Shown here: positions 1 through 64,000 of the stretch, piece by piece
How the letters are laid out: each line of letters starts with the position of its first letter
How positions within the stretch are numbered: the stretch's first letter is position 1
Assembly: GCA_023247055.1 (NCBI GenBank)
Contig: JAHFHF010000002.1
Location: 16,710-80,709, forward strand
From: Candidatus Omnitrophota bacterium
GTDB taxonomy: Bacteria; Omnitrophota; Omnitrophia; Omnitrophales; Aquincolibacteriaceae
Length of the DNA stretch: 64,000 bases
Direction of reading: 5' to 3'
Program-made: the position numbers and the translations under genes
Notes under the pieces: generated by a model
What the model was told of the DNA's origin: nothing
Databases searched by the model: none
The model's input: the letters and a program-made list of their open reading frames with translations, nothing else

Positions 1-298
1 CTGCGGTTTGGCGGATGATAGCTTTCTTTCTTTCCATTTTGAGCGTCTTGATCTTGTTCACCTGTTCATCGCTCAGTCCCAAGGCCTTTTGATGATCCAC
101 AAAAAAATGCGCTTTTTTCATGAACATCTCAACCAGCGGGCAGCCCCCTGAGGCTTTGCCGCAGTCACCGTGATCACAGCCGCTTTTTCTCAGGGAGCAT
201 TGCCCGTGTTTGCAGCCGCCGTGGTTGGCAAAAACAGGCGCCGCCGCCAGGGGCAATGCCAGAAGAGTCAAAATTAAAAAAGCGTATAATTTTTTCAT
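1..298 (-). CDS. Partial secreted protein with a His/Cys/Gly-rich N-terminal segment and an LTxxQ-like motif (CpxP/Spy/ZraP-like periplasmic protein); the C-terminus lies outside the window
   Basis: Minus-strand ATG at 298-296 preceded by GGAGGTG; signal peptide MKKLYAFLILTLLALPLAAAPVFA; then NHGGCKHGQCSLRKSGCDHGDCGKASGGC; then LGLSDEQVNKIKTL; the frame stays open to the window edge (not in the ORF track because there is no stop). Confidence 0.45.
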   Translation of the reverse strand, partial: MKKLYAFLILTLLALPLAAAPVFANHGGCKHGQCSLRKSGCDHGDCGKASGGCPLVEMFMKKAHFFVDHQKALGLSDEQVNKIKTLKMERKKAIIRQTA

Positions 299-415
299 AA
301 TGCACCTCCGGTTTCATTTAGAACTCATTTTCAAGATACGATTTGATATTAACGGCTGCTGGACTCAAAGTCAAAAGCCCTTTTTAAATTTACGCCATTT
401 TTACCTTTTTAAACC

Positions 416-462
416 CTGTTATCCCGCCTCAGCTTGGAAGCCAAGATACCAAACGGCGTAGC
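416..462. repeat. Diverged single copy of the 58-bp TGTCATTCCCGC repeat family
   Basis: ctgttatcccgcctcagcttggaagccaagatacc compared with tgtcattcccgcctctgcgtggaagccgagac at 21057. Confidence 0.4.
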
Positions 463-547
463 GGATTTTCCGAATTTTAATGGCGAACATGCGGGTTAAA
501 ATGACACGACAATGGTAGAATAGCAGTTCTTTAAAAAGGAGAACCTT

Positions 548-1120
548 ATGGCTGTCATTCCTGCCAATGAACTCAAGAAAAAACTTTATATTCTCGTAGA
601 AGGTATTCCTTATCTGGTGCTGGATGTCCAATTTGCATCCCCTTCCGCGCGCGGGGCCTCCACGATGGCCAAAGCCCGCCTGCGCAATCTTTTAAACGGC
701 TCCGTCCAGGACAAGAACTTTAAAACCAGTGAAAAATTCAATGAAGCGGATGTTGAAAAAGTTCCGGCTGCTTTCCTCTATGCGGCGGAGCCGGATTATC
801 ATTTCATGGATAATGTCACCTATGAGCAGTTTGCCCTGAGCGCAGACAAACTCGACGAACAGCGGCTTTATCTGAAAGAAGGGCTGGAAGTGCAGGCCTT
901 AAAATTTAACGGCGCGGTTGTTTCGCTTGAATTACCCGCCGTAGTAGAACTTGCGATTTTGGAAACCGAACCGTCCATCAAAGGCACTTCTTCATCGGGC
1001 CGGTCAACTAAACGCGCGAAACTCGAAACCGGCCTTGAAGTCCAAGTGCCGCTCTACATTGAGCCCGGCACGATTGTGCGCGTCAACACACAGACCGGCG
1101 AAGTTTCAGGAAGGGCTTAA
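548..1120 (+). CDS. efp: Elongation factor P
   Basis: 190 aa; KOW/OB architecture; the conserved loop GASTMAKARLRNLLNG aligns with the EF-P beta-lysylation loop; RBS AAGGAGAA upstream; TAA stop. Confidence 0.93.
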   Translation: MAVIPANELKKKLYILVEGIPYLVLDVQFASPSARGASTMAKARLRNLLNGSVQDKNFKTSEKFNEADVEKVPAAFLYAAEPDYHFMDNVTYEQFALSADKLDEQRLYLKEGLEVQALKFNGAVVSLELPAVVELAILETEPSIKGTSSSGRSTKRAKLETGLEVQVPLYIEPGTIVRVNTQTGEVSGRA

Positions 1121-1215
1121 AAACGTTGTTTACGGATGCTTTCCTTATGCGTCCGAGGCAGCGCACCTGCGCAACAAACGTAAGGGCGAAGTGAGCGGTC
1201 GAACTTAAACGTAGG

Positions 1216-1237
1216 GGCCGGTTCTAAACCGGCCTTT
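1216..1237 (+). terminator. Rho-independent terminator hairpin between the convergent efp and desaturase genes
   Basis: ggccggtt-cta-aaccggcc (8-bp stem) followed by TTT; more GC hairpins at 1245-1285. Confidence 0.4.
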
Positions 1238-1264
1238 AGCACATAGCGGGTTATGAACCCGCCG

Positions 1265-2440
1265 CTACGCGGCAGCGGCGCTTAAGAGAATTTCGCGGAG
1301 TTGCAGCGGATGATACTGGATCAAGCGGGACCAGCGTTCGTAGGCCTCTTGAAAAACCCGTTGGGCTTCGCTGATTTTTTGCGCGGCCGCGGTTTTGAGT
1401 TCTTCGGAGTGCGCGGCCATTTGTCCGCGTACAAGCGCCCGGTAACTACGCACAGCCTCTTCCCAATGGGCCAGCGTTTCGCACACCCGGGCATGCTGCA
1501 GCGCAAGCTGCTCCAGCGGTTTTACCATCAAAGAATTGGCGCCTGAATTCGTCAGCGAATGGCGCGTGCTTAAATTCTCACCGGCCAGCCGCGCTTCAAG
1601 AATGCGGAAACGCGACGTGCGTTTTAAATCCCAGGCCATGCCCAAATGCGAAATGATGCGGATTAGCCATTTGCTGGGGTCGAAATCAAACCAGCGCACG
1701 CCATTGCGGTAATCCACGGGGAACTTGTGGTGAAAATTATGATACCCTTCGCCAAAGGTGATGAGCGCCACAAGCCAATGGTCTTTGGCTGTCGCATCGA
1801 CGTCATAGGTGGCTTTACCAAACATGTGGCAGACCGAATTAATACAAAAGGTCGCATGATAAACAAAAGTCAGACGCAGGCAGACGGCGAATAAAAAAGC
1901 GCTAAGCGCCTGCCCAAAACAGGCCCCGATTAGCACCGGTGTAAGAATACCGGCCGTCACGGCCCAGACCCCGTAATAACGGTCTTGATGCATGATCATC
2001 GGGTCTTTTTGAAGATCCAGCGCATTTTCAAAATGAAACGGATGTTTCCAGAAAACCAGCCAGCCGATATGCGCATACCAAAATCCCTTTTTAATACTGT
2101 AGGGGTCCCGGTCCGTATCGACGTAACGGTGGTGATCACGGTGTTGAGACGACCATCTCAAAGCTGACTGCTCAAAAGCCGCAGCGCCAAAAAATAAAAA
2201 TAAAAACCGGATAAGGCCATTGGCTTTGTACGTGGTGTGAGCAAAAAGCCGGTGGTAGCCCGCCGTAATTCCCATGCCCGTGGCCGCGACATAAAAAAGA
2301 AAAAGTCCGGTATCCAGCGTGGAAAGATCGTAATGAGCCAGATACCACGGGCAGCCAATCAATGCAGCCAGTGTTGTGACTGCAAAGAAAACCAGATTAA
2401 GCCAAATAATTTTTTTTGTAGAATGGGTCTGTGTTTGCAT
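1265..2440 (-). CDS. Acyl-CoA (delta-9-type) fatty-acid desaturase with a roughly 110-aa helical C-terminal extension
   Basis: Histidine boxes HRLFAH, HRDHH and HNFHH; four TM segments; the C-terminal 110 aa are charged, helical and Ala/Glu/Arg-rich. Confidence 0.85.
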   Translation of the reverse strand: MQTQTHSTKKIIWLNLVFFAVTTLAALIGCPWYLAHYDLSTLDTGLFLFYVAATGMGITAGYHRLFAHTTYKANGLIRFLFLFFGAAAFEQSALRWSSQHRDHHRYVDTDRDPYSIKKGFWYAHIGWLVFWKHPFHFENALDLQKDPMIMHQDRYYGVWAVTAGILTPVLIGACFGQALSAFLFAVCLRLTFVYHATFCINSVCHMFGKATYDVDATAKDHWLVALITFGEGYHNFHHKFPVDYRNGVRWFDFDPSKWLIRIISHLGMAWDLKRTSRFRILEARLAGENLSTRHSLTNSGANSLMVKPLEQLALQHARVCETLAHWEEAVRSYRALVRGQMAAHSEELKTAAAQKISEAQRVFQEAYERWSRLIQYHPLQLREILLSAAAA

Positions 2441-2518
2441 AAAAGGCTTCTGAAACTCCTCCTGACAAAGTATACCCTTTGGGTAAGCGGTCCGTATCTG
2501 CCGGACGCAACATATTCT

Positions 2519-2658
2519 AACTTGAGTTTGGCACTTTTCCCTCTCCCCTGTGGGGAGAGGGTTAGGGTGAGGGGAAATTCAAGCGATCATCCCCCTCATC
2601 CTGACCTTCTCCCCCAAGGGGGAAGAAGGAATTCCTGAAAAATGCCAAACTCGAGTTA
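2519..2658. repeat. GC-rich multi-hairpin module bracketed by a roughly 20-bp inverted repeat
   Basis: Arms ctaacttgagtttggcactttt (2519-2538) and aaaaatgccaaactcgagtt (2637-2656); inner perfect hairpin ccctctcccc-tgt-ggggagaggg (2539-2561); gggtgagggg/ccccctcatcc; cttctccccc-aa-gggggaagaag (2606-2628). Confidence 0.5.
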
Positions 2659-2722
2659 TAACTTAAGGTATTATATCGAGTTATATTAAATAACGGCAGC
2701 CAGAAGGTAAAAATTCAAAAAA

Positions 2723-3211
2723 TTACGCTTGCAGCAAACTCCGCAGCATCCAAGCAGTTTTTTCATGCACCTGCATACGCTGGGTCAATAGTTCGATCGT
2801 GACTTGGTCGTCGGCTTTTTCAGCCAGCGGGAAAACGCCTCGGGCCGTCTTGATGACCGCCTCATGACCTGAGACGAGAGAACGGATCATATCTTCCGCT
2901 TTTACGGGTCCTTTATCTTCCTTGATTGAACTTAAAGCCACGAACTCAGCATACGTCCCCGGCGCCGGCAGCCCTAACGCACGAATCCGTTCGGCAATCA
3001 AATCCACGGCCGTCCAAAGTTCATTGTAATGCTGTTCAAACATCAAATGCAGCGTCTGAAACATAGGCCCGGTGACATTCCAATGAAAATTATGTGTTTT
3101 TAAATAAAGTGTATAAGTATCTGCCAATAAATGGGATACGCCCTGCGCAATTTGCTTGCGTGATTTTTCCGCAATGCCAATGTCGATGGGAATGGATGAC
3201 GGGATGGCCAT
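2723..3211 (-). CDS. dps: Dps (DNA protection during starvation), ferritin-like
   Basis: 162 aa; ferritin-like four-helix bundle with ferroxidase His/Asp/Glu residues (HNFHW...[13 protein letters not shown]); RBS AGAGG. Confidence 0.88.
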
Positions 3212-3412
3212 GTGTGAGAACCTCTTTCGCTTCTTGAATGCTTTATTATACTATAAAAACTCCTATAAAGACGTATCTTTTCTAAACCAGGATCATGCCA
3301 TCCTTAACGGTGAGCATTACGGCTTCAACGCATTTGTCACGCGCCACGCGGCGATTGAACTTCCGTAAAAAAACTTAAGCCTAGGCTAACGCCGGTTGCT
3401 ATAATCCGTGCC

Positions 3413-4135
3413 GTGAAAATAAGCCTGCCCTTTGCTCATCTCCGGCGGCGTGAAATGGAACCTGAGGTCATGGATGATCCGGCGCTGGATGCCGGTTTGC
3501 ATGAAGAGGCTTTGGCCCAGCTGCGCAGAATTTTTTGGCTCAGCCGCACGGCCCAGCCTGTCTGGGATATCCTTGAACGTTTCAGCCGCGAAAAAAATCT
3601 TATGCCCCTGCGCGGCATTGACATCGGAACCGGCGGCGGCGATCTGCCGCTGGCCATTACCCAAAAAGCAAATTTGTGTAAAATTCCGTTGACTCTCGAC
3701 GGTGCCGACATCAGCGCAACGGCTCTGAATTGCGCTTCGCAAAATGCGCAGCGTAAAAAACTCAGCGTCCGGTTCATTAAGTTCGATATTAAAAGCGGCG
3801 GCATTCCTGCGCATTATGATTTTCTGGTCTCAAGTCTTTTCCTGCACCACCTGACGCCTGAAGAAATCGGCTCGTTTTTCAAAATCCTGCAAACTTCAAA
3901 TTTGAAACTCGCTATTTTTACGGACTTATTGCGCTCCATTCCCGGCTGGCTTCTGGCCCATCTCACAACCTGGACCCTGACTCCCTCGCCCGTTGTCAAG
4001 AAAGACGCGCTGCTTTCGGTCAAAGCAGCCTATACCCTGGACGAAATCTGTGAAATAGCCCGGGAATCGGGCCTTTCCAAGATTGAGTTGAAAAAAATCT
4101 GGCCGGAGCGATTTTTGCTGGTCTGGAAACGTTGA
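3413..4135 (+). CDS. Class I SAM-dependent methyltransferase
   Basis: Motif I DIGTGGGDLPL; a TATAAT box sits at 3400-3405, so the true start may be the ATG at 3455 (MEPEVMDD); the stop overlaps the next start (TTGA). Confidence 0.7.
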   Translation: MKISLPFAHLRRREMEPEVMDDPALDAGLHEEALAQLRRIFWLSRTAQPVWDILERFSREKNLMPLRGIDIGTGGGDLPLAITQKANLCKIPLTLDGADISATALNCASQNAQRKKLSVRFIKFDIKSGGIPAHYDFLVSSLFLHHLTPEEIGSFFKILQTSNLKLAIFTDLLRSIPGWLLAHLTTWTLTPSPVVKKDALLSVKAAYTLDEICEIARESGLSKIELKKIWPERFLLVWKR

Positions 4136-5307
4136 AGTCCCGCTGGGAAGTCATCGTCATTGGGGCAGGGCCAGCCGGCGCCATGACCGCTTTCCGGCTG
4201 GCCCGTTCCGGTGTCCGCGTCCTGCTCGTCGACAAAGCTGCCTTCCCCCGTGTCAAAGTCTGCGGCAGCTGTTTAAATGCGCGCGCGCTGCGAGAATTAA
4301 AAAATGCCGGCCTCGGCCACTTAACAGTCATAGAAAAAGCACTGCGCCTTGAAACTTTTACTTGGATGCGCGGCGGCCGCAGGCTGCGGATTCCGCTCAG
4401 CGCAGAAGTGGGCCTTTCACGGGAGCGGCTTGACCAGCGGCTTGTTTTGGAGGCTTGCTCTGCAGGCGCAGAGTTTTGGGATAATGCTTCAGCAACGGTT
4501 GAAACTGCGGAGGCCGGCGCTATTTTTCCGAGGAAATCTTCATCAACGGACGGCTGCATCCGTGTGCATGTGCAAACCCCGCAGAAAAATTTCGTTCTTG
4601 AGACGGAGATGGCCGTTATTGCCGGCGGACTCCAAGGCGGGATTCTTAAAAATGTTCCGGAAAATATCCGGGTTGAAAAAAATTCTTATCTCGGAGCCGG
4701 CACACTTTTGCACAACGGCACAGCAGCCTACCCTGCCGGAACATTGTTTATGGCGACGGCCTCGCAAGGCTACTGCGGACTAGTGCGGCTGGAAGACGGC
4801 CGGTTGAATATGGCCGCCGCTTTTTCCGCGCAGGCGCTGAGTCATGAAAAAAGAATACCGGCGGTTATTGCCGGTATTCTGCGCGAGGCGGGCGCGGACA
4901 TTCCGGAAGGCCTGGAACATGCGGCTTGGAAAGGCACCCCTAAACTGTCACGTTACTGCCGCAATCCTGCGGGCAGGCGTTATTTTGCTTTGGGCGATGC
5001 CGCTGGCTATATCGAACCGTTTACAGGCGAGGGCATTTATTGGGCTTTGGCCCAGGCGCGTTTACTGACCGATTTGATGAAGCCGCATGCGTTTCGGTGG
5101 CACGAGTCCTTGGCAGATGAATGGAAAAAAATTCATTCGGCGTTTCTATGTCAAGAAACACGGACCTGCCGTGCCGTCACGCCGCTTTTGCGTTCGTCTT
5201 TTTGGTCCGCGCAGACGTTCGCGCTTTTTGAACGGTTTCCACGGCTGGCAGCATGGACGGCGCGCCGTTTGAACGGCGCGGTGCGGTTTATTGACGGATC
5301 AGCTTGA
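4132..5307 (+). CDS. FAD-dependent oxidoreductase, geranylgeranyl-reductase (FixC/ChlP) family
   Basis: N-terminal VIVIGAGPAGAMTA dinucleotide fold and FPRVKVCGSC motif; TTG start overlapping the upstream TGA. Confidence 0.7.
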   Translation: MKSRWEVIVIGAGPAGAMTAFRLARSGVRVLLVDKAAFPRVKVCGSCLNARALRELKNAGLGHLTVIEKALRLETFTWMRGGRRLRIPLSAEVGLSRERLDQRLVLEACSAGAEFWDNASATVETAEAGAIFPRKSSSTDGCIRVHVQTPQKNFVLETEMAVIAGGLQGGILKNVPENIRVEKNSYLGAGTLLHNGTAAYPAGTLFMATASQGYCGLVRLEDGRLNMAAAFSAQALSHEKRIPAVIAGILREAGADIPEGLEHAAWKGTPKLSRYCRNPAGRRYFALGDAAGYIEPFTGEGIYWALAQARLLTDLMKPHAFRWHESLADEWKKIHSAFLCQETRTCRAVTPLLRSSFWSAQTFALFERFPRLAAWTARRLNGAVRFIDGSA

Positions 5308-5611
5308 GGGTCATCGAAGCGCCATTGCTCCAGGGCCAGAGCATGGCCATTTCGGAGCGGCTGTTCTGCAGGCGGTAGTAAAGAACTTGGTTGCCTTGAA
5401 CGCCGCCGTAGGCTTTGCTGTATTTCGTAGCATCCGCCGAGGGCGGTTTGCCCTCGGGTTTGAGCGGCGGACCAAAGCAGGATTCCAGCAGGCCGTTCAA
5501 CGCAACCAGATTCGCGGCGCCAAAAACCGCTTCGCAATAATCAGCTTCACGCGCACGCTTTTCCTCGCACGGAATTTTTTGCACCTGCTCGAGCAAATCT
5601 TCGAAAGTCAT
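5288..5611 (-). CDS. Hypothetical 107-aa protein
   Basis: ORF directly downstream of a small lipoprotein ORF (10-nt gap); no recognisable motif. Confidence 0.35.
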   Translation of the reverse strand: MTFEDLLEQVQKIPCEEKRAREADYCEAVFGAANLVALNGLLESCFGPPLKPEGKPPSADATKYSKAYGGVQGNQVLYYRLQNSRSEMAMLWPWSNGASMTLKLIRQ

Positions 5612-5620
5612 GCCTGCATT

Positions 5621-5784
5621 CTAAGCTTTGTCCTTTTCAACAACAACGACTTTCGGATTGTCATCTTCGAGAGCTTCATCCACCGCAACACCGGTTGCCG
5701 CTCCCGCGCCAAACCAGGCTGCCGCGCAGCCGGAATGGATCAAAATCACCGCCAGTAGAATCAGCGTTTGAATTTTTGCTTTCA
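5621..5784 (-). CDS. Small (54 aa) putative lipoprotein with a Gly/Ala-zipper segment
   Basis: ATG at 5784 with RBS AAGGGGGGAAGAGA; MKAKIQTLILLAVILIHSGC-AAAWFGAGAATGVAVDE...; below the 60-aa cutoff of the ORF track. Confidence 0.4.
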
Positions 5785-5958
5785 TAGTCTCTTCCCCCCT
5801 TTTATCCGACGCGCCATCGTAGAGGGCCTGCAGGAAGCTTGCTATAGGGCCATCCCTTAGAAAAGATTAGGTTAAGGCCGGATGGCTGGAGGTTGAAAGG
5901 CGGCTTTTAATAAGCCTGGTTTTATTTTAAGCATTTCACAAAATTAAGGGAGGGTGTT

Positions 5959-6876
5959 ATGAGACAGGCATTTCTACACGAACAAGAAGCGGCCGCTGAG
6001 CGCCCGGTCGACCTTTGGCGCGAAAGCGGATTTCATTCGACCATTCGCTGGGGAGCCGTTTTTGGAGGCTGGCTGGTTGCAACGGCAGTCGCGCTGCTGC
6101 TTTATGCTGTCGGTCTCAGCCTTGGAATCGGAACGATCAGCGCCGCGGATGCGGAGATTTTCAGTAAAAAAGTAGTCGTCATTTCCGGAGTTTGGATGCT
6201 GATCACCTGGCTTACGGCGCTTTACTTCGGGGGCTATTTTACAAGCGCGGCCTCCAAAGATCTCGCCTGGAACAATGTCGTGCCGCAGGCCGTTTTAGTC
6301 TGGGCCTTGTCGAATATTCTGACAATTCTGGTCGGCGTCACCAGCGTTGGCGCGACCGGCATCACGGGCACACTGGCCGCAGGCGAAGCCGTCGGAGGCA
6401 TCGGCGCAGGCTTAACCGCTTCCTCCTCTTTTACGGCCGGCCAAGCGGCGGATATCAGCGGTAGAAGCGTTGCCTCTTCGTTTCAAGCGGAATTGAAACG
6501 CACGATCGGCCGGACGATGGCCGGAAAATCGAATGATCCCCAGACTCTGCGGACAGCTGCTGAAGCGATCGACGCAAGAGCGCTTGCGGCTATTTCAACG
6601 GCTTTTTTAACCGGCGGACAAGAAGCCGCTGAAGACGCGCTGGCGGTGCACACTTCTCTCAGCCGCGCTGAAGCCGACCAGGTCACAAGCAATCTTGCTG
6701 CTGAAGCCCGTGAAGCCAGAACCAAAATCGAGGCTGCTAACGACAGGGCCGCCGCCTATACGGTTGCGGCTTTGTGGACAGCTATTGGGATCAGCTTATT
6801 ATCGCTTTGGACCGCGATTCAAGGGGCAAAACGAAGCGCAGCCCGGACTCTCACATCCGAGGCCTTCGCCTTATAA
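5959..6876 (+). CDS. Hypothetical membrane protein (about four N-terminal TM helices, Ala-rich C-terminal region)
   Basis: Strong RBS AAGGGAGGG; hydrophobic helices at residues 30-150; no enzyme motif. Confidence 0.5.
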   Translation: MRQAFLHEQEAAAERPVDLWRESGFHSTIRWGAVFGGWLVATAVALLLYAVGLSLGIGTISAADAEIFSKKVVVISGVWMLITWLTALYFGGYFTSAASKDLAWNNVVPQAVLVWALSNILTILVGVTSVGATGITGTLAAGEAVGGIGAGLTASSSFTAGQAADISGRSVASSFQAELKRTIGRTMAGKSNDPQTLRTAAEAIDARALAAISTAFLTGGQEAAEDALAVHTSLSRAEADQVTSNLAAEAREARTKIEAANDRAAAYTVAALWTAIGISLLSLWTAIQGAKRSAARTLTSEAFAL

Positions 6877-8092
6877 AATAAAACGCCGCTCCCAGTCCAA
6901 GCACAAGGCTGCCTGAAAGGACTGAGGAAAGCGGCAGGCTCAATGCCAGCAAAGCACAAGCCATAAACCCTGCAGCGGCCAGGCGGCGGGGGTGCTGGCG
7001 TTTTTGCGCAGGCAGCGTCCAGGCAGACGCATTCGTAATCGCATAATAACTCAGCACCGTGAATGCGCTAAAACCAATGACTTCACGAATATCTCCAAGA
7101 AAAATCAAAAGCCCGGTTAAAAGCCCAGCGGCAATCTCGGCGCGGTAAGGCGTTTTAAAGCGCGGATGCACAGCGGCAAACCAAACGGACAAATCTTTTT
7201 CAGCGGCCATGGCAAAAACGGTACGGCTGATTCCTAAAATCAGCGAAAGCAAAACTCCCAGCGCGGCAAAAACGGCTCCGATTTTGACAATAGGCGACAC
7301 GAAAGCAAAACGCCCCGCTTCAACCGCTTGGAGTAAAGGCGCATGGGCATGCGCCAGAGATGCGGGATTGATCGTAAGCAGCAGGCTCATCGTGACGATG
7401 AGATAGAGGGTCAAAACTGTTATGAGTGCAATCGCAATGGCTTTGGGAATAGTCCGGCGGGGTTTAAGAACCTCTTCCCCCAAAGTCGCGATGCGCGCGT
7501 ATCCGGCAAACGCAAAAAATAAAATGCCCGCAGCCTGCAAAATTCCATACGTGCCGCGGCCGCCCGCCGCCAGACGGTTCGGATCCGCCTGTCCGCCCCA
7601 AAGCAATGCGAACACGGCCACGGCCAGGGAACTCAGCACAACCACGAGTAAAACCCAGGTCATGCGCACTGTTTTTTGAATGCCGAAATAATTGACGGCG
7701 GTCAAAACAGCGACAGCCGCAAGAGCAAGAAGTTTGGCATGCGCCGGAAAAACATAAAAGCCAAACGTCAGGGCGGCCGCCGTGCAGCTGGCCAATTTGC
7801 CGGCGATAAATCCCCAGCCCGCAATCCAGCCCCAAAATGGATTGAGTTGTTTACGTCCGTAAACATACGTGCCGCCGGACTGCGGATAAAGTGCTGCTAA
7901 TTGCGCGGAAGAAGAGGCGTTGCAGTACGCGGCAAAAGCGGCGAGCAGCAGACTGACAAGAACGCCGGAGCCCGCAGACTCGATCGCAAAGCCGAGGGCG
8001 GCAAAAACGCCCGAGCCCAGCATGGCACCCAGCCCAAGGGCCGCAGCATCCGCCGTATTTAAACGCCGCGCTAAACGGCTTGGTTCATCCAT
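6851..8092 (-). CDS. APC-family amino-acid permease
   Basis: 413 aa; about 12 TM segments; N-terminal GLGAMLGSGVF motif typical of the APC superfamily. Confidence 0.82.
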   Translation of the reverse strand: MDEPSRLARRLNTADAAALGLGAMLGSGVFAALGFAIESAGSGVLVSLLLAAFAAYCNASSSAQLAALYPQSGGTYVYGRKQLNPFWGWIAGWGFIAGKLASCTAAALTFGFYVFPAHAKLLALAAVAVLTAVNYFGIQKTVRMTWVLLVVVLSSLAVAVFALLWGGQADPNRLAAGGRGTYGILQAAGILFFAFAGYARIATLGEEVLKPRRTIPKAIAIALITVLTLYLIVTMSLLLTINPASLAHAHAPLLQAVEAGRFAFVSPIVKIGAVFAALGVLLSLILGISRTVFAMAAEKDLSVWFAAVHPRFKTPYRAEIAAGLLTGLLIFLGDIREVIGFSAFTVLSYYAITNASAWTLPAQKRQHPRRLAAAGFMACALLALSLPLSSVLSGSLVLGLGAAFYFIRRRPRM

Positions 8093-8141
8093 ACACTAAA
8101 GACGGAGTTGTTTTTGGACAATCAGCGGTCCGAAAACAAGT

Positions 8142-9000
8142 TTAATGCGAAAAGGATGCGATCAGTGCAGGGGAAGTGCGTTTCAAATCCCACGCTAATC
8201 CTAAGCGCGAGAAAAGATAAATGATCCACTTGGAAGGATCCCAATGATACCAGCGAATTCCATTGCGGTAATCATTTGGAAAACGGTGATGAAAACTGTG
8301 ATAACCTTCGCCGTTGGTCAGGACTGCGCCCAGCCAATGATCGGTCGCGGATTCATTCTCATTGTAACGCCGGCTGCCGATCATGTGCGCATACGAATTG
8401 ATAAAAAATGCGGCATTCATCACCAGAAACATTCTCAAACACACGGCCATTAAAAATGCTCCGAGCAGATGCCCCGTCCAGTAACCGATCACAAGAGGCA
8501 AAAGAATGCCGCTCACGAGCGCCCAGAGGTCGTAATAGCGATGTTGATGCATGATGAGTTTGTCCTGCAACAAGTCTTTGACATTGTCCTGGTTGACGCT
8601 ATGTTTATAAAAAAGAATCCATCCGATGTGGCAATACCAAAAACCCCTTTTGGAATTGTGCGGGTCTTTATCCGTATCGGTAAACTGATGGTGCTGGCGG
8701 TGCTGGGAAGACCACTTCAGAGCGGATTCTTCGTACGTTGCAGCGCCGAAAAAAAGCAGTAAAAAGCGGACAACAGAATTCGTTTTGTAAGTGACGTGCG
8801 CGAAGAGACGGTGATAGCCAACGGTAATGGAGAGGCCTGTTGCAAAAAAATAGAATAAAAAAAGCGTCAGTTCCGGCGCCGAAAGGCCCCGGTGATAGAT
8901 ATACAGCGGGGTTCCGAAGACGCCGCAGCTGATCAAGACCGCAAATAAAACCACTCCCGCCCATTTGGTCTTGCGTTTTGGAAGGCCGTATTCTCCCATA
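8142..9000 (-). CDS. Acyl-CoA fatty-acid desaturase (second paralogue)
   Basis: HRLFAH, HRQHH and HSFHH boxes; start reassigned to the ATG at 9000 (MGEYGL), preceded by AGGAAGG; the longer track ORF (to 9098) is probably an over-extension. Confidence 0.85.
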
Positions 9001-9135
9001 TCACCACATCCTTCCTTAATTTTTTTAGTACTTTCAAGGGCCTTAACGCGGCAGCTTCTTAAAATAGCCGCATCATTCTGCGCTGAGAAACTCGACACAA
9101 TTTAGGGGTTGAAATAACTCCGGACAGAAATAATG

Positions 9136-9172
9136 AAACAAAAAGGGCTTACGGCAGAAGCCGCAAGCCCTT
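9136..9172 (-). terminator. Rho-independent terminator downstream of the tRNA
   Basis: On the minus strand AAGGGCTTGCGGCTTCTGCCGTAAGCCCTT followed by TTTTGTTT. Confidence 0.45.
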
Positions 9173-9180
9173 GCTGGGAT

Positions 9181-9483
<303 letters not shown>

Positions 9484-9655
9484 ACGAAATCTCATTTCAG
9501 AGGAAGCGCGGGACTGCTGCGCTTGCCCCGCGACGAAATCTTACTCGACAATCAAAGATCATAGACCTCTCGCGCAGGTAAACTTCCGGGGAAACGAGAA
9601 CCATGCGGAGAGATTTATAGTATAGGCCTGGGAAGGCTCTATTGCAATGAGTTTA

Positions 9656-10039
9656 TTAGCGTGAATCGGGCTGCAAAAGGTCGCTGATTTGCTGCGTTAA
9701 CGCTCTGACGTCAAAGGGTTTACCGATAAGGGCAAATTTACGTTCTTTACTGAGCGGAGCCGGCGGCCGGTCCTGGGCCAGGCTCGACATAAAAATCACG
9801 GGAATTTTAGAATCCAACCCCTCCATCACGAGATCGGTATAAAGGCTGGTGCCGTCTTCTTCACCCAGCACAATGTCCAGCATAAGCAGATCGGGTTTTT
9901 CTTTGCGGATCAATTCGCGGCATTCGATGCCGTTGGTGGCGGAAGAAACACGAAAGCGGTCTTTTGAAAACTGAATGCGGATCAGTTCATGAATGGCCCA
10001 TTCATCATCCACAATCAAAATCAGCGGCTTTTTACCCAT
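9656..10039 (-). CDS. Single-domain response regulator (CheY-like receiver)
   Basis: 127 aa; LILIVDDE...LLMLD receiver motifs. Confidence 0.8.
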   Translation of the reverse strand: MGKKPLILIVDDEWAIHELIRIQFSKDRFRVSSATNGIECRELIRKEKPDLLMLDIVLGEEDGTSLYTDLVMEGLDSKIPVIFMSSLAQDRPPAPLSKERKFALIGKPFDVRALTQQISDLLQPDSR

Positions 10040-10093
10040 ACAGGTCTCCTGCTTTAATTGTACCCGGAAGCTTTAGCGGCGGGAATGAAAATT

Positions 10094-11782
10094 TTAGGCA
10101 GGGCGCGCGGCGGTGTCTTTAGGAAGACCGAGGAAAAAGCCCTGGCCATGGGTGACGCCGGCTTTTTTGACACAGTCTAAATCAGCCTGAGTTTCGATGC
10201 CTTCAGCGACAGTCTCGATGCCGAGACTGGCCGTAATTTTGACGATGCGCTGAAGTGTCCGCTGGAGGGCCTCATCCGACGCCACACCGGTAATAAGGCG
10301 GCGGCTGATTTTGACAATATCCGGTTTTAAAATCACAAGGCCTTCCAGGGCATTGCGGCCGAGCCCCACGCCGGAAAGCGCCACTTTGAATCCCGCGTTA
10401 CGGATTTCTTTGATAGGAGTTTCCAGGTAGCCGGGATCTCCCACAATGTGTTTTTCGCTGAATTCAAGGCAAAGGCGGCTGCCCGCAGCCGATTCACGGA
10501 TATCATGAATGATCCGTCCTGCCGAGAGTTCAACGACAGTGGCGGGAAACAAATTGATCATGACCGCGCCTGGAGTTCGAATGTCCGCAGCGGCTTGCAG
10601 GCATTTTCTAAAACAGGCATGATCGACGGCCGTCATAATGTTGGCTTCATGCGCCAGATAAAAAAAAACGTTGGGCAAATTTGCCTCCGCATGCTGCAGG
10701 CGCGAAAATAATTCATAGCCCCAAAGACTTTTGTGGTCTAGCACCACGATCGGCTGGGCCAGGGTATAAAAGTCCTTGCCTTCGTCCAGCAGTTTAAGAA
10801 TACGCTGGCGTTCATTTTCCGGAAAAGCATGCAGGCTGTTGGGCCCGCTCAACAGGGTAATGCGGTCTTTGCCGCTTTTTTTGCTTTCATAAAGCACGCC
10901 GTGCGTGGCTTCGAGCAAAGAATCGATCGTCGCATTTTTTTCAAACAAGGATACAAGGCCGAGACTGGCCGTGACATGAAAGGCGTTCCCCTGCGGGGCT
11001 GCAAAGGAAGCCCCTGAGATATTGTCTTTGAGGTGATGCGCTACGCGCAGCGCCTCTTCTTCGGACGTGCGCGGCAGCAGCACCAAAAATTCGTCACCGC
11101 CGATACGGGCCACTTTGTCGGTCGTCCGCAGTGAGCCGGCAATGATACGGGCCAATTCCCTGATAACCTGGTCGCCAAAAGCATGGCCGAAAACATCATT
11201 GATTTTTTTAAAATCGTCGAGATCGAGAAAAAAAATGTGTGCCGTCTCGCCGTAACGGTCATCTTGGGCCATCGCCTCTTTGAGTGCGGCCTGAAAACCC
11301 CGGCGGTTGAGCAGGCCGGTCAGCGGGTCTTTGACCACCAACTCCTGTAAAAGGCCGTTATAATCGCGCAGCTGTTGTTTATAACGATGGCGTTCGACCG
11401 CATAACTCAAAACGCGCTCGAGCAGTTCCGTGGTTAATTCGTTTTTAGGAATAAAATCTTCGGCGCCGCGTGAAAGCGCTTCACGAGCGATTTCTTTATC
11501 TTGCAAGCCGGTCAAAATCACCATGGCCAGAAAGGGCGCGGCTTGCCGCAGATTAAGAAAAGTATCCAGCGCTTTGCTGTCCGACAGAAAAAGATCAAGC
11601 AAGACAAGGTCATAGCTGCCTGACTGGGCTTTGGAGGTTCCTTCAGCAAGCGTGGACGCGGTGTCCCAAGTGCAGGAAAAAGCCGTCATTTTCCGCAGGC
11701 TTTTTTCGATAAGCAGGCGGTCATCGGCGTCATCTTCCACGATTAAAACCCGCAGTGCCGTATCCGAAACTAAAAGTTTCAT
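10094..11782 (-). CDS. REC-GGDEF-EAL protein; the GGDEF domain is intact with an RxxD I-site, and the EAL domain is degenerate
   Basis: Start taken at MKLLVSD (ATG 11782-11780), which overlaps the upstream stop (ATGA); RTTDKVARIGGDEF; the EAL region reads ELF with SGVGLG in place of DDFGTG. Confidence 0.85.
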   Translation of the reverse strand: MKLLVSDTALRVLIVEDDADDRLLIEKSLRKMTAFSCTWDTASTLAEGTSKAQSGSYDLVLLDLFLSDSKALDTFLNLRQAAPFLAMVILTGLQDKEIAREALSRGAEDFIPKNELTTELLERVLSYAVERHRYKQQLRDYNGLLQELVVKDPLTGLLNRRGFQAALKEAMAQDDRYGETAHIFFLDLDDFKKINDVFGHAFGDQVIRELARIIAGSLRTTDKVARIGGDEFLVLLPRTSEEEALRVAHHLKDNISGASFAAPQGNAFHVTASLGLVSLFEKNATIDSLLEATHGVLYESKKSGKDRITLLSGPNSLHAFPENERQRILKLLDEGKDFYTLAQPIVVLDHKSLWGYELFSRLQHAEANLPNVFFYLAHEANIMTAVDHACFRKCLQAAADIRTPGAVMINLFPATVVELSAGRIIHDIRESAAGSRLCLEFSEKHIVGDPGYLETPIKEIRNAGFKVALSGVGLGRNALEGLVILKPDIVKISRRLITGVASDEALQRTLQRIVKITASLGIETVAEGIETQADLDCVKKAGVTHGQGFFLGLPKDTAARPA

Positions 11783-12888
11783 GCAGCTCCCTTCGCCGAC
11801 GCCAATGTATTTTGTTTGGGCAGCGTGATGATGAAAGAGGACCCTTCTCCAACCTTGCTTTCGGCCCGGATGTCGCCCTGGTGCGCGGCGAGGATGCCTT
11901 TGCAAATAGCGAGGCCAAGGCCGGAACCCTTTTCGCCTTTTTCTGTTTTTGTGCGGCCAAACTGCCTGAACTTATCAAAAATTTTATCGATCTTTTCCGC
12001 CGACAGGCCGGGCCCGGTATCGCGGACCATGCAGGTCACGTTTTCTGGACCGTCCGTCAACTCGACCTCGACCGAACCTTTAGCTGTAAACTTGAGGGCA
12101 TTGCTGAGCAAATTGACGAAGACTTGTTCAAGTTTTTCTTCATCGGCTGTCACGAAGCAATGTTCAGGCGTCTTCAGTTTGAGCATGAGATTGAGCCGCT
12201 TGGCGTGTTCCTGATAAAAAAGCAGGGTCTTGCGCAAAAGCGCTGCCAGATCAAAATAGGTTTTTTTAAGTTCAATATGGCCGAGTTCAAGGCGGGTTAG
12301 ATCCAGCAGATCATCGATAACATGATTGAGCCGGCCCAGCGTTTTTTTAACCAGCTGCAAGTACTTGGTTTGTTCGCCGTTCAAATTTCCAAAGGTTCCT
12401 TTGACCGTTAAGTCCAGAAATTCTCCGGCCACAATCAAGGGCGAGCGAAGTTCGTGTACGACCATGCTGACAAATTCCGTGCGCATTTTTTCAAGATTAA
12501 AGCGTTCCAGCGCAAAACGGATCACCTGTTGAAACTGGATCTGGCTGATCTTGCCCTTGGTCAAATAATCCTGCGCGCCTTCGCGGATGGCCCTTAATGC
12601 TATAGCTTCATCGTTTAAACCGGAGCAAATGATAATGGGCAGGTGGCGGGCCAAGGTATACATCTGACGGAAAGTCTCAATGCCGCGGCTGTCAGGCAGC
12701 GAAAGGTCGAGAAGAATGACCTGAGTCGGGACTTCTTGCAAAAGGCGCATGGCCTCAGCCAGCGTGCCGGCCACAGCCACTTTAAACATTTGTCCTTCCC
12801 GGCTGCTGCGCTCGAGCATTTTGCGAATAAGGAGAGCATCATCCTCATCGTCATCCACGAGCAGGATATAAATGTCATCAGAATTCAT
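11779..12888 (-). CDS. Hybrid response regulator / histidine kinase (REC-HisKA-HATPase_c)
   Basis: N-terminal receiver (LLVDDDEDD...LLDLSLPD); H-box VHELRSPL; G-boxes DTGPGL and GSGLGL. Confidence 0.85.
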   Translation of the reverse strand: MNSDDIYILLVDDDEDDALLIRKMLERSSREGQMFKVAVAGTLAEAMRLLQEVPTQVILLDLSLPDSRGIETFRQMYTLARHLPIIICSGLNDEAIALRAIREGAQDYLTKGKISQIQFQQVIRFALERFNLEKMRTEFVSMVVHELRSPLIVAGEFLDLTVKGTFGNLNGEQTKYLQLVKKTLGRLNHVIDDLLDLTRLELGHIELKKTYFDLAALLRKTLLFYQEHAKRLNLMLKLKTPEHCFVTADEEKLEQVFVNLLSNALKFTAKGSVEVELTDGPENVTCMVRDTGPGLSAEKIDKIFDKFRQFGRTKTEKGEKGSGLGLAICKGILAAHQGDIRAESKVGEGSSFIITLPKQNTLASAKGAA

Positions 12889-13058
12889 GAAAATTCCCTT
12901 GTATCCTATTTTACGCTACAGATCCCGGCCTTGCCTAGCGCCGATTGCTGTTATCGAACTAAGGCAAACCCCTAGCTCGATCTCAGGAATCCCCTGAGTT
13001 GAAAAAAGAAATTGGCTTTCCCAAACCCCGCTGAAAGTAAGATAATAAAGATTACGTT

Positions 13059-14894
13059 ATGGGGATCTGGCTCAAAAAAATTAGTGCACTCCCTTTTCAA
13101 AGCGGACCCTGGGCCCTCTGCTTCCGCGGGCTGCTCATCGCCGCGATTTTAGTTCCGGTTGCGGGCGTAGGCTCGATCAATTATTTTACAACCCGCGATA
13201 CACTCACCAAGACCGCTATGTCCCGGCGGCAATCAACGGCCTTTCTCGCGGCCGCCACCCTCAAAGAGCGCTTTAAGCGAATGCATGACGTCGCGCAGTT
13301 GGCGCTGGCCAGCCGTGTGCAATTCTATGACATGCTGAAAACCCGGCGCTGGAGCGAGGCCGGCAAACTGCTTAACACGCTGCCATCCGATTTGCCTTTC
13401 GTCGACCGCATTTTGCTGGCAGGCTCTAAAGGCAATATCAACAACGAAACCGGGCTCATCAGCGATTTTGAAGAAAAAGATCCGGATTTTGCCGCTTGGC
13501 GCGAGACCTTGGCCAAAGAAGGCAAACCCTATATTTCAAATATTTACCGTACTGAAGACAATGCCAGCACGCGCAATGTCATTGCCCTGGCCGTTCCTCT
13601 GCGCCCTTCTTCTGTGCAAAATCTGGAAGGTGTTCTGCTGCTCGAAGTCAGCCTTGACACCTTACTGCGATGGGCTCAGGAAATTGATGTCGGGATCGAC
13701 GGATTTCTTTATTTTGTCGACCGTAAAGGGCATGTGGCCGGGCATCCCCAGTATCCTTCGCAAGCAGAAATCATTGATTTTTCTGCGCTTCCGGAAGTCC
13801 AAAAGGTTTTACGCGGAGAAAGCGGCGTCGGGACTTTTCGCAGCCCTGTGAGCAGCGAGAAGCACGTTGTGGCTTATGAGCCTGTCTCCGGTTATGGCTG
13901 GGGCGTCATAGTGGGCCAGCCTGTAAGCGCGGCTTTTGCCGTGCGCAACCATTTCATGAAGCGCCTGCTCTGGATTTACGCCGTCATTTTTGTGCTGGGC
14001 TGCGGGCTGACGCTTTTCATGCTTTACGCTATCCGTATCCGGCGTGAGACTGAAGCAGCGCTCAAAAAAGCGCATGACGAGTTGGAAGTCAAGGTGGATG
14101 AGCGCACGCACGAACTCGCGTGCTCCAATGACATTCTGCGGCATGAAATCAAACGGCGCCAAAATGCCGAAGATTCCTTGCATGATGCGGTCGATAAACT
14201 TAAAGAATCCAATCAGGAACTGGAGCAGTTTGCCTTCGTCGCCTCGCACGACCTGCAAGAACCCTTGCGGAAAATCTCCGCTTTCGGCGATCTTCTGGAC
14301 AAAGTCCAGGGCCTCGATACCGAAGGCCGTGACTATGTTCAACGCATGCGCAGCGCAGCGCTGCGCATGAGCGATCTTATCAAAAGCCTGCTGGAACTTT
14401 CACGGGTGACCTCGCAGGCAAAACCGTTTGAGCCCATTGATCTCAAAAGCGTCATTCAGAACGTGCTCTCAGACTTGGATATGCTGATTGCTGAATCCAA
14501 AGCGTCTGTCAAAATCTTGGGCGACTGGCCGGTGCTGAAGGCTGATCCGATTCAGATCCGGCAGCTTTTCAGCAATTTGATCTCCAACGCGATTAAATTT
14601 CATAAAAAAGATGCGGCGCCGAAAGTCGTGATCACATGCCGTATCGCCGATCAAGAACGTTCAAAATCCGTTTCGATTGATTTCACAGATGAAGGCGTAG
14701 GATTTGATATGCGGTTCAAGGATGAAATCTTTCATCCGTTCCGCCGGCTGCACCGGCGTGAAGAATATGACGGCAGCGGCATGGGCCTTGCCATCTGCTA
14801 CAAGATCGCCGCCCGGCATGGCGCAAAAATTTCGGTGAAGAGCGAACCGGACAAAGGTTCGACATTTACCGTCACCTTCCTAAAAATCTTCTAA
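13059..14894 (+). CDS. Membrane sensor histidine kinase with a periplasmic Cache-like domain
   Basis: Two TM segments flank a roughly 250-aa extracytoplasmic domain; coiled coil; H-box FAFVASHDLQEPLRKI; HATPase_c G-boxes. Confidence 0.85.
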   Translation: MGIWLKKISALPFQSGPWALCFRGLLIAAILVPVAGVGSINYFTTRDTLTKTAMSRRQSTAFLAAATLKERFKRMHDVAQLALASRVQFYDMLKTRRWSEAGKLLNTLPSDLPFVDRILLAGSKGNINNETGLISDFEEKDPDFAAWRETLAKEGKPYISNIYRTEDNASTRNVIALAVPLRPSSVQNLEGVLLLEVSLDTLLRWAQEIDVGIDGFLYFVDRKGHVAGHPQYPSQAEIIDFSALPEVQKVLRGESGVGTFRSPVSSEKHVVAYEPVSGYGWGVIVGQPVSAAFAVRNHFMKRLLWIYAVIFVLGCGLTLFMLYAIRIRRETEAALKKAHDELEVKVDERTHELACSNDILRHEIKRRQNAEDSLHDAVDKLKESNQELEQFAFVASHDLQEPLRKISAFGDLLDKVQGLDTEGRDYVQRMRSAALRMSDLIKSLLELSRVTSQAKPFEPIDLKSVIQNVLSDLDMLIAESKASVKILGDWPVLKADPIQIRQLFSNLISNAIKFHKKDAAPKVVITCRIADQERSKSVSIDFTDEGVGFDMRFKDEIFHPFRRLHRREEYDGSGMGLAICYKIAARHGAKISVKSEPDKGSTFTVTFLKIF

Positions 14895-15005
14895 TCCACG
14901 CCCGTCATCCTGTTTGCCCGCCGACGCTTTAGTGGCTGGATCGAAGCGCCCGCCCAACAGATTGGCGGATCCGCCAGTTTGTGAGGTGGAAAGGATCTTG
15001 CTTTT

Positions 15006-16879
<1,874 letters not shown>

Positions 16880-17470
16880 CTAGGCCCGGTCTTGCGCCAG
16901 ACGGCGCAGAGCTTCAGGATAAATTTCATATTCGGCAGCATGGATCCGGGCTTCGAAAGTTTCGAGCGTGTCATCGGGCAAAAGAGGCACTTTGCGCTGC
17001 AGGATGACCGGTCCGGCGTCCACAGCCGGGGTCACAAAATGCACGGTGACTCCGGTACCGGCTTCAAGCGGCCTTGCTTTGAAGGCATCTGCAATGGCAT
17101 GCCCTCCCGGAAAAGCCGGCAGGTATGAGGGATGAATATTGATCAGCCGGCCTGAATAGCGATTCACAAAATCCGCACTTAAAATCCGCATAAAACCTGC
17201 CAGCGCGATAAAATCAACGGCATGCTTTTCAAGCTCTGCCACAATGGCCTGCTCAAAAAATTCCTTCGAAGCAAATAGATCGCGGTCAATTAGCTTGGTT
17301 TCAACCCCGAGCCGGGCCGCACGTTCCAAAGCTTTTGCGCCCGGCTTGTCGCAAATGACAATCGCGGCTTCATACGGCAAGCGTTGTTCGCGGATCTTCA
17401 GCACCAGATTTTCCATGTTGGTGCCGCCGCCCGAAACAAAAACCGCCAATTTTTTGATGCAAGCATTCAT
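16880..17470 (-). CDS. purN: Phosphoribosylglycinamide formyltransferase
   Basis: KKLAVFVSGGGTN...INIHPSYLP motifs; start moved to the ATG at 17470 (MNACIKK) because the longer track ORF runs through a repeat element. Confidence 0.85.
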   Translation of the reverse strand: MNACIKKLAVFVSGGGTNMENLVLKIREQRLPYEAAIVICDKPGAKALERAARLGVETKLIDRDLFASKEFFEQAIVAELEKHAVDFIALAGFMRILSADFVNRYSGRLINIHPSYLPAFPGGHAIADAFKARPLEAGTGVTVHFVTPAVDAGPVILQRKVPLLPDDTLETFEARIHAAEYEIYPEALRRLAQDRA

Positions 17471-17482
17471 AAATTTTTTTAT

Positions 17483-17583
17483 TTTGTCATTGCGAGGAGT
17501 CTCACCGCTTTTGGGTAGACGACGAAGCAATCTATTTAAGATGGCTTCACCCATCACAAAACTCGACGGTCCGCAATGACAAA
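17483..17583. repeat. TIR-type palindromic repeat (type 2: TTTGTCATTGCGAG ... CGCAATGACAAA)
   Basis: 13-bp terminal inverted repeats plus an internal cgaagcaatct hairpin core shared with the copies at 23128 and 27297. Confidence 0.6.
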
Positions 17584-17595
17584 TGGGGTTAAACT

Positions 17596-18279
17596 TTATT
17601 CAAGGACCGCTTTCTGGTCTTTACCGGCAATCACAATCACAAATTCCCCGCGCGGCGTTTGTTTTTCGAATTTTTTGACAAGTGCGCTTAAACGGCCGCG
17701 GGCAATTTCCTCGAATTTCTTCGTGATCTCACGCGCGACAGCCGCTTCGCGGTCACCAAAAACCTGGAGCGCATCACTCAAAAACTGCGGAATGCGAAAA
17801 GGCGATTCATAAAAAACCAGTGTATCCTCCCTGTCCGCAACTCCGGCCATGACTTTACGGCGCTGAGCGCCCTTGTTGGGTAGAAACCCCAGAAATGAAA
17901 ACTGGTTGACCGCCAGGCCGCTTGCGGCCAGCGCACACAGCAGCGCGCTGGCTCCGGGCAAGGCTTCCACACGCACGCCGCGCCGCAGGGCCTCGCGCAC
18001 CAGCGGAAAACCGGGGTCGGAAATCAGGGGCGTTCCCGCATCGCTCACAAGCGCCAGATTTTCCCCGTGCTCCAAGCGCTCGGCAATCTGCGCCGCGCAC
18101 TGCGGGCCGCTGTGGTCATGAAAACTGATCAGGGGTTTCTTGATTTCATAATGCTGCAGCAGCCGGCCCGTATGGCGCGTGTCTTCACAAATAACGGCGT
18201 CCGCCGATTTGAGCACTTCAAGCGCGCGCAAGGTCACGTCTTTTAAATTGCCGATGGGCGTAGGAACAATCGTGAGCAC
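17596..18279 (-). CDS. rsmI: 16S rRNA (cytidine1402-2'-O)-methyltransferase
   Basis: Tetrapyrrole-methylase fold (VPTPIGNLKD...CEDTR); start reassigned to the GTG at 18279, 4 nt after the ispB stop; the track ORF extends into ispB. Confidence 0.75.
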   Translation of the reverse strand: MLTIVPTPIGNLKDVTLRALEVLKSADAVICEDTRHTGRLLQHYEIKKPLISFHDHSGPQCAAQIAERLEHGENLALVSDAGTPLISDPGFPLVREALRRGVRVEALPGASALLCALAASGLAVNQFSFLGFLPNKGAQRRKVMAGVADREDTLVFYESPFRIPQFLSDALQVFGDREAAVAREITKKFEEIARGRLSALVKKFEKQTPRGEFVIVIAGKDQKAVLE

Positions 18280-18283
18280 AAAC

Positions 18284-19396
18284 TCAGCGCTGCCGTTCGA
18301 GGACGTAATCGAGCAGTTTCTCGAGGCTGTGCTTGGCGGGCGATGCGGGAAAAGGCTGAAGGGCCTGACGGGCCTCGGCGCTGAATTGCCGCGCTTTTTC
18401 AAACGCATAATCCAGGGTTTTAGCGCCGCGAATTTTTTCAAGCAGGGCTCGCAGCCGGCCGGCATCGCCGGATTCAAACACCGCCTGGATCTCCGCTCGC
18501 ACAGACGCCCCGGAGCAAGCCAGAAGACGGATGAGCGGCAGGGTCAAAACCCCTGCTTCGAGATCAGCGCCCAGCGTTTTGCCAAATTCATGCTCATTGC
18601 CGGTAAAATCCAGGCAGTCGTCGACAATCTGAAAAGCCATGCCGAAGGCATGGCCAAAACGGCTGAGCGCTGCCGCTTCCTCAGTGCTGCAGCCGGCATA
18701 ACGCGCGCCCGATTCAAGCGCACAGGCCAGAAGCACGGCTGTTTTCTTGCGGATAATTTCAAAATACTCTTCTTCGGTCAAACCGAAATTTTTATTTTGA
18801 CTCAACTCGTGAATTTCACCGTCGCAGACTTCTGCGGCAGTTTTCAAAAAAAGCGAAAAGACTTCGCGGCTTCCTTCCGTGTGGATAACTTCGAGCGCTT
18901 TATCGTGCAGATAATCCCCAACCAGCACTGCCGTCGGCGCACCCCATTTCACATTGATGGTGGGAATATTGCGGCGCAAATAAGCGGAATCGATAATGTC
19001 GTCATGGATCAGCGTTGCCGCGTGAAAGATTTCATAGGAAGCGGAAAGCCGGACCAAAGGCGGGAATGATATGCCGCCAACAGCGGCATAGACATCGCTG
19101 TCTTTGCCGCCGAGCAAAGGCGAGAATGACACACCGCCAACAGCGGCGTGTACATGACTGTCTTTGCCTCCGTGCAAAGGAGGATGAATTTGCGCGGAAT
19201 AAACCGGCTGTTTTAACGCTGCCCCCAAGAGCGTCAGGGCCGGACGCAGCAGCTTGCCTTTGCCTGAAAAAAAATACTGAATGACTTCGGACGCCAGCGC
19301 ATTGGACGTGCCCAAAACCTCAATCAGCGCGGCCGGAACCTTTTCAATCGAGGCTTCAATCGGAGCATAGATTTCTTCAAGAGTTATGGTTTGCAT
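18284..19396 (-). CDS. ispB: Polyprenyl (octaprenyl-type) diphosphate synthase carrying an in-frame repeat-derived 42-aa insert
   Basis: DDxxD motifs LIHDDIIDS and IVDDCLDF; start taken at the ATG at 19396 (MQTITLEE), which overlaps the fmdB stop (TAATG); the extra segment HGGKDSHVHAAVGGVSFSPL / LGGKDSDVYAAVGGISFPPL lies between the conserved LRPAL and IHxATLxHDD blocks. Confidence 0.8.
   Translation of the reverse strand: MQTITLEEIYAPIEASIEKVPAALIEVLGTSNALASEVIQYFFSGKGKLLRPALTLLGAALKQPVYSAQIHPPLHGGKDSHVHAAVGGVSFSPLLGGKDSDVYAAVGGISFPPLVRLSASYEIFHAATLIHDDIIDSAYLRRNIPTINVKWGAPTAVLVGDYLHDKALEVIHTEGSREVFSLFLKTAAEVCDGEIHELSQNKNFGLTEEEYFEIIRKKTAVLLACALESGARYAGCSTEEAAALSRFGHAFGMAFQIVDDCLDFTGNEHEFGKTLGADLEAGVLTLPLIRLLACSGASVRAEIQAVFESGDAGRLRALLEKIRGAKTLDYAFEKARQFSAEARQALQPFPASPAKHSLEKLLDYVLERQR
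19061..19190. repeat. Two tandem 63-bp copies of the TGTCATTCCCGC-family repeat lying in-frame within ispB
   Basis: Shares the core gaatgaca(c)(a/g)ccgccaacagcggc with the reverse complement of the intergenic 58-bp unit (21057, 29422). Confidence 0.65.
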
Positions 19397-19683
19397 TACT
19401 GACACCCGCCTGGTTTGCAATCTTTGGAAGGTTTCGAGGGTGCGGGACTCGTACCAGCGCCGCCTTTCGTGTCTTTGCTTGCGGCCTCTTTATAACTTTT
19501 GGAGCGGTAATCGGTTTCATAAAAACCACTGCCTTTAAAAAGCACGCCCCCGCCGTGGCCGATGACGCGTTTGACCTTCAACTTGCCGCACTTCGGACAT
19601 TTGCGGATGGGCTCGGCTTTAATGGATTGAAACTGCTCAAAGACATGGCTGCAAGCTTCGCAGCGGTAATCATACGTCGGCAT
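19396..19683 (-). CDS. FmdB-family zinc-ribbon protein
   Basis: MPTYDYRCEAC...CPKCG CxxC pairs; start taken at M5 of the track ORF. Confidence 0.65.
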   Translation of the reverse strand: MPTYDYRCEACSHVFEQFQSIKAEPIRKCPKCGKLKVKRVIGHGGGVLFKGSGFYETDYRSKSYKEAASKDTKGGAGTSPAPSKPSKDCKPGGCQ

Positions 19684-19742
19684 CCATTCCTCCAAAAATA
19701 AAACGTTAGGTTATTTTACGATAAATCCGCGGCACCGCAAGG

Positions 19743-20207
19743 CTACAAACGCGCAGGCGCGCTGGACCATTCCCGCTCCCAAAGGCCATTTTTCCAAGTA
19801 AAACAGGCTGCTCCGGCAGTTTCAAAATCTGTTTGGTTAGACGGGCCGGCCAAGGCCGCCGTGAGTTTGGGTAAAAAAGGCATATGGCTGATGATCAGAA
19901 GTCCGCGCACGCCGCTTTGCTGCGCAGCCTCAATCCGGGCCTTGGCGGCTTCCGCGCCGGCTTCCGGAACAAGGTCCACCTGCGTCTGCAGCCGCTTAGG
20001 GTCAAAACCCAAAACTTCCGCGACGGTTTGGGCCGTCTCAACCGCGCGGGCTTTAGGGCTGTGCCAGATGGCGTCGATTGCGGCCTCCGGACGTTTCAAA
20101 TACCCGGCCATCTTCACGACCTCCGCACGGCCGCGCGGACTCAAATGCATCTCGGGATCAATCGAGGGATGCAGAGCTTCTCCATGGCGCATTAAATAAA
20201 GTTTCAT
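19743..20207 (-). CDS. sixA: Phosphohistidine phosphatase SixA-like (histidine phosphatase superfamily)
   Basis: N-terminal LYLMRHGEA catalytic RHG motif; 154 aa. Confidence 0.75.
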   Translation of the reverse strand: MKLYLMRHGEALHPSIDPEMHLSPRGRAEVVKMAGYLKRPEAAIDAIWHSPKARAVETAQTVAEVLGFDPKRLQTQVDLVPEAGAEAAKARIEAAQQSGVRGLLIISHMPFLPKLTAALAGPSNQTDFETAGAACFTWKNGLWEREWSSAPARL

Positions 20208-20223
20208 AGAACCTCTGGATAAA

Positions 20224-20928
20224 TTAAATCAAACCGGCTTCCCGGAAACTGAAATGCTGATTGTCTCCGACAATAATGTGGTCCAGCACGCGAATAGAAA
20301 CCGTATCGCAGGCCGCCTTGATTTTTTCCGTCAACTTGCGGTCTTCAGGACTGGGCTCGACCCTGCCGGAAGGATGATTATGAACCAGAATCAGCGCCGA
20401 TGCAAACCGGTCGAGCGCGGCCTTGACCACCTCGCGCGGATGAACGGCGGCTTCATCAATCGTCCCATGGAAAAGATCGCTTTCTCCAGTGACACGGTTG
20501 GCTTTATCGAGAAAAAGCACTTTAAAAACTTCACGCTTACGGTCGCGCAGCGCGGCATAAAGATACTGAACCACCGCCTGAGGATCACGGATAACATCAC
20601 GGGCGGGAACATCCTCCAGCAGATACCGCTTTGTCAGTTCAGCCACAGCCAGGAGCGCCGCACTTTTAGCGCTGCCCAATCCCTTAATTTTTCCTAACTG
20701 CGCAGCGTCCGCATGCAGCAGCCCGCGCAATCCGCCAAACCGGCCCAGAAGATTCCGCCCCAGCGCCACGGCATCCTGACCGTGTGTGCCGTTGCGAAGC
20801 AGAATTGCCACAAGTTCCGCCTCGCTCAACCGGCCCGCTTCGCCGCCCAACAGGCGCTCCCGGGGCCGCTCTGCCTCCGGCCAGGCTTTGATTCCACAGG
20901 GTGTTTTTGAGTTTGTCACAGTTGTCAT
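20224..20928 (-). CDS. radC: RadC-family JAB-domain protein
   Basis: HhH segment plus the JAMM motif HNHPSG; start at M14, preceded by AGGAGAG. Confidence 0.82.
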   Translation of the reverse strand: MTTVTNSKTPCGIKAWPEAERPRERLLGGEAGRLSEAELVAILLRNGTHGQDAVALGRNLLGRFGGLRGLLHADAAQLGKIKGLGSAKSAALLAVAELTKRYLLEDVPARDVIRDPQAVVQYLYAALRDRKREVFKVLFLDKANRVTGESDLFHGTIDEAAVHPREVVKAALDRFASALILVHNHPSGRVEPSPEDRKLTEKIKAACDTVSIRVLDHIIVGDNQHFSFREAGLI

Positions 20929-21056
20929 ACCGACTCTCCTTTTGGGTGATTGCAAAAGGTGAGTCACGTGAACACCATGACTTTTACACCGGCTGATTCT
21001 GCGCGAATGAGCCAGGAACCCGGTTGAATTTTAGACTATTTCCGCATGTCCGTTCT

Positions 21057-21203
21057 TGTCATTCCCGCCTCTGCGTGGAAGCCGAGACGGTCATGCTCGC
21101 CGCTGTTGGCGGCGTGTCATTCCCGCCTCTGCGTGGAAGCCGAGACGGTCATGCTCGCCGCTGTTGGCGGCGTGTCATTCCCGCATGCTTTTGGCGGGAA
21201 TCA
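21057..21203. repeat. Type-1 repeat: two tandem 58-bp units plus a terminal hairpin (tgtcattcccgc-atgcttttg-gcgggaatc)
   Basis: Two exact 58-bp direct repeats starting TGTCATTCCCGCCTCTGCGTGGAAGCCGAGAC, then a 9-bp-stem hairpin and a T-tract. Confidence 0.8.
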
Positions 21204-21252
21204 GCGCTTTTTGACGTTCTCGAATGCCCTTGTCAAGGGCCCAGCAAGCCTG

Positions 21253-21310
21253 ATCCCCGACAAAGACATTCGGGGATGACATTGTGTGCGCGACCGCACA
21301 CACAATGTCA
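21253..21310 (-). terminator. Two stem-loops immediately after the mutL stop
   Basis: gacattgtgtgcg-cgac-cgcacacacaatgtc (13-bp stem) and atccccg-acaaagacatt-cggggat. Confidence 0.35.
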
Positions 21311-23110
21311 CTTTCGTTTAAACTGTCTTTCAAGATCTGAAAACGTCTGCTTAAAAAAAGTAGGCCGGCCGTGCGGACAATGAAACGGATTGTCGCAGAC
21401 AGCCAGGCGCACAATCAGCGATTTAAGTTTTTCCGGCGCCAGCGCATCATGCGCTTTGACGGATTTACGCTTACAGGCAAAAAGCGCGGCGATTTCTTCT
21501 TCATAATCCTCAAGCCGCGTTTTTGTTTTTTCGTCCTCTTTTTCTTCCAGAAAATGGCGCAGAACTTCGGCGGGCGCTTCGTCCTGAAGCACGGCCGGAT
21601 AAGCACGGACGACCACGGTATTTTCGCCGAATTCTTCAGCCTCAAAGCCCATTTTTTCCAAAAGCGGCTGGGCCGCGCGGAAAACCTCGAGCTGGCGCGG
21701 ATGCAGCGTCAGCACATCTTCCACCAAAAGCCCTTGTTTTTGGGCGCCGCCGGAGCGCATTTCTTTGAGCAGCGTCTCAAACATGATGCGCTCATGCGCG
21801 GCATGCTGGTCGACCATAATCAGTCCGTCCTCAGTCTCAGCCACAATAAACGTGTGGTGGATTTGGCCCAGAATCTTGGTGACGCGAAACTGATCACGGA
21901 TGGCGATGCCCGCAGGCGCTGAAACCGCTTCGCGCTCGGGCACTTGAAAAATACCGGGATCCGCCGTACGCACCACCGGCTCTGCGGTCATGAATGTTTC
22001 TTGCCGGTAGTCTGTTTTTGCCAGCGGCCTTTCGCCGGAGTCAGGAAACGGGGTACGCCGCGGCAGCGGATCAAGCGGCTCAGCCGCGTCTTTTTTGATT
22101 TTAAGCGTCGGCGCAAGGTCGCCGGATTGCTGAAGGGCCTGCGCTACGGCCTGGCTTAAAAGCGAACGTACTTCAGGTTCGTTCGAAATACGGACTTCCT
22201 GTTTGGTCGGATGCACATTGACGTCCACTTTGGCCGGATCCACCTCAATAAAAACAACGGCCACCGGATATTGACCGTGCATCAAGGCGCCGTGATAGCC
22301 CCCATGCAAGGCATAACTGAGAGACTGCGATTTGATCAGCCGGCGATTGACCAGCAGCACCTGTCCCGTGCGGTTGGATTTGGCCATGAAAGGCTTGCCG
22401 GTTACACCCCATACTTTGGCATGATGGCCTTCACCGCGGAACTCGATAAAATGCCCCGCCTGTTCGTCGCCATAAATCATCGCCGCCCGGGCGCGTAAAT
22501 CCTGCCCCGGCACGAGGTCCAAAAGCGTACGGCCGCCGGACTTCAGCATAAACCCAGCATCAGGCATGGCCAGTGCAATGTGCGCGACGGCATCGACGAT
22601 ATGGCCTAACTCCGTGGAGTCGCCTTTCATGAATTTGCGGCGGGCAGGCGTATTAAAAAATAAATCGCGGACTTCGATAATCGTGCCCTCGCGGCAGGGC
22701 GCTTCCCGCACCGAGGTCTTGTGACCTCCTTCGACTTTGACTTCCACTCCGGAAGCGCGGCCGCGGGCCCGCGTGGTCATGGTCGTACGCGAAACGGCTG
22801 AAATGCTGGCAAGGGCTTCTCCCCGGAATCCGTAAGAAGCAATCGCCTCCAGATCTTCCGCCGTAAAAATTTTGCTCGTAGCGTGACGTTGAAAAGCTAA
22901 TTCGGCATCCTGCGGGTCCATACCCGCGCCGTCATCGGCCACCCGGATCAGGCTTTTGCCGCCATGCTCGACTGTGATTTCCAGCGACCGGGCGCCGGCA
23001 TCCAGCGCATTTTCGATCAATTCTTTGACCACCGAAGCCGGCCGCTCAACCACTTCCCCGGCCGCAATTTTATTGGCAATAATTTCAGGCAGAACCTGGA
23101 TTTTTCCCAT
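21308..23110 (-). CDS. mutL: DNA mismatch repair protein MutL
   Basis: 600 aa; GHKL ATPase N-terminus ELIENALDAG...VADDGAGM and a C-terminal dimerisation domain. Confidence 0.95.
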   Translation of the reverse strand: MGKIQVLPEIIANKIAAGEVVERPASVVKELIENALDAGARSLEITVEHGGKSLIRVADDGAGMDPQDAELAFQRHATSKIFTAEDLEAIASYGFRGEALASISAVSRTTMTTRARGRASGVEVKVEGGHKTSVREAPCREGTIIEVRDLFFNTPARRKFMKGDSTELGHIVDAVAHIALAMPDAGFMLKSGGRTLLDLVPGQDLRARAAMIYGDEQAGHFIEFRGEGHHAKVWGVTGKPFMAKSNRTGQVLLVNRRLIKSQSLSYALHGGYHGALMHGQYPVAVVFIEVDPAKVDVNVHPTKQEVRISNEPEVRSLLSQAVAQALQQSGDLAPTLKIKKDAAEPLDPLPRRTPFPDSGERPLAKTDYRQETFMTAEPVVRTADPGIFQVPEREAVSAPAGIAIRDQFRVTKILGQIHHTFIVAETEDGLIMVDQHAAHERIMFETLLKEMRSGGAQKQGLLVEDVLTLHPRQLEVFRAAQPLLEKMGFEAEEFGENTVVVRAYPAVLQDEAPAEVLRHFLEEKEDEKTKTRLEDYEEEIAALFACKRKSVKAHDALAPEKLKSLIVRLAVCDNPFHCPHGRPTFFKQTFSDLERQFKRK

Positions 23111-23127
23111 AATTCCTCATTTTACCC

Positions 23128-23245
23128 TTTGTCATTGCGACCTGCAGTAGCAAGGCACGCTGCTTTTTAGCGGGCAACGAAGCAATCTGCTTTTAAAAAC
23201 GAGATTGCTTCGGCCTCAAATGGAACCCCGCCTCGCAATGACAAA
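23128..23245. repeat. Type-2 TIR repeat (TTTGTCATTGCGA ... TCGCAATGACAAA) with an internal 11-bp-stem palindrome
   Basis: Perfect 13-bp TIRs; internal cgaagcaatct-gcttttaaaaac-gagattgcttcg; fills the mutS-mutL intergenic gap. Confidence 0.75.
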
Positions 23246-23249
23246 TGAG

Positions 23250-25889
23250 TTATAATTTTTCTTTCCACTCAGCAATTTTATTGAGCGCCTGCAGCGGTGT
23301 CAGGCCGTCCAGGCTCAACGTGCGTAATTCATCAAGCAGCGGATGCTGTTTCGGAGCCGCATCAAAAAGACCCGGCTGGGGCGCTTCTTTTTTTGAGCGG
23401 CCTTTAGCGCTCTTGCCTTCGATAATCTGCGTAGCTTCCGTGTTTTCGCTCTCAAGAATCGCCAGAATTTTTTCAGCACGTTCAGTCACGGCCTTGGGAA
23501 TGCCCGCCAGGCGCGCGACGTGGATGCCGTAGCTGCGATCGGATCCGCCGCGCACCACTTTGCGCAAAAAAACAATGCCATCCCGCGTTTCGCGCACAGT
23601 GATATTATAATTTTTGATGCCCGGAAAATGTTCTTCAAGCTGAGTCAATTCGTGATAGTGCGTGGCAAAAAGCGTACGCGGCCGCACAGGGCCGCCGGCC
23701 AGAAATTCGCAAATGGCCCAGGCAATACTGACGCCGTCAAAGGTGGACGTACCGCGCCCGACCTCATCCAGAATCAGCAGGCTTTGCGTCGTGGCTTTCT
23801 GCAGAATGTGTGCCGTCTCAACCATCTCGACCATAAAGGTGCTTTCGCCGCGCGCCAAATCGTCAGAAGCGCCGATGCGCGTAAAAATACGGTCCACCAA
23901 ACCCGCGCGTACGCGGCGGGCCGGCACGTAAGAACCGATCTGGGCCAGCAGCACAATCAACGCGGTTTGACGGATGTAGGTGGATTTACCAGCCATGTTC
24001 GGGCCGGTCAGGACCGCAAGCTGGTTTTCGGCGGTGTCCAGATGCACGTCGTTTTCCACAAACTGGCCGGCCGGCAGCATCATTTCAACCACGGGGTGGC
24101 GTCCGGCTTCAATCACTAACTCTCCCGAAACAGCAATCTCAGGCGCCACCCATTTGCGCTGCAGCGCTGTGAGCGCCAGCGCAGCGAGGCTGTCCAAAAT
24201 CCCAATGGCGCGCGCCATGGTCTGAAGCGGCTCAAGCGACGACAAAATGCTCGCGCGGATTTGATTAAAAATCTCATACTCAAGCGCTTTGACCTTGTCC
24301 TCAGCCCCGGAGATTTTTTCATCCCAAGTTTTAAGTTCAGGCACGATAAAACGCTCGGCATTGGCCAGCGTCTGGCGGCGAATGTAATCCGGCGGCACCA
24401 GATGTGAGTTGGCAGTGCTGATTTCAATGGTATAGCCGAAAACTTGCGAATACTTCATGCGCAGGGACTTAATGCCGGTTCGTTCGATTTCGCGCTTTTG
24501 AAATTCGAGAATCCAGTTTTTACCGTTGCGCGCAATTTCGCGCATTTCATCGAGTTCTTTAGAATACCCGTCCCGGATCATACCGCCCTCGCGCACGGAA
24601 AGAGGCGGCGTTTCAACAATAGCCCGCTCGATTTCATTTTTAAGTTCAGGAAATACGCGGATCAGACTGGCTGATTTTTTCAAAATCACGCTTTGGACCG
24701 GCGCGAGCAGCTGCAGAATTTCCGGCACGCGGGCAAGAAAAATCTGCAGATTGACCAGGTCGCGTGCATTGGCCACGCCGTAGTTCAAACGGCTAAGCGT
24801 GCGTTCCACATCTTTGACGCCTTTGAAGAGGCCGCGCAGCGTATTGAGCCATTCGGGTTTGTGCGCCAACTCACCGACCCCGGCCTGGCGCGCCCGGATT
24901 TCTTCGGCGCCGAGCAAGGGATGCGTCACCCATTGATAGAGCGTGCGCGTTCCCATGGAGGTCAGGGTCTGATCCAGCGTCGAAAGCAGGGTCGGTCCTT
25001 GCTTGTCGCTTAAAGAACTTACGAGTTCCAGACTGCGCTGGGTCTGGCGGTCGAGCACCATAAATTCATGGGCTTCCATCAAAGACGGCAGCTGCAGATG
25101 ATCGAGCGCCGTATGCAGATGATCACGCAAGTAATAGAGAATCGCACCGCAGGCACTCACCGCCGCCGAACGGTCATGAAAACTCAGGCTTTGGCGCGAG
25201 GCCAGCTTGAATTTTTCCTGAATGAGGCGCAGGCAGTCGGCGGATTCAAAAACCCAGTCTTCATAGACCGTGACCGTGGCCTTGAGGCCGTCTTTTAAAA
25301 AACACGTCAGGGCTTCGTCTTTTTCCAAGCTTTTGGCGGCAATCACTTCGCGCGGCGCAAGCAGCGCCAGTTCGCCGCACAGGCGCTCCTGCGGCACTTC
25401 GCGCACGCAAAACTCGCCGGTGCTCAATTCGAGGTAAGCGACGGCCCATTGGCCGGCCGAACCGCGGGCCAGCGCGCACATATATTCAAACGCTTTGGAA
25501 CGGGTTTCATCCTCGAGATAGGTTGCGGGAGAAACAATGCGCGTGATCTTGCGTTCCACCAGCCCCTTGCCGGGCGTAACCTCGCCCACCTGTTCGCAGA
25601 TGGCCACTTTGAAATTGTGGTCGATCAATGTCCGGATATAGCCCTGCGAGGAGTGGTAAGGAATGCCGCACATGGGTACGCGGCCCGCCTCGCCGCCTTC
25701 ACGTCCGGTCAAGGTAATATCCAGAAGTTCAGAGGCTTTGAGTGCGTCTTCAAAGAACATTTCATAAAAATCCCCCAGCCGGAAAAAAAGAATGGTTTGA
25801 GAGGGCAGGGATTTCTTAATGGAGCGGTACTGCTCCATCATGGGAGTCAATTTGGGTTCAGCCGGAGATGTAAGGGATGTCGTCAGCAT
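23250..25889 (-). CDS. mutS: DNA mismatch repair protein MutS
   Basis: 879 aa; Walker A GPNMAGKST; N-terminal mismatch-binding FYEMF motif. Confidence 0.96.
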   Translation of the reverse strand: MLTTSLTSPAEPKLTPMMEQYRSIKKSLPSQTILFFRLGDFYEMFFEDALKASELLDITLTGREGGEAGRVPMCGIPYHSSQGYIRTLIDHNFKVAICEQVGEVTPGKGLVERKITRIVSPATYLEDETRSKAFEYMCALARGSAGQWAVAYLELSTGEFCVREVPQERLCGELALLAPREVIAAKSLEKDEALTCFLKDGLKATVTVYEDWVFESADCLRLIQEKFKLASRQSLSFHDRSAAVSACGAILYYLRDHLHTALDHLQLPSLMEAHEFMVLDRQTQRSLELVSSLSDKQGPTLLSTLDQTLTSMGTRTLYQWVTHPLLGAEEIRARQAGVGELAHKPEWLNTLRGLFKGVKDVERTLSRLNYGVANARDLVNLQIFLARVPEILQLLAPVQSVILKKSASLIRVFPELKNEIERAIVETPPLSVREGGMIRDGYSKELDEMREIARNGKNWILEFQKREIERTGIKSLRMKYSQVFGYTIEISTANSHLVPPDYIRRQTLANAERFIVPELKTWDEKISGAEDKVKALEYEIFNQIRASILSSLEPLQTMARAIGILDSLAALALTALQRKWVAPEIAVSGELVIEAGRHPVVEMMLPAGQFVENDVHLDTAENQLAVLTGPNMAGKSTYIRQTALIVLLAQIGSYVPARRVRAGLVDRIFTRIGASDDLARGESTFMVEMVETAHILQKATTQSLLILDEVGRGTSTFDGVSIAWAICEFLAGGPVRPRTLFATHYHELTQLEEHFPGIKNYNITVRETRDGIVFLRKVVRGGSDRSYGIHVARLAGIPKAVTERAEKILAILESENTEATQIIEGKSAKGRSKKEAPQPGLFDAAPKQHPLLDELRTLSLDGLTPLQALNKIAEWKEKL

Positions 25890-25934
25890 ACAAAGGCCTT
25901 ATTCTACCAAAGGCCTTTGGCTTCGGAAAGAGAC

Positions 25935-26423
25935 TTATCCCAGCGTTGTAGGAGGTTGCTTTTCCAAGGCTAAAAGGCGTTCCAAGCGGCGGTTCAGGTC
26001 TTGGACCTCATCCAGAGGGGTTCTCTTGAGCGCCTCCGCGGCCTGGCTGCGGATGGAGGCCAAAAAGGCCTCTAAATCAAAGGGCTTCATCATGAAATCA
26101 CTGACCCCCAGCCGGAAAGCCTGCTGGCGTGAATCCGGCGAATCATAGGCCGTAATCACGATAAAACCCGACGCCCCGGCGCCAGCACGGTCCTGGAATT
26201 TGCGGATATGCTCAAGCGTCATCAGTCCGTCCAGGCCTGGCATGCGGATATCGCAGAGTACCAAATGAAAAAAGCCGCTTTTCGCTTTGCGGATGCCCTC
26301 ATAACCGTCTGTAGCCAAGTCCACCATAAAGCCTTCTTTTTCCAGAATTTTTTTGAGGGTCTTGCGCAGCAGCGGATCATCATCAATGACCAGAATAAAA
26401 CCCTTAGGATCTTTTGGCGGCAT
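25935..26423 (-). CDS. Response-regulator receiver-domain protein
   Basis: ILVIDDD...VLCDIRMPGLDG receiver motifs; no output domain. Confidence 0.75.
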   Translation of the reverse strand: MPPKDPKGFILVIDDDPLLRKTLKKILEKEGFMVDLATDGYEGIRKAKSGFFHLVLCDIRMPGLDGLMTLEHIRKFQDRAGAGASGFIVITAYDSPDSRQQAFRLGVSDFMMKPFDLEAFLASIRSQAAEALKRTPLDEVQDLNRRLERLLALEKQPPTTLG

Positions 26424-26424
26424 T

Positions 26425-27258
26425 TTAAAGGGCCTGGCTTAACGCGATGAATTGATCGAGCGATAAGGTTTCCCCGCGCACTTTGGACGGCAAGTGGAGG
26501 CGCTCCAGGACTTCGCGGATGGCTTCACGGGTTTTAGAAATTTCCGGGCTGCCGGCGAGTAAGGGCAGCAGGGTCTTGCGGCGCTGGCTGAAAGCAGTCC
26601 GGACCAAATTAAAAAGACGCGCTTCCTGGTCTGGCGGCAGCCGCTCGGCCGCGGGTTTAAAAATCAATTCCACGACGCTTGAATCCACCTGAGGCCGCGG
26701 CGTAAAACAGGAGGGCGGAACGTCCCGCACCGGATGGATGCGCGTATAATACTGACAGCCTACGCTCAGACGTCCGTAATCCTTGGTTCCGGGTTTGGCC
26801 GCAAGACGTCTTGCCACTTCGCGCTGCATCATTAAAACAGCGCGTGAAAAAAAAGTATGCTGTTCAAAAAGACGGAAAAGAATCGGGGCCGTCACGTAAT
26901 AAGGCAGGTTACTGATCACCTTCCAGGAACCTTCCGCGCCGCCGTGTTTGGCAAAATCAAACTCGAGAAAATCCGCGCAGTAAAGATCAAACTGTTTGCC
27001 ATAGACGGGTTTTAATTCCGCTTCAAGCACCGCCGCAAACCTCGGATCTTTTTCCACGGCTGCTACATGAGCGCCGGAGGCCAAAAGCTCCCCTGTCAAG
27101 GCGCCCAAGCCTGGGCCAATTTCCAACACACGGTCGTTCGGCGTCAGTTCCAAAGCTTCGACGATTTTCCGGCTGACATTGGCATCGATCAGAATGTGCT
27201 GGCCCAGACGGCCGCGCACGTTCAACCCGTATTTTTTTAGCAGATCCACTTGCGTCAT
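26425..27258 (-). CDS. rsmA: 16S rRNA (adenine1518/1519-N6)-dimethyltransferase
   Basis: GQHILID...VLEIGPGLGALT SAM motif; 277 aa. Confidence 0.9.
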   Translation of the reverse strand: MTQVDLLKKYGLNVRGRLGQHILIDANVSRKIVEALELTPNDRVLEIGPGLGALTGELLASGAHVAAVEKDPRFAAVLEAELKPVYGKQFDLYCADFLEFDFAKHGGAEGSWKVISNLPYYVTAPILFRLFEQHTFFSRAVLMMQREVARRLAAKPGTKDYGRLSVGCQYYTRIHPVRDVPPSCFTPRPQVDSSVVELIFKPAAERLPPDQEARLFNLVRTAFSQRRKTLLPLLAGSPEISKTREAIREVLERLHLPSKVRGETLSLDQFIALSQAL

Positions 27259-27296
27259 GAGTTTTTTCTTTCGTCAAAAGTAGACTTAATCCCCTC

Positions 27297-27345
27297 TTTG
27301 TCATTGCGAGGCAGGGTTCACCCTGAAGCCGAAGCAATCTCCGCA
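27297..27345. repeat. Truncated type-2 repeat (left TIR TTTGTCATTGCGAG plus the cgaagcaatctc core)
   Basis: Left half matches the 23128 and 17483 copies; the right TIR is absent. Confidence 0.5.
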
Positions 27346-27358
27346 CCCAGAATATTTT

Positions 27359-28345
27359 CTAGACCAGTGACTCCGCAAGCCGCAGCGAAGCCTGCATCGA
27401 GGAAGCATCGGCCTTGCCGCGATAAGCAATATCAAAGGCCGTGCCGTGATCAGGTGAGGTGCGGACAAAAGGCAGCCCGAGAGTCGTATTCACGCCATCA
27501 TGGAAAGCGACCATTTTAAAAGGGGCCAGCGCCTGATCGTGGTACATGCTGATCAAGCCGTGGTACTGCCCGTTGTAAGCATCGTAAAAAAGACGGTCGG
27601 CGGAGACCGGGCCTTCAGCCTGTATGCCCCGCCGGCGCGCAGCCCGGACCGCCGGGACTAGAATCCGGTCTTCTTCCTTGCCGGTTTCGCGGCCATGCGG
27701 ATTGAGCGCCGCAATGCCGAGGCGCGGATGGCGGATGCCCATGCGTTGTTTTAGAAATTCGTGCGTCAAAATAATTTTTTCAAGAACACCGGCGCGCGTA
27801 ATTTTTGAACTGACGTCTTTTAACGCCACATGGATCGTAGCCAGTGTCACTTTGAGGCGCGGACTTACAAACATCATGGCGAATTTTTTGACACCGGCGC
27901 GTTCAGCCAGATATTCCGTATGTCCGGAAAATCCCGGCAGAATCATGCGGATCGCCGTTTTATTGAGGGGTGCTGTGACCAGCGCCTGGACCCGCCCGGC
28001 ACAGGCCAGACCGGCGGCACATTCAAGGGCCGCCAAAGCCATGGCCGCATTCTCACGCGAGAGCCTGCCCGGCTGCGGCGCAAGGTCCGTGAGGTTTTTA
28101 GCCGGAGTATCCAGAAAAGCCACGGTTCCGGCCTTGAGGCGCTCAATCTCGCCGGCTTTTACGGCTGTGAACGGAAAATCCAAACCTGTTTTTTTGTGCA
28201 GAAGCCGAAAAGCAGACTGCGGCCCAATCACCAGGTAAACCGAACGGCGCGGACGCGGCAAGTGACGGAGAGTTTTGACGATAATTTCCGGGCCAATCCC
28301 TCCGGGATCTCCGGCGGTCAGCGCAAGAACAGGAAGATTCATCAA
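27359..28345 (-). CDS. pdxA: 4-hydroxythreonine-4-phosphate dehydrogenase
   Basis: 328 aa; conserved GHTEYLA and HVALKDV motifs; surA-pdxA-rsmA order as in E. coli. Confidence 0.88.
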   Translation of the reverse strand: MMNLPVLALTAGDPGGIGPEIIVKTLRHLPRPRRSVYLVIGPQSAFRLLHKKTGLDFPFTAVKAGEIERLKAGTVAFLDTPAKNLTDLAPQPGRLSRENAAMALAALECAAGLACAGRVQALVTAPLNKTAIRMILPGFSGHTEYLAERAGVKKFAMMFVSPRLKVTLATIHVALKDVSSKITRAGVLEKIILTHEFLKQRMGIRHPRLGIAALNPHGRETGKEEDRILVPAVRAARRRGIQAEGPVSADRLFYDAYNGQYHGLISMYHDQALAPFKMVAFHDGVNTTLGLPFVRTSPDHGTAFDIAYRGKADASSMQASLRLAESLV

Positions 28346-28354
28346 AAACCGGCT

Positions 28355-29341
28355 TTAGCGGATGGAAATGTAGGCTTTGCGTTTAAGGTCATTGATCCAC
28401 TCATTAAACCGCGTTTCGGATTTTTGGCGGTACAGGATCGAATAAATTTCTTCGCGCACCTGCTCGAGGCCGCGCTTGCTTCCGCTTCTGATTTCTTCCA
28501 CGCGGAACAAGTGGTAACCCATGGCTGTTTCAACCACGCCTGAGGTTTCGCCGGGCTTGAGTTTAAAAATGACTTGATCAATGGCTTCGATCATGGCGCC
28601 GCGCTCGACCCAGTCCCCCATGCCGCCGTCTTTGGCATTCACATCTTGGGAGTTTTCGCGGGCAACCTCCGCAAAATCCGCGCCGCCGCGAATTTTGGTT
28701 TCGAGCTCATTGATTTTTTGGGAAGCGGCTTCATCTTTCAGGCCTTTTTCACGGGCCTCGTCACTTTTTTTAATGGTCAGCGAACGGACGCGCATGCGGT
28801 CTTTTTCGGTGAACTCTTCAGGGTGTTCCTCGAAATATTTTTCAATCTCGGAAGGCGAAATAATAATTTTAGCGCGAATTTCCTGCTCATGCAGCTGGCG
28901 CACCATTTCTTGTTTTTCAAGGCGCTCGCGCAGGCCGTGCAGCGTGACGCCCTGGGCATTCAAGGCCGTTTCCATAGTTTCGAGCGTTGGAAACTTTTTT
29001 TGAAAGGTCTCCATCTGCTTGTCGATTTGCGCCGCATCCACTTCAATTTTTTTTTCTTTGGCTTCCTGATAAACCAAACGGTCTTCAATCAGCTGATTAA
29101 GGAGTTTCGTGCGGGCCTCATTGAGCTCGCGAAAAAGTTTATCGCCGCTGTAGCGCTGCTTGTAATCTTCATAAATGGGCCGCAGGATCGAATCCAGTTC
29201 ACTTTGGGTGATGGCCTCATCGTTGACTACGGCAATGACCTGATCCAGCAACTGCGTTTGGGCCAAGGCCTGCGAGCCTGCCCCAAAGAGGCTTATCAGC
29301 AGGAAAACAGGCAGACTCTGAAGCCAAAACCGTCTTTTCAT
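28355..29341 (-). CDS. surA: SurA-like periplasmic chaperone / parvulin peptidyl-prolyl isomerase
   Basis: Signal peptide; SurA N-terminal domain; one parvulin domain (GYHLFRVEE). Confidence 0.78.
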   Translation of the reverse strand: MKRRFWLQSLPVFLLISLFGAGSQALAQTQLLDQVIAVVNDEAITQSELDSILRPIYEDYKQRYSGDKLFRELNEARTKLLNQLIEDRLVYQEAKEKKIEVDAAQIDKQMETFQKKFPTLETMETALNAQGVTLHGLRERLEKQEMVRQLHEQEIRAKIIISPSEIEKYFEEHPEEFTEKDRMRVRSLTIKKSDEAREKGLKDEAASQKINELETKIRGGADFAEVARENSQDVNAKDGGMGDWVERGAMIEAIDQVIFKLKPGETSGVVETAMGYHLFRVEEIRSGSKRGLEQVREEIYSILYRQKSETRFNEWINDLKRKAYISIR

Positions 29342-29403
29342 AGGCGTTGTTTATAGCACAGTTTAGGGTCTGATTCAATAAGGCCCGGCAGGCCTCAGAA
29401 CGC

Positions 29404-29568
29404 TGTCATTCGATGACGCTGTGTCATTCCCGCCTCTGCGTGGAAGCCGAGACTGTCATGCGCAGCGCTGTTGGCGCTGTGTCATTCCCGCCTCTGCGTG
29501 GAAGCCGAGACTGTCATGCGCAGCGCTGTTGGCGCTGTGTCATTCCCGCAAGTTTTTGGCGGGAATCT
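29404..29568. repeat. Type-1 repeat: a partial unit, two 58-bp units, and a terminal hairpin that overlaps the mfd stop
   Basis: Units start at 29422 and 29480; hairpin tgtcattcccgc-aagtttttg-gcgggaatc at 29538-29568. Confidence 0.8.
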
Positions 29569-31474
29569 TAGGAACTTTGTCCCCTTGCTCTTCCTGAACT
29601 GCCTGGCGCAGCATGCGGCAATAGAGATCAAAACCGACCGCATGAATAAAGCCGCTTTGTTCATGGCCCAGAATATTGCCTGCCCCGCGGATTTCCAGAT
29701 CTTCCATGGCAATTTTGAAACCCGACCCAAGCTCGGTAAAACGTTCGATCGCCGCTAGACGCTTTTCAGCATCCCGCGTCAAAACCCAGTTTTTAGGCAC
29801 CAGAAAATACGCATAGGCCTGGCGCTTCTCGCGGAAGCGCCCGACGCGGCCGCGCAGCTGGTAAAGATCGGCCAGACCAAAGGCGTCCGCGCGGTTGACA
29901 AAGATCGTATTGACGTTAGGAATGTCGAGTCCCGACTCAATGATGTTGGTCGACAAAAGACAGTCGAGTTTTTGTTCCATAAAAGCTTTCATCACGGCCT
30001 CGAGTTCCTGCGGATCCATTTGGCCGTGCGCCACGCCAAAGCGCACATCCGGCATGAGTTTTACAAGCTGAGCATGGATTTTTTCGATGGAAGCCACGCG
30101 GTTATGCACAAAATAACATTGGCCGCCCCGTTCAAATTCGCGGCGCATGCCCTGCACGATCCGCTGGTCGCTGTATTCAAGCACATACGTTTCGACCGCA
30201 AGGCGGTTCTTCGGCGGTGTATTGATCACCGACATGTCGCGCACACCCATCAAGGACAAATAAAGCGTGCGCGGAATCGGCGTGGCAGTCAGCGTCAACA
30301 CGTCCACCACGGCACGGTATTTTTTTAATTTTTCTTTATGCCGTACGCCAAAGCGCTGCTCTTCGTCAATCACGACCAGGCCAAGATCTTTAAACTGGAC
30401 ATCTTTGGAAAGCAAACGGTGCGTGCCGATCAAAATATCAACGGCCCCTTCACGGGCCGCGCGCATGATGCCCAGCTGTTCCCTGCGCCCGCGAAAACGC
30501 GACAAGACTTCCACGGTCACAGGGAAAGTGCGCAGCCGCTGTTTTAGAACCAGGTAATGCTGCTCCGCCAGCACGGTGGTAGGCACTAAAATCGCCACTT
30601 GCCTGCCGCCTGTCACCGCTTTAAACGCCGCGCGCATGGCCACCTCGGTTTTACCGTAGCCCACATCGCCGCAAAGCAGGCGGTCCATGGGTTTCGCCGA
30701 TTCCATGTCCGCTTTGACTTCGCTAATGGCCGTCGCTTGGTCCGGCGTTTCTTCAAAAGGAAACTCCGCTTCAAATTGGCTTTGCCACTCTTGGTCTTTG
30801 GGAAAAGCAAAGCCCTTTTCAACGCTGCGCTTTGCCTGCACTTCGAGCAGATCGCGCGCGACCGATACCACGGCCCGGCGCGTGCGTTCCTTGACGCGCT
30901 GCCAATCTTTCGTATGAATGCGGGTCAGTTTCGGGGCGTACCCCTCGCCGCCGATATAGCGCTCGAGCGGCTCATGCATGTCAAAGTACAAGATTTCACG
31001 GTCCGCATATTCCACGGCCAGATGCCGTTTGCGCTGGCCTTTGATTTGAATGGTCTTGGTACCCAGAAAACGGCCAATCCCGTATTCCAAATGCACGACA
31101 TAATCGCCCGCCTTCAAATCGGTGCTGTCGCTGAGCGATTCAAAGGCTTCGAATTTTTCGCGCAGGCGCGAAATTTTTTTACGGAAGGGGTCTGTGACGG
31201 GAAGGATAAAAACTTCTTCGAAAACCGTATAAACTTGGCCGTCGACGGGAGAAAAATCCCGGATTGAGACCAGACGATCGGCCTCAAATTCCAGCCGCAC
31301 CGGCGAGCGGTAGGTCACGGGGTAAATATCCAGAGTCGCGCCGCGCAGGCTAAACTCACCCGGATGCGCCACAAAATCTTTTTTTTCGTAATGCAGATTG
31401 AAAACAAAATCCTCAAGGGCTGCGCGGGGAAAAGAGTCGCCGACTTTTAAAACTTTGGGGGAATGGGAGTTCAT
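29540..31474 (-). CDS. mfd: Transcription-repair coupling factor, short form (RNAP-interacting domain D4 plus the D5/D6 translocase core; no D1a/D2 N-terminal region and no D7)
   Basis: 644 aa; RID-like [11 protein letters not shown]...; helicase motifs [26 protein letters not shown] and QLRGRVGR; the last 10 codons ([10 protein letters not shown]) are read from the repeat hairpin. Confidence 0.78.
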
Positions 31475-31493
31475 AGAAGCCGAAGTCCTTCGT

Positions 31494-31580
31494 TTGTCAT
31501 CCTGAACGCAGTGAAGGATCTCAAAGCCCTGAGATTCTTCGCCCGCCGCTTAAACTTCGGCGGGCTCAGAATGGCAGCGT
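31494..31580. repeat. Type-3 repeat (TTTGTCATCCTGAACG ... gtgaaggatctcaaagccctgagattcttcgc ... GC hairpin)
   Basis: Core shared with the 61838-61919 copy; internal hairpin gcccgccg-cttaaactt-cggcgggc. Confidence 0.65.
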
Positions 31581-31592
31581 TAAATTGGCTTA

Positions 31593-32792
31593 TTAACGTT
31601 GCGCCGAAGCGGGGTGGGGGTTATGTTTGTTAAGCCAGCCAGCCAGGCGCAGGACGGCTTTCTCCAGATTCTTTTCGGAGGTAGCAAAACTCATGCGGAT
31701 GTGGCGGTCGCTTCCAAAAGGCAGGCCCGGAACGACAGCCAGCGCAATTTCTTCCAGCAGGGCTTCGGAAAGTTTCAGCGAGCCCATACCCGTTTCCGCA
31801 ATATCGACAAAAAGATAAAAGGCGCCTTCCGGACGAAAAGGTTTGAGTTTCGGCAGACGGCTGATCTGTTCATAAAACCAGGTGCGCCTTTTTTCAAAAA
31901 CTTCGCACATGGCTTTGGCATCGGCCGCGCCTTGTTCCAGCGCCGCCAATCCGCCTGATTGAGCAAAGGACGTCGGATTAGACGTCGAATGGCTTTGAAA
32001 ACCGGCTACGGCTTTTGCGGCGTCCTTCATCGGAAAAGCCGCATAGCCCAAACGCCAGCCGGTCATCGCGTAGGATTTGCTCATGCCGTTGACCAGAATA
32101 GTACGGGCTCCCACTTCGGGATCAAGCTGGGCGATCGAGTAATGTTTACGGCCGTCATAAACCAGCGTTTCGTAAATTTCATCGCTTACAACCGTTACAT
32201 GCGGATGTTTTTTTAAAACCGCCACAAGCGCCTGCAATTCTTCTTTGGAGTAAACCGCACCCGTGGGATTGGACGGGGAATTAATGACAAAGATTTTTGT
32301 TTTAGGCGTAATGGCTTTTTCAAGCGCGGCCGGCAAAACTTTAAAGCCGCTGGCCTGTGCCGTTTCAATAAAAACGGATTTTGCGCCAAACATCTGCGCC
32401 ATTTCAGGGTAACTCAGCCAAAAAGGCGAAGGAATAATGACTTCATCGCCTTCATTTAAAAGCGCGAAAAAAATATTAAACAGGGAATGCTTGGCGCCGC
32501 AGCTCACCACGATTTGATCCGGCGCAAATTTCAGGCCCTGATCGCGCTCCAGTTTGGCGCAAACGGCTTTACGCAGTTCAACCGTACCTGCGGCCGCCGT
32601 GTAGCGCGTAAACCCGCTCTGCATGGCCTTGATCGCGGCTTGCTGGATGAACGCCGGCGTGTCGAAGTCAGGCTCGCCTGCGCTGAGGGAGATGATATCT
32701 TTGCCTTGAGCTTTGAGTTCTTTGGCCTTGGCTTCAATACCCAGCGTCACGGAGGGGGTGATCGATTGGACGCGTTTGGAAAGATTACTCAT
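31593..32792 (-). CDS. aspC: Aspartate/aromatic aminotransferase (class I)
   Basis: PLP motifs SKSYAMTGWRLGY; start reassigned to the ATG at 32792 (MSNLSK), since the track ORF overlaps rplQ. Confidence 0.85.
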   Translation of the reverse strand: MSNLSKRVQSITPSVTLGIEAKAKELKAQGKDIISLSAGEPDFDTPAFIQQAAIKAMQSGFTRYTAAAGTVELRKAVCAKLERDQGLKFAPDQIVVSCGAKHSLFNIFFALLNEGDEVIIPSPFWLSYPEMAQMFGAKSVFIETAQASGFKVLPAALEKAITPKTKIFVINSPSNPTGAVYSKEELQALVAVLKKHPHVTVVSDEIYETLVYDGRKHYSIAQLDPEVGARTILVNGMSKSYAMTGWRLGYAAFPMKDAAKAVAGFQSHSTSNPTSFAQSGGLAALEQGAADAKAMCEVFEKRRTWFYEQISRLPKLKPFRPEGAFYLFVDIAETGMGSLKLSEALLEEIALAVVPGLPFGSDRHIRMSFATSEKNLEKAVLRLAGWLNKHNPHPASAQR

Positions 32793-32886
32793 AGGTTTAA
32801 GAAACACGGGTTTGAAGCGGAGCCTGGGAAAATAGGGACAGGTCGAAAAGCATGGACCTGTCCCTTCAATCATCAGCCAACTTAAA

Positions 32887-33462
32887 TTATTCGTCGCCTT
32901 TAAGAAATTTACGGAGAGAACCCAGAAACCCGCCTTTTTTCTCGGATTCTTTTTTCTCGTCCGCGGCTTCAGGCGATTTCTCAGCGGGCTTGGCCTTTGA
33001 AGCCTTGTCCGATTTTTTCGTTTCAGGCTTTTCCACGGCGCTTTCGGCTTTAGCGGCCTTGCCGGGTTTTTCAGCCTTGGCTTTCTTGGCCTTTTTCGGA
33101 GCTTCGATGACGGCCGTAAATTCCAAAAGCGCCATATCGCTGTTGTCACCGGGACGGGGCATCAGCCGGAGCACGCGCGTGTAGCCGCCCTGGCGTTCCT
33201 TGAAATGAGGCGCAATTTGTTTGACCAGCTGGCCGGCAGCATCCGGACATCCAAGTTCCGAAATCAAGAGGCGCTGAGAATGGAGCGTCCCCTGCTTGGC
33301 CAGAGTCACCATCTTGTCGGCAAACGCACTGGCTTCCTTGGCCCGGGCAAGCGTGGTACGGATGCGTTTACGCTCAACCAGACTTTTGACCAGATTGCGC
33401 AAGAGGGCGCGCCGGTGCTGTGTCCTGACTCCTAATTTACGTCTTAACCTTTGATGCCGCAT
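32887..33462 (-). CDS. rplQ: 50S ribosomal protein L17 with a roughly 70-aa Lys/Ala/Glu-rich C-terminal tail
   Basis: N-terminal MRHQRLRRKLGVRTQHRRALLRNL; the tail is AKKAKAEKPGKAAKAESAVEKPETKK... Confidence 0.92.
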   Translation of the reverse strand: MRHQRLRRKLGVRTQHRRALLRNLVKSLVERKRIRTTLARAKEASAFADKMVTLAKQGTLHSQRLLISELGCPDAAGQLVKQIAPHFKERQGGYTRVLRLMPRPGDNSDMALLEFTAVIEAPKKAKKAKAEKPGKAAKAESAVEKPETKKSDKASKAKPAEKSPEAADEKKESEKKGGFLGSLRKFLKGDE

Positions 33463-33474
33463 AAAAAAATCCTT

Positions 33475-34488
33475 TTAAGCCTGAGCAACCGCTTTGCTGG
33501 CAGCTCCCGGCTTTCCTTTCAAACGCTCTTCGGTATTCATGCCTAACGTCAGGCCCATGGGCGTCAAAATGCTCATGATTTCCGAAAGTGATTTTTTGCC
33601 AAAATTTTTGTATTTCAGCATTTCCGCTTCACTCTTCTGCACAAGATCGCCGATCGTTTTGATCTGAGCCGCTTCCAGGCAGTTCGCGCTGCGGACCGAG
33701 AGTTCAAGTTCGCTGATGGGCTTGTTGATGATCTCGCGGAATGATTCGTCCTCTTCCTCTTCTTCTTCCTCTTCTTCTTCAGGCAGTTCGCCGTAGTTGA
33801 CGAAGATATCGAGGTGGCGCTGGAGAATATTGGAGGCATAAAGCAGCGCCTCTTCAGGGCCCATAGCACCATTGGTTGTGATTTCCAGAATCAACCGGTC
33901 ATAATCGGTAATCTGACCGACGCGGGTTTCTTCGACCGTGTAGTTGACTTTCACCACGGGCGAGAACAGAGAGTCCACCGGCACAAGACCGATCGGCGCC
34001 CCTTCTTTTTTATTTTTCTCGGCCGAAACATACCCGCGGCCGCGGCTGACTTCCATTTCAAGCCGGAATGGCACGTTTTTGGTTAATGTACAGATGTGCA
34101 TATCCGGATTGACGATTTCAATCGTCTCATCGGCCTGGATATCACGCGCCGTGATCGGACCCTGGTTTTTGACATTGATAAACACCTGCTTGCTGCCTTT
34201 GCCGTGATAGCGGAAAGCCAGTTTCTTGATATTGAGCACAATCTGGGCGCCGTCTTCAAGTACGCCATCGAGCGATGAAAACTCATGCAGCATCCCGTCA
34301 ATCTTGATGCTCGTCACTGCAGCGCCGTCAATAGACGAAATCAGAACGCGGCGCAGCGAGTTGCCGATGGTCGTGCCGTAGCCGCGTTCAAAAGGCTCCG
34401 CCACAAACTTGCCATAAGTTTTTGTCAAACTGGCCTTGTCGACCTCAAGCCGCTTCGGCATTTCAAACGTTTTCCAGCGAATTCCCAT
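33475..34488 (-). CDS. rpoA: DNA-directed RNA polymerase subunit alpha
   Basis: 337 aa; NTD and CTD present; a poly-Glu run (EEEEEEEEED) in the linker. Confidence 0.95.
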   Translation of the reverse strand: MGIRWKTFEMPKRLEVDKASLTKTYGKFVAEPFERGYGTTIGNSLRRVLISSIDGAAVTSIKIDGMLHEFSSLDGVLEDGAQIVLNIKKLAFRYHGKGSKQVFINVKNQGPITARDIQADETIEIVNPDMHICTLTKNVPFRLEMEVSRGRGYVSAEKNKKEGAPIGLVPVDSLFSPVVKVNYTVEETRVGQITDYDRLILEITTNGAMGPEEALLYASNILQRHLDIFVNYGELPEEEEEEEEEEDESFREIINKPISELELSVRSANCLEAAQIKTIGDLVQKSEAEMLKYKNFGKKSLSEIMSILTPMGLTLGMNTEERLKGKPGAASKAVAQA

Positions 34489-34560
34489 TTTATTCTCCTC
34501 CTAAGTGACGATTAATCTTCATGCGGGGCTGCCGCCTAAAAAAACGCCGTTAAAATTACG

Positions 34561-35187
34561 TTATTTGGAATACAACTCAACGATCAACGATTCCTCAACC
34601 GGCAGCTGGGCATCCGCTTTTGTCGGAAGCCGGAGCACTTTCGCTTCCAGCGAATTCCGGTCGAGCGACAGCCAGTCAGAAACCTGCAGGTCATCGACCA
34701 GCTGCAAATGCGCTTTGACGCGGTTGATGGTTTTCTCTTTATTGCGCGGCGTGATGACATCCCCTTCGCGCACAATGTAAGACGGAATATTGACCGGCCG
34801 GCCGTTCACAAAAATAAGGCCGTGGCTGACCATCTGACGTGCTTCGCGGCGAGTTGAAGCAAACAGAAGCCGGTAGACCACGTTGTCGAGACGGCTTTCC
34901 AGAAGCTGGATGAGCGTCTCGCCCGTCACACCCTTTTTGCTTGCGGCGCGATGGAAGAAAACCCGGAATTGGCGCTCGAGCATGCCGTAGATCCTCTTCA
35001 GCTTCTGCTTTTCCCGCATCTGTACACCGTAGTCGGACATTTTCTTGACGCGCATCTTGCCGTGCTGACCGGGAGGCTGCGCAAGGCGTTTGGCCACCTT
35101 GTCATCATTGCGGCGGCTGCCTTTCAGCAGCAAGTTGACGCCTTCGCGGCGCGAAAGACGTACAGCGGGACCGGTGTATCTTCCCAT
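34561..35187 (-). CDS. rpsD: 30S ribosomal protein S4
   Basis: Start at MGRYTGP (ATG 35187) with RBS AAGGAGAG; the track ORF is over-extended. Confidence 0.92.
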   Translation of the reverse strand: MGRYTGPAVRLSRREGVNLLLKGSRRNDDKVAKRLAQPPGQHGKMRVKKMSDYGVQMREKQKLKRIYGMLERQFRVFFHRAASKKGVTGETLIQLLESRLDNVVYRLLFASTRREARQMVSHGLIFVNGRPVNIPSYIVREGDVITPRNKEKTINRVKAHLQLVDDLQVSDWLSLDRNSLEAKVLRLPTKADAQLPVEESLIVELYSK

Positions 35188-35191
35188 AAAA

Positions 35192-35563
35192 TTAAACTCT
35201 CCTTTTCTTCGGCGGCCTGCAGCCGTTATGCGGCACAGGGGTAATATCAAAAATGGTGCTGATCGCAAGACCCGCGGCCTGAAGGGCGCGAATGGCGGAC
35301 TCGCGGCCGGATCCGGGACCCTTCACATGCACCACGACATCTTTCATTCCAAACTCAAGGGCTTTACGGGCGGCTTGCTCTGAAGCAACCTGCGCGGCAA
35401 AAGGCGTTGATTTCTTGGAACCTTTAAACCCTGCGGCGCCTGAAGAAGCCCAGCAAAGCGTATTGCCCTGCATGTCGGTCACGGTGATGATCGTATTATT
35501 AAAAGTGGCGACGATATGGACGATACCGCGCGCAACATGCTTTTGTTTTTTCTTCTTGCTCAT
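35192..35563 (-). CDS. rpsK: 30S ribosomal protein S11
   Basis: 123 aa; conserved [18 protein letters not shown]. Confidence 0.95.
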
Positions 35564-35613
35564 GAAATTCTCCCGTTAAACTGACTTTGAATGACGCCCC
35601 AAAACAACCCGCG

Positions 35614-36000
35614 TTACTTAGGTGAGGGCGGTTTTCTGTTCACTCCGCCGACCACTTTGCGGGGCCCCTTACGGGTACGCGCATTGGTGTGAGAACGCTG
35701 CCCGCGGACCGGAAGGCCGCGTAAGTGACGGGTGCCCCGGTACGAGCGAATATCGATCAAACGGCGGATATTCTGCTGGATTTCCCGGCGCAGGTCCCCT
35801 TCGACTTTAGCGGTCTTCTGAATCACAGTTGTAATCGCAGAAATTTCTTTTTCTGTAAGATCCTTAGCGCGCTTAAGAGGCTCCACCTGGGCTTCCGTAA
35901 GAATCCGGCGTGAAAGCGTCCGCCCAATCCCATAGATATAAGTCAGGGCAATCTCTGTCACTTTATCGCGCGGAACGTCAACTCCCAAAATACGAGGCAT
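35614..36000 (-). CDS. rpsM: 30S ribosomal protein S13
   Basis: [14 protein letters not shown]-terminus. Confidence 0.95.
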
Positions 36001-36036
36001 GTTTAACCCTTTCTCTTACTGCGCAAAACGCGGGGA

Positions 36037-36153
36037 TCAACCCTGGCGCTGTTTGTGTTTTGGATTCGTCTTGCAAATAATATAGATGACGCGCTTGCGC
36101 CGTATAATTTTGCAGTGCTCACAAATTCTTTTGACTGAACTTCTGACTTTCAT
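36037..36153 (-). CDS. rpmJ: 50S ribosomal protein L36
   Basis: [38 protein letters not shown], with the Cx2Cx12Cx4H zinc-ribbon motif; not in the track (under 60 aa). Confidence 0.9.
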
Positions 36154-36168
36154 AAATTGATTCCTGTT

Positions 36169-36199
36169 TGTCATTCCCGCATGCTTTTGGCGGGAATCT
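36169..36199. repeat. Isolated type-1 terminal hairpin (tgtcattcccgc-atgcttttg-gcgggaatc) followed by a T-tract
   Basis: Identical to the hairpin that ends the arrays at 21173 and 59563. Confidence 0.7.
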
Positions 36200-36298
36200 G
36201 CGTTTTTTGTTGTTTCTAAATTTCTTTGTCAAAAACTTAACTTGCCCGATCCTCGACTAAAGCATTCGAGGATGACCAGACACATCAGCGTCGTCTGG

Positions 36299-36517
36299 TC
36301 ATTTCACGCGGAAGGTAATCCGTCCCCGCGTCAAATCATAAGGCGAAAGTTCAACTTTCACCCGGTCGCCGGCCAGGATGCGAATATAATTCATACGCAT
36401 CTTTCCGGAAACGTGCGCTAAAACTTTGTGGCCGTTATCCAGCCCCACGCGGAACATGGCGTTCGGAAGCGGTTCAATCACCGTTCCCTCAACTTCAATC
36501 GCATCTTCCTTAGGCAT
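36299..36517 (-). CDS. infA: Translation initiation factor IF-1
   Basis: 72 aa; S1-like OB fold, [13 protein letters not shown]... Confidence 0.95.
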
Positions 36518-36520
36518 GGT

Positions 36521-37273
36521 CTAAATACTTTCTCCGGTTAAATTCATATAGCCATCCTCGGTAAAAGCGATGGTGTCTTCATAATGACTTGCCCATTTGC
36601 GGTCCCGCGTCACCACGGTCCAGCCGTCTTCCAACGTTTCAACGCCGTAGTGGCCTTCAGTCACCATCGGCTCAATGGCCAGCACCAAACCGGGTTGTAT
36701 TTTAAGGCCTTGTCCCGCTTTTCCATAATTAGGCACTGCCGGTTCTTCATGAATCGCGCGGCCGATGCCATGCCCCACATAATCACGCACGACCTGAAAG
36801 CCCTGACCCTCAATGTACTGCTGGATTTTCTCGGATAAATCACCGATGCGGCATCCGGGCTTATAAGCGCTCAAGCCTTCCAACAGCGATCCGCGGGCCG
36901 CGGCAGCCAGCCGCGCAATTTTATCGCTGACTTTGCCGACCACCCAGGTCCGCGCAGAGTCGGCATAATACCCGTTCACCTTAGCGCCGATGTCAAAACT
37001 GACCACATCGCCGGCCTTCAGTTTTCTCGGCCCCGGAATCCCGTGGACCACTTCTTCGTTTACGGAAATGCAGGCCGTTTTTGGAAAACCCCGGTAGCCT
37101 TTAAAAGCCGGCTCGCCTTTGGCCTTGCGAATGGTTTCTTCCGCAATAGCGTCCAAGTCATTGGTCGTTACACCCGCCTGAACAGCCGGTTCGACTTGTT
37201 TAAAAACCAGCTTCAAAATTTCGCCGGCTTGCCGCATGATTTCAATTTCGCGTTTTGATTTCAGCGAAATCAT
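36521..37273 (-). CDS. map: Methionine aminopeptidase (type I)
   Basis: 250 aa; metal-ligand residues in the conserved D...D...H...E...E pattern. Confidence 0.93.
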   Translation of the reverse strand: MISLKSKREIEIMRQAGEILKLVFKQVEPAVQAGVTTNDLDAIAEETIRKAKGEPAFKGYRGFPKTACISVNEEVVHGIPGPRKLKAGDVVSFDIGAKVNGYYADSARTWVVGKVSDKIARLAAAARGSLLEGLSAYKPGCRIGDLSEKIQQYIEGQGFQVVRDYVGHGIGRAIHEEPAVPNYGKAGQGLKIQPGLVLAIEPMVTEGHYGVETLEDGWTVVTRDRKWASHYEDTIAFTEDGYMNLTGESI

Positions 37274-37938
37274 ACGGTCAGTTTTAGCTTCTCAAAGAGC
37301 GTTTGGATTTCGTCCTGAAATTCATTGACGTCATAGTCGCCATGAAGGTCGTACAGGATGTTCTTGCGCCGGTAATAGCCGATCAAAGGCGCGGTTTCTT
37401 TTTGATACGTTTCAAGCCGGTGCCGGATCGTTTCAGGTTGATCGTCCTTGCGCTGCGTCAACGGCTGGCCGCACTTATCGCAAAGCCCCTCTTTTTTCGG
37501 ACGCAAAAGCGGGTTGCGAAGATGATAATTGGCGCCGCAGTTGGCGCAGACCCGGCGGCCTGAAAGCCGGGCAATAATCATGTCTTCCGAAGTATCAAAG
37601 TTCAAAACCGCATCTAGCGCCGAACGGTGTCCGGTCAAAAACTTATCAAGCGCCTCAGCCTGGCCAATCGTGCGCGGAAATCCGTCTAAGAGCACGCCTT
37701 TTTTCTGCAAAAAAGCCGCCTCAATCTCATGAAAAATAATCGAATTGACGAGATCATCGGAAACCAACTCGCCTTTTTCAATCACGTCTTTGGCTTTGCG
37801 GCCCAACTCCGTTTTATTACGGATATGCTGGCGCAAAATATCACCCGCGGCCAAAGGAACCAGCGAATACTTCTCACTCAAAATCGTCGCGTGCGTGCCC
37901 TTGCCTGCGCCGGGCGGTCCAATGAATACTACATTCAT
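37270..37938 (-). CDS. adk: Adenylate kinase
   Basis: GPPGAGKGT P-loop; zinc-binding lid with CANCGANY...CDKCG. Confidence 0.95.
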   Translation of the reverse strand: MNVVFIGPPGAGKGTHATILSEKYSLVPLAAGDILRQHIRNKTELGRKAKDVIEKGELVSDDLVNSIIFHEIEAAFLQKKGVLLDGFPRTIGQAEALDKFLTGHRSALDAVLNFDTSEDMIIARLSGRRVCANCGANYHLRNPLLRPKKEGLCDKCGQPLTQRKDDQPETIRHRLETYQKETAPLIGYYRRKNILYDLHGDYDVNEFQDEIQTLFEKLKLTV

Positions 37939-39293
37939 CAGCGCCGGGCCTTCAGCTTTCCTTTTTTGACAAAACCTTCATAGTGGCGCATCAAAAGCTG
38001 AGACTCGATCTGTTTCATCGTGTCCAAAATCACACCAACGATAATGAGAAGTCCCGTGCCGCCAAAAAAGCTGGCGATCAAAAAAGGAATGTTCAAAAGT
38101 TTTGGCGACGAAATAATTTGCGGGAACAGCGCAATGATCGCCAAAAAAACAGCCCCGCTTGCCGCAATGCGGGTCATGACATAATCCAGATATTCCGCCG
38201 TATTTTTTCCCGGCCGGATGCCCGGAACAAACCCGCCGAACTTCTGCAGATTTTCACTGACCTCAATGGGATTAAACGTAATCGCCGTATAAAAGAATGT
38301 GAAAAATAAAATCAAAAGGGCGTATAAAATCGAGTGCGCCGCCTGTCCCGGCGCCAAAGAATGAGCGGCCTGCGTTAAAAAGCCGGCGCCCGGAAAAAAC
38401 CCGGCAATCGTCGCGGGAAAAAGAATCACGGACTGCGCAAAAATAATCGGAATCACGCCCGCCTGATTAACTTTAAGCGGCAAAAACGTATTTTGCCCGC
38501 CATACATGCGATGCCCGCGGATCTGCTTGGCATACTGCACGGCAATCTTGCGCTGCCCCTGAATAATGAGAATAACGCCGACAACGGTGCCTATGAACAA
38601 AGCAATCATCAGCGCAAACTTCCACCAGGCCAATTCCTGCCGGCTCGAATCAAACGGCGAAAGCAGCAAAAATGTCTGCCACAGAGCCGTTGGAACGGAT
38701 TCGATAATACCCGCCGTAATCACAATCGAAATACCGTTACCGATGCCGTACTGATCGATTTGTTCACCCAGCCACATGATAAAGGCGGTGCCCGTCGTGA
38801 GAGTCAGCATGGTCATGAGGCGGAAGCCCCAGCCCGGATTCGGCACGATCACCGTTCCCTGAAACGCATTTGGATTTTCCAGCCAAAGCGAAATGAAAAA
38901 CGTCTGGATCAATCCCAGAATGACCGTGCCGTAGCGCGTATACTGAATGATTTTTTTACGGCCTTCTTCACCTTCTTTGGCCATTTTCTCAAGCTGCGGA
39001 ATGACGACGGTCAACAGCTGTAAAATAATGGACGCCGAGACGTAGGGCATAATGCCCAGCGCAAAGATGGTCGCCTTCTGCAGGGCGCCGCCTGAAAACA
39101 TTCCCATAATGCCAAAGAGCGTTCCGCCCGGAGTGTGCGAAATGCTTTGAAAAAACCGCGCCAGCGCCGTGCCGTCAATACCGGGCGTTGGAACGTAAGC
39201 ACCAATCCGGTATACAATGATAATGGCGAGCGTAAAAAGCACTTTCGCGCGCAAGTCCGGAATCTTGAAAATATTCGTATATGCTTTTAACAT
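37938..39293 (-). CDS. secY: Preprotein translocase subunit SecY
   Basis: 451 aa; 10 TM segments. Confidence 0.95.
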   Translation of the reverse strand: MLKAYTNIFKIPDLRAKVLFTLAIIIVYRIGAYVPTPGIDGTALARFFQSISHTPGGTLFGIMGMFSGGALQKATIFALGIMPYVSASIILQLLTVVIPQLEKMAKEGEEGRKKIIQYTRYGTVILGLIQTFFISLWLENPNAFQGTVIVPNPGWGFRLMTMLTLTTGTAFIMWLGEQIDQYGIGNGISIVITAGIIESVPTALWQTFLLLSPFDSSRQELAWWKFALMIALFIGTVVGVILIIQGQRKIAVQYAKQIRGHRMYGGQNTFLPLKVNQAGVIPIIFAQSVILFPATIAGFFPGAGFLTQAAHSLAPGQAAHSILYALLILFFTFFYTAITFNPIEVSENLQKFGGFVPGIRPGKNTAEYLDYVMTRIAASGAVFLAIIALFPQIISSPKLLNIPFLIASFFGGTGLLIIVGVILDTMKQIESQLLMRHYEGFVKKGKLKARR

Positions 39294-39369
39294 TCCGCTG
39301 TCGTTGGGTCTTTAATGCGACGGAAAATGACCGCTGCCCATCTCATCCGGGCAGGGCGGCTAAGTCGGC

Positions 39370-39804
39370 TTAACCGATCAAAACAGCCTGGCCCTTGGCT
39401 TTTTCAATCTTGGCTTTAGCAGACTCGCTGAATTTATGCGCTTTAATCACAACCGGACGGCTCAAGCTGCCATTGCCGAGAACTTTAACGCCGGTCTTGG
39501 CGGTTTTAATCACGCCGCGTTCAACCAGCAATTCCGGCGAAACTTCAGCAACGCCAAGGGCTTCAATGCGGTCGAGATTGACTACGGCATAATCAGAAGC
39601 AAAAGCTGCGTTATTGAATCCGCGCTTGGGAAGCTTACGGTATAAAGGGTTCTGACCGCCTTCAAACCCCGGACGGATGCGGGCGCCAGAGCCAGAACGC
39701 GCCAGCTGACCTTTGTGCCCCTTCGTCGAAGTCTTGCCATGGCCTGAACCGATTCCGCGGCCAAGGCGTTTGCGGCGTTTTTCGTAAGGTTTTTTAGCTC
39801 TCAT
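39370..39804 (-). CDS. rplO: 50S ribosomal protein L15
   Basis: 144 aa; Gly/Arg-rich N-terminus. Confidence 0.93.
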
Positions 39805-40364
39805 GACACCACAGCCTCTGCCTGCTCCTCGAACCGGATGCGTTTGTCGGAAAGCTGCTTCAAACCGTCAACCGTTGCTTTCAAAACATTAATGGCATTG
39901 TCACTGCCCAGGCTCTTAGTCAAAATGTCTTTAATCCCGCACGATTCACAAACCGCGCGCACGGCACCGCCGGCAATAACGCCCGTACCCGGCATCGCCG
40001 GCTTCAACATCACCTTCGCGGCTCCGTAGCGTCCCATGACTTCATGCGGAATTGTCGTCCCTTTTAAAATAATACGCACTTTGTTCTTACGCGCAGCGGC
40101 GAGTGATTTACGAATCGCATCCGAGACTTCCCCGGCCTTGCCGATCGCAAAACCAATTTCGCCCGTGCCATTTCCAATAATAACCAGCGCGCTAAAACTG
40201 AAACGTTTGCCGCCCTTGACCACTTTGGCGCAGCGGTTGATTTGAATCACTTTTTCAAAAGGAAAATCACTGGGCGCAGCGGCCTGCCCTTCGCGTTTGC
40301 GCGGCCCCGACCCTTGACTGCGGTCTGGCTGGCCTGTCTTTTTTTCCCGTTTTACTTCACTCAT
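39801..40364 (-). CDS. rpsE: 30S ribosomal protein S5 (N-terminal extension)
   Basis: 187 aa; conserved core with a charged 40-aa N-terminal extension; no rpmD (L30) gene between rplO and rpsE. Confidence 0.93.
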
Positions 40365-40714
40365 ACCTGAACCCCCGCTTCTCTAAGTGCTTCGGCTACG
40401 GCTTTGACTCGGCCGTGGTAGAGATACCCGCCGCGGTCAAAGCAGACTTTCTGGATTCCTTTTTCAAGCAATTGTTTACCGAAAGAAAGGCCAAGTTGTT
40501 TGGCCGCATTGGTTTTGCCCTTGACGCCCTTTGAGACGCTTTCATCGCGGGTCGAAGCCGCCAGCAGCGTATGCTGACCAATGTCATCAATGGCCTGGAC
40601 ATAAATATTTTTCAGCGAACGGTGGACGCTCACGCGCGGACGCTCGGTCGTGCCTTCGACTTTCTTACGAAGTCTTTGATGTCTTTTAACGCGCCCTGCT
40701 TCTTTTTTACTCAT
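40361..40714 (-). CDS. rplR: 50S ribosomal protein L18
   Basis: 117 aa. Confidence 0.93.
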
Positions 40715-40716
40715 AA

Positions 40717-41253
40717 CTAACCTACCGTTTTTCCTTGCTTGCGGCGGATATGCTCGCCGACATAGTGAATACCCTTGCCTTTATAAGGTTCCGGCTTGTG
40801 GTAGCGGCGGATTTCCGCGGCCACTTGTCCAACTTGCTGTTTATCGTTGCCGCTGACTGCAATCTGTGTCGGCTTTGCGCAAACAATCGTAATGCCGTCA
40901 GGAATGGCATAGTCAATCGGATGCGTAAATCCAAGCACCAGGTTCAGGATTTTCCCTTTGACCTGGGCCTTGAAACCAACACCTTCCATTTCGAGTTCTT
41001 TCTTATAACCTTCCGTCACACCGACGATCATGTTCTGAATCAGGCTGCGGATCAAGCCGTGCAAAGCCCGGTCCATACGAATGTCGGTTGCACGCGAAAC
41101 TTCAACCTGGTCTTTGTTGACCGTAACCTTGATGCGCGGATGGATTTCCGTTTCAAGCTTGCCCTTGGGTCCCTGCACGCTAACGCGCGTTCCGCTCATC
41201 TGGACCTTGACGCCGCTTGGGATCACAACAGGTTTTTTCCCGATTCTTGACAT
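40717..41253 (-). CDS. rplF: 50S ribosomal protein L6
   Basis: 178 aa; MSRIGKKPV N-terminus. Confidence 0.94.
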   Translation of the reverse strand: MSRIGKKPVVIPSGVKVQMSGTRVSVQGPKGKLETEIHPRIKVTVNKDQVEVSRATDIRMDRALHGLIRSLIQNMIVGVTEGYKKELEMEGVGFKAQVKGKILNLVLGFTHPIDYAIPDGITIVCAKPTQIAVSGNDKQQVGQVAAEIRRYHKPEPYKGKGIHYVGEHIRRKQGKTVG

Positions 41254-41269
41254 ATTCAGCCTTTCCGGA

Positions 41270-41668
41270 TTACCAGACCGTACAAAGAATTTCGCCGCCG
41301 ACCTTGTCCAGCCGGGCCTGCTTGTCCGTCATGACGCCTTTGGAAGTCGACAAAATCGCAATTCCAAGGCCTGCACGGACTTTTTTGATACTATCACTTG
41401 CCGTATAAACGCGGCAGCCGGGTTTGGAAATTTTACGGATACCTTGAATGGCGGGTTTTTTGTCGCGCATATACTTCAAGTGGATCCGCAGAAAACGCTT
41501 GGGGCCTTCAGAAAAAGTTTTGCAGCTTCCGATAAAGCCTTCTTTTTTGAGAATTTCCGCGATCTGCTCACACGCCTTGGAGGACTTCAGAGTCACCACA
41601 TCCTTGTGCGCCGTCACCGCATTGCGAATCACTGTTAAAAAATCTGCTACAAAATCAGAACACGCCAT
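41270..41668 (-). CDS. rpsH: 30S ribosomal protein S8
   Basis: 132 aa. Confidence 0.94.
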   Translation of the reverse strand: MACSDFVADFLTVIRNAVTAHKDVVTLKSSKACEQIAEILKKEGFIGSCKTFSEGPKRFLRIHLKYMRDKKPAIQGIRKISKPGCRVYTASDSIKKVRAGLGIAILSTSKGVMTDKQARLDKVGGEILCTVW

Positions 41669-41722
41669 AGATTTCTCTTTCCCGTAAGGGCGGGTTCCAA
41701 ACCCGCCTTGAGTTATTTAGCT

Positions 41723-41908
41723 TTACCAACTCGATCGCGTGACGCCGGGAATGATTCCCTGGTTCGCCAATTCGCGGAAACAAATTCTGCACAGCCCGAA
41801 TTTACGGATAAAACCGCCGGAACGGCCGCACTGACGGCAGCGGTGGTAACGGCGCACTTCAAACTTGGGTTTTCTTTTCTGTTTTACAACAAGACACGTT
41901 TTTGCCAT
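41723..41908 (-). CDS. rpsZ: 30S ribosomal protein S14 type Z (zinc-binding)
   Basis: 61 aa; CRQCGR...CRIC zinc motif. Confidence 0.92.
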
Positions 41909-42501
41909 TACGCATTCTCCTGCCGGGCCGGTTTTGGCTGTTTTTTAATAAAGGGCAGCCCCATGAGCTCCAGCAGCCGCTTGGCTTCTGCGTCAGACTG
42001 TGATGTCGTTACGATCGTCACGTCCATACCCTGAGTTTTTTTGATCTTATCAAATTCAACTTCCGGAAAAATAATCTGCTCTTGAATGCCAAGGGTGTAG
42101 TTTCCGCGGCCGTCAAAACTTTTATCGCTATAACCCCGGAAGTCGCGGATGCGCGGCATCGCAATCGAAAATAACCGGTCCAGAAATTCATACATGCGCG
42201 CGCCGCGCAGCGTCACTTTGGCGCCGATCGGCTGGCCCTGGCGCAGCTTAAAAGCCGAAATAGATTTCTTGGCGCGTGTCACAACCGGCTTTTGCCCGGT
42301 AATGACCGCCAGTTCGCCCACTACATGTTCGAGAATTTTAACGTCTTCTTTGCCTTCTTTGATGCCCATATTGACCACGACTTTGACAAGCCGGGGAACG
42401 CGCATCACATTCGCGTATTTAAACTCCTGCGAAAGCGCGGGAACGACGCTTTCGCGGTAACGAATGAGCAGATTTGGTTTTTTTGAATTGACCGTTGTCA
42501 T
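41908..42501 (-). CDS. rplE: 50S ribosomal protein L5
   Basis: 197 aa. Confidence 0.94.
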
Positions 42502-42806
42502 AACACTTCGCCTGATTTTTTACTGACGCGTTGTTTGGTGCCGTCAGCCAAAAACGTGTAGCCAATACGCGTCGGCTTGCCGGTGCGCGGACAGATCAGC
42601 ATGACTTTGGACGCGGAAATGGGCACTTCCATCTTAGAGATACCGCCCTTGGGGTTCTGCTGGCTTTTGCGCATGTAAAACGTACGGTAGTTGATTTTCT
42701 CAACAATCACGCTGTTTTTGGCAGGTAGAACTTGGAGCACTTTACCCTTTTTGCCGCGGTCTTTTCCCGCCGTTACAATGACTTGATCATCTTTCTTGAG
42801 ACGCAT
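42498..42806 (-). CDS. rplX: 50S ribosomal protein L24
   Basis: 102 aa; KOW motif. Confidence 0.93.
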
Positions 42807-42808
42807 GA

Positions 42809-43177
42809 TTACAATACCTCGGGTGCCAGTGAAATAATTTTTGTAAATTGCCGGTCACGCAGCTCACGGGCCACGGGCCCAAAAATGCGCGTGCCGCGCG
42901 GATTTTTTGCATTGTCGATAAGCACGAGCGCGTTGGATGAAAACTTGACCACCGAACCATCTTTACGCTTAATTGGCGAACGGGTACGGACAATCACACC
43001 CTTAACCACCTCGCCTTTTTTGACGCTTCCTTTTGGAATCGCTTCTTTGACGGAAGCCGTAATAATGTCGCCGATTTCAGCCGTTCTTTTTCCGTGACGG
43101 CCGATCACACCGATCATGGAAGCTTTTTTTGCGCCGCTGTTATCTGCGATCTGCAAAATGGAACGGATTTGGATCAT
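42809..43177 (-). CDS. rplN: 50S ribosomal protein L14
   Basis: 122 aa; [17 protein letters not shown]. Confidence 0.95.
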
Positions 43178-43437
43178 GACGCAAGCACCTTGATTAAACG
43201 CCAGCGCTTTGTTTTTGAAAGCGGGCGTGTCTGAATAATACGGACTTTGTCACCGGCCTTGGATTGATTGGTATCGTCGTGCACGGCGTATTTGATTTTA
43301 CGGCGAATCGTCTTTTTGAACTGCGAATGCGTCATCAGCCGCGTCACTTCTACAATGCGGGTCTTGTCCATCTTGTCGCTGACGACAACCCCTTCACGCA
43401 CCTGGCCTTTATCAACGTTTGCGTTTTCCACAACCAA
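43174..43437 (-). CDS. rpsQ: 30S ribosomal protein S17
   Basis: 87 aa. Confidence 0.92.
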
Positions 43438-43446
43438 CCTCGTAAG

Positions 43447-43746
43447 TTATTTGCTGGATTTTACCGGCGTTTTCTTAACGGTTTTTTTGGCAGTTTCTTT
43501 TTTGACGGCTGCCGGCTTCACAGTCTTGGCTTTGACCGGGGCTTGCACTTCCACCCCCGCGGCTTTTTGTTCCTGGATAACCGTCAAAAGACGGGCAATA
43601 TCCCGCCGTGTCAGTTTCAGGCTGTTTTTGGTTTCGAGTTTCCCGGTCTTCGCTTGAAAGCGAAATTGCATCAGGTTCTTCTTGAGCTGAGAAACTTTTT
43701 CCTGCAGTTCGTCGATTCCCAAATTTCTAACATCCGCGATTTTCAT
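43447..43746 (-). CDS. rpmC: 50S ribosomal protein L29 with a Lys/Ala-rich C-terminal tail
   Basis: Core L29 in residues 1-65; tail AAGVEVQAPVKAKTVKPAAVKKETAKKTVKKTPVKSSK. Confidence 0.88.
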   Translation of the reverse strand: MKIADVRNLGIDELQEKVSQLKKNLMQFRFQAKTGKLETKNSLKLTRRDIARLLTVIQEQKAAGVEVQAPVKAKTVKPAAVKKETAKKTVKKTPVKSSK

Positions 43747-43749
43747 AGA

Positions 43750-44166
43750 TTAAACCTCTGTCCGTCGCACAAACTTGGTGCGAAAGGGGATCTTATGAGC
43801 GCAAAGACGCAGGGCCGACTTAGCCAACTGCTCTGGAATCCCCCCCATTTCAAAAATAATACGGCCGGGCTTGACCTTGACGATGTAATATTCCGGCGCG
43901 CCCTTACCCTTACCCATGCGGGTTTCCGCAGGTTTTTTCGTATAAGAATGATCCGGGAAAACGCGCAGCCAGACTTTTCCACCGCGCTTCACATGACGCG
44001 TCAGCGCCACGCGCGCCGCTTCAATTTGAATGCCCGTGAGATTACCGCGATCAAGCGCCTTCAAGGCAAAATCACCGAACGCAATACTGCTGCCGCGCGT
44101 TGCAATACCGCCCATCCACCCGCGCTGCTGTTTACGAAACTTGACCCGTTTCGGCTGTAAGGCCAT
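43750..44166 (-). CDS. rplP: 50S ribosomal protein L16
   Basis: 138 aa. Confidence 0.95.
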
Positions 44167-44168
44167 GA

Positions 44169-44948
44169 TTAATTCCCTTTGCTTTCTTCAGTCGCATCAG
44201 AAACAGCCGGCGCATCCGTCTTCACGACACTTTCAGCCGCAGGAACGGCAGGTTCTGAGCCTGCGCGTTCTTCGGCCAAACGGCGGCGTTCCCGCTCTTG
44301 ACGAATGGCCGCTTCTTCTTTTTTGACCAAAATATCGCCCTTATAAACCCAGACTTTGCAGCCAATGACGCCGTAAGTCGTAAACGCTTCGGCAAAACCG
44401 TAATCAATGTCAGCCCGCAGGGTGGTCAAAGGGACTTTGCCTTCATGGTAGCCTTCTTCTCGGGCAATTTCAGCGCCGCCCAAACGGCCCTTGCATTTGA
44501 CCTTGATTCCCAAGGCGCCTTTTTGCATGGCGCCCTGAACCGCTTTTTTCATTGCCCGGCGGAAACCGATGCGTTTTTCCAGCTGCCCCGTAATATTTTC
44601 AGCCACAAGCTGCGCATCCGTCTGCGGCGACTTGACTTCTTTAATATCCAAAAAGACTTCACTCTTCGTAAGCTTGTTCAAGCCCTCGCGGATCTTGTCA
44701 ATTTCCTGGCCGCGGCGGCCGATGATGACGCCCGGACGGGCCGTAAAAATACGGACGCGGATGCGGCCTGTGGACCGCTCGATCTCAATGTTAGAAATCC
44801 CCGCATGCGCCAGGGTTTTCTTCACATGCTTGCGGACACTAATATCTTCTTCAAGCGTATTGGCAAGGTTCTTTCCTGCGAACCATCGGCTCTTCCATGG
44901 CTTGATGTATCCCAGTCTCAGTCCGTACGGATGCGCTTTCTGACCCAA
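44169..44948 (-). CDS. rpsC: 30S ribosomal protein S3 (with a charged C-terminal tail)
   Basis: 259 aa; KH domain. Confidence 0.94.
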
Positions 44949-44959
44949 GATATTCCCCC

Positions 44960-45445
44960 TTATGCCTTTGCCGCGGCTTTGGTCTTGCGCTTTTTCGGCG
45001 CAGCCTCTACAGCCCCGGCTTGTTCGGCCGCTGCAGTGGATTTGACCGCAGGTTGTCCAAAACTTTTGTTGCCTTCAGTCAAAACGATCGATAAGTGGCT
45101 TGTGCGCTTAAGAAGACGGTCGGCACGGCCCATCGAACGCGGCATAAAGCGCTTCAGCGTAAACGAAGCATCCGCACGAAAGTCCGTGATCAAAAGCCGG
45201 GTTTCATCCAGGCCGCTGCCTTTGGCATTGGCCACGGCGCTTTTCAGGACTTTGCCGGCAATGCGTGCGCCCTTCTGGGGCAGCGTAGCCAAAATGTCCA
45301 AAGCCTGCAGGGCCGGTTTTTTCCGGACCGCTCCAATCACGCGGCGCAGTTTCCGCGGTGAAATTCTCAGGTACCGGGCAATCGCTTTCGAGCATTTCGG
45401 ATTTCCCGGATGCCGTTCTTTATGTGATTTTTTTCCCATAATCAT
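44960..45445 (-). CDS. rplV: 50S ribosomal protein L22 (C-terminal Ala/Lys tail)
   Basis: 161 aa. Confidence 0.9.
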
Positions 45446-45450
45446 TCAGC

Positions 45451-45750
45451 TTAGGTTTTAGCGCCTACAGCGGCGGCCTTGGTTTTGTCCTGCGAAGTGC
45501 TGTGTTTCTTAAATGTGCGGGTCGGGGAAAATTCACCCAGCTTATGCCCGACCATGTTTTCCAGCACAAAAACGTTGTTAAAAATTTTTCCGTTATGCAC
45601 GGCAAAAGTCAGCCCCACAAATTCAGGCGTTATCGTGCTTCGGCGGGACCAGGTCTTAATCGGCCGGCGGTCATTTTGTTTTTTGGCCACTTTGACTTTT
45701 TCATACAATCTCTCGTCTACAAAAACGCCTTTTTTTGATGAACGGCTCAT
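45451..45750 (-). CDS. rpsS: 30S ribosomal protein S19
   Basis: Start at MSRSSKKG (ATG 45750); the track ORF over-extends into rplB. Confidence 0.92.
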
Positions 45751-46574
45751 TTTCTCCGGTCCCTCACGATGTACTTGCCGCTGGCTTTTTTGCGTTTGCG
45801 GGTTTTCAGTCCTTTGGATTTCTGGCCCCATGGGCTCTGGGGATGATTACCGCCCTTTGACTTACCTTCGCCGCCGCCCATCGGATGGTCGACAGGATTT
45901 TTTGCAATGCCGCGCGTTTTGCCCTTGCGTCCGAGCCAACGGGTGCGCCCGGCTTTTCCAAGCACCAGGTTTTCTTTATCAATGTGCGAACACTGCCCCA
46001 CGGTTGCAAAAGCATTCAGGCTCACCATACGAATTTCACCTGAAGGCATTTTCAAATGCGCAAAATCGTTTTCTTTTGAAAGAATCTGCGCCACGCCGCC
46101 GGCGGCACGCACGAGTTTACCGCCCAAACCAGGCTGAATTTCAATGTTGTGTACCGGAGTTCCTTCCGGAATATTGCGCAGGGGCACGTGATTGCCAATG
46201 CGGATTTCCGCTTGAGGCCCGCTCATCACCGTTTCGCCGACTTTCAGGCTGTCCGGGCACAAAATATAGCTTTTTTCGCCGCCTTGATACTCGATAAGCG
46301 CAATGCGCGAAGTGCGGCACGGGTCATATTCAACGGTCAACACCTGGGCCGCGACGCCATGACGCGGACGTTTAAAGTCCACGAGACGCAGACGCTGCTT
46401 GTGTCCGCCTGAAATGCCACGTGATGTAATGCGGCCGTGATTGTTGCGGCCGCCCGTTCTTTTCAACGCCACTGTCAACGGACGATACGGTTTGTCTGCA
46501 GTCAATTCGGCAAAGTCAGCGCTATTGCCAAAACGGCGCGTTGGTGTCGTCGGTTTAAATTTAATATAAGCCAC
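45747..46574 (-). CDS. rplB: 50S ribosomal protein L2
   Basis: Start reassigned to the GTG at 46574 ([14 protein letters not shown]) just after the rplW stop; 275 aa. Confidence 0.9.
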
Positions 46575-46585
46575 AGGAGTCTCTC

Positions 46586-46873
46586 TTAAGTCGTAATGTC
46601 GATTTTTTCGCCGGTTTTTAAAGTCACAATCGCTTTCTTCCACGCCGCAGTCCGGCCCGGTTGAAACCGGACTCTGCGCCATTTGCCTTGCTTGTTCATG
46701 GTATTCACGCTGGTCACATGCACATTAAACATCTTTTCAATACTGGACTTAATTTGTTTCTTATTCGCGTCCGCATGCACCTTGAACGCATATTTACCCT
46801 GTGATTCTTCCTGCGCCGCTATTTTTTCAGTAATTACCGGCTCCAAAATCACATCATAGACATGCAGTTTCAT
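46586..46873 (-). CDS. rplW: 50S ribosomal protein L23
   Basis: 95 aa. Confidence 0.93.
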   Translation of the reverse strand: MKLHVYDVILEPVITEKIAAQEESQGKYAFKVHADANKKQIKSSIEKMFNVHVTSVNTMNKQGKWRRVRFQPGRTAAWKKAIVTLKTGEKIDITT

Positions 46874-46884
46874 AAAATTTTTCC

Positions 46885-47535
46885 TTACTCAGCTTTTGCG
46901 GTTTGAGCCGCGCCCACGGCCGCTTCAAGAACCGGCAGAGCGTCTTCTTCGATAATTAATTTCGTCCGGCGCAGCACATGATAAGCATTCAGGTCTGCAG
47001 CTTTGCGCACTCTCACCCACTCGCTCATATTCCGGCTGGCGCGTTTCAGCGGCTCACCGAAATCTTTCACCACGCACAAAGTGCTTTTGCCTTGAACCGG
47101 CAGCGCTGAAAAAAGTTTGACGAGCTCTTTGGTTTTTCCGTTCTGTGACTGGACCGCTTCTAAGACAACGATGTTGTTTTCGCTCGCACGCAGCGAAAGC
47201 GCCGAAACCAAGGCTTGTTTTTTCATGCCCTTCGGCAGATTCACGTAGTAACTGCGAGGGTGCGGACCAAAAACCGTGCCGCCGCCGCGCCAAACTGGAG
47301 AGCGGGTGGAGCCGGCACGCGCACGGCCTGTACCCTTTTGCTTCCAGGGTTTCTTGCCACCGCCGCGCACATCTTTGCGCGTTTTGGTCTGGGCAGTGCC
47401 ATGGCGCAAATTGGCGGCAAAGGCCTTGTTCACAAGAGCCAGCAGACGCTTATTGACGCGCGCGCCAAACAACGCGGCGCTAAGCTCGACGTCTTTTTGC
47501 TTTTTTCCCTCTTTAGAGTAAAGGGGTACCTTCAT
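46885..47535 (-). CDS. rplD: 50S ribosomal protein L4
   Basis: 216 aa. Confidence 0.94.
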   Translation of the reverse strand: MKVPLYSKEGKKQKDVELSAALFGARVNKRLLALVNKAFAANLRHGTAQTKTRKDVRGGGKKPWKQKGTGRARAGSTRSPVWRGGGTVFGPHPRSYYVNLPKGMKKQALVSALSLRASENNIVVLEAVQSQNGKTKELVKLFSALPVQGKSTLCVVKDFGEPLKRASRNMSEWVRVRKAADLNAYHVLRRTKLIIEEDALPVLEAAVGAAQTAKAE

Positions 47536-47565
47536 AAATTTAAATTTTCCTCAGTTCGTCAAATT

Positions 47566-48279
47566 TTAAGATTGAACGGCCGCGGTTTCGGAACCGGTCT
47601 GGCTGGCATCCGTCTTCAATTTCCACTTACGCCCTTTGGCGGGTCTTTTCAAAGCCATTCTTACCACAAGGCACGTGCCTTCAGCGCCGGGGACCGCACC
47701 GCGCAAAGCTAGAATGCTTTGCTCGGAATCGACTTTGACGACAGCCAAATTTTGGACCGTAATCAGATCCTGCCCCATATGCCCAGGCAAACGCTTTCCC
47801 TTGCGAACTTTTTTCCGGCAGCCATTGCCGCCGGCGCGCGAACCGATACCACCCGGCTCACGTCCCATTTTTGTACCATGGGCGCCGTAACCGCCTTTGA
47901 AATGATGGCGTTTGACAACACCCTGAAAACCTTTTCCGATTGAAACGCCGGAGACATCCACATAATCACCCGGCTGAAACATGCTGACATCAACCGCTTT
48001 AGCGAGATCCACGCCTTCAACTTCGTCCGTACGGATTTCGCGCACAAACCGCATCGCCGGCAAGTGCAGCTTTTTAGCGGCGCCAAGTTCGGCTTTATTC
48101 GCATGCTTTTCTTTGAGCGGATCCAATCCAAGCTGGACTGCGGAATAACCCTCTTTGTCCTTCTTGCGCAGCGCCGTCACATGGCAGGAAGTCGCATCGA
48201 TCAGGGTGACGGGGACTTGGCGGCCCTCTTCATCAAAGATCTGCGTCATGCCAATTTTTTTTCCAAGCAATCCGATCAT
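47566..48279 (-). CDS. rplC: 50S ribosomal protein L3
   Basis: 237 aa. Confidence 0.95.
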
Positions 48280-48587
48280 AACTTGATTTCCACATCCACA
48301 CCGGCCGGCAGATCTAGTTTCATCAAGGCATCAACCGTACGGGACGTGGGCTCCTCAATCGCAATAAGACGTTTGTGTGTTCTGACTTCAAATTGATCGC
48401 GGGACTTTTTATCAATCGTCGGACCGCGCAGCACGGTGGTCTTCCAGATCTGCGTCGGAAGAGGAACCGGCCCGATCACTTTGGCGCCCGTGCGTTTGGC
48501 CGTTCCCACAATTTCAAGAACCGACTGGTCCAAAATGCGGTGGTCATACGCTTTGAGTTTAATTCTGATTTTTTCTTTAACGGCCAT
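48276..48587 (-). CDS. rpsJ: 30S ribosomal protein S10
   Basis: 103 aa. Confidence 0.95.
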
Positions 48588-48594
48588 AGGTCCC

Positions 48595-50679
48595 TCAGCT
48601 TACCATGATTTTTTCAGCGATTTGACGAGGCACTTCCTGGTAGCTGTTAGGCTCCATGGAGTACGTTGCCCGGCCCTGAGAAAGGGAGCGCGTCGCCGTT
48701 GCGTAACCAAACATTTCGGCCAAAGGCACAAGACCCTTAACCGTTTTCAAATGGCCTTTGTTCGCCATTTCCTGAATGATGCAGCGGCGGGAATTTAAAT
48801 CGCCAATAATGTCGCCCATATACTCATCGGGAACGACAACTTCGACCAGCATCATCGGCTCCAGAAGAACGGGCTTTGCCTTTCTGAAGGCTTCTTTAAA
48901 ACCAAGAATACCCGCCATCTTAAAAGCAATTTCGGAAGAGTCGACGTCGTGGTAGCTGCCGTCTGTCACCGTGGCCTTCACGTCCGTCACTGGATAACCC
49001 GCCAACACACCATTCGTACAGGCATCCATCACACCCGCTTCAACCGCCGGGATGTATTCACGAGGAATCGAGCCTCCCACTGTTTCGTTGACAAACTCAA
49101 TGCCTTTGCCGCGTTCAAGCGGCTCGATCTTAATGTAGCAATGACCGTACTGACCGCGGCCGCCGGTTTGTTTGATAAATTTACCTTCGGCTTCGGCACC
49201 GGCTGTAATCGTCTCGCGATACGCGACCTGCGGCTTACCCACATTAAGCAAAACGTTATATTCGCGTTTCATAATGTCCGTTTTAATATCAAGATGCAAT
49301 TCACCCATGCCGCCGATCAAGGTTTGGCCGGTTTCATGGTCGCTGCGTACACAGAACGTCGGGTCTTCCGCAACAAGACGCGTAATGGCTTCGGACATAC
49401 GATCACGGTCCGCTTTGGTTTTGGGCTCAACCGCCATCCAAATAACCGGCTCAGGAACGAACAAGGATTCCAATACAATCGGTTTATCTTCCACGCAAAG
49501 CGTGTCGCCCGTTTTAATTTCTTTCAGCCCGACGGCCGCCACGATATTTCCCGCGCCCGCCTCTTCGATTTATTCGCGTTTGTTTGAATGCATTAAAAGC
49601 AAACGGCCGATACGTTCTGTCCGGCCGTTGCGGGGATTGTAAACATAAGAACTTGAGGAAAGAACACCTGCATAGATGCGGATAAATGTAAGAGAACCGA
49701 CGAATTTATCGCTTGCGATTTTGAAGGCAAAACACGTCAAAGGCTCAGATTCAGAAGCTTTACGTTCAATGGCCAGGTCTTCTTTGCTGGGATCCATGCC
49801 CTTCGTCGGCGGCACATCCAAGGGAGAGGGCAGATAATCGACGACGGCATCTAAGAGCTGCTGAACGCCTTTATTTTTCAAGGCTGAGCCGCAAATGACG
49901 GGCGTCATCTTAAGCGCAATAGTCACCCGGCGGATCCCCGCTTTAAGTTCCTCGTTTGTCGGCAGCTGGCCTTCGAGATATTTATTCATAATCGCGTCAT
50001 CGAGTTCCGCGACTTTTTCAACCAAATGTTCACGGGCCTTTTTGGCTCTTTCGACTTGATCTGCGGGAATTTCAACCACGTCAAACTTGGCGCCAAGCGA
50101 ATCATCTTGGAAAATAATGGCTTTCATGAGGATAAGATCAATGATACCGATGAACAAATCTTCTTTACCCACATTGAGTTGAATCGGAACCGCATTTGCA
50201 CCCAACTGATCCTTCATTTGCTGCACGTTTTCTTCGAAGCGGGCGCCCGTACGGTCCATCTTATTGATAAATGCAATACGAGGAACATTGTAACGGTCGG
50301 CTTGACGCCAAACTGTTTCAGACTGGGGCTCTACACCTTCCACTGCGCCAAAAACGGCTACACAGCCATCCAGCACGCGCAGAGAACGTTCAACTTCAAT
50401 CGTAAAATCCACGTGGCCGGGAGTATCGATTAGATTAATGCGGCAATCTTTCCAAAAGCAAGTCGTCGCAGCGGACGTAATCGTGATGCCTCGTTCCTGC
50501 TCTTGCTCCATCCAATCCATAACTGCCGTACCTTCGTGCACTTCGCCGATTTTGTACGTGCGGCCGGTGTAATAAAGGATGCGTTCGCTCGTCGTGGTTT
50601 TACCGGCATCAATGTGCGCAGCAATTCCGATATTGCGAATGCGTTCAATGGGAAAATGGATTTTTTTGTCGTCGCTCAT
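48595..50679 (-). CDS. fusA: Elongation factor G, reading frame interrupted by a single in-frame TAA at 49570-49572
   Basis: The two track ORFs (49570-50679, G domain; 48595-49542, domains II-V) are in the same frame (50679-49542 = 1137 = 3x379). Joined, they give a 694-aa EF-G reading ...[25 protein letters not shown]..., with the stop at a conserved Glu codon. Confidence 0.85.
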
Positions 50680-50720
50680 AAAAAACTTCTATTCCTTAAA
50701 AATAAATTTTTCTAAAAATC

Positions 50721-51188
50721 TTACCAGCGGTAATGCGCAAAAGCCCGGTTCGACTCGGCCATCTTGTGCACGTCTTCACGCTTTTTCACAGACGAGCCGG
50801 TCTTTTGATAGCTGTCTAAGATTTCCTGCGCAAGTTTCACCCGCATGGGCTTTCCCTTGCGCTCGCGGGAATACTGACGAATCCAGCGCAGGGCCAGCGT
50901 GTAACCGCGGTCAGGTCTGACACTTACAGGGACCTGATAAGTTGCACCACCCACCCGGCGCGATTTGGTCTCAAGCAAAGGGCGGACATTATCTACTGCC
51001 TGCTTTAAAACTTCAAGAGGTTCTTTTCCGGTTTTCTCTTTGACGATTTCCATCATCCCATAGACAATACCCTGAGCAGTGGACTTTTTGCCTCTTTCCA
51101 TAACAATATTGATCAATTTAGCGATCAATTTGTCATTATAAATCGGATCCGGCAATATTTTACGTTTCGGTGCGCTGCGTCTTCTCAT
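50721..51188 (-). CDS. rpsG: 30S ribosomal protein S7
   Basis: 155 aa. Confidence 0.95.
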
Positions 51189-51208
51189 GAGTTCTTAGAC
51201 CTCGTCCT

Positions 51209-51589
51209 TTAGGTTTTTTTAGGCGTCTTAGCGCCGTACTTGGAACGTGAACGGTTACGGCCGGCCACGCCGGTCGCATCCAGTTTTCCGCGCACGATGT
51301 GATAACGAACGCCGGGAAGATCTTTCACACGGCCTCCGCGCACGAGCACAATCGAGTGTTCTTGAAGATTATGTCCGACACCGGGAATGTATGCGGTCAC
51401 TTCCTGGCCGTTGGTCAAACGTACGCGCGCAATTTTACGCAGCGCCGAGTTTGGTTTTTTGGGCGTCTGAGTTCTGACGATCAAACAAACGCCTTTGCGA
51501 AACGGACAGTTTTGCAGGGCCGGCGATTTGGTTTTATTGCTAAACCGCCGTCTGCCTTTACGAATTAATTGATTGATGGTCGGAGCCAT
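51209..51589 (-). CDS. rpsL: 30S ribosomal protein S12
   Basis: 126 aa; conserved [10 protein letters not shown]; the start overlaps the rpoC stop. Confidence 0.95.
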
Positions 51590-54500
51590 TAGGCTTTCTC
51601 CTTTGCTTCTTGCGGCGCTTCCGCTGCTTTTGAAACATCAGGCAGAATTTCCGAAATTTCTTTTTTCATCTGGATTTGGCGGTGCTCCATGAAACCGGTT
51701 CCTGCCGGAATCAAGTGCCCCATGATGACGTTTTCTTTCAAGCCGAGCAGTTCGTCGCGCTTGCCGGCAGAAGCCGCTTCCGTCAAGACGCGCGTTGTTT
51801 CTTGGAAACTCGCGGCTGAAATAAAACTTTCGGTTGTCAGCGATGCCTTAGTAATACCGAGCAGAACCGCCGTCGCTTTTGCCGGCTCCTTACCCTTCTT
51901 GAGCATGGCCGCATTTTCCTGACCGAATTTGATTTTGTCAATGTGTGCGCCGACCAGGAATTCCGTATCGCCCGGATCTTCAATGCGCACTTTGCGCAGC
52001 ATCTGACGCACGATGATTTCCACGTGCTTGTCGTTGATCTTCACGCCCTGAAGCCGGTAAACTTCTTGGACTTCATTGACGAGGTATTCTTGCAAGCTGC
52101 GTTCCCCGGAAACCCGCAGAATATCCTGAGGAACCACGGGGCCGTCCACAAGCTGCTGGCCCGCGACCACCCGGTCACCTTTATAAACGTTCAGGTGTTT
52201 GCCATGCGGGATCAGATATTCTTTTTCCATGCCCGCGGAACTCTTGACCAAGATTTTTCTCTGGCCCTTGACCACATCACCGATCTCGACAATGCCGTCA
52301 ATTTCGGAAATGATCGCTGGGTTTTTGGGTTTGCGGGCTTCAAAAACTTCGGCTACACGCGGCAGACCGCCCGTGATATCGCGGGTTTTAGCAACTTTAC
52401 GCGGCGTTTTGGCAAGCAGAGTACCGCTGGTCACATCCTGACCGTCTTTGACCACAATATGCGCGCCCACCGGAATCGGGTAGAACGCCAGAATTTCTTC
52501 GCTGGCTCCGACAATAAGCAACTGCGGATGGAGTTCTTCGCGGTGATCCACAATCACGCGCTCGACCATACCCGTCGTGGCATTCATTTCTTCGTTCATG
52601 GTCACGCCCGCTTTGATGTCTTCAAAGCGAACCTTACCGGAAAGTTCCGTGAGAATCGGGACCGTATACGGGTCCCATTTCACAAAAATGTCGTCCTTCT
52701 TAACTTCCTGGCCGTCCTTCGTGCTGATGATCGCGCCTGAAGGAATCGTATAACGTTCCAACTCGCGGCCGCTCTGGTCCTGGATCGTCAACTGGCCGTT
52801 ACGATTCAAAACGATAATTTCGTTCTTGGTCGTAACAACAGTTTTCAGATTGTGATACTGCAGAAGGCCGCCGTTTTTGGCACGAAAATAGGATTGTTCA
52901 ACGATGTTGGACGCCGTACCGCCGATGTGAAAGGTCCTCATCGTCAGCTGCGTCCCAGGTTCGCCAATCGACTGGGCAGCGATAATACCGACCGCCGTGC
53001 CAAGTTCGACCATGCGGCCCGTTGAAAGATCGCGGCCATAGCATTTAGCGCAGCAGCCGCGGGTTGATTCACAGGTCAGCACCGAACGGATACGGATTTT
53101 TTCGATTCCAACTTCGTCCAAGCGGTCAGCAATTTTTTCATCGATGACTTCGCCCGACTTGACGATCAACTGATCGGTCACGACGTCGACGACGTTGTCC
53201 AGCGGAACGCGGCCCAAAATGCGGTCGCGCAGCGCCACGATCACTTCTTCGCCTTCGTACATCGGTTCGATAAAGATACCGCTCAAAGTTCCGCAGTCGT
53301 CCTCAGTCACGATCACATCTTGTGAAACGTCGACGAGACGGCGGGTCAAATAACCGGAGTCGGCAGTTTTGAGCGCCGTGTCTGCAAGGCCTTTGCGGGC
53401 TCCGTGCGTCGAGATGAAATACTCAAGCACGGTCAGACCTTCACGGAAATTGGCCGTGATCGGGCTTTCGATAATTTCCCCTGACGGCTTCGCCATCAAA
53501 CCGCGCATACCGGCCAGCTGACGAATCTGCTGTTTGGAACCACGCGCGCCGGAGTCAGCCATCATGAAAATCGGATTAAAAGAATCAAACATCGAAAACA
53601 TGCTGTCGGAAACAAGGTCCGTGACATGGGTCCAGATGTCGATGATTTTGTTGTAGCGTTCACCGGCCGTGATAATACCGTTGCGGTATTGGCTTTCGAT
53701 CGCCTGGACTTCTTTACGCGCATCGGTCAGCAGTTTCTCTTTCGTTGCTGGAATCTGGATATCGTCAATGCCGATGGAAATACCGGCTCGCGTCGCTTCT
53801 TCAAAACCAAGCGCCTTGAGGCGGTCCAACAGCAAGATAACTTCGCTATGACCGAATTGGCGGTAGCACTGGGCAATAATCTTCGCCAGCTTACCCTTGT
53901 CTATAACCTCGTTCACATAGCGGAAACCCTTGGGCAGAACTTGGTTGAATATAATGCGGCCCAGCGTCGTTTCGATGATCGAACCGTCCGCAACGCGCAA
54001 TTTACATTTGGCATGCTTGTGGATCTCTTTATCCTGATATGCAAAAATCGCTTCTTCGGCATCGGCAAAAACTGTTCCTTCGCCCTGCATCTTGTCCGCG
54101 ATTTTGGTGAGGTAGTAGATACCAAGCACGATGTCCTGCGAAGGCGTCGTAATCGGATTGCCGCTGGCAGGCGAGAAAACGTTGTTGGCAGAAAGCATAA
54201 GCACCCAGCATTCCATTTGCGCTTCCATAGACAACGGAACGTGAACGGCCATCTGGTCACCGTCAAAGTCGGCGTTAAACGCAGCGCAGACCAGCGGATG
54301 AATACGGATGGCTTTGCCTTCGATCAAGACAGGCTCGAACGCTTGAATACCGAGACGGTGCAGCGTCGGCGCGCGGTTCAGAAGCACCGGATGCTCCCGG
54401 ATAACTTCTTCAAGAATGTCCCAGACTTCGGGTTTGACGCGCTCGACCATTTTCTTGGCCGAACGGATCGTGTGGACATGGCCGCGTTCTTTGAGCTTGC

Positions 54501-55632
54501 GGATAATGAAAGGTTCAAAAAGTTCCAGCGCCATTTTCTTGGGAAGACCGCATTGGTGCAATTTGAGTTCCGGCCCAATGACGATGACGGAACGGCCGGA
54601 ATAGTCGACGCGTTTACCGAGAAGGTTCTGGCGAAAACGGCCCTGCTTACCTTTGAGCATGTCGCTCAAAGATTTCAGCGGGCGGTTGCCGGAACCGAGC
54701 ACCGGGCGGCCATGGCGGCCGTTGTCAAAAAGAGCATCAACGGCTTCCTGCAGCATGCGCTTTTCATTGCGGATAATGACGTCCGGAGCTTTCAAGTCGA
54801 GCAGTTTCTTCAACCGGTTATTACGGTTGATGACGCGGCGGTAAAGGTCGTTCAAATCGCTGGTGGCAAAACGGCCGCCGTCCAAAGCCACAAGCGGGCG
54901 CAGGTCCGGCGGAATCACCGGGACCACATCCAGAATCATCCATTCAGCCTTATTGCCGGATTTGCGGAAAGCATCCGCAATTTTAAGAATCTTAATCGCG
55001 CGGGCACGGGCCTGCTTCGACTTGGAAGTCTTGACCTGGCGCTGATATTTCGTCGCCATTTTGTCGAGTTCTAATTCTTTTAAAAGATCGCGCACGGCTT
55101 CGGCGCCCATCTTGGCGACAAAACTCGTGGAACCGTATTGCTCCTGGGCCTTGTGATAATCCTCTTCGGTCAAAAGCTGGGATTTTTTAAGCGGCGTTTC
55201 TTTGGGATCAATCACGATATATTCTTCGTAATACAAGACCTTTTCCAAAGCACGTACGCTGATATCCAGCAAATTACCGATGCGCGAAGGCATGGTCTTA
55301 AAAAACCAGATGTGTGAAACCGGCGTCACAAGCGCGATATGCCCCATGCGCTCACGGCGAACGCGTGACTGCGTGACTTCGACGCCGCAGCGGTCGCAGA
55401 CAATGCCCTTATGCTTAATGCGCTTGTACTTTCCACAGCTGCATTCGTAGTCGCGGGTCGGTCCAAAAATTTTCTCACAGAAAAGCCCGTCTTTTTCCGG
55501 CTTCAGCGTGCGGTAGTTAATGGTTTCCGGCTTCTTGACTTCGCCGCGGGATAATTCGTAAATCGACTCGGGAGACGCAATCCGGATGGTTACGGAGTCA
55601 AACATGTTGATGTCATAGTCTATGCTGCTCAT
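51589..55632 (-). CDS. rpoC: DNA-directed RNA polymerase subunit beta'
   Basis: 1347 aa; zinc finger CxxC...C..C; NADFDGD catalytic motif. Confidence 0.97.
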
Positions 55633-58600
55633 GCTTGCAATTTCTCCTTGGCTCTTTGTTTGCGTTCTTCAGCGCTGTTCTGCTGCGCATCATTCGTCCG
55701 GGCGGCGAGAAGAGTACGCTCTTTACCCGCCTGTGTTTTTTCCGGCATGATGTTAAGGGCAAGCGCCTGCAGTTCCTTCACAAGCACGTTAAATGATTCG
55801 GGGGTGCCCGCATGCAGCGCCGGCTCTCCCTTGACGATGGCCTCATATACGCGGGTGCGGCCGACCACGTCGTCGCTCTTCACGGTCAAAAGCTCTTGCA
55901 GCGTGAAAGCAGCGCCATAAGCTTCAAGCGCCCACACTTCCATTTCACCGAAACGCTGTCCGCCGAACTGCGCCTTGCCGCCCAAAGGCTGCTGCGTCAC
56001 AAGCGAGTAGGGACCGATGGCTCGGGCATGGATCTTGTCATCCGCCAAATGGGCCAGCTTAAGCATATAGATGTAGCCCACCGTAACGCGCTGGTCAAAT
56101 CTTTCACCCGTACGGCCGTCGTAAAGCTCAGTCTTGCCATCTTCAGGTAGATTTGCTTTGCGTAAATAGTCGCGAATTTCTTCTTCCGTTGCGCCGCTGA
56201 AAACCGGCGTTTCAATTTTGACGCCAAGCGCTTGAGCTGCCCAGCCCAAATGCGTTTCCAAAATCTGTCCGACGTTCATACGCGAGGGCACGCCCAGCGG
56301 ATTGAGAATGATCCCCACGGAGGTTCCATCCGGAAGATACGGCATGTCTTCTTCCGGCAGAATGCGGGCAATCACGCCTTTGTTTCCATGGCGGCCGGCC
56401 ATTTTATCGCCCACGGAGATCTTGCGCTTGGAGCAAATATAAGCCACGACTTTCTTGATGACGCCTGGAGGAAGTTCATCGCCTTTTTTGACGCGCTCGA
56501 CTTCACGCGTTCTTTCGCCGATCAGTTCATCGATTTCATCGCCCCACACACGGGCCACTTTACGAATGCTTTCTTCGACTTCCGGCTCATCTTCGAGGCG
56601 GATAGAATCCCAATCGCACTCTTCGAATTTTTTCAAGTCAGGCTTCGTGATCACCTTACCGGCCTTGATCAAAATCTCGCCCAAGATATCATCAAGCAGA
56701 TCTTCGGCCAATTTTTTGCCCACGATCAAATCTGTGACCTTGTTGATGCGCTCGCGCTTAAGCACGTCGATGCGGTGCTGATAGCGGTCTTTGATTTCGT
56801 TGATGGCTTTATTTTCATCGCGCCGTTCTTCACGCGTCTTAGAGGCTGATTCCTTGCGCGCGAAAACTTTGACGTCGACTACGATCCCTTCCACGCCCGG
56901 CGGCACGGTCAAAGATGCATCGCGCACATCGCCGGCTTTTTCGCCAAAAATCGCGCGCAGCAACTTTTCTTCGGGGGAAAGTTCGGTTTCGGATTTCGGA
57001 GTAATTTTTCCGACCAGAATGTCGCCTGGTTTTACTTCGGCGCCGATGCGGATAATCCCCTCTTCATCCAAATCCTTCAAAGCCTCTTCGCTGACATTCG
57101 GAATATCGCGCGTAATTTCTTCATTGCCCAGCTTCGTGTCGCGCGCTTCGATTTCGAACTCTTCAATGTGCAGGGACGTATACACGTCTTCTTTGCAGAA
57201 TTTCTCACTAACAATGATCGCGTCCTCGAAGTTGTAGCCGCGCCAAGGCATAAAAGCCACAAGCACGTTGCGTCCTAGCGCTAACTCACCTGCGTCTGTT
57301 GCCGTGCCATCTGCAATAATGTCGCCGCGCTTTACTTTATCGCCCAATGCAACCAAAGGACGCTGGTTAATACAAGTGCCGGCATTGGAACGTTCGAATT
57401 TTTTAAGACGGTAACTCAGGTCATCAACAACGATTTCGGTCGAACTGACGGCCGTGACCGCGCCTTTGGCTTTCGCTACAATTGTAGCGCCTGAATCTTT
57501 GGCCACATGGTATTCCATGCCCGTGCCCACATACGGAGATTCCGTAATCATCAAAGGAACGGCTTGGCGCTGCATGTTCGAACCCATGAGCGCACGGTTG
57601 GCGTCGTCATGTTCAAGGAACGGAATCAGCGACGCAGCCACGCTGACCAACTGACGCGGCGAAACGTCCATATAGTCAATTTCCGTAGGTTTCTTTTTGG
57701 GGAAATCACCACGGCAGCGGCACGAAACCAAATCATCGACAAACCGGCCCTTTTCATCCAAACGCGCATTGGCCTGCGCGATAACATACTTGTCTTCCAT
57801 ATCCGCAGTCAGGTAGTCGATCTTGTCCGTGACCTGGCCTTTTTCGACCTTGCGATACGGACTTTCCAAAAAACCGATCGAGTTGACGCGGGCAAAGGTG
57901 CTGAGCGAAGCGATCAAACCAATGTTCGGACCTTCCGGCGTTTCAATTGGGCAGATACGGCCGTAGTGCGAAGGGTGTACGTCGCGCACTTCAAAACCAG
58001 CGCGTTCGCGCGACAAACCACCGGGGCCAAGGGCCGACATACGGCGCTTGTGCGTCAGTTCGGCCAAAGGATTGGTTTGATCCATAAACTGTGAAAGCTG
58101 GCTGCGGCCGAAGAAATCCTTAATCGCCGCCGAAATCAGTTTAGGATTGATCAAGTTGTGCGGCATCGCAGCATCCAGATCGTAAATTGACATTCTTTCT
58201 AGGCAAGAGCGCTTCATACGGGCCAGTCCCACGCGGAACTGATCCTGAAGCAGTTCGCCGACGGAACGGACGCGGCGGTTGCCAAGATGGTCGATATCGT
58301 CAACCTGAAGATCGCCGATACGCAATTTCAGCAGCACCGAAACCACTTGAATTACGTCTTCTTTGCGCAGCGTGGTTTGCTTCAGATCGGCATCAAAACC
58401 CAATTTGCGGTTGAGCATGAACCGGCCGACTTTACCGAGTTCATAGCGCTGGGGATCAAAAAATAATTTGTGGATTAAATCTTTGGCGCTGGCTTCCGTC
58501 GGAGGATCGCCCGGACGCATGCGGCGGTAGATAGCAATCTGGGCATCCAGCGCACTTTGATAAGGGTCGCGCTCAAGCGTGTTAAAAATCGACACGTCAT

Positions 58601-59423
58601 CGACCTTGGCCTTGACCACGGAAATAGAACTAACTTTATTGGACTCGAAAACCTGCAGGGTTTCTTTGGTAATCTTGGATCCCGCGGTCGCAATAGGCTC
58701 TTTGCTTTCCGCATGCAGCACATCCGCTGCCAAATAACGGCCTTCTGTTTTGGCAAAGGAATTTTTACTGATGTCTTCGATTTCAAAAATGTTCTTGAGA
58801 ATATCGGCCGTCGTTGAAAAGCCAATGGCACGAAGGAGGGTCGTGGCCAGGATTTTTCTGCGGCGGTCAATATAGGCATACAGAACATCGTTGATGTCCG
58901 ACTCGAATTCAATCCACGCGCCGCGGTGCGGAATGATGCGAACGCTGAAGATGCGCTTGCCGCTTGCATGCAGGCTCTGCTCGAGCGAAACGCCCGGCGA
59001 ACGGTGCAATTGGCTGACCACCACACGCTCGGCGCCGTTAATAATAAACGTACCCACTTCGGTCATAAGCGGCAGGTCGCCGATATAGACTTCCTGCTCT
59101 TTGACAACGCTGCCGCGCAGCAAGCGGATTTTCACTTTGAGCGGCGCTGCATACGTCATCCCGCGCTTGTGGCATTCGGGAATGGAGTACTTGGGTTTAC
59201 CGAGCGAATAGCTGTCGTACTCAAGACGGCAAGAACCGTCAAAACTCTCAATAGGAAAACAATCCTGAAAAACTGCTTCAAGCCCCTGCCTTTTACGGCG
59301 GCGCTGGGAACGATCTGTCTGAAGAAATTCTTCATAGGACCGGACCTGAATTTCCACGAGATTCGGCATTTCCATCGTGTCGCGGATTTTCGTCAGGCTT
59401 TTACGGGTTCTTACAGGAATCAT
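55629..59423 (-). CDS. rpoB: DNA-directed RNA polymerase subunit beta
   Basis: About 1264 aa; start taken at the ATG at 59423 (MIPVRTRK), preceded by GGGAGG; the stop overlaps the rpoC start (ATGA). Confidence 0.96.
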
Positions 59424-59504
59424 AGGCCAATTGCCTCCCATTAATCGTTCTGAACTATCGCAACAAAGGGTCTTGAATACCCTTCGTAATACTCTTCAAA
59501 TACT

Positions 59505-59628
59505 TATCATTCTCGCCTCGGCATGGAAGCCGAGACTATCATGCTCAGCGCTGTTTGCTCCGTGTCATTCCCGCATGCTTTAGGCGGGAATCTAACTCGC
59601 TAGATCCCCGCCAAAAACATGCGGGGAT
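59505..59628. repeat. Degenerate type-1 unit, the terminal hairpin, and an inverted related hairpin, in the rplL-rpoB spacer
   Basis: tatcattctcgcctcggcatggaagccgagactatcatgc...; hairpin 59563-59592; second hairpin atccccgc-caaaaacat-gcggggat at 59603-59628. Confidence 0.65.
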
Positions 59629-59658
59629 AACCATCAAACTACTACCGCAATTTGATGG

Positions 59659-60081
59659 TTACTTGATCTCGACTTTAGCGCCCTGCTCTTCGAGAATTTT
59701 CTTGATCTTGTCAGCTTCTTCTTTGGTGACGCCTTGCTTGACCATCTTCGGCGCGCCCTCAACCAAGTCTTTGGCTTCTTTCAAGCCCAAGTTGGTGACG
59801 GCACGAATCTCTTTAATCACCTGGATCTTCTTGTCACCGGCACTGGCTAAAATAACATCAAAGGCCGTCTTTTCTTCGACGGCTGCCGCACCGCCTGCTG
59901 CACCGCCGCCTGCGGGCGCTGCAACGGCCACGGCCGCCGCTGCTGAAACACCAAAACGCTCTTCAAGCGCTTTGACCAGTTCGGCTAATTCCAGAACCGT
60001 CAATTCTTCGATCGTTTTCAAAACTCCCTGAAGCTTGGCCGAAAGACTTTTGCCCGCTTCCACTGCTGTTTCGTTTGACAT
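59659..60081 (-). CDS. rplL: 50S ribosomal protein L7/L12
   Basis: Start at MSNETAV (ATG 60081) with RBS AAGGAGGG; Ala/Gly hinge; conserved CTD. Confidence 0.93.
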
Positions 60082-60136
60082 GTTACCCTCCTTGAAATTT
60101 ACTAAATAACCGGAATTGAATTTTCCGGAACTGTTT

Positions 60137-60673
60137 TTAAGATGCCGCGCCTTCTTTTTTCTTTTTGATTTCATTCAGCGCTACGGCAAACCCTCTCAAT
60201 ACTTGGTTGAGAGTCATGACAAATCCCGAAATCGGGGACTTCATACGGACGACCACTTGCGTCAAGAGTTCTTGCCGGGACGGCAGCAAAGCCAGCGACT
60301 TGATGAACTGCTGGTCATAGAGTTTCTTTTCAAATACAACGGCACGGGGCACAAATTTTTCGTTTTTCTTGGCGAAATCAACAATGGCTTTAGAAATGGT
60401 TTGCGGCGCACCTTCGCCAAACGTAATCAGGACATGCCCTTTGAGATAAGAATCAATTTCACCTAAAGACAAATTCGCGAATGCTTTGCGGGCTAGCGTG
60501 TGCTTGACGACCAACGACCGCGTAGAAACCTTGCCCAGCGAACGGCGCAATTCAGCCAAAGCTTCCAATGGAAAATTCTCAAAGTTAGAAATGAACGCAT
60601 ACGGGCTTCCTGTCAGCTCGCGCTCGATTTCCCTCAACATGATTTCTTTGACCGGCGATACAGCAGTTCTCAT
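60137..60673 (-). CDS. rplJ: 50S ribosomal protein L10
   Basis: Start at MRTAVSP (ATG 60673), only 7 nt after the rplA stop. Confidence 0.88.
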
Positions 60674-60680
60674 GACAACC

Positions 60681-61373
60681 TCACAACAGGGACGGGGCCA
60701 GCGGAACACCCGGGCCTTGCGTCGGCGCAATCGTTACTTTTCTGAGAAAATCACCTTTACTAGACGCAGGCTTGGCATCCCGGACCGCTTTGATAACGAC
60801 CCGCGCATTTTCCAGCAGCGCACTTTCTGAAAATGAAATTTTTCCGCAGACCGCATGCAGGCCGCCGGTCTTATCCGTTTTGAACTCAATGCGGCCGGCT
60901 TTCAATTCTTTCACCGCGCGCCCGATATTCGGCGTCACAGTCCCCGTCTTAGGCGACGGCATCAGGCCTTTAGGGCCCAAAACGCGGCCAAGTTTACTGA
61001 CTTCACGCATCATGTCCGGATGGGCCACCAGCGCATCAAAATCAAGCCAGCCGCCCTGGATTTTCGCGACCAAATCTTCAGCACCGACGGCTTCTGCGCC
61101 TTCGGCTTCCGCTTCACGCGCGCCTTCTCCTTTGCAAATACAGACCACACGAAGTTTTTTTCCGCTGCCATGCGGCAGGCTGACCGTGCCACGGATCATC
61201 TGATCGCTCTGGTCCGCTTTGATACCCAGCTGAAAATTAATCGAAATGGTCTCATCGAACTTATTGCCCTTGACCTGCTTGATGGCCTTGAGGGCGTCTT
61301 CCAAACTATAGGACTTGGAAGAATCCACCAACTTCTTGCGATCCTGCATGCGTTTGCTGATTTTACTGTTCAT
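60681..61373 (-). CDS. rplA: 50S ribosomal protein L1
   Basis: Start at MNSKISK (ATG 61373); about 230 aa. Confidence 0.9.
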   Translation of the reverse strand: MNSKISKRMQDRKKLVDSSKSYSLEDALKAIKQVKGNKFDETISINFQLGIKADQSDQMIRGTVSLPHGSGKKLRVVCICKGEGAREAEAEGAEAVGAEDLVAKIQGGWLDFDALVAHPDMMREVSKLGRVLGPKGLMPSPKTGTVTPNIGRAVKELKAGRIEFKTDKTGGLHAVCGKISFSESALLENARVVIKAVRDAKPASSKGDFLRKVTIAPTQGPGVPLAPSLL

Positions 61374-61383
61374 AATTTTGTCC

Positions 61384-61809
61384 TTACCCAACCACTTCAA
61401 GACCCATGCTGCGCGCGGTTCCTTCAACGATCTTGATGGCCGCATCCAACTTGAGCGTGTTCATGTCTTCCATTTTTCCGCGAGCGATGTCACGCACTTG
61501 ATCACGGGTGACTTTTCCAATAATGTGCCGGCCCGGCTCTGATGAAGCTTTGGCAAGTCCAGCCGCTTTTTTAAGTACGCTGGCCACGGGCGGGGACTTT
61601 AAAATAAACGTGAACGATTTATCCTTGTAGACGGTCAGCACGACCGGAAGTGTTTCACCAGCACGGGCCTTGGTGCGCTCATTGAACTGCTTGCAAAATT
61701 CCATGATGTTAACGCCGTGTTGACCAAGCGCCGGACCGATCGGAGGTGCCGGATTGGCCTGCCCTGCGGAAATTTGCAATTTAATGCGCGTTTGAATTTC
61801 TTTTGCCAT
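61384..61809 (-). CDS. rplK: 50S ribosomal protein L11
   Basis: 141 aa; conserved [17 protein letters not shown]. Confidence 0.95.
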
Positions 61810-61837
61810 AGCTGCTTTTCCTTAAAATTTTAAGCCC

Positions 61838-61919
61838 TGTCATCCCGAATCCGCCGAAGTTTTAGCGGCGGGTGAAGGATCTCAACCCTGAGATTCTTCG
61901 CTTCGCTCAGAACGACAAA
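61838..61919. repeat. Type-3 repeat (second copy, opposite orientation) in the nusG-rplK spacer
   Basis: tgtcatcccgaa...gtgaaggatctcaaccctgagattcttcgc...tcagaacgacaaa; the termini are inverted relative to the 31494 copy. Confidence 0.65.
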
Positions 61920-61925
61920 TTAAAA

Positions 61926-62474
61926 TTATATTTTTTCCACTTGCCAGTACTCGAGTTCAACCGGCGTGGAACGTCCAAAAATAGTGACCATGACTTTGAG
62001 TTTGCCGCGGTCAGGATTAATTTCTTCAATCGTGCCGTTGAAGTTCGCGAAAGCGCCTTCTTTAACGCGCACATTCTCACCAATGGAAAACTCGACTTTC
62101 GGCTTGGGCTTCGTCGTTTTTTCTTCCTGCTGATTCAGAATCTGCGAGACATCCTGATCAGAAAGCGGAATCGGATTTTTTCCCGAACCGACGAATCCGG
62201 AAATGCCCGGCGTGTTTTTGACCAGATACCAGCTGTCATCCGTCAGATCCATCTGCACCAGAATGTACCCGGGGAAAAACTTACGTTCTGAAATTCTTTT
62301 TTTGCCGGAGCGCACTTCGCTGACCTTCTCCGTCGGCACCAGCACTTGGTGAATCAAATGCTTCATGCCGGCCAGTTCAGCCCGGCTTTCCAAATTTGCT
62401 TTCACCCGCGACTCAATGCCCGTCTGAGTGTGAATCACATACCATTTGTGGTCAGTCATTTGCATATCATCCAA
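61926..62474 (-). CDS. nusG: Transcription termination/antitermination factor NusG
   Basis: NGN domain (KWYVIHTQTG) plus KOW; the start may be one of the ATGs between 62459 and 62474. Confidence 0.92.
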   Translation of the reverse strand: MDDMQMTDHKWYVIHTQTGIESRVKANLESRAELAGMKHLIHQVLVPTEKVSEVRSGKKRISERKFFPGYILVQMDLTDDSWYLVKNTPGISGFVGSGKNPIPLSDQDVSQILNQQEEKTTKPKPKVEFSIGENVRVKEGAFANFNGTIEEINPDRGKLKVMVTIFGRSTPVELEYWQVEKI

Positions 62475-62652
62475 TCAAAAGGCGCATGATAATGGAGAGT
62501 ACAGAATCCACCGCGCCGATAAAAACCGCTAAAATACCCGTCGTAATAATGACAACGGCTGTGGCCTGCCAAAGTTCTTCGCGCGTGGGCCAGGTGACCT
62601 TGTTGAGTTCCTGCTTTGTTTCTTTAAAAAAATTTCCTACGCCACCCAACAT
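62467..62652 (-). CDS. secE: Preprotein translocase subunit SecE
   Basis: 61 aa; single TM. Confidence 0.88.
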   Translation of the reverse strand: MLGGVGNFFKETKQELNKVTWPTREELWQATAVVIITTGILAVFIGAVDSVLSIIMRLLIG

Positions 62653-62671
62653 GCTCTCCGTCCTTTGTTAA

Positions 62672-62749
62672 TGGCAGGCCTGGCAGGATTCGAACCTGCA
62701 ACATGCGGTTTTGGAGACCGCCGCTCTAGCCAGTTGGAGCTACAGGCCT
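62672..62749 (-). tRNA. tRNA-Trp (anticodon CCA)
   Basis: Minus-strand AGGCCTGTAGCTC...GGTCTCCAAAACCGC...GCAGGTTCGAATCCTGCCAGGCCTGCCA; cloverleaf with loop CTCCAAA. Confidence 0.85.
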
Positions 62750-62763
62750 CCGCCAGCGTCCTG

Positions 62764-62913
62764 CTACTTTTGTTCTTTATGCGGTGTATGCTTGCGGCAA
62801 AACCGGCAATATTTTTTCAGTTCAAGCCGATCCGGCGTATTCTTCTTGTTCTTACGCGACGAATAGGTTTTGCGCTTACAATCGAGACACGCGAGGATAA
62901 TAATGTCCCTCAT
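62764..62913 (-). CDS. rpmG: 50S ribosomal protein L33
   Basis: [49 protein letters not shown]; four Cys in a zinc ribbon; below the size cutoff of the ORF track. Confidence 0.88.
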
Positions 62914-63017
62914 AAAACGTCACTTCCTTAACATGCAATTTAGATAGTCCAGGCTTCTTGCAATACACAAAGCCTGGAAAGCTCGCCAGGGAGATTTAAC
63001 TCGGACAGGGCTCGCTG

Positions 63018-64000
63018 CTACTGGATAATCTGGTTGACGACACCGGCACCCACGGTTTTACCGCCTTCGCGGATGGCAAAACGGAGCTCTTTTTCCATAG
63101 CAATCGGCGCAATGAGCTCTGCTTCAACTTCCACGTTGTCACCAGGCATCACCATTTCGGTGCCTGCGGGCAGCTTCACGACTCCGGTCACGTCGGTCGT
63201 GCGGAAATAAAACTGAGGACGATACCCATTGAAGAAAGCCGTATGACGGCCGCCTTCTTCTTTGCTCAAGATGTAAACCTGCGCTTTAAACTTGGTGTGC
63301 GGAGTGACGCTGCCCGGGGCAGCGATAACCATACCGCGCTCAAGCTGATTTTTTTCAACGCCGCGCAGCAGAAGTCCGACGTTATCGCCTGCCCGGCCGT
63401 CATCCAGCAGCTTACGGAACATTTCTACGCCCGTGACTGTTGACTTCAGCGGCAGTTTTTGAAAACCAACCACTTCGACTTCCTGGCCAACCTTAATAAT
63501 ACCGCGCTCAATACGGCCGGTAGCAACCGTTCCACGGCCGGAAATTGAGAACACGTCTTCGATAGGCATAAGAAAAGGCTTATCGATATCGCGCTTCGGT
63601 TCCGGAATGCTTTCATCCAGCGCCTTGAGCAAATTCATGATCGGCTCAATTGCTTTGGGATCCGTCGGATTGGTGGCTGCCGCTAATCCTGAACCGCGAA
63701 TGATCGGAATCGTATCGCCGGGGAAATCATACTTCTTCAGAAGATCGCGCACTTCGAGCTCAACGAGATCGAGAAGTTCTTTGTCTTCCACGGCATCCAC
63801 CTTATTCAGGAAGACGACGATCGCCGGCACGCCAACCTGGCGGGCAAGCAAAATGTGTTCGCGCGTCTGAGGCATAGGGCCGTCAAGCGCCGACACAACG
63901 AGGATAGCGCCGTCCATCTGTGCCGCACCCGTGATCATGTTCTTAATATAGTCCGCATGTCCCGGGCAGTCCACGTGAGCATAGTGGCGTTTGTCGGAAC
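63018..64000 (-). CDS. tuf: Elongation factor Tu (N-terminus beyond the window end)
   Basis: [28 protein letters not shown]...; the frame continues past 64000. Confidence 0.95.

Follow-up and report, generated by a model that had tools for sequence, protein, structure and literature searches.

The segment analysed here is best explained as a cluster of REP-like hairpin repeats that inserted in-frame, in this lineage only, into an otherwise intact, conserved ispB-like gene; the probability of this reading is estimated at about 0.8. The gene is located on the minus strand at 18284-19396 of the window (i.e., the whole 64-kb stretch of Omnitrophota DNA that was analysed), where an intact open reading frame (ORF) of 370 aa encodes a long-chain trans-polyprenyl diphosphate synthase. 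The product matches PF00348 (E=9e-58), and among solved structures it comes closest to octaprenyl and decaprenyl diphosphate synthases. Its AF2 model (pLDDT 84.6) reaches a Foldseek TM of ~0.9 (target-normalised) against long-chain prenyl synthases, and the fold agrees with octaprenyl, decaprenyl and solanesyl synthases. As in IspB-type enzymes, the polyprenyl_synt domain and the all-helical fold are accompanied by two DDxxD motifs: DDIID (residues 132-136; 18989-19003, minus strand), in which D132, D133 and D136 are invariant columns, and the likewise invariant DDCLD (residues 259-263). All invariant columns of a 68-sequence alignment are kept in the protein. In comparison with the nearest orthologue, dN/dS amounts to 0.108/1.34 (~0.08), i.e., the gene is under purifying selection, where the ratio mostly captures pre-insertion history. 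Because the ORF is intact and conserved, the insert-bearing enzyme is presumably still functional and the insert would be a tolerated passenger.

In an alignment with orthologue DNA, the insert comprises exactly 120 bp, corresponding to 40 residues (74-113) that follow GKLLRPALTLL and precede DDIID, the first DDxxD motif. The original prediction of a tandem repeat inside a polyprenyl synthase ORF, between the LRPALTLL block and the first DDxxD motif, is borne out, with a PF00348 match for the ORF, and the two insert peptides it quoted are correct. Its unit dimensions, however, have to be revised: instead of 63-bp units at 19061-19127 and 19128-19190, with 21 codons per unit and about 42 residues altogether, TRF finds a period of 60 at 19055-19180 (2.1 copies, 83% matches), in agreement with a separate repeat finder, and the 120-bp gap in the orthologues leaves 20 codons per unit and 40 residues. 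Unit 1 (HGGKDSHVHAAVGGVSFSPL; TRF period 60) occupies 19115-19174 and unit 2 (LGGKDSDVYAAVGGISFPPL), the second unit of the tandem, 19055-19114, both on the minus strand and each with 60 bp and 20 codons. Covariance model R1 of the repeat recognizes unit 1 at 19120-19179 (84.8 bits) and unit 2 at 19060-19119 (78.6 bits). The two units are identical at 49/60 positions, and in the second hairpin stem they are set apart by two base pairs, both fully compensated. The reading frame is kept because the length of the insert is a multiple of three, as had been predicted, and the insert is free of stops: its three forward frames are all open, two of the three reverse frames contain stops, and the orientation found in ispB is the one with three stop-free frames.

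The insert spans a whole number of repeat periods and is devoid of the right arm of the hairpin that terminates intergenic copies of the repeat (see below). Just upstream of it, as read from the sequence and the orthologue-DNA alignment, lies the native sequence CCTCCTTTG (19175-19183, minus strand), an 8/9 direct repeat of CCGCCTTTG at the end of the insert (19055-19063), which makes the exact insertion point ambiguous within nine bases. This flanking repeat may represent a target-site duplication, a microhomology or a mere coincidence. The empty site, i.e., the ispB junction without insert, reads CATCCTCCTTTGGTCCGG, and the tryptic peptide DSHVHAAVGGVSFSPLLGGK would mark a translated insert.

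The relationship between the genic units and intergenic repeats of the same window is well supported. As had been claimed, the core GAATGAYAYNCCGCCAACAGCGGC is common to the genic units and to the opposite strand of the intergenic copies at 21057 and 29422 (six matches in a core search vs. 0.00 expected). The proposed pairwise comparison of insert and intergenic repeat points the same way: identity between the genic units and the 58-bp repeats of the three intergenic loci (21057, 29422 and 59505) is 75-80%, and none of 5000 shuffles reached the observed unit alignment scores. At the level of single units, the genic copies share 45-48 of 60 positions with the 21069 unit (48/60 for unit 1), and unit 1 shares 51/60 with a unit of the metagenomic locus L006. 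With R1, for which the genic units score 79-85 bits, seven full units are found in the 64-kb window, two genic and five intergenic, distributed over four loci. Genic and intergenic copies have two hairpins per unit in common, the second one with a 5-nt loop (TGTTG), and the stems are kept by compensatory changes: 92.9% of cells are paired and 7/14 pairs have changed on both sides, a value matched by 0/500 shuffles, while slid controls are 28-52% paired. The original prediction took the divergence of the genic units from the intergenic consensus as a sign of an older insertion. This is only partly so, as sub-family origin contributes besides age: with their 58 bp, the intergenic units are not the exact unit found in the gene, and 59-bp and 60-bp units, with GTAC, are present in other metagenomes (L006, L007). 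For the idea that the insert has been domesticated, direct support is lacking. A donor array of 60-bp units with CTTTGC/GCAAAG stems is not present in the window, and a search of Rfam assigned the repeats to no family, whether by gathering or by E-value threshold.

In this Omnitrophota lineage, the repeats are organized in arrays of head-to-tail units of 58-60 bp with two hairpins each, and the intergenic arrays end in a hairpin of the form TGTCATTCCCGC-N9-GCGGGAATC, with one complete hairpin per array. The array in the mutL-radC spacer (21057-21202, plus strand) consists of two identical 58-bp units (TRF period 58, 2.2 copies, 100% matches; R1 79.2 bits, twice), followed by TGTCATTCCCGC-ATGCTTTTG-GCGGGAATC and, beyond the array, by more hairpins up to about 21303. 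DNA folding of this region yields z = -6.6 relative to shuffles, and the orthologous mutL-radC spacer of locus L004 has only 90 bp. The second array (29422-29567, plus strand), also detected by TRF, contains two 58-bp units (R1 81.1 bits, twice) and the terminal hairpin; the second hairpin stem of its units is CAGCGC/GCGCTG in place of CGCCGC/GCGGCG, a compensatory change. A single 58-bp unit with terminal hairpin is found at 59505-59592 (plus strand; R1 73.2 bits at 59517-59574), downstream of rpoC and upstream of the L7/L12 gene, and a stand-alone terminal hairpin, TGTCATTCCCGCATGCTTTTGGCGGGAATCTGC, at 36169-36201 (plus strand).

In the AF2 model, the insert falls within the turn between the GKxxRP helix and the helix of the first DDxxD motif. 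The predicted helix 113-137 begins at the end of the insert (residue 113) and carries DDIID at 132-136, which places 19 helical residues between insert and motif, or ~28 Å as calculated from helix geometry rather than from coordinates. The insert is thereby positioned at the opposite end of the helix from the aspartates, and the proposed location near the active site is wrong. In solved homologues, it maps between chain residues 68 and 70. While the protein core is modelled confidently, residues 75-101 of the insert have a pLDDT below 50, and the 40-residue segment is predicted to be disordered.

A different view is that the insert is not merely tolerated but kept by selection, be it for hairpins in the mRNA, for single-stranded DNA sites of an Ssn-type nuclease, or for a loop that alters partner binding or product length. 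The units differ at 11/60 positions, yet both hairpins are kept in both of them; two pairs of the second stem have changed from C-G to T-A despite the resulting replacements of H by Y and V by I; the mRNA is more stably folded across the insert than shuffled sequences are (z = -4.2); dN and dS between the units are 0.13 and 0.50; and the gene has stayed intact throughout their divergence. However, a dN/dS test would require more than 20 codons, and the units may have arrived different or been patched by gene conversion, in which case 'compensatory' differences would be expected without any selection in place. The predicted disorder of the segment speaks against selection, as does the variable length of the occupied turn in other orthologues, and the insert is represented by one population only, with assemblies at least 99.9% identical. 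Selection for the insert is considered rather unlikely. Even less probable is that the insertion inactivated ispB and left a young, undecayed pseudogene. Forty extra residues in a compact, all-helical enzyme could well be harmful, but the frame is kept, the insert is stop-free, and no invariant column of the 68-sequence alignment has been lost. If the units arose by duplication in place, a dS of ~0.5 would correspond to time enough for stops or frameshifts to appear in an unconstrained 1.1-kb ORF, and the same helix-helix turn accommodates insertions of 6-18 residues in other orthologues.

The distribution of the segment is consistent with an insertion that is specific to the lineage, as an orthologue comparison had been proposed to reveal. 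The 40 residues are missing in all of the 119 closest other homologues retrieved, some of them 82% identical outside the insert, and DNA alignment of syntenic orthologous loci shows a clean 120-bp gap at the insert position. Members of the repeat family with different stems are present in intergenic regions of relatives (L002, 5-62 and 112-171; L004, 5993-6052), and repeat units are also found on unrelated metagenome contigs; a DNA pattern scan retrieved one locus in genome contigs, a set that does not include the source genome, and two in metagenome contigs. An ancestral IspB loop that was lost elsewhere, or a native duplication parental to the intergenic repeats, is contradicted by the 119 homologues without the segment, by relatives that already hold intergenic family members but no genic insert, and by the units on unrelated contigs; with nothing in its favour beyond bare possibility, it is scarcely credible. 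An assembly or binning artefact, in which repeat reads were misjoined into the gene, can be dismissed with near certainty, even though repeats often cause misassembly of metagenomes, since all other copies found diverge from the genic units by 15-25%, which excludes them as a source of misplaced reads, the junctions are exact and in-frame, and the same sequence occurs in three assemblies from different samples. These are the present one and two other metagenome assemblies (L012 and L013, with 99.99% and 99.94% identity to the window, respectively); the ispB products P0122 and P0001 agree at 369/370 residues. A HMMER search of 1.84 billion representatives found the insert peptide in no other protein; its single hit, P0121, is a spurious match to a repetitive adhesin of 6967 aa without an aligned stretch. 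Among the four loci with full units in 64 kb, one is genic, and with a single genic site and a unique peptide, recurrent hits to ORFs in this genome are not evident from the 64 kb.

In-frame insertion of palindromic repeats is itself already known from Rickettsia and other bacteria. The Rickettsia palindromic elements (RPEs) go back to Ogata et al. (2000, 2002), as cited in PMC10969869, and intragenic REP clusters coding for 20-82 aa have been documented (PMC3733652). RPE-4 and RPE-6 have been grouped with dRS3/NTS in a REP superfamily with a CGTC/TGTC tag (PMC3733652, PMC11893778), and intragenic REPs are thought to be neutral, since they are sited in flexible linkers or loops (PMC3733652). 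The likeness to RPEs that was originally pointed out holds beyond analogy, as the hairpin capping the arrays has the tag and the stem of this superfamily: four terminal hairpins, TGTC-ATTCCCGC...GCGGGAAT, show the CGTC/TGTC tag and an 8-9 bp stem starting with AT. As for documented intragenic palindromic repeats, family copies are present in the genome, and the insert is hairpin-forming, in-frame and absent from orthologues. The elements share further features, namely short palindromes in which an unpaired xGTC tag is followed by a stem starting with AT, a mostly intergenic location with occasional copies wholly inside ORFs and in-frame, and frequent dimers or clusters coding for 20-82 residues. 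In contrast to the known cases, the host phylum is Omnitrophota, the insert is a head-to-tail pair of 60-bp two-hairpin units where REPs form head-to-head dimers, the genic units bear only the left arm of the tagged hairpin, and one ORF is hit in 64 kb compared to many in R. conorii. The putative link to RPE-4 and RPE-6 is drawn from the literature, where both are classed as CGTC-type REPs (PMC3733652).

The terminal hairpin matches the Neisseria NTS in tag and stem: in (T)GTCATTCCCGC...GCGGGAATC, the tag, the 8-bp stem and the 3' C equal those of NTS CGTCATTCCCGCGMAVGCGGGAATCYRG. NTS are rarely intragenic (2% in N. meningitidis), and Ssn-related motifs (SRM) have been linked to GIY-YIG single-strand nucleases (PMC11893778, PMC1797815), whose small ssn genes frequently have such repeats on their flanks. 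The published SRM pattern, HGTCWYN(0-2)YYVSBRHN(0-5)WNVSBRGN(0-2)RNCYNB, has one exact match in the window (0.2 expected), the stand-alone hairpin at 36169-36201, which also fits ATTCCC-N13-GGGAAT. Allowing one mismatch, which falls in the 3' tail, adds the hairpins at 21173, 29538 and 59563, at a chance background of ~7 such matches per shuffle. In the genic units, the tag and the left arm (TGTCATTCTCGC, TATCATTCCCGC) are present and the right arm is absent; with only the left half of an NTS-type hairpin, they fall outside the SRM definition. The terminal hairpin further differs from dRS3/NTS/SRM by a loop of 9 nt, where 4-5 nt are expected (4 in NTS), and from strict dRS3, ATTCCC-N8-GGGAAT, by its N13 spacing. 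As in NIME arrays, hairpin sequence alternates with repeat modules of another kind, about 50 bp in length; however, the modules are split by half-sites and not by complete hairpins, i.e., complete dRS3 sites flanking RS modules of 50-150 bp are not found. The role of Ssn in the control of transformation is known only for Neisseria.

Short imperfect palindromes with stems kept by compensatory changes, intergenic clusters between co-directional genes, and an inverted pair in a relative (L002, 5-62 and 112-171) are reminiscent of GTAG REP/BIME/REPIN. Membership in the GTAG REP/RAYT class was rejected: the tag is xGTC, no RAYT (Y1 transposase) was found among the ORFs scanned, and the arrays are direct tandem repeats. 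Likewise, intragenic MITEs such as ERIC are small non-coding repeats that can fuse in-frame with ORFs (PMC10969869), but the genic insert is without the right-hand inverted repeat GCGGGAAT and without a clear target-site duplication, as the 8/9 direct repeat at its flanks is in step with the repeat period and indistinguishable from microhomology. The genic insert is an internal piece of an array and not a complete element. No ssn, RAYT or other transposase was detected in a Pfam scan of 20 small ORFs, nor was a GIY-YIG domain (cd10448 ssn) in a six-frame motif search, a crude one, of the window and 11 loci.

For the insertion of a repeat cluster into ispB, the following route is suggested by the structure of the insert. 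Template switching or illegitimate recombination, with microhomology that CATCCTCCTTTG of the gene and CATTCCCGCCTYTG of the repeat would have supplied, probably introduced a unit from an array, and this unit may later have been duplicated in place. The whole repeat periods, the missing right arm and the 8/9 repeat fit such a microhomology-based copy better than the transposition of a complete element. Alternatively, an Ssn-like or RAYT-like enzyme could have been directed by the hairpins to cut single strands. While knowledge of the mechanism of these elements is unchanged by the present case, it adds an uncultured phylum to Rickettsia and the few other groups in which selfish hairpin DNA is known inside coding genes, and links the phenomenon to hairpins with the tag and stem of the Neisseria NTS. 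The nuclease family that partners the NTS, Ssn, has been known only since 2025. Moreover, it pinpoints a permissive turn in a conserved enzyme and serves as a warning for annotation, as a 40-residue 'loop' can be repeat DNA. R1 could be applied to whole Omnitrophota genomes to gauge the entry of repeats into genes.

A tentative and rather doubtful extension is that a small set of surface turns in IspB has repeatedly received in-frame palindromic repeats across the Omnitrophota. If this were true and the hairpins were selected, the phylum would provide a natural series of protein loops made of selfish hairpins, perhaps connected with single-strand nucleases of the Ssn type. The palindromes seen in the L008 and L010 IspB genes had no other copies in the loci retrieved. 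The turn that holds the insert is variable in other orthologues, with insertions of 6-18 residues, and some orthologues have inserts specific to their own lineage: P0035 and P0046 carry 18-residue inserts, and P0013 a 68-bp near-perfect palindrome at the same place. In a second turn, P0077 and P0093 have the peptide GSLPVRQAG, which is encoded by CCTGCCTG-N5-CAGGCAGG.

In the polyprenyl diphosphate synthase gene ispB, a cluster of REP-like hairpin repeats has been inserted in-frame at a point that encodes a permissive turn of the protein; the insertion is real, reproducible and specific to one lineage. Its main points of note are the phylum, the link to hairpins of the type of the Neisseria Transformation Sequence (NTS) and the Ssn-related motifs (SRMs), and the hint that IspB turns in Omnitrophota have repeatedly gathered palindromes. 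The ORF (18284-19396, minus strand) encodes 370 aa from its ATG (PF00348, E=9e-58) and contains a period-60 repeat at 19055-19180 (Tandem Repeats Finder; 2.1 copies, 83% matches), and the same pair was recovered by a second repeat search of the window. Read on the coding strand, units 1 (19115-19174) and 2 (19055-19114) are translated into HGGKDSHVHAAVGGVSFSPL and LGGKDSDVYAAVGGISFPPL, i.e., the very peptides quoted in the original prediction, which also placed the insert correctly between GKLLRPALTLL and DDIID; its unit size of 63 bp (21 codons, 42 added residues), however, has to be replaced by a period of 60 bp and 2 x 20 residues. No frame of the insert contains a stop in the coding orientation, while two of three are closed in the reverse one; the insertion thus had two filters to pass, orientation and a length of 3n.

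The segment is absent from the 119 other best homologues (~330 aa, all from Omnitrophota-type metagenome genomes), including homologues that match the rest of the protein at 82% identity. The gene order mutL-radC-His_Phos-Zn_ribbon-ispB-rsmI-purN is common to the window and the loci L002, L003, L004 and L005 from other genomes, which identifies their ispB genes as true orthologues; the segment is missing there as well. In the orthologue DNA alignment, it corresponds to a clean 120-bp gap between CAT CCT CCT TTG on one side and GTC CGG on the other.

The kinship with the intergenic repeat withstood a pairwise nucleotide test: none of 5000 shuffles came near the score of any alignment between a genic and another unit, and the core proposed to be common to both kinds has 6 matches vs 0.00 expected. 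Intergenic units are 58 bp long (an identical pair at 21057, a second pair at 29422, a single one at 59505), and full-length alignment of the genic units with the unit at 21069 gives 45-48/60 identical positions and one 2-bp indel. Genic unit 1 is nearer to a 59-bp unit on the metagenome contig L006 (51/60 identical), and a 60-bp unit is present on another such contig, L007. The family thus has natural length variants, of which the ispB copy represents the 3n-long kind. Each unit comprises two hairpins, CTYNGC-N6-GCNRAG and an 8-bp stem with the loop TGTTG, followed by TGTCATTCCCGC. Among seven units, 92.9% of cells show standard pairing, with both sides changed in 7/14 pairs; 0/500 shuffles equalled the real units, and slid controls were 28-52% paired. 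A covariance model of the unit detects seven full copies in the window and no more (two genic, five intergenic), as well as units outside its training set at the relatives' syntenic loci (L002, 5-62 and 112-171; L004, 5993-6052). The latter are all intergenic, with stems that differ completely yet remain complementary, which makes the repeat family an old one in this Omnitrophota lineage. The mutL-radC spacer of the window (20968-21307; ~340-380 bp) is crowded by repeat units and by hairpins of three kinds, whereas its L004 orthologue measures 90 bp, L004 having a repeat unit in the mutS-mutL spacer instead. The longest L7/L12 ORF (59659-60174) has 171 aa, with Pfam domains beginning at residue 49; the true start is probably downstream, and the gap between the repeat at 59505-59631 and the gene end would then be wider than this ORF implies.

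The closest solved relatives of the protein are octaprenyl and decaprenyl diphosphate synthases, and an HMMER alignment split around the insert maps it to a tight turn between chain residues 68 and 70 of 4jxn. In an AlphaFold2 model (68-sequence alignment, mean pLDDT 84.6), pLDDT falls below 50 at residues 75-101, inside the insert (residues 74-113), and the core resembles long-chain prenyl synthases (target-normalised TM-score ~0.9). The predicted helix 113-137 bears DDIID at 132-136. The insert therefore lies not near the active site, as had been proposed, but at the opposite end of this helix, 19 helical residues from the first aspartate-rich motif, which would amount to roughly 28 Å (at 1.5 Å/residue). 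The turn varies in length among other orthologues, all columns invariant in the 68-sequence alignment are retained, and dN/dS vs the nearest orthologue is 0.108/1.34. On the assumption that the two units were duplicated in place, their divergence (11/60 positions; dS about 0.5, dN 0.13) would mean that the reading frame has remained intact for a considerable period since the insertion.

Most likely, template switching or illegitimate recombination via microhomology copied the insert out of an array. Its length is an exact multiple of the repeat period, the right-hand arm that terminates an array is missing, and it is flanked by a 9-bp near-repeat falling on the period boundary (native CCTCCTTTG just upstream, CCGCCTTTG at the end of the insert; 8/9 identical), all of which fits such copying. 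The orthologue in L003 reads CATCCTGCTCTG at the insertion spot, and the site was thus already similar to the repeat boundary CATTCCCGCCTYTG beforehand. Possibly, a single unit was copied and then doubled by slippage; within-array duplication does occur, since units within an intergenic array are 100% identical. An Ssn- or RAYT-type enzyme might have triggered the event with a hairpin-directed single-strand nick. Retention by selection for a function would agree with the intact state of both hairpins in both genic units, with two fully compensated pair differences in their second stems, which cost two amino-acid changes, and with an mRNA that, over the insert, folds better than shuffles (z = -4.2); however, an already heterogeneous arriving pair, or gene conversion by other copies, would leave the same picture, and we consider such selection improbable. 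An assembly artefact is rejected, because the second member of the protein's cluster (ENA; P0122) is 369/370 identical and has the insert, the two contigs that encode it, each from a different sample, share 99.99% and 99.94% identity with the window, and mis-joined repeat reads could not produce genic units that diverge by 15-25% from all other copies.

Each intergenic array ends in one complete terminal hairpin, TGTCATTCCCGC-N9-GCGGGAATC; a solitary copy of this hairpin lies at 36169. Its tag, 8-bp stem and 3' C are identical to those of the NTS, CGTCATTCCCGCGMAVGCGGGAATCYRG, described in 2025 (PMC11893778); small GIY-YIG nucleases bind SRMs in single-stranded form and cleave them (PMC11893778). 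An exact match to the published SRM pattern lies at 36169-36201, and the other three terminal hairpins have one tail mismatch each, a level at which chance matches are common. Neither an ssn nor a transposase gene turned up among 20 small ORFs checked against Pfam, nor did a six-frame search of the window and 11 loci reveal a GIY-YIG motif. The comparison with Rickettsia palindromic elements is apt and the phenomenon already known, since R. conorii RPE-6 and RPE-4 belong to the CGTC/TGTC-tagged REP superfamily to which Di Nocera et al. assigned dRS3 (PMC3733652), and intragenic REPs, often dimers or clusters coding for 20-82 residues, are on record (PMC3733652). In contrast to these tagged REPs with loops of 4-5 nt, the terminal hairpin has a 9-nt loop; it also departs from the strict dRS3 spacing of Neisseria, and the tagged hairpin is represented in the genic units by its left half only. 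The wider class of GTCAT-stem...stem-RATC hairpins counts nine members in the window vs 1.05 expected, all between housekeeping genes. Four are NTS-type; the others (17486-17532, 21252-21280, 23203-23242, 27300-27339, 61839-61881) have different stems, e.g., GTCATTGCGAGGC...GCCGAAGCAATC. The first of these is translated in the purN ORF (16880-17557) as a 5' extension (17470-17557) of ~30 residues over orthologues (224-225 vs 182-202 aa), which probably reflects a mis-called start rather than a second genic insertion.

Other Omnitrophota orthologues hint that IspB turns collect palindromes repeatedly. In P0013 (65% identical), ~15 extra residues in the same helix-helix turn stem from a different, in-frame, near-perfect palindrome of 68 bp (L008, 10193-10260; 27-nt arms, 96% complementary, 14-nt loop), of which the 21-kb L008 locus holds no second copy. 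P0035 (L009, 3197-3250) and P0046 have 18-residue inserts with a weaker palindrome in this first turn. In a second turn, which follows residue 307 of the window's IspB, P0093 (L010, 10787-10843), P0077, P0076 and P0032 have lineage-specific inserts of 13-21 residues; the insert 'GSLPVRQAG' is coded by the palindrome CCTGCCTG-N5-CAGGCAGG.

Elsewhere in the window, a tRNA gene (9181-9483, minus strand) is split by a group I catalytic intron (9252-9459; RF00028, 58 bits, E=4e-12). ARAGORN calls it only with the intron removed or allowed for, and its identity is ambiguous, since the choice of splice point makes it either a long-arm Leu/Ser tRNA or a Met tRNA.

Follow-up and report, generated by a model that had tools for sequence, protein, structure and literature searches.

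Hairpin-capped tandem repeats in an Omnitrophota genome are probably Ssn-related motifs and gene-less derivatives

Two identical 58-bp units stand head-to-tail in the mutL-radC spacer of this Omnitrophota contig and run directly into a hairpin. Comparable arrangements recur elsewhere in the window, by which we mean the whole 64-kb stretch of DNA that was analysed. What kind of element are these repeats, and how could they have multiplied? The first-pass annotation described an interspersed, hairpin-forming family distinct from CRISPR. Both points held, as alignment and nhmmer place diverged copies at at least five loci of the window and the units are contiguous, head-to-tail and without spacers. 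The flanking genes were likewise named correctly: RadC, MutL, a SurA-like protein and Mfd were confirmed, and rpmJ, infA, rplL and rpoB can be read from the translations. The intergenic 58-bp units are located as follows.

21057..21172, plus strand: two identical 58-bp units (TRF; ssDNA fold z = -6.4; nhmmer E = 9e-18 each)
29404..29421, plus strand: partial unit or mini-hairpin GTCAT-TCG-ATGAC before the second array (read and folded)
29422..29537, plus strand: two identical 58-bp units, hairpin 2 being CAGCGC-TGTTG-GCGCTG, a compensatory change (TRF, alignment, nhmmer)
59505..59562, plus strand: single degenerate 58-bp unit, 47/58, with a perfect hairpin 1, CTCGGC-ATGGAA-GCCGAG (nhmmer E = 2e-15)
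422..446, plus strand: weak partial unit upstream of efp, hairpin-1 part only (nhmmer E = 0.002; 38/61 in a global alignment)

TRF reports a period of 58 bp with 100% matches for both arrays (2.2 copies at 21057-21184, 2.3 copies at 29417-29549), the copy number of identical units being taken from one metagenome assembly. The units are identical within an array and agree at 52/58 positions (90%) between the first and the second. The exact 58-mer that had been assigned to both arrays is thus found in the array at 21057 but not at 29422, where 6/58 positions differ. Similarly, the degenerate single unit at 59505 was confirmed, but the one proposed at 416-462 shrinks to the weak partial unit at 422-446. 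The 58-bp unit was not found in the other hairpin loci. Neither a translated search of the protein collection with its three-frame peptide nor a literature search for the spurious peptide 'PAFAGMT' returned anything.

The unit at 21057 consists of TGTCATTCCCGC, hairpin 1, GGTCATGCT and hairpin 2 (CGCCGC-TGTTG-GCGGCG) in this order, whereby hairpin 1 is CTCTGC-N6-GCCGAG or, alternatively, TTCCCGC-CTCT-GCGtGGAA. Each unit is composed of two diverged GTCAT-prefixed hairpins, 32 and 26 nt apart, and TRF finds a sub-period of 26 nt. Hence an array represents a same-direction series of five GTCAT+hairpin modules. Changes in the second stem are compensatory between the arrays (CGCCGC/GCGGCG vs CAGCGC/GCGCTG), as are those in the first stem between units (CTCGGC/GCCGAG vs CTTTGC/GCAAAG). 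Moreover, the element regions fold as ssDNA far better than shuffled sequences (z = -6.4, -4.7 and -5.0).

Each 58-bp array is followed by a cap hairpin with the layout TGTCATTCCCGC-N9-GCGGGAATC and a loop of 9 nt. Allowing at most one mismatch, TGTCATTCCCGC occurs 12 times in the window compared to 0.44 expected. The pattern ATTCCCGC-N9-GCGGGAAT is present exactly at 21177, 29542, 36173 and 59567 and as a variant at 59604, with 0.11 expected, and all four caps read (T)GTCATTCCCGC-N9-GCGGGAATC. Two further stretches, 25326-25345 inside mutS and 553-564 at the efp start, were treated as chance matches; the partner arm is absent there. On the minus strand at 10079-10090, between a GGDEF/EAL-type gene and a response regulator, TTTCATTCCCGCC may be a decayed solo left arm, a convincing partner arm not being seen.

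The caps closely resemble a described motif. In many bacteria, small single-domain GIY-YIG genes (ssn) are flanked by SRMs (Ssn-related motifs), a group that includes the NTS of Neisseria (CGTCATTCCCGCGMAVGCGGGAATCYRG) with its dRS3 sequence (Chenal et al. 2025, PMC11893778). SRMs share a GTC(A/T)(C/T) 5' flank, an imperfect palindrome and a C after the palindrome, and were surveyed in RefSeq representative genomes, mainly of Pseudomonadati (PMC11893778). The 94-aa nuclease SsnA binds to this hairpin and, in ssDNA only, cleaves a few nt to its 5' side; for cleavage, the GTC in front of the palindrome is important, and for binding it is above all the C behind the palindrome (PMC11893778). In the window, GTCATTCCCGC and GCGGGAATC agree with the NTS consensus CGTCATTCCCGCG-MAV-GCGGGAATCYRG at 20/20 arm and flank positions, including the GTC and the C. 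Sharing arms and flanks with the NTS, the cap is probably an SRM. By the published string, HGTCWYN(0-2)YYVSBRHN(0-5)WNVSBRGN(0-2)RNCYNB, only 36169-36201 matches (1 match vs 0.19 in simulations), and the other three caps miss it solely at the final YNB positions. Judged from their sequence, the window repeats are real and probably the Omnitrophota version of the SRM, a known kind of element (NTS/dRS3 family), with some features that appear to be undescribed: the long loop, the doublets, the outer-flank arrays and the in-frame coding insertion. The four hairpins are listed here.

21173..21203, plus strand: cap SRM hairpin TGTCATTCCCGC-ATGCTTTTG-GCGGGAATC (exact pattern match; stem 8/8 paired; arms and flanks as in the NTS consensus)
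29538..29568, plus strand: cap SRM hairpin without inverted partner (exact pattern match, hairpin scan; the minus strand is the mfd 3' end)
36169..36199, plus strand: SRM hairpin 16 nt upstream of the rpmJ start (exact pattern match)
59563..59592, plus strand: cap SRM hairpin between rplL and rpoB (exact pattern match, hairpin scan)

The annotated succession of array and hairpin was recovered at 21173-21203, 29538-29568 and 59563-59592, all three being exact pattern matches. The hairpin at 36169, described as standing alone, turned out to be paired: the hairpin scan finds an inverted partner downstream at 36249-36276. The same scan gives the caps at 21173, 36169 and 59563 each a minus-strand inverted partner 12-51 nt downstream and the cap at 29538 none, so that the window holds three doublets and one solo hairpin.

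21252..21281, minus strand: partner hairpin GTC-ATCCCCGA-ATGTCTTTG-TCGGGGAT-C, which together with the cap forms the gene-less doublet 21173-21281 (hairpin scan)
36248..36277, minus strand: partner hairpin GTC-ATCCTCGA-ATGCTTTAG-TCGAGGAT-C, whose stem carries a compensatory change (hairpin scan)
59603..59632, minus strand: partner hairpin GTT-ATCCCCGC-ATGTTTTTG-GCGGGGAT-C (variant pattern match, hairpin scan)
21278..21311, no strand assigned: extra palindrome GACATTGTGTG...CACACAATGTC, which abuts the doublet and overlaps the mutL stop codon (sequence reading, fold, hairpin scan)

The stems of the partners read ATCCCCGA, ATCCTCGA and ATCCCCGC. On their own strand, the partners start with GTC or GTT, carry the loop ATGYTTTWG and end with AT-C; hence the window doublets are inverted with their GTCAT ends pointing outward. 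The doublets 21173-21280 and 36169-36276 share 77% identity (family D2). TGTCAT...ATGACA termini are present at the elements. A MITE would have terminal inverted repeats together with a target-site duplication of fixed length, and no consistent duplication is visible in an unsystematic look at the listed flanks.

The window also contains two copies of another repeat family bounded by GTCAT, with the pattern TGTCATTGCGA ... GACGAAGCAATC ... (T)C(C)GCAATGACA, one after the ORF ending at 17557 (17485-17581) and one between mutS and mutL (23130-23243). Its GTCATTGCGAG motif is also visible in the flanks of two of the loci from other genomes (L043, L049), and the family may be another SRM-like type. 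As a separate feature, the window carries at 9181-9483 on the minus strand an initiator-like tRNA(CAU) gene (CGCGGGG...GGGCTCAT / AACCC...CCCCGCTACCA) with a group I intron in the anticodon loop (Rfam RF00028, 58 bits, 9252-9459); the tRNA is not called by ARAGORN.

The family had been regarded as confined to spacers, which proved too narrow. Related units are located in frame inside a gene.

19064..19183, minus strand: two 60-bp units within a polyprenyl diphosphate synthase gene, whose reading frame they keep (nhmmer E = 6e-14 and 2e-13)

TRF reports 60 bp x2.1 at 19055-19180. The two units are 82% identical to each other and ~75% identical to the 58-bp unit. Their host ORF, 18284-19396 on the minus strand, encodes a polyprenyl synthase (Pfam PF00348) of 370 aa, which is on record for the 134,796-bp NCBI contig that includes the window. 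The units account for residues 72-111 (40 aa), and all orthologues of the synthase, from 74% identity downward, have 329-334 aa and do not possess these residues. The insert lies in a variable loop ahead of the first DDxxD motif and is predicted as a low-confidence coil (AlphaFold; a weak model with a mean pLDDT of 65). A period of 60 bp preserves the reading frame, while 58 bp would break it. At the junction, the native codons PPLVRL (VPLVRL in the sister) are similar to the unit start CGCCTTTG..., a weak hint of a microhomology-assisted event.

A further overlap concerns mfd. The cap at 29538-29568 covers the last nine mfd codons and the stop (minus strand: IPAKNLRE, TGA). Thus, the claim that overlapping ORFs are translations of the repeat is true of the short ORFs but not of the mfd end at 29538-29568, and because the cap overlaps genuine 3' codons and the stop, not every overlapping ORF is spurious. 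Mfd (29540-31474, minus strand) is a short form of 644 aa with UvrB-interaction, RID and helicase domains and without the C-terminal TRCF domain. Its closest relatives have 640 and 642 aa and end ~8-16 residues past the GFDLYCR motif, and the Mfd of the sister L146 has 636 aa. Since these share the short form, it is a lineage trait and not repeat damage. A truncation of mfd by the element was accordingly rejected, the hairpin supplying the last few codons only.

The first-pass annotation had also proposed a comparison of sister loci and a search for further copies, and both gave a result. Two sisters (L146 and L147) show the gene order mfd-surA-pdxA-ksgA-mutS-mutL-radC-...-ispB, which is syntenic with the window. 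Their mfd-surA and mutL-radC spacers are element-free with 89-90 bp; instead, a doublet is located between mutS and mutL. In the closer sister L148, the orthologous mutL-radC spacer contains two diverged, oppositely oriented units (nhmmer E = 2e-6 and 2e-5), and the L148 contig ends inside the array. Based on these three sisters, the 58-bp family is lineage-restricted but real, and the occupancy of spacers shifts between relatives. A degenerate unit pattern scanned against metagenomes matched twice, in both cases by chance and inside coding sequence; this pattern was too strict and missed the diverged copy in L148, which was found with nhmmer. An independent Logan contig of the same organism (L121, SRR14366787) corresponds to 21252-24812 of the window with 100% identity over 3.5 kb and stops exactly at 21252, the inner edge of the partner hairpin and thus inside the doublet. 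This shows that the repeats break assemblies, and it backs the sequence up to 21252 but not the unit copy number. In practice, such repeats fragment metagenome assemblies and yield spurious ORFs.

The hairpin itself is spread much more widely. Scanning one genome per species turns up at least 120 stretches with the exact 29-nt pattern. They belong to at least 94 assemblies and at least ~18 phylum-level groups, among them Nitrospirota, Bacteroidota, Ignavibacteriota, Omnitrophota, Chloroflexota, deltaproteobacteria and Planctomycetota. In IMG/VR, 22 stretches carry the exact hairpin. One predicted viral contig of 31.9 kb (IMGVR_UViG_3300028840_006884; loci L126, L131 and L136) has eight exact copies. 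In ~40% of the matches listed, an inverted partner follows 7-68 nt downstream, most commonly TGG-ATGCCCGA-N9-TCGGGCAT-GACA. Among 40 partners picked by their outer anchors only, stem position 3 is G-C in 22, T-A in 7, C-G in 4 and A-T in 3. This covariation, together with that in the window units, suggests that the hairpin stems are under selection on structure.

Which protein could act on the hairpin? No GIY-YIG gene is found within the 64-kb window. When the ORFs beside 144 hairpins in 120 loci were compared, a small GIY-YIG ORF of 89-97 aa was the sole real protein family recurring in at least four loci: L002 and L028 from Omnitrophota and L111, L120 and, partially, L041 from Ignavibacteria. 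These ORFs have a single domain (Pfam PF01541, E ~1e-17). NCBIfam has no model specific to them, and their putative assignment to Ssn was made via PF01541, the size and the hairpin flanks. For an Ssn protein, membership in CDD cd10448 (GIY-YIG_unchar_3) and homology to the 94-aa SsnA of N. meningitidis would be expected. In L028, L111 and L002 the ORF is located exactly between a GTCAT hairpin and an inverted ...ATGACA hairpin. The reverse approach, starting from the protein, leads to the same picture: GTCAT hairpins lie within ~60 nt on both sides in 4/4 loci (L149, L150, L153 and L154), derived from Omnitrophota (CP070780.1), Doudnabacteria, Campylobacterota and Bacteroidales, with stems that are lineage-specific. 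Given these hairpin-GIY-YIG-hairpin cassettes in other genomes, the window doublets are best read as the gene-less form of the cassette.

The small GIY-YIG protein has 6186 homologues, and the best 120 of these 6186 are 67-100% identical across phyla, which suggests frequent horizontal transfer and a multi-copy status of the genes. These best 120 (P0271-P0390) stem from Omnitrophota, Campylobacterota, Planctomycetota, Bacteroidales, Poribacteria and CPR Doudnabacteria, and many are encoded on contigs of <2 kb.

Tandem growth next to the hairpin is seen elsewhere, too. Half-site tandem repeats of 22-27 bp, consisting of a hairpin arm and ~12 nt, occur on the outer GTCAT side in seven loci from several phyla (L044, L065, L087, L111, L112, L115 and L154) and also in the viral loci L135 and L144; in L111 they are arranged symmetrically on both sides of the GIY-YIG gene. 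Arrays of hairpin plus spacer with 66-209 bp occupy the outer flank in L112, L083, L055 and L126. In the main text of PMC11893778, a term search returned neither tandem repeats nor MITE-like derivatives, and 'array' and 'coding' are not used there in a relevant sense. The gene-less doublets, the tandem arrays of the outer flank and the in-frame coding insertion therefore appear to be undescribed in that paper.

Taken together, we consider it likely that the cap hairpin is an SRM and that the copies in the window are gene-less derivatives acted on by Ssn. The autonomous form would be hairpin, ssn and inverted hairpin, an order seen in other genomes, and the window would contain non-autonomous derivatives only, i.e. 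three gene-less inverted doublets and one solo hairpin. We infer that these serve as substrates of an Ssn encoded elsewhere in the genome, on the assumption that an ssn gene of the source genome, present or former, acts on them. Lineage-specific modules of 58-60 bp, each composed of two diverged GTCAT+hairpin units, would occupy the outer (GTCAT) side. Locally, the units may have multiplied through tandem duplications arising between one repeated 12-nt left arm and the next, which would explain why copies are identical within and different between arrays. The outcome would be a small mosaic array comparable to the NIMEs of Neisseria, with elements presumably gained and lost at different spacers among sister genomes. 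Inside a gene, a period that is a multiple of three and a tolerant loop site could have allowed the units to persist.

A further-reaching version is possible but on balance doubtful. According to it, the hairpin-ssn-hairpin cassette would be a true autonomous mobile element with a GIY-YIG ssDNA nuclease, moving between phyla. The doublets would be MITE-like, the outer-flank arrays, including the 58-bp units, would be footprints of copying, and the same process would build peptide segments in essential genes. Arrays could then be made, for example, by nicking on the 5' side of the hairpin and subsequent re-priming or a switch of template among alternative left arms.

Alternatively, the repeats could act at the level of RNA, as stabilising or attenuating stem-loops or as small RNAs in operons, with selection on structure only. 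The copies do lie in co-directional gene strings (mutL-radC, mfd-surA, infA-rpmJ and rplL-rpoB) in which they would be co-transcribed, and they fold strongly (z = -4.7 to -6.4). However, no Rfam family reaches threshold in the whole window (gathering cut-off), permissive E-values on two elements give sub-threshold generic hairpins only, and no terminator-like site is found within the elements at either array. The exact conservation of 20 nt with asymmetric flanks in ~18 phyla, along with a nuclease gene, points to recognition of DNA by a protein and not to generic RNA structure. We therefore hold an exclusive RNA function to be unlikely; an RNA role could nevertheless coexist with the action of Ssn.

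A link of the hairpins to integrases or prophage junctions, as proposed for the NIME arrays in Neisseria (PMC1797815), would fit the 22 IMG/VR stretches and the viral contig of 31.9 kb with its eight copies. Yet no recombinase family recurs beside the hairpins and no phage genes are seen around the window copies, which makes this link quite improbable.

We give slightly less credit still to the idea that these are elements of the REP/REPIN type, disseminated by a RAYT (a Y1 HUH transposase akin to the TnpA of IS200/IS605). Inverted doublets of imperfect palindromes resemble REPINs, the elements are mostly intergenic, and a complete doublet is able to fold into a single long hairpin (below threshold, generic Rfam long-hairpin models match 59561-59634). 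Against this, tblastn finds no IS200-like TnpA in the window or the retrieved loci, although distant RAYTs could be missed with the query used, and no ORF with an HUH-Y motif lies within 400 bp of the 144 hairpins. The unbiased clustering of neighbouring ORFs yields the GIY-YIG family only. Moreover, REP sequences are normally lineage-specific, in contrast to the window hairpin, which is identical across phyla.

Least credible of all is an assembly artefact or a trivial local duplication without wider meaning: the source is a metagenome-assembled contig with units 100% identical within each array, and an independent assembly breaks exactly inside the doublet, but diverged copies with compensatory changes at at least five window loci, a diverged in-frame pair inside an intact gene and units at the orthologous spacer in a contig from another sample (L148) speak against it.

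If the assignment to the SRM holds, a puzzling repeat of an uncultured phylum would become part of a family with a known protein partner and testable biochemistry. The SRM family would be extended to many phyla that the RefSeq-based survey sampled sparsely, and the doublets, the recurrent outer-flank arrays and the 40-aa synthase insert would provide material on the mobility of the Ssn cassette and on array growth.

Compared to the NTS of Neisseria, the window hairpin has identical arms and flanks and differs by its loop of 9 nt instead of ~4. SsnA still cuts a stem rebuilt from two loop-less half oligos (PMC11893778), hence the longer loop need not matter. Like NTS and other SRMs, the elements of the window form hairpins, are multi-copy and are mostly intergenic. 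In contrast to the SRMs of PMC11893778, their host is an Omnitrophota MAG and the ssn gene is absent from the 64-kb window. Like REP, BIME and REPIN elements, they consist of palindromes arranged as inverted doublets, occur in mosaic clusters and are probably linked to ssDNA; they differ in that the associated protein is a GIY-YIG nuclease instead of a RAYT and that the hairpin is conserved across phyla. In NIMEs, the palindrome ATTCCC...GGGAAT (dRS3) alternates with lineage-specific RS segments of 19-214 bp (PMC1797815). Both NIMEs and the window repeats are mosaic arrays that vary between related genomes. The spacing differs, being ATTCCC-N8-GGGAAT in dRS3 and N13 in the window; the window arrays are short (2 units), and their internal units hold the left arm or a degenerate TTCCCGC-CTCT-GCGtGGAA hairpin only instead of a full palindrome on both sides. 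Finally, the coding insertion recalls the Rickettsia palindromic elements (RPE), short palindromic repeats that can sit in frame in protein-coding genes and add a peptide segment. RPEs are single insertions of ~100-150 bp with a sequence unrelated to the window units, whereas the insert here comprises two 60-bp units in tandem and affects a single gene, that of the synthase.

Follow-up and report, generated by a model that had tools for sequence, protein, structure and literature searches.

A single in-frame TAA in the fusA gene of an Omnitrophota contig is probably a consensus error private to one deposited assembly

Bacterial elongation factor G (EF-G) is encoded by fusA, and in the 64,000-nt stretch of Omnitrophota DNA analyzed here (the window), this gene is interrupted by one in-frame TAA. 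The stop is present in the public deposit, absent from the only other assembly that covers the site, and without evolutionary conservation. On the basis of these sequence comparisons, we propose that the TAA is probably (at a probability of roughly 0.6) a technical consensus or assembly error private to one deposited assembly. Most likely, the stop is not a new biological feature, and it matches a known class of spurious internal stops.

The fusA frame lies on the minus strand at 48595 to 50679 and comprises 695 codons, counting both the internal TAA and the TGA at its end, as assigned by translation and by the NCBIfam EF-G model TIGR00484. The internal stop is codon 370 (49570 to 49572, minus strand), which is GAA (Glu) in a sister assembly. 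Around the stop, the minus strand reads CAT TCA AAC AAA CGC GAA TAA ATC GAA GAG GCG (H S N K R E, stop, I E E A), and the base change is a coding-strand G-to-T substitution (GAA to TAA), equivalent to C-to-A at plus-strand position 49572. The N-terminal piece (49570 to 50679, minus strand; 369 aa), which is annotated separately in the deposit, contains the G domain, G', and about two-thirds of domain II. The C-terminal piece (48595 to 49542, minus strand; 315 aa), a mechanically called ORF, starts at an internal GTG that corresponds to Val380 of the intact protein and contains the remainder of domain II plus domains III to V. The initial annotation had placed one in-frame TAA at a conserved glutamate codon and had described two ORFs, one for the G domain and one for domains II to V, that share a frame and are separated by a single-base change rather than a frameshift. 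The profile bears this description out, since TIGR00484 matches the N-terminal piece over profile positions 5 to 363 (568 bits) and the C-terminal piece over positions 365 to 686 (486 bits). The stop takes up exactly one profile position, with no indel and with both pieces in one frame; either piece alone scores below the equivalog cutoff of 659 bits, and both together span the profile.

Pfam analysis of the intact sister protein (P0121) delimits all five EF-G domains (GTP_EFTU 12-285, EF-G_D2 314-396, EFG_III 408-481, EFG_IV 483-602, and EFG_C 604-690) and places codon 370 inside domain II, within both EF-G_D2 (residues 314 to 396) and GTP_EFTU_D2 (residues 328 to 395). The same protein aligns end to end with the Thermus thermophilus EF-G structures (1dar), with a score of 931 bits. 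Domain IV of EF-G is indispensable for translocation. Since a product terminated at the TAA would end after residue 369, without domains III to V, the allele as deposited would be null, and it would be lethal if fusA were present in a single copy. Among all possible single-base substitutions in fusA, 22.7% are computed to be synonymous and 3.5% nonsense. Because about 3.5% of substitutions create a stop, a single nonsense change is statistically unremarkable and is notable only for the gene affected.

The surroundings of the gene are those expected. Directly upstream lies rpsG (50721 to 51188, minus strand), preceded by rpsL (51209 to 51589, minus strand); both end in TAA and were assigned from gene calls and Pfam matches on the sister loci. 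Directly downstream, rpsJ (48276 to 48587, minus strand; Pfam Ribosomal_S10), the exact product of which occurs on four other contigs, marks the start of the S10 operon. The window fusA resembles canonical bacterial EF-G genes in its profile match, in its five domains, and in its str-operon context rpsL-rpsG-fusA; it differs from them in having TAA instead of GAA at codon 370 in the window assembly. As a member of the EF-G family it is ordinary, and its gene context, rpsL-rpsG-fusA-rpsJ, is the usual one in the phylum. The absence of tuf after fusA, which had also been pointed out, is correct: the EF-Tu gene, identified by translation, is located at 63018 to 64000 on the minus strand, where it is cut by the window end and continues beyond 64000, upstream of tRNA-Trp, secE, nusG, rplKAJL, and rpoBC. 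At the corresponding sister locus (L090), a full 399-aa EF-Tu is followed by rpmG, secE, and nusG. Unlike the canonical str operon, in which tuf lies downstream of fusA, this arrangement is common to the relatives. As rpsJ directly follows fusA in the relatives too, the separation of tuf from fusA is the normal gene order in the group.

Conservation across the family identifies the residue that the stop replaces. The best 120 EF-G matches have Candidatus Omnitrophota at the top, the closest protein being 90% identical, and nearly all of them are full length (680 to 703 aa), two proteins of about 640 aa being shortened at the N-terminal end. By a motif scan, the stop column was readable in 116 of these 120 relatives and holds Glu in 111, Asp in 4, and Arg in 1, the single apparent Arg being a mis-anchored motif match. 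Four relatives were unmatched by the scan, two of which visibly read ...REEI or ...KEEI. No protein among the best 120 matches is split at the codon-370 site, and two relatives at about 80% nucleotide identity carry GAA at codon 370.

The evidence that bears most directly on the stop comes from a second assembly of the same population. An exact look-up of the window's rpsL product retrieved the ENA contig ERZ27280021 k141_77297 (65,197 nt; loci L086 and L090). Its offset of about 2.6 kb from the window indicates that it is a separate record. Its identity to the window is 99.905% over 47209 to 55589 and 99.95% over 51384 to 64000, amounting to 99.9% over 16.8 kb overall. There, codon 370 is GAA, and fusA is called as one intact 694-aa gene. 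The sister EF-G and the window reading are identical at 693 of 694 positions, the stop being the sole difference, so that the window fusA carries neither a second lesion nor a missense change. GAA at this codon, the outcome of resequencing that the initial annotation would have read as an artifact, is thus what an independent, 99.9% identical assembly of the same population contains. A sequencing or assembly error, the first of the three options that had been offered, is favored by this intact 694-aa EF-G.

The remaining differences between the assemblies have another character. The 8.4-kb overlap with the sister contig contains eight differences: one is the nonsense change, and the other seven, of which two lie in fusA and five in rpoC, are synonymous and at third codon positions. 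Without selection, the probability that all seven would be synonymous is about 3e-5, and we therefore regard these ordinary differences as real polymorphisms filtered by purifying selection. The comparison was widened to window positions 37.2 to 64 kb using ENA assemblies ERZ27276474 and ERZ27280116 and Logan assemblies SRR14366787 and SRR14366783; the left 37 kb of the window was checked by ORF and Pfam inspection only. The widened comparison adds two synonymous changes (rplK Q30 and secY D370) and one missense change (secY D84Y), which brings the differences besides the nonsense change to 10 over 37.2 to 64 kb, 9 of them synonymous third-position changes and 1 missense. Judged by this pattern, the nonsense change appears to be the only difference that does not look filtered by selection.

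The secY variant merits its own description. Codon 84 (window position 39044) is TAC (Tyr) in the window and in Logan SRR14366787 (locus L092) and GAC (Asp) in ENA ERZ27276474 (locus L091). No other missense difference was observed in the population. As in fusA, D84Y is a coding-strand G-to-T change at the first codon position. Unlike the fusA change, it is backed by a second assembly.

The records that carry the interrupted gene are few. The exact 369-aa N-terminal fragment (P0243) is on record from NCBI only, on a 134,796-nt contig, and the exact 315-aa C-terminal fragment (P0122; M plus residues 381 to 694) is on record only from the same contig, which also bears the window's rpsG, rpsJ, adk, and rplO. 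The stop therefore belongs to the public deposit and is not peculiar to the window. The neighboring proteins are on record from ENA and Logan assemblies too, and neither fusA fragment is. Exact look-ups of both window-translated fragments in the contig index gave no match, and the cluster look-up placed both under NCBI only. In the 90%-identity protein clusters, the 315-aa NCBI fragment is the representative of the cluster that contains the intact 694-aa ENA EF-G, which is why the intact protein was absent from the first homologue search.

Further searches for the site returned no additional assembly of the population. Besides ERZ27280021, no other assembly spanning codon 370 was found. An exact 26-nt pattern that spanned the codon and left the variable base as N matched one unrelated TARA marine contig (GAA) in the JGI metagenomes and no copy from the population. 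A genome-contig scan with the joined protein gave, among the matches listed, relatives at no more than 63% identity from other phyla only. A protein search with a 217-aa subquery around the stop gave distant EF-G fragments at 54 to 67% identity and none at the population level. Ten partial products guessed for a hypothetical SRR14366787 Logan contig that would bridge window positions 49141 to 50768, which assumed either the presence or the absence of the stop and breaks at three single nucleotide polymorphisms, were not in the collection. Of the best 120 matches to the 217-aa subquery, 22 are EF-G fragments of about 240 to 380 aa for which the longest contig bearing the fragment is more than 50 kb in length (maximum, 4.6 Mb). 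Public assemblies may therefore repeatedly contain fusA genes annotated as split or truncated.

The region around fusA is also difficult to assemble. In ERZ27276474 and SRR14366787, identical or nearly identical contigs end on both sides of the gene, at window positions 48640, 49170, 50720, and 50739. Over 51091 to 55170, the ENA contig ERZ27276474 k141_1110100 (L087) shows only 6 differences from the window, 5 of which are sister alleles. Within rpsG, it shows 100 mismatches in 360 nt (50730 to 51090), a divergence of about 28%, and it ends at the fusA start. This switch in rpsG is either a chimeric assembly join of two related genomes or a recombination boundary. Translation genes that are conserved among co-occurring relatives evidently tangle the assembly graph near fusA, and a wrong consensus call there is therefore more plausible, though unproven. 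A G-to-T error could have arisen from low coverage, from oxidative G-to-T damage, or from an incorrect choice of path or of polished base where related strains tangle the graph. Changes of the G-to-T/C-to-A type are a typical class of oxidative-damage artifacts in Illumina libraries. If the TAA is such an error, the EF-G made in the cells is almost certainly the normal 694-aa protein, with Glu370.

Errors of this kind have precedents. Assembly errors have been shown to account for many of the "pseudogenes" with internal stops in public bacterial assemblies, and such pseudogenes frequently vary between almost identical genomes (Cooley and Wright 2024, BMC Genomics 25:365, PMC11017572). The window fusA resembles the spurious pseudogenes of that study (PMC11017572) in having a single stop in an otherwise perfect conserved gene, an intact counterpart in a near-identical genome, and no other decay. 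It differs from them in that we infer the technical origin of the TAA rather than demonstrate it and in that the record is a metagenome-derived contig, not an isolate genome. Two considerations weigh against an error: short-read consensus substitution errors are rare per base, and the sister, though a very close relative, differs from the window at about 0.05 to 0.1% of sites and may therefore represent another clone, so that the TAA might be a genuine private allele.

The main alternative, which the initial annotation had listed in a form compensated by a paralogue, is a genuine and very recent nonsense mutation in the sampled clone, a possibility that deserves attention but to which we give distinctly less credence. 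The fusA copy would then be a true null allele whose truncated product is unable to translocate, and the clone would be a dead-end lineage or would be rescued by a second EF-G elsewhere in the genome or by polyploidy, with wild-type copies remaining in the cell. In favor of this reading, the deposited record does contain the stop, and the genuine polymorphisms that separate the window from the sister assemblies make it a slightly different genotype. Moreover, the independent confirmation of secY D84Y by the Logan locus L092 means that coding-strand G-to-T changes occur here as real variants. Nevertheless, a lethal allele cannot become the majority in a population, and the str-operon fusA is intact across the best 120 relatives. 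The 693/694 identity, with no further lesion, no missense change, and no sign of relaxed selection, also speaks against a null allele, as does the fact that neither fragment is on record from any ENA or Logan assembly of the population. The initial annotation had reported no second fusA in the window; tblastn of the 64 kb likewise found no other EF-G.

The evidence does not fit a decaying pseudogene, as the two other fusA differences are synonymous and unaccompanied by extra frameshifts, stops, or missense changes. The gene is like the true pseudogenes of decaying genomes in that a premature stop divides its frame into two annotated ORFs, but it differs from them in having flanks identical to those of the intact allele, with no added lesions, and in lying in 64 kb with no other split gene. 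Inspection of ORFs and Pfam matches revealed no other split gene in the window, where mutS and mutL are intact. We further regard as very unlikely a living Omnitrophota clone in which the TAA is the genuine majority allele, so that its only str-operon fusA is interrupted, and which survives through UAA suppression, by a suppressor tRNA or leaky termination, or through an EF-G paralogue that has taken over.

Readings in which the interrupted gene still yields a working product, namely, readthrough, a split protein, and recoding, together account for a few percent in total. The first of these, programmed decoding of UAA, seems very improbable: readthrough or a suppressor tRNA would insert Glu or another residue, and full-length EF-G would still be made. 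The one point in its favor is an in-frame stop in an essential gene with perfectly conserved flanks on both sides. However, the stop is not conserved, codon 370 being GAA in the 99.9% identical sister and no relative having a stop. Readthrough had been another of the options initially offered, and the restriction of the stop to one deposited assembly argues against it. In addition, the TAA-A tetranucleotide ends 3 of the 28 well-supported genes of the window, and the RNA sequence downstream of the stop is the same as in the intact sister. RNA at 49470 to 49600, a 131-nt stretch that surrounds the stop and extends downstream of it, is no better folded than shuffled sequences (z = -0.32), and the stop region matches no Rfam family. 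No tRNA with the anticodon UUA is encoded in the 64-kb window, its only tRNAs being tRNA-Trp(CCA) and an intron-bearing tRNA-Met(CAT). Both release factors recognize UAA, and an abundant factor could not be supplied by spontaneous readthrough, the rate of which is far too low. To our knowledge, no bacterial recoding system exists for UAA. The window fusA shares with programmed recoding (selenocysteine at UGA, pyrrolysine at UAG, or readthrough) an in-frame stop within conserved coding sequence; its codon, in contrast, is UAA, is unconserved even at 99.9% identity, and has no downstream structure. A literature search for Omnitrophota together with "stop codon" returned nothing on recoding, only giant-gene curation.

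A functional split EF-G, in which translation would stop at the TAA and reinitiate at the in-frame GTG (49542) to give polypeptides 1 to 369 and 380 to 694 that assemble, has hardly any claim on belief. The GTG lies 27 nt past the stop and opens the 315-aa ORF, which the annotators of the deposit called as a protein. Yet the break falls within the beta-barrel of domain II, and residues 370 to 379 would be lost. The GTG and the sequence upstream of it are unchanged from the intact sister, where this GTG is Val380, so that it is not adapted as a start. It also lacks a good Shine-Dalgarno sequence (GGGAAATATC-GTG, compared with AAGGAA for fusA and GAGGGA for rpsJ), and no relative is split at this site.

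A change in the genetic code that makes TAA a sense codon is the most farfetched account, having this single codon and nothing further in its favor, and the use of stop codons in the window refutes it: TAA is the commonest stop of the window (38 of 68 greedy ORFs), it ends 16 of the 28 well-supported genes at their expected lengths, including rpsG, rpsL, rpoC, and, as had been noted initially, efp (548 to 1120), and no other conserved gene of the window has an in-frame TAA.

The alternatives are of interest for what they would entail. If the TAA were real and tolerated, it would be remarkable, for it would mean that a bacterium can lose an essential translocase or recode it at UAA; it would offer a snapshot of an essential translation factor undergoing loss or recoding in an ultra-small, possibly host-dependent organism. 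Under the preferred reading of a consensus error, the case is a caution. Splitting EF-G into two annotated proteins (of 369 and 315 aa), as in this deposit, can distort marker-gene completeness, phylogenies, and protein clustering.

Two further features of the window are worth recording. An Mfd/TRCF-like protein of 644 aa is encoded at 29540 to 31474 on the minus strand, with UvrB_inter, CarD_TRCF_RID, DEAD, and Helicase_C domains. It is about half the usual length, the TRCF C-terminal domain not being detected at E < 1e-5, and may be a compact form typical of the phylum or the result of a mis-called start. The other feature is an initiator-like tRNA-Met(CAT) with an intron, at 9181 to 9483 on the minus strand; a fatty-acid desaturase ORF and a response-regulator ORF flank the 557-nt gap in which it lies. 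It is initiator-like in that its acceptor stem is mismatched at the top and its anticodon stem contains GGG/CCC. The anticodon loop holds a 226-nt intron that matches the group I intron model RF00028 of Rfam (9252 to 9459; 58 bits, gathering score 50, E = 4e-12), and the gene was overlooked by the default tRNA scan. In some cyanobacteria, tRNA-fMet is known to be interrupted by a group I intron.
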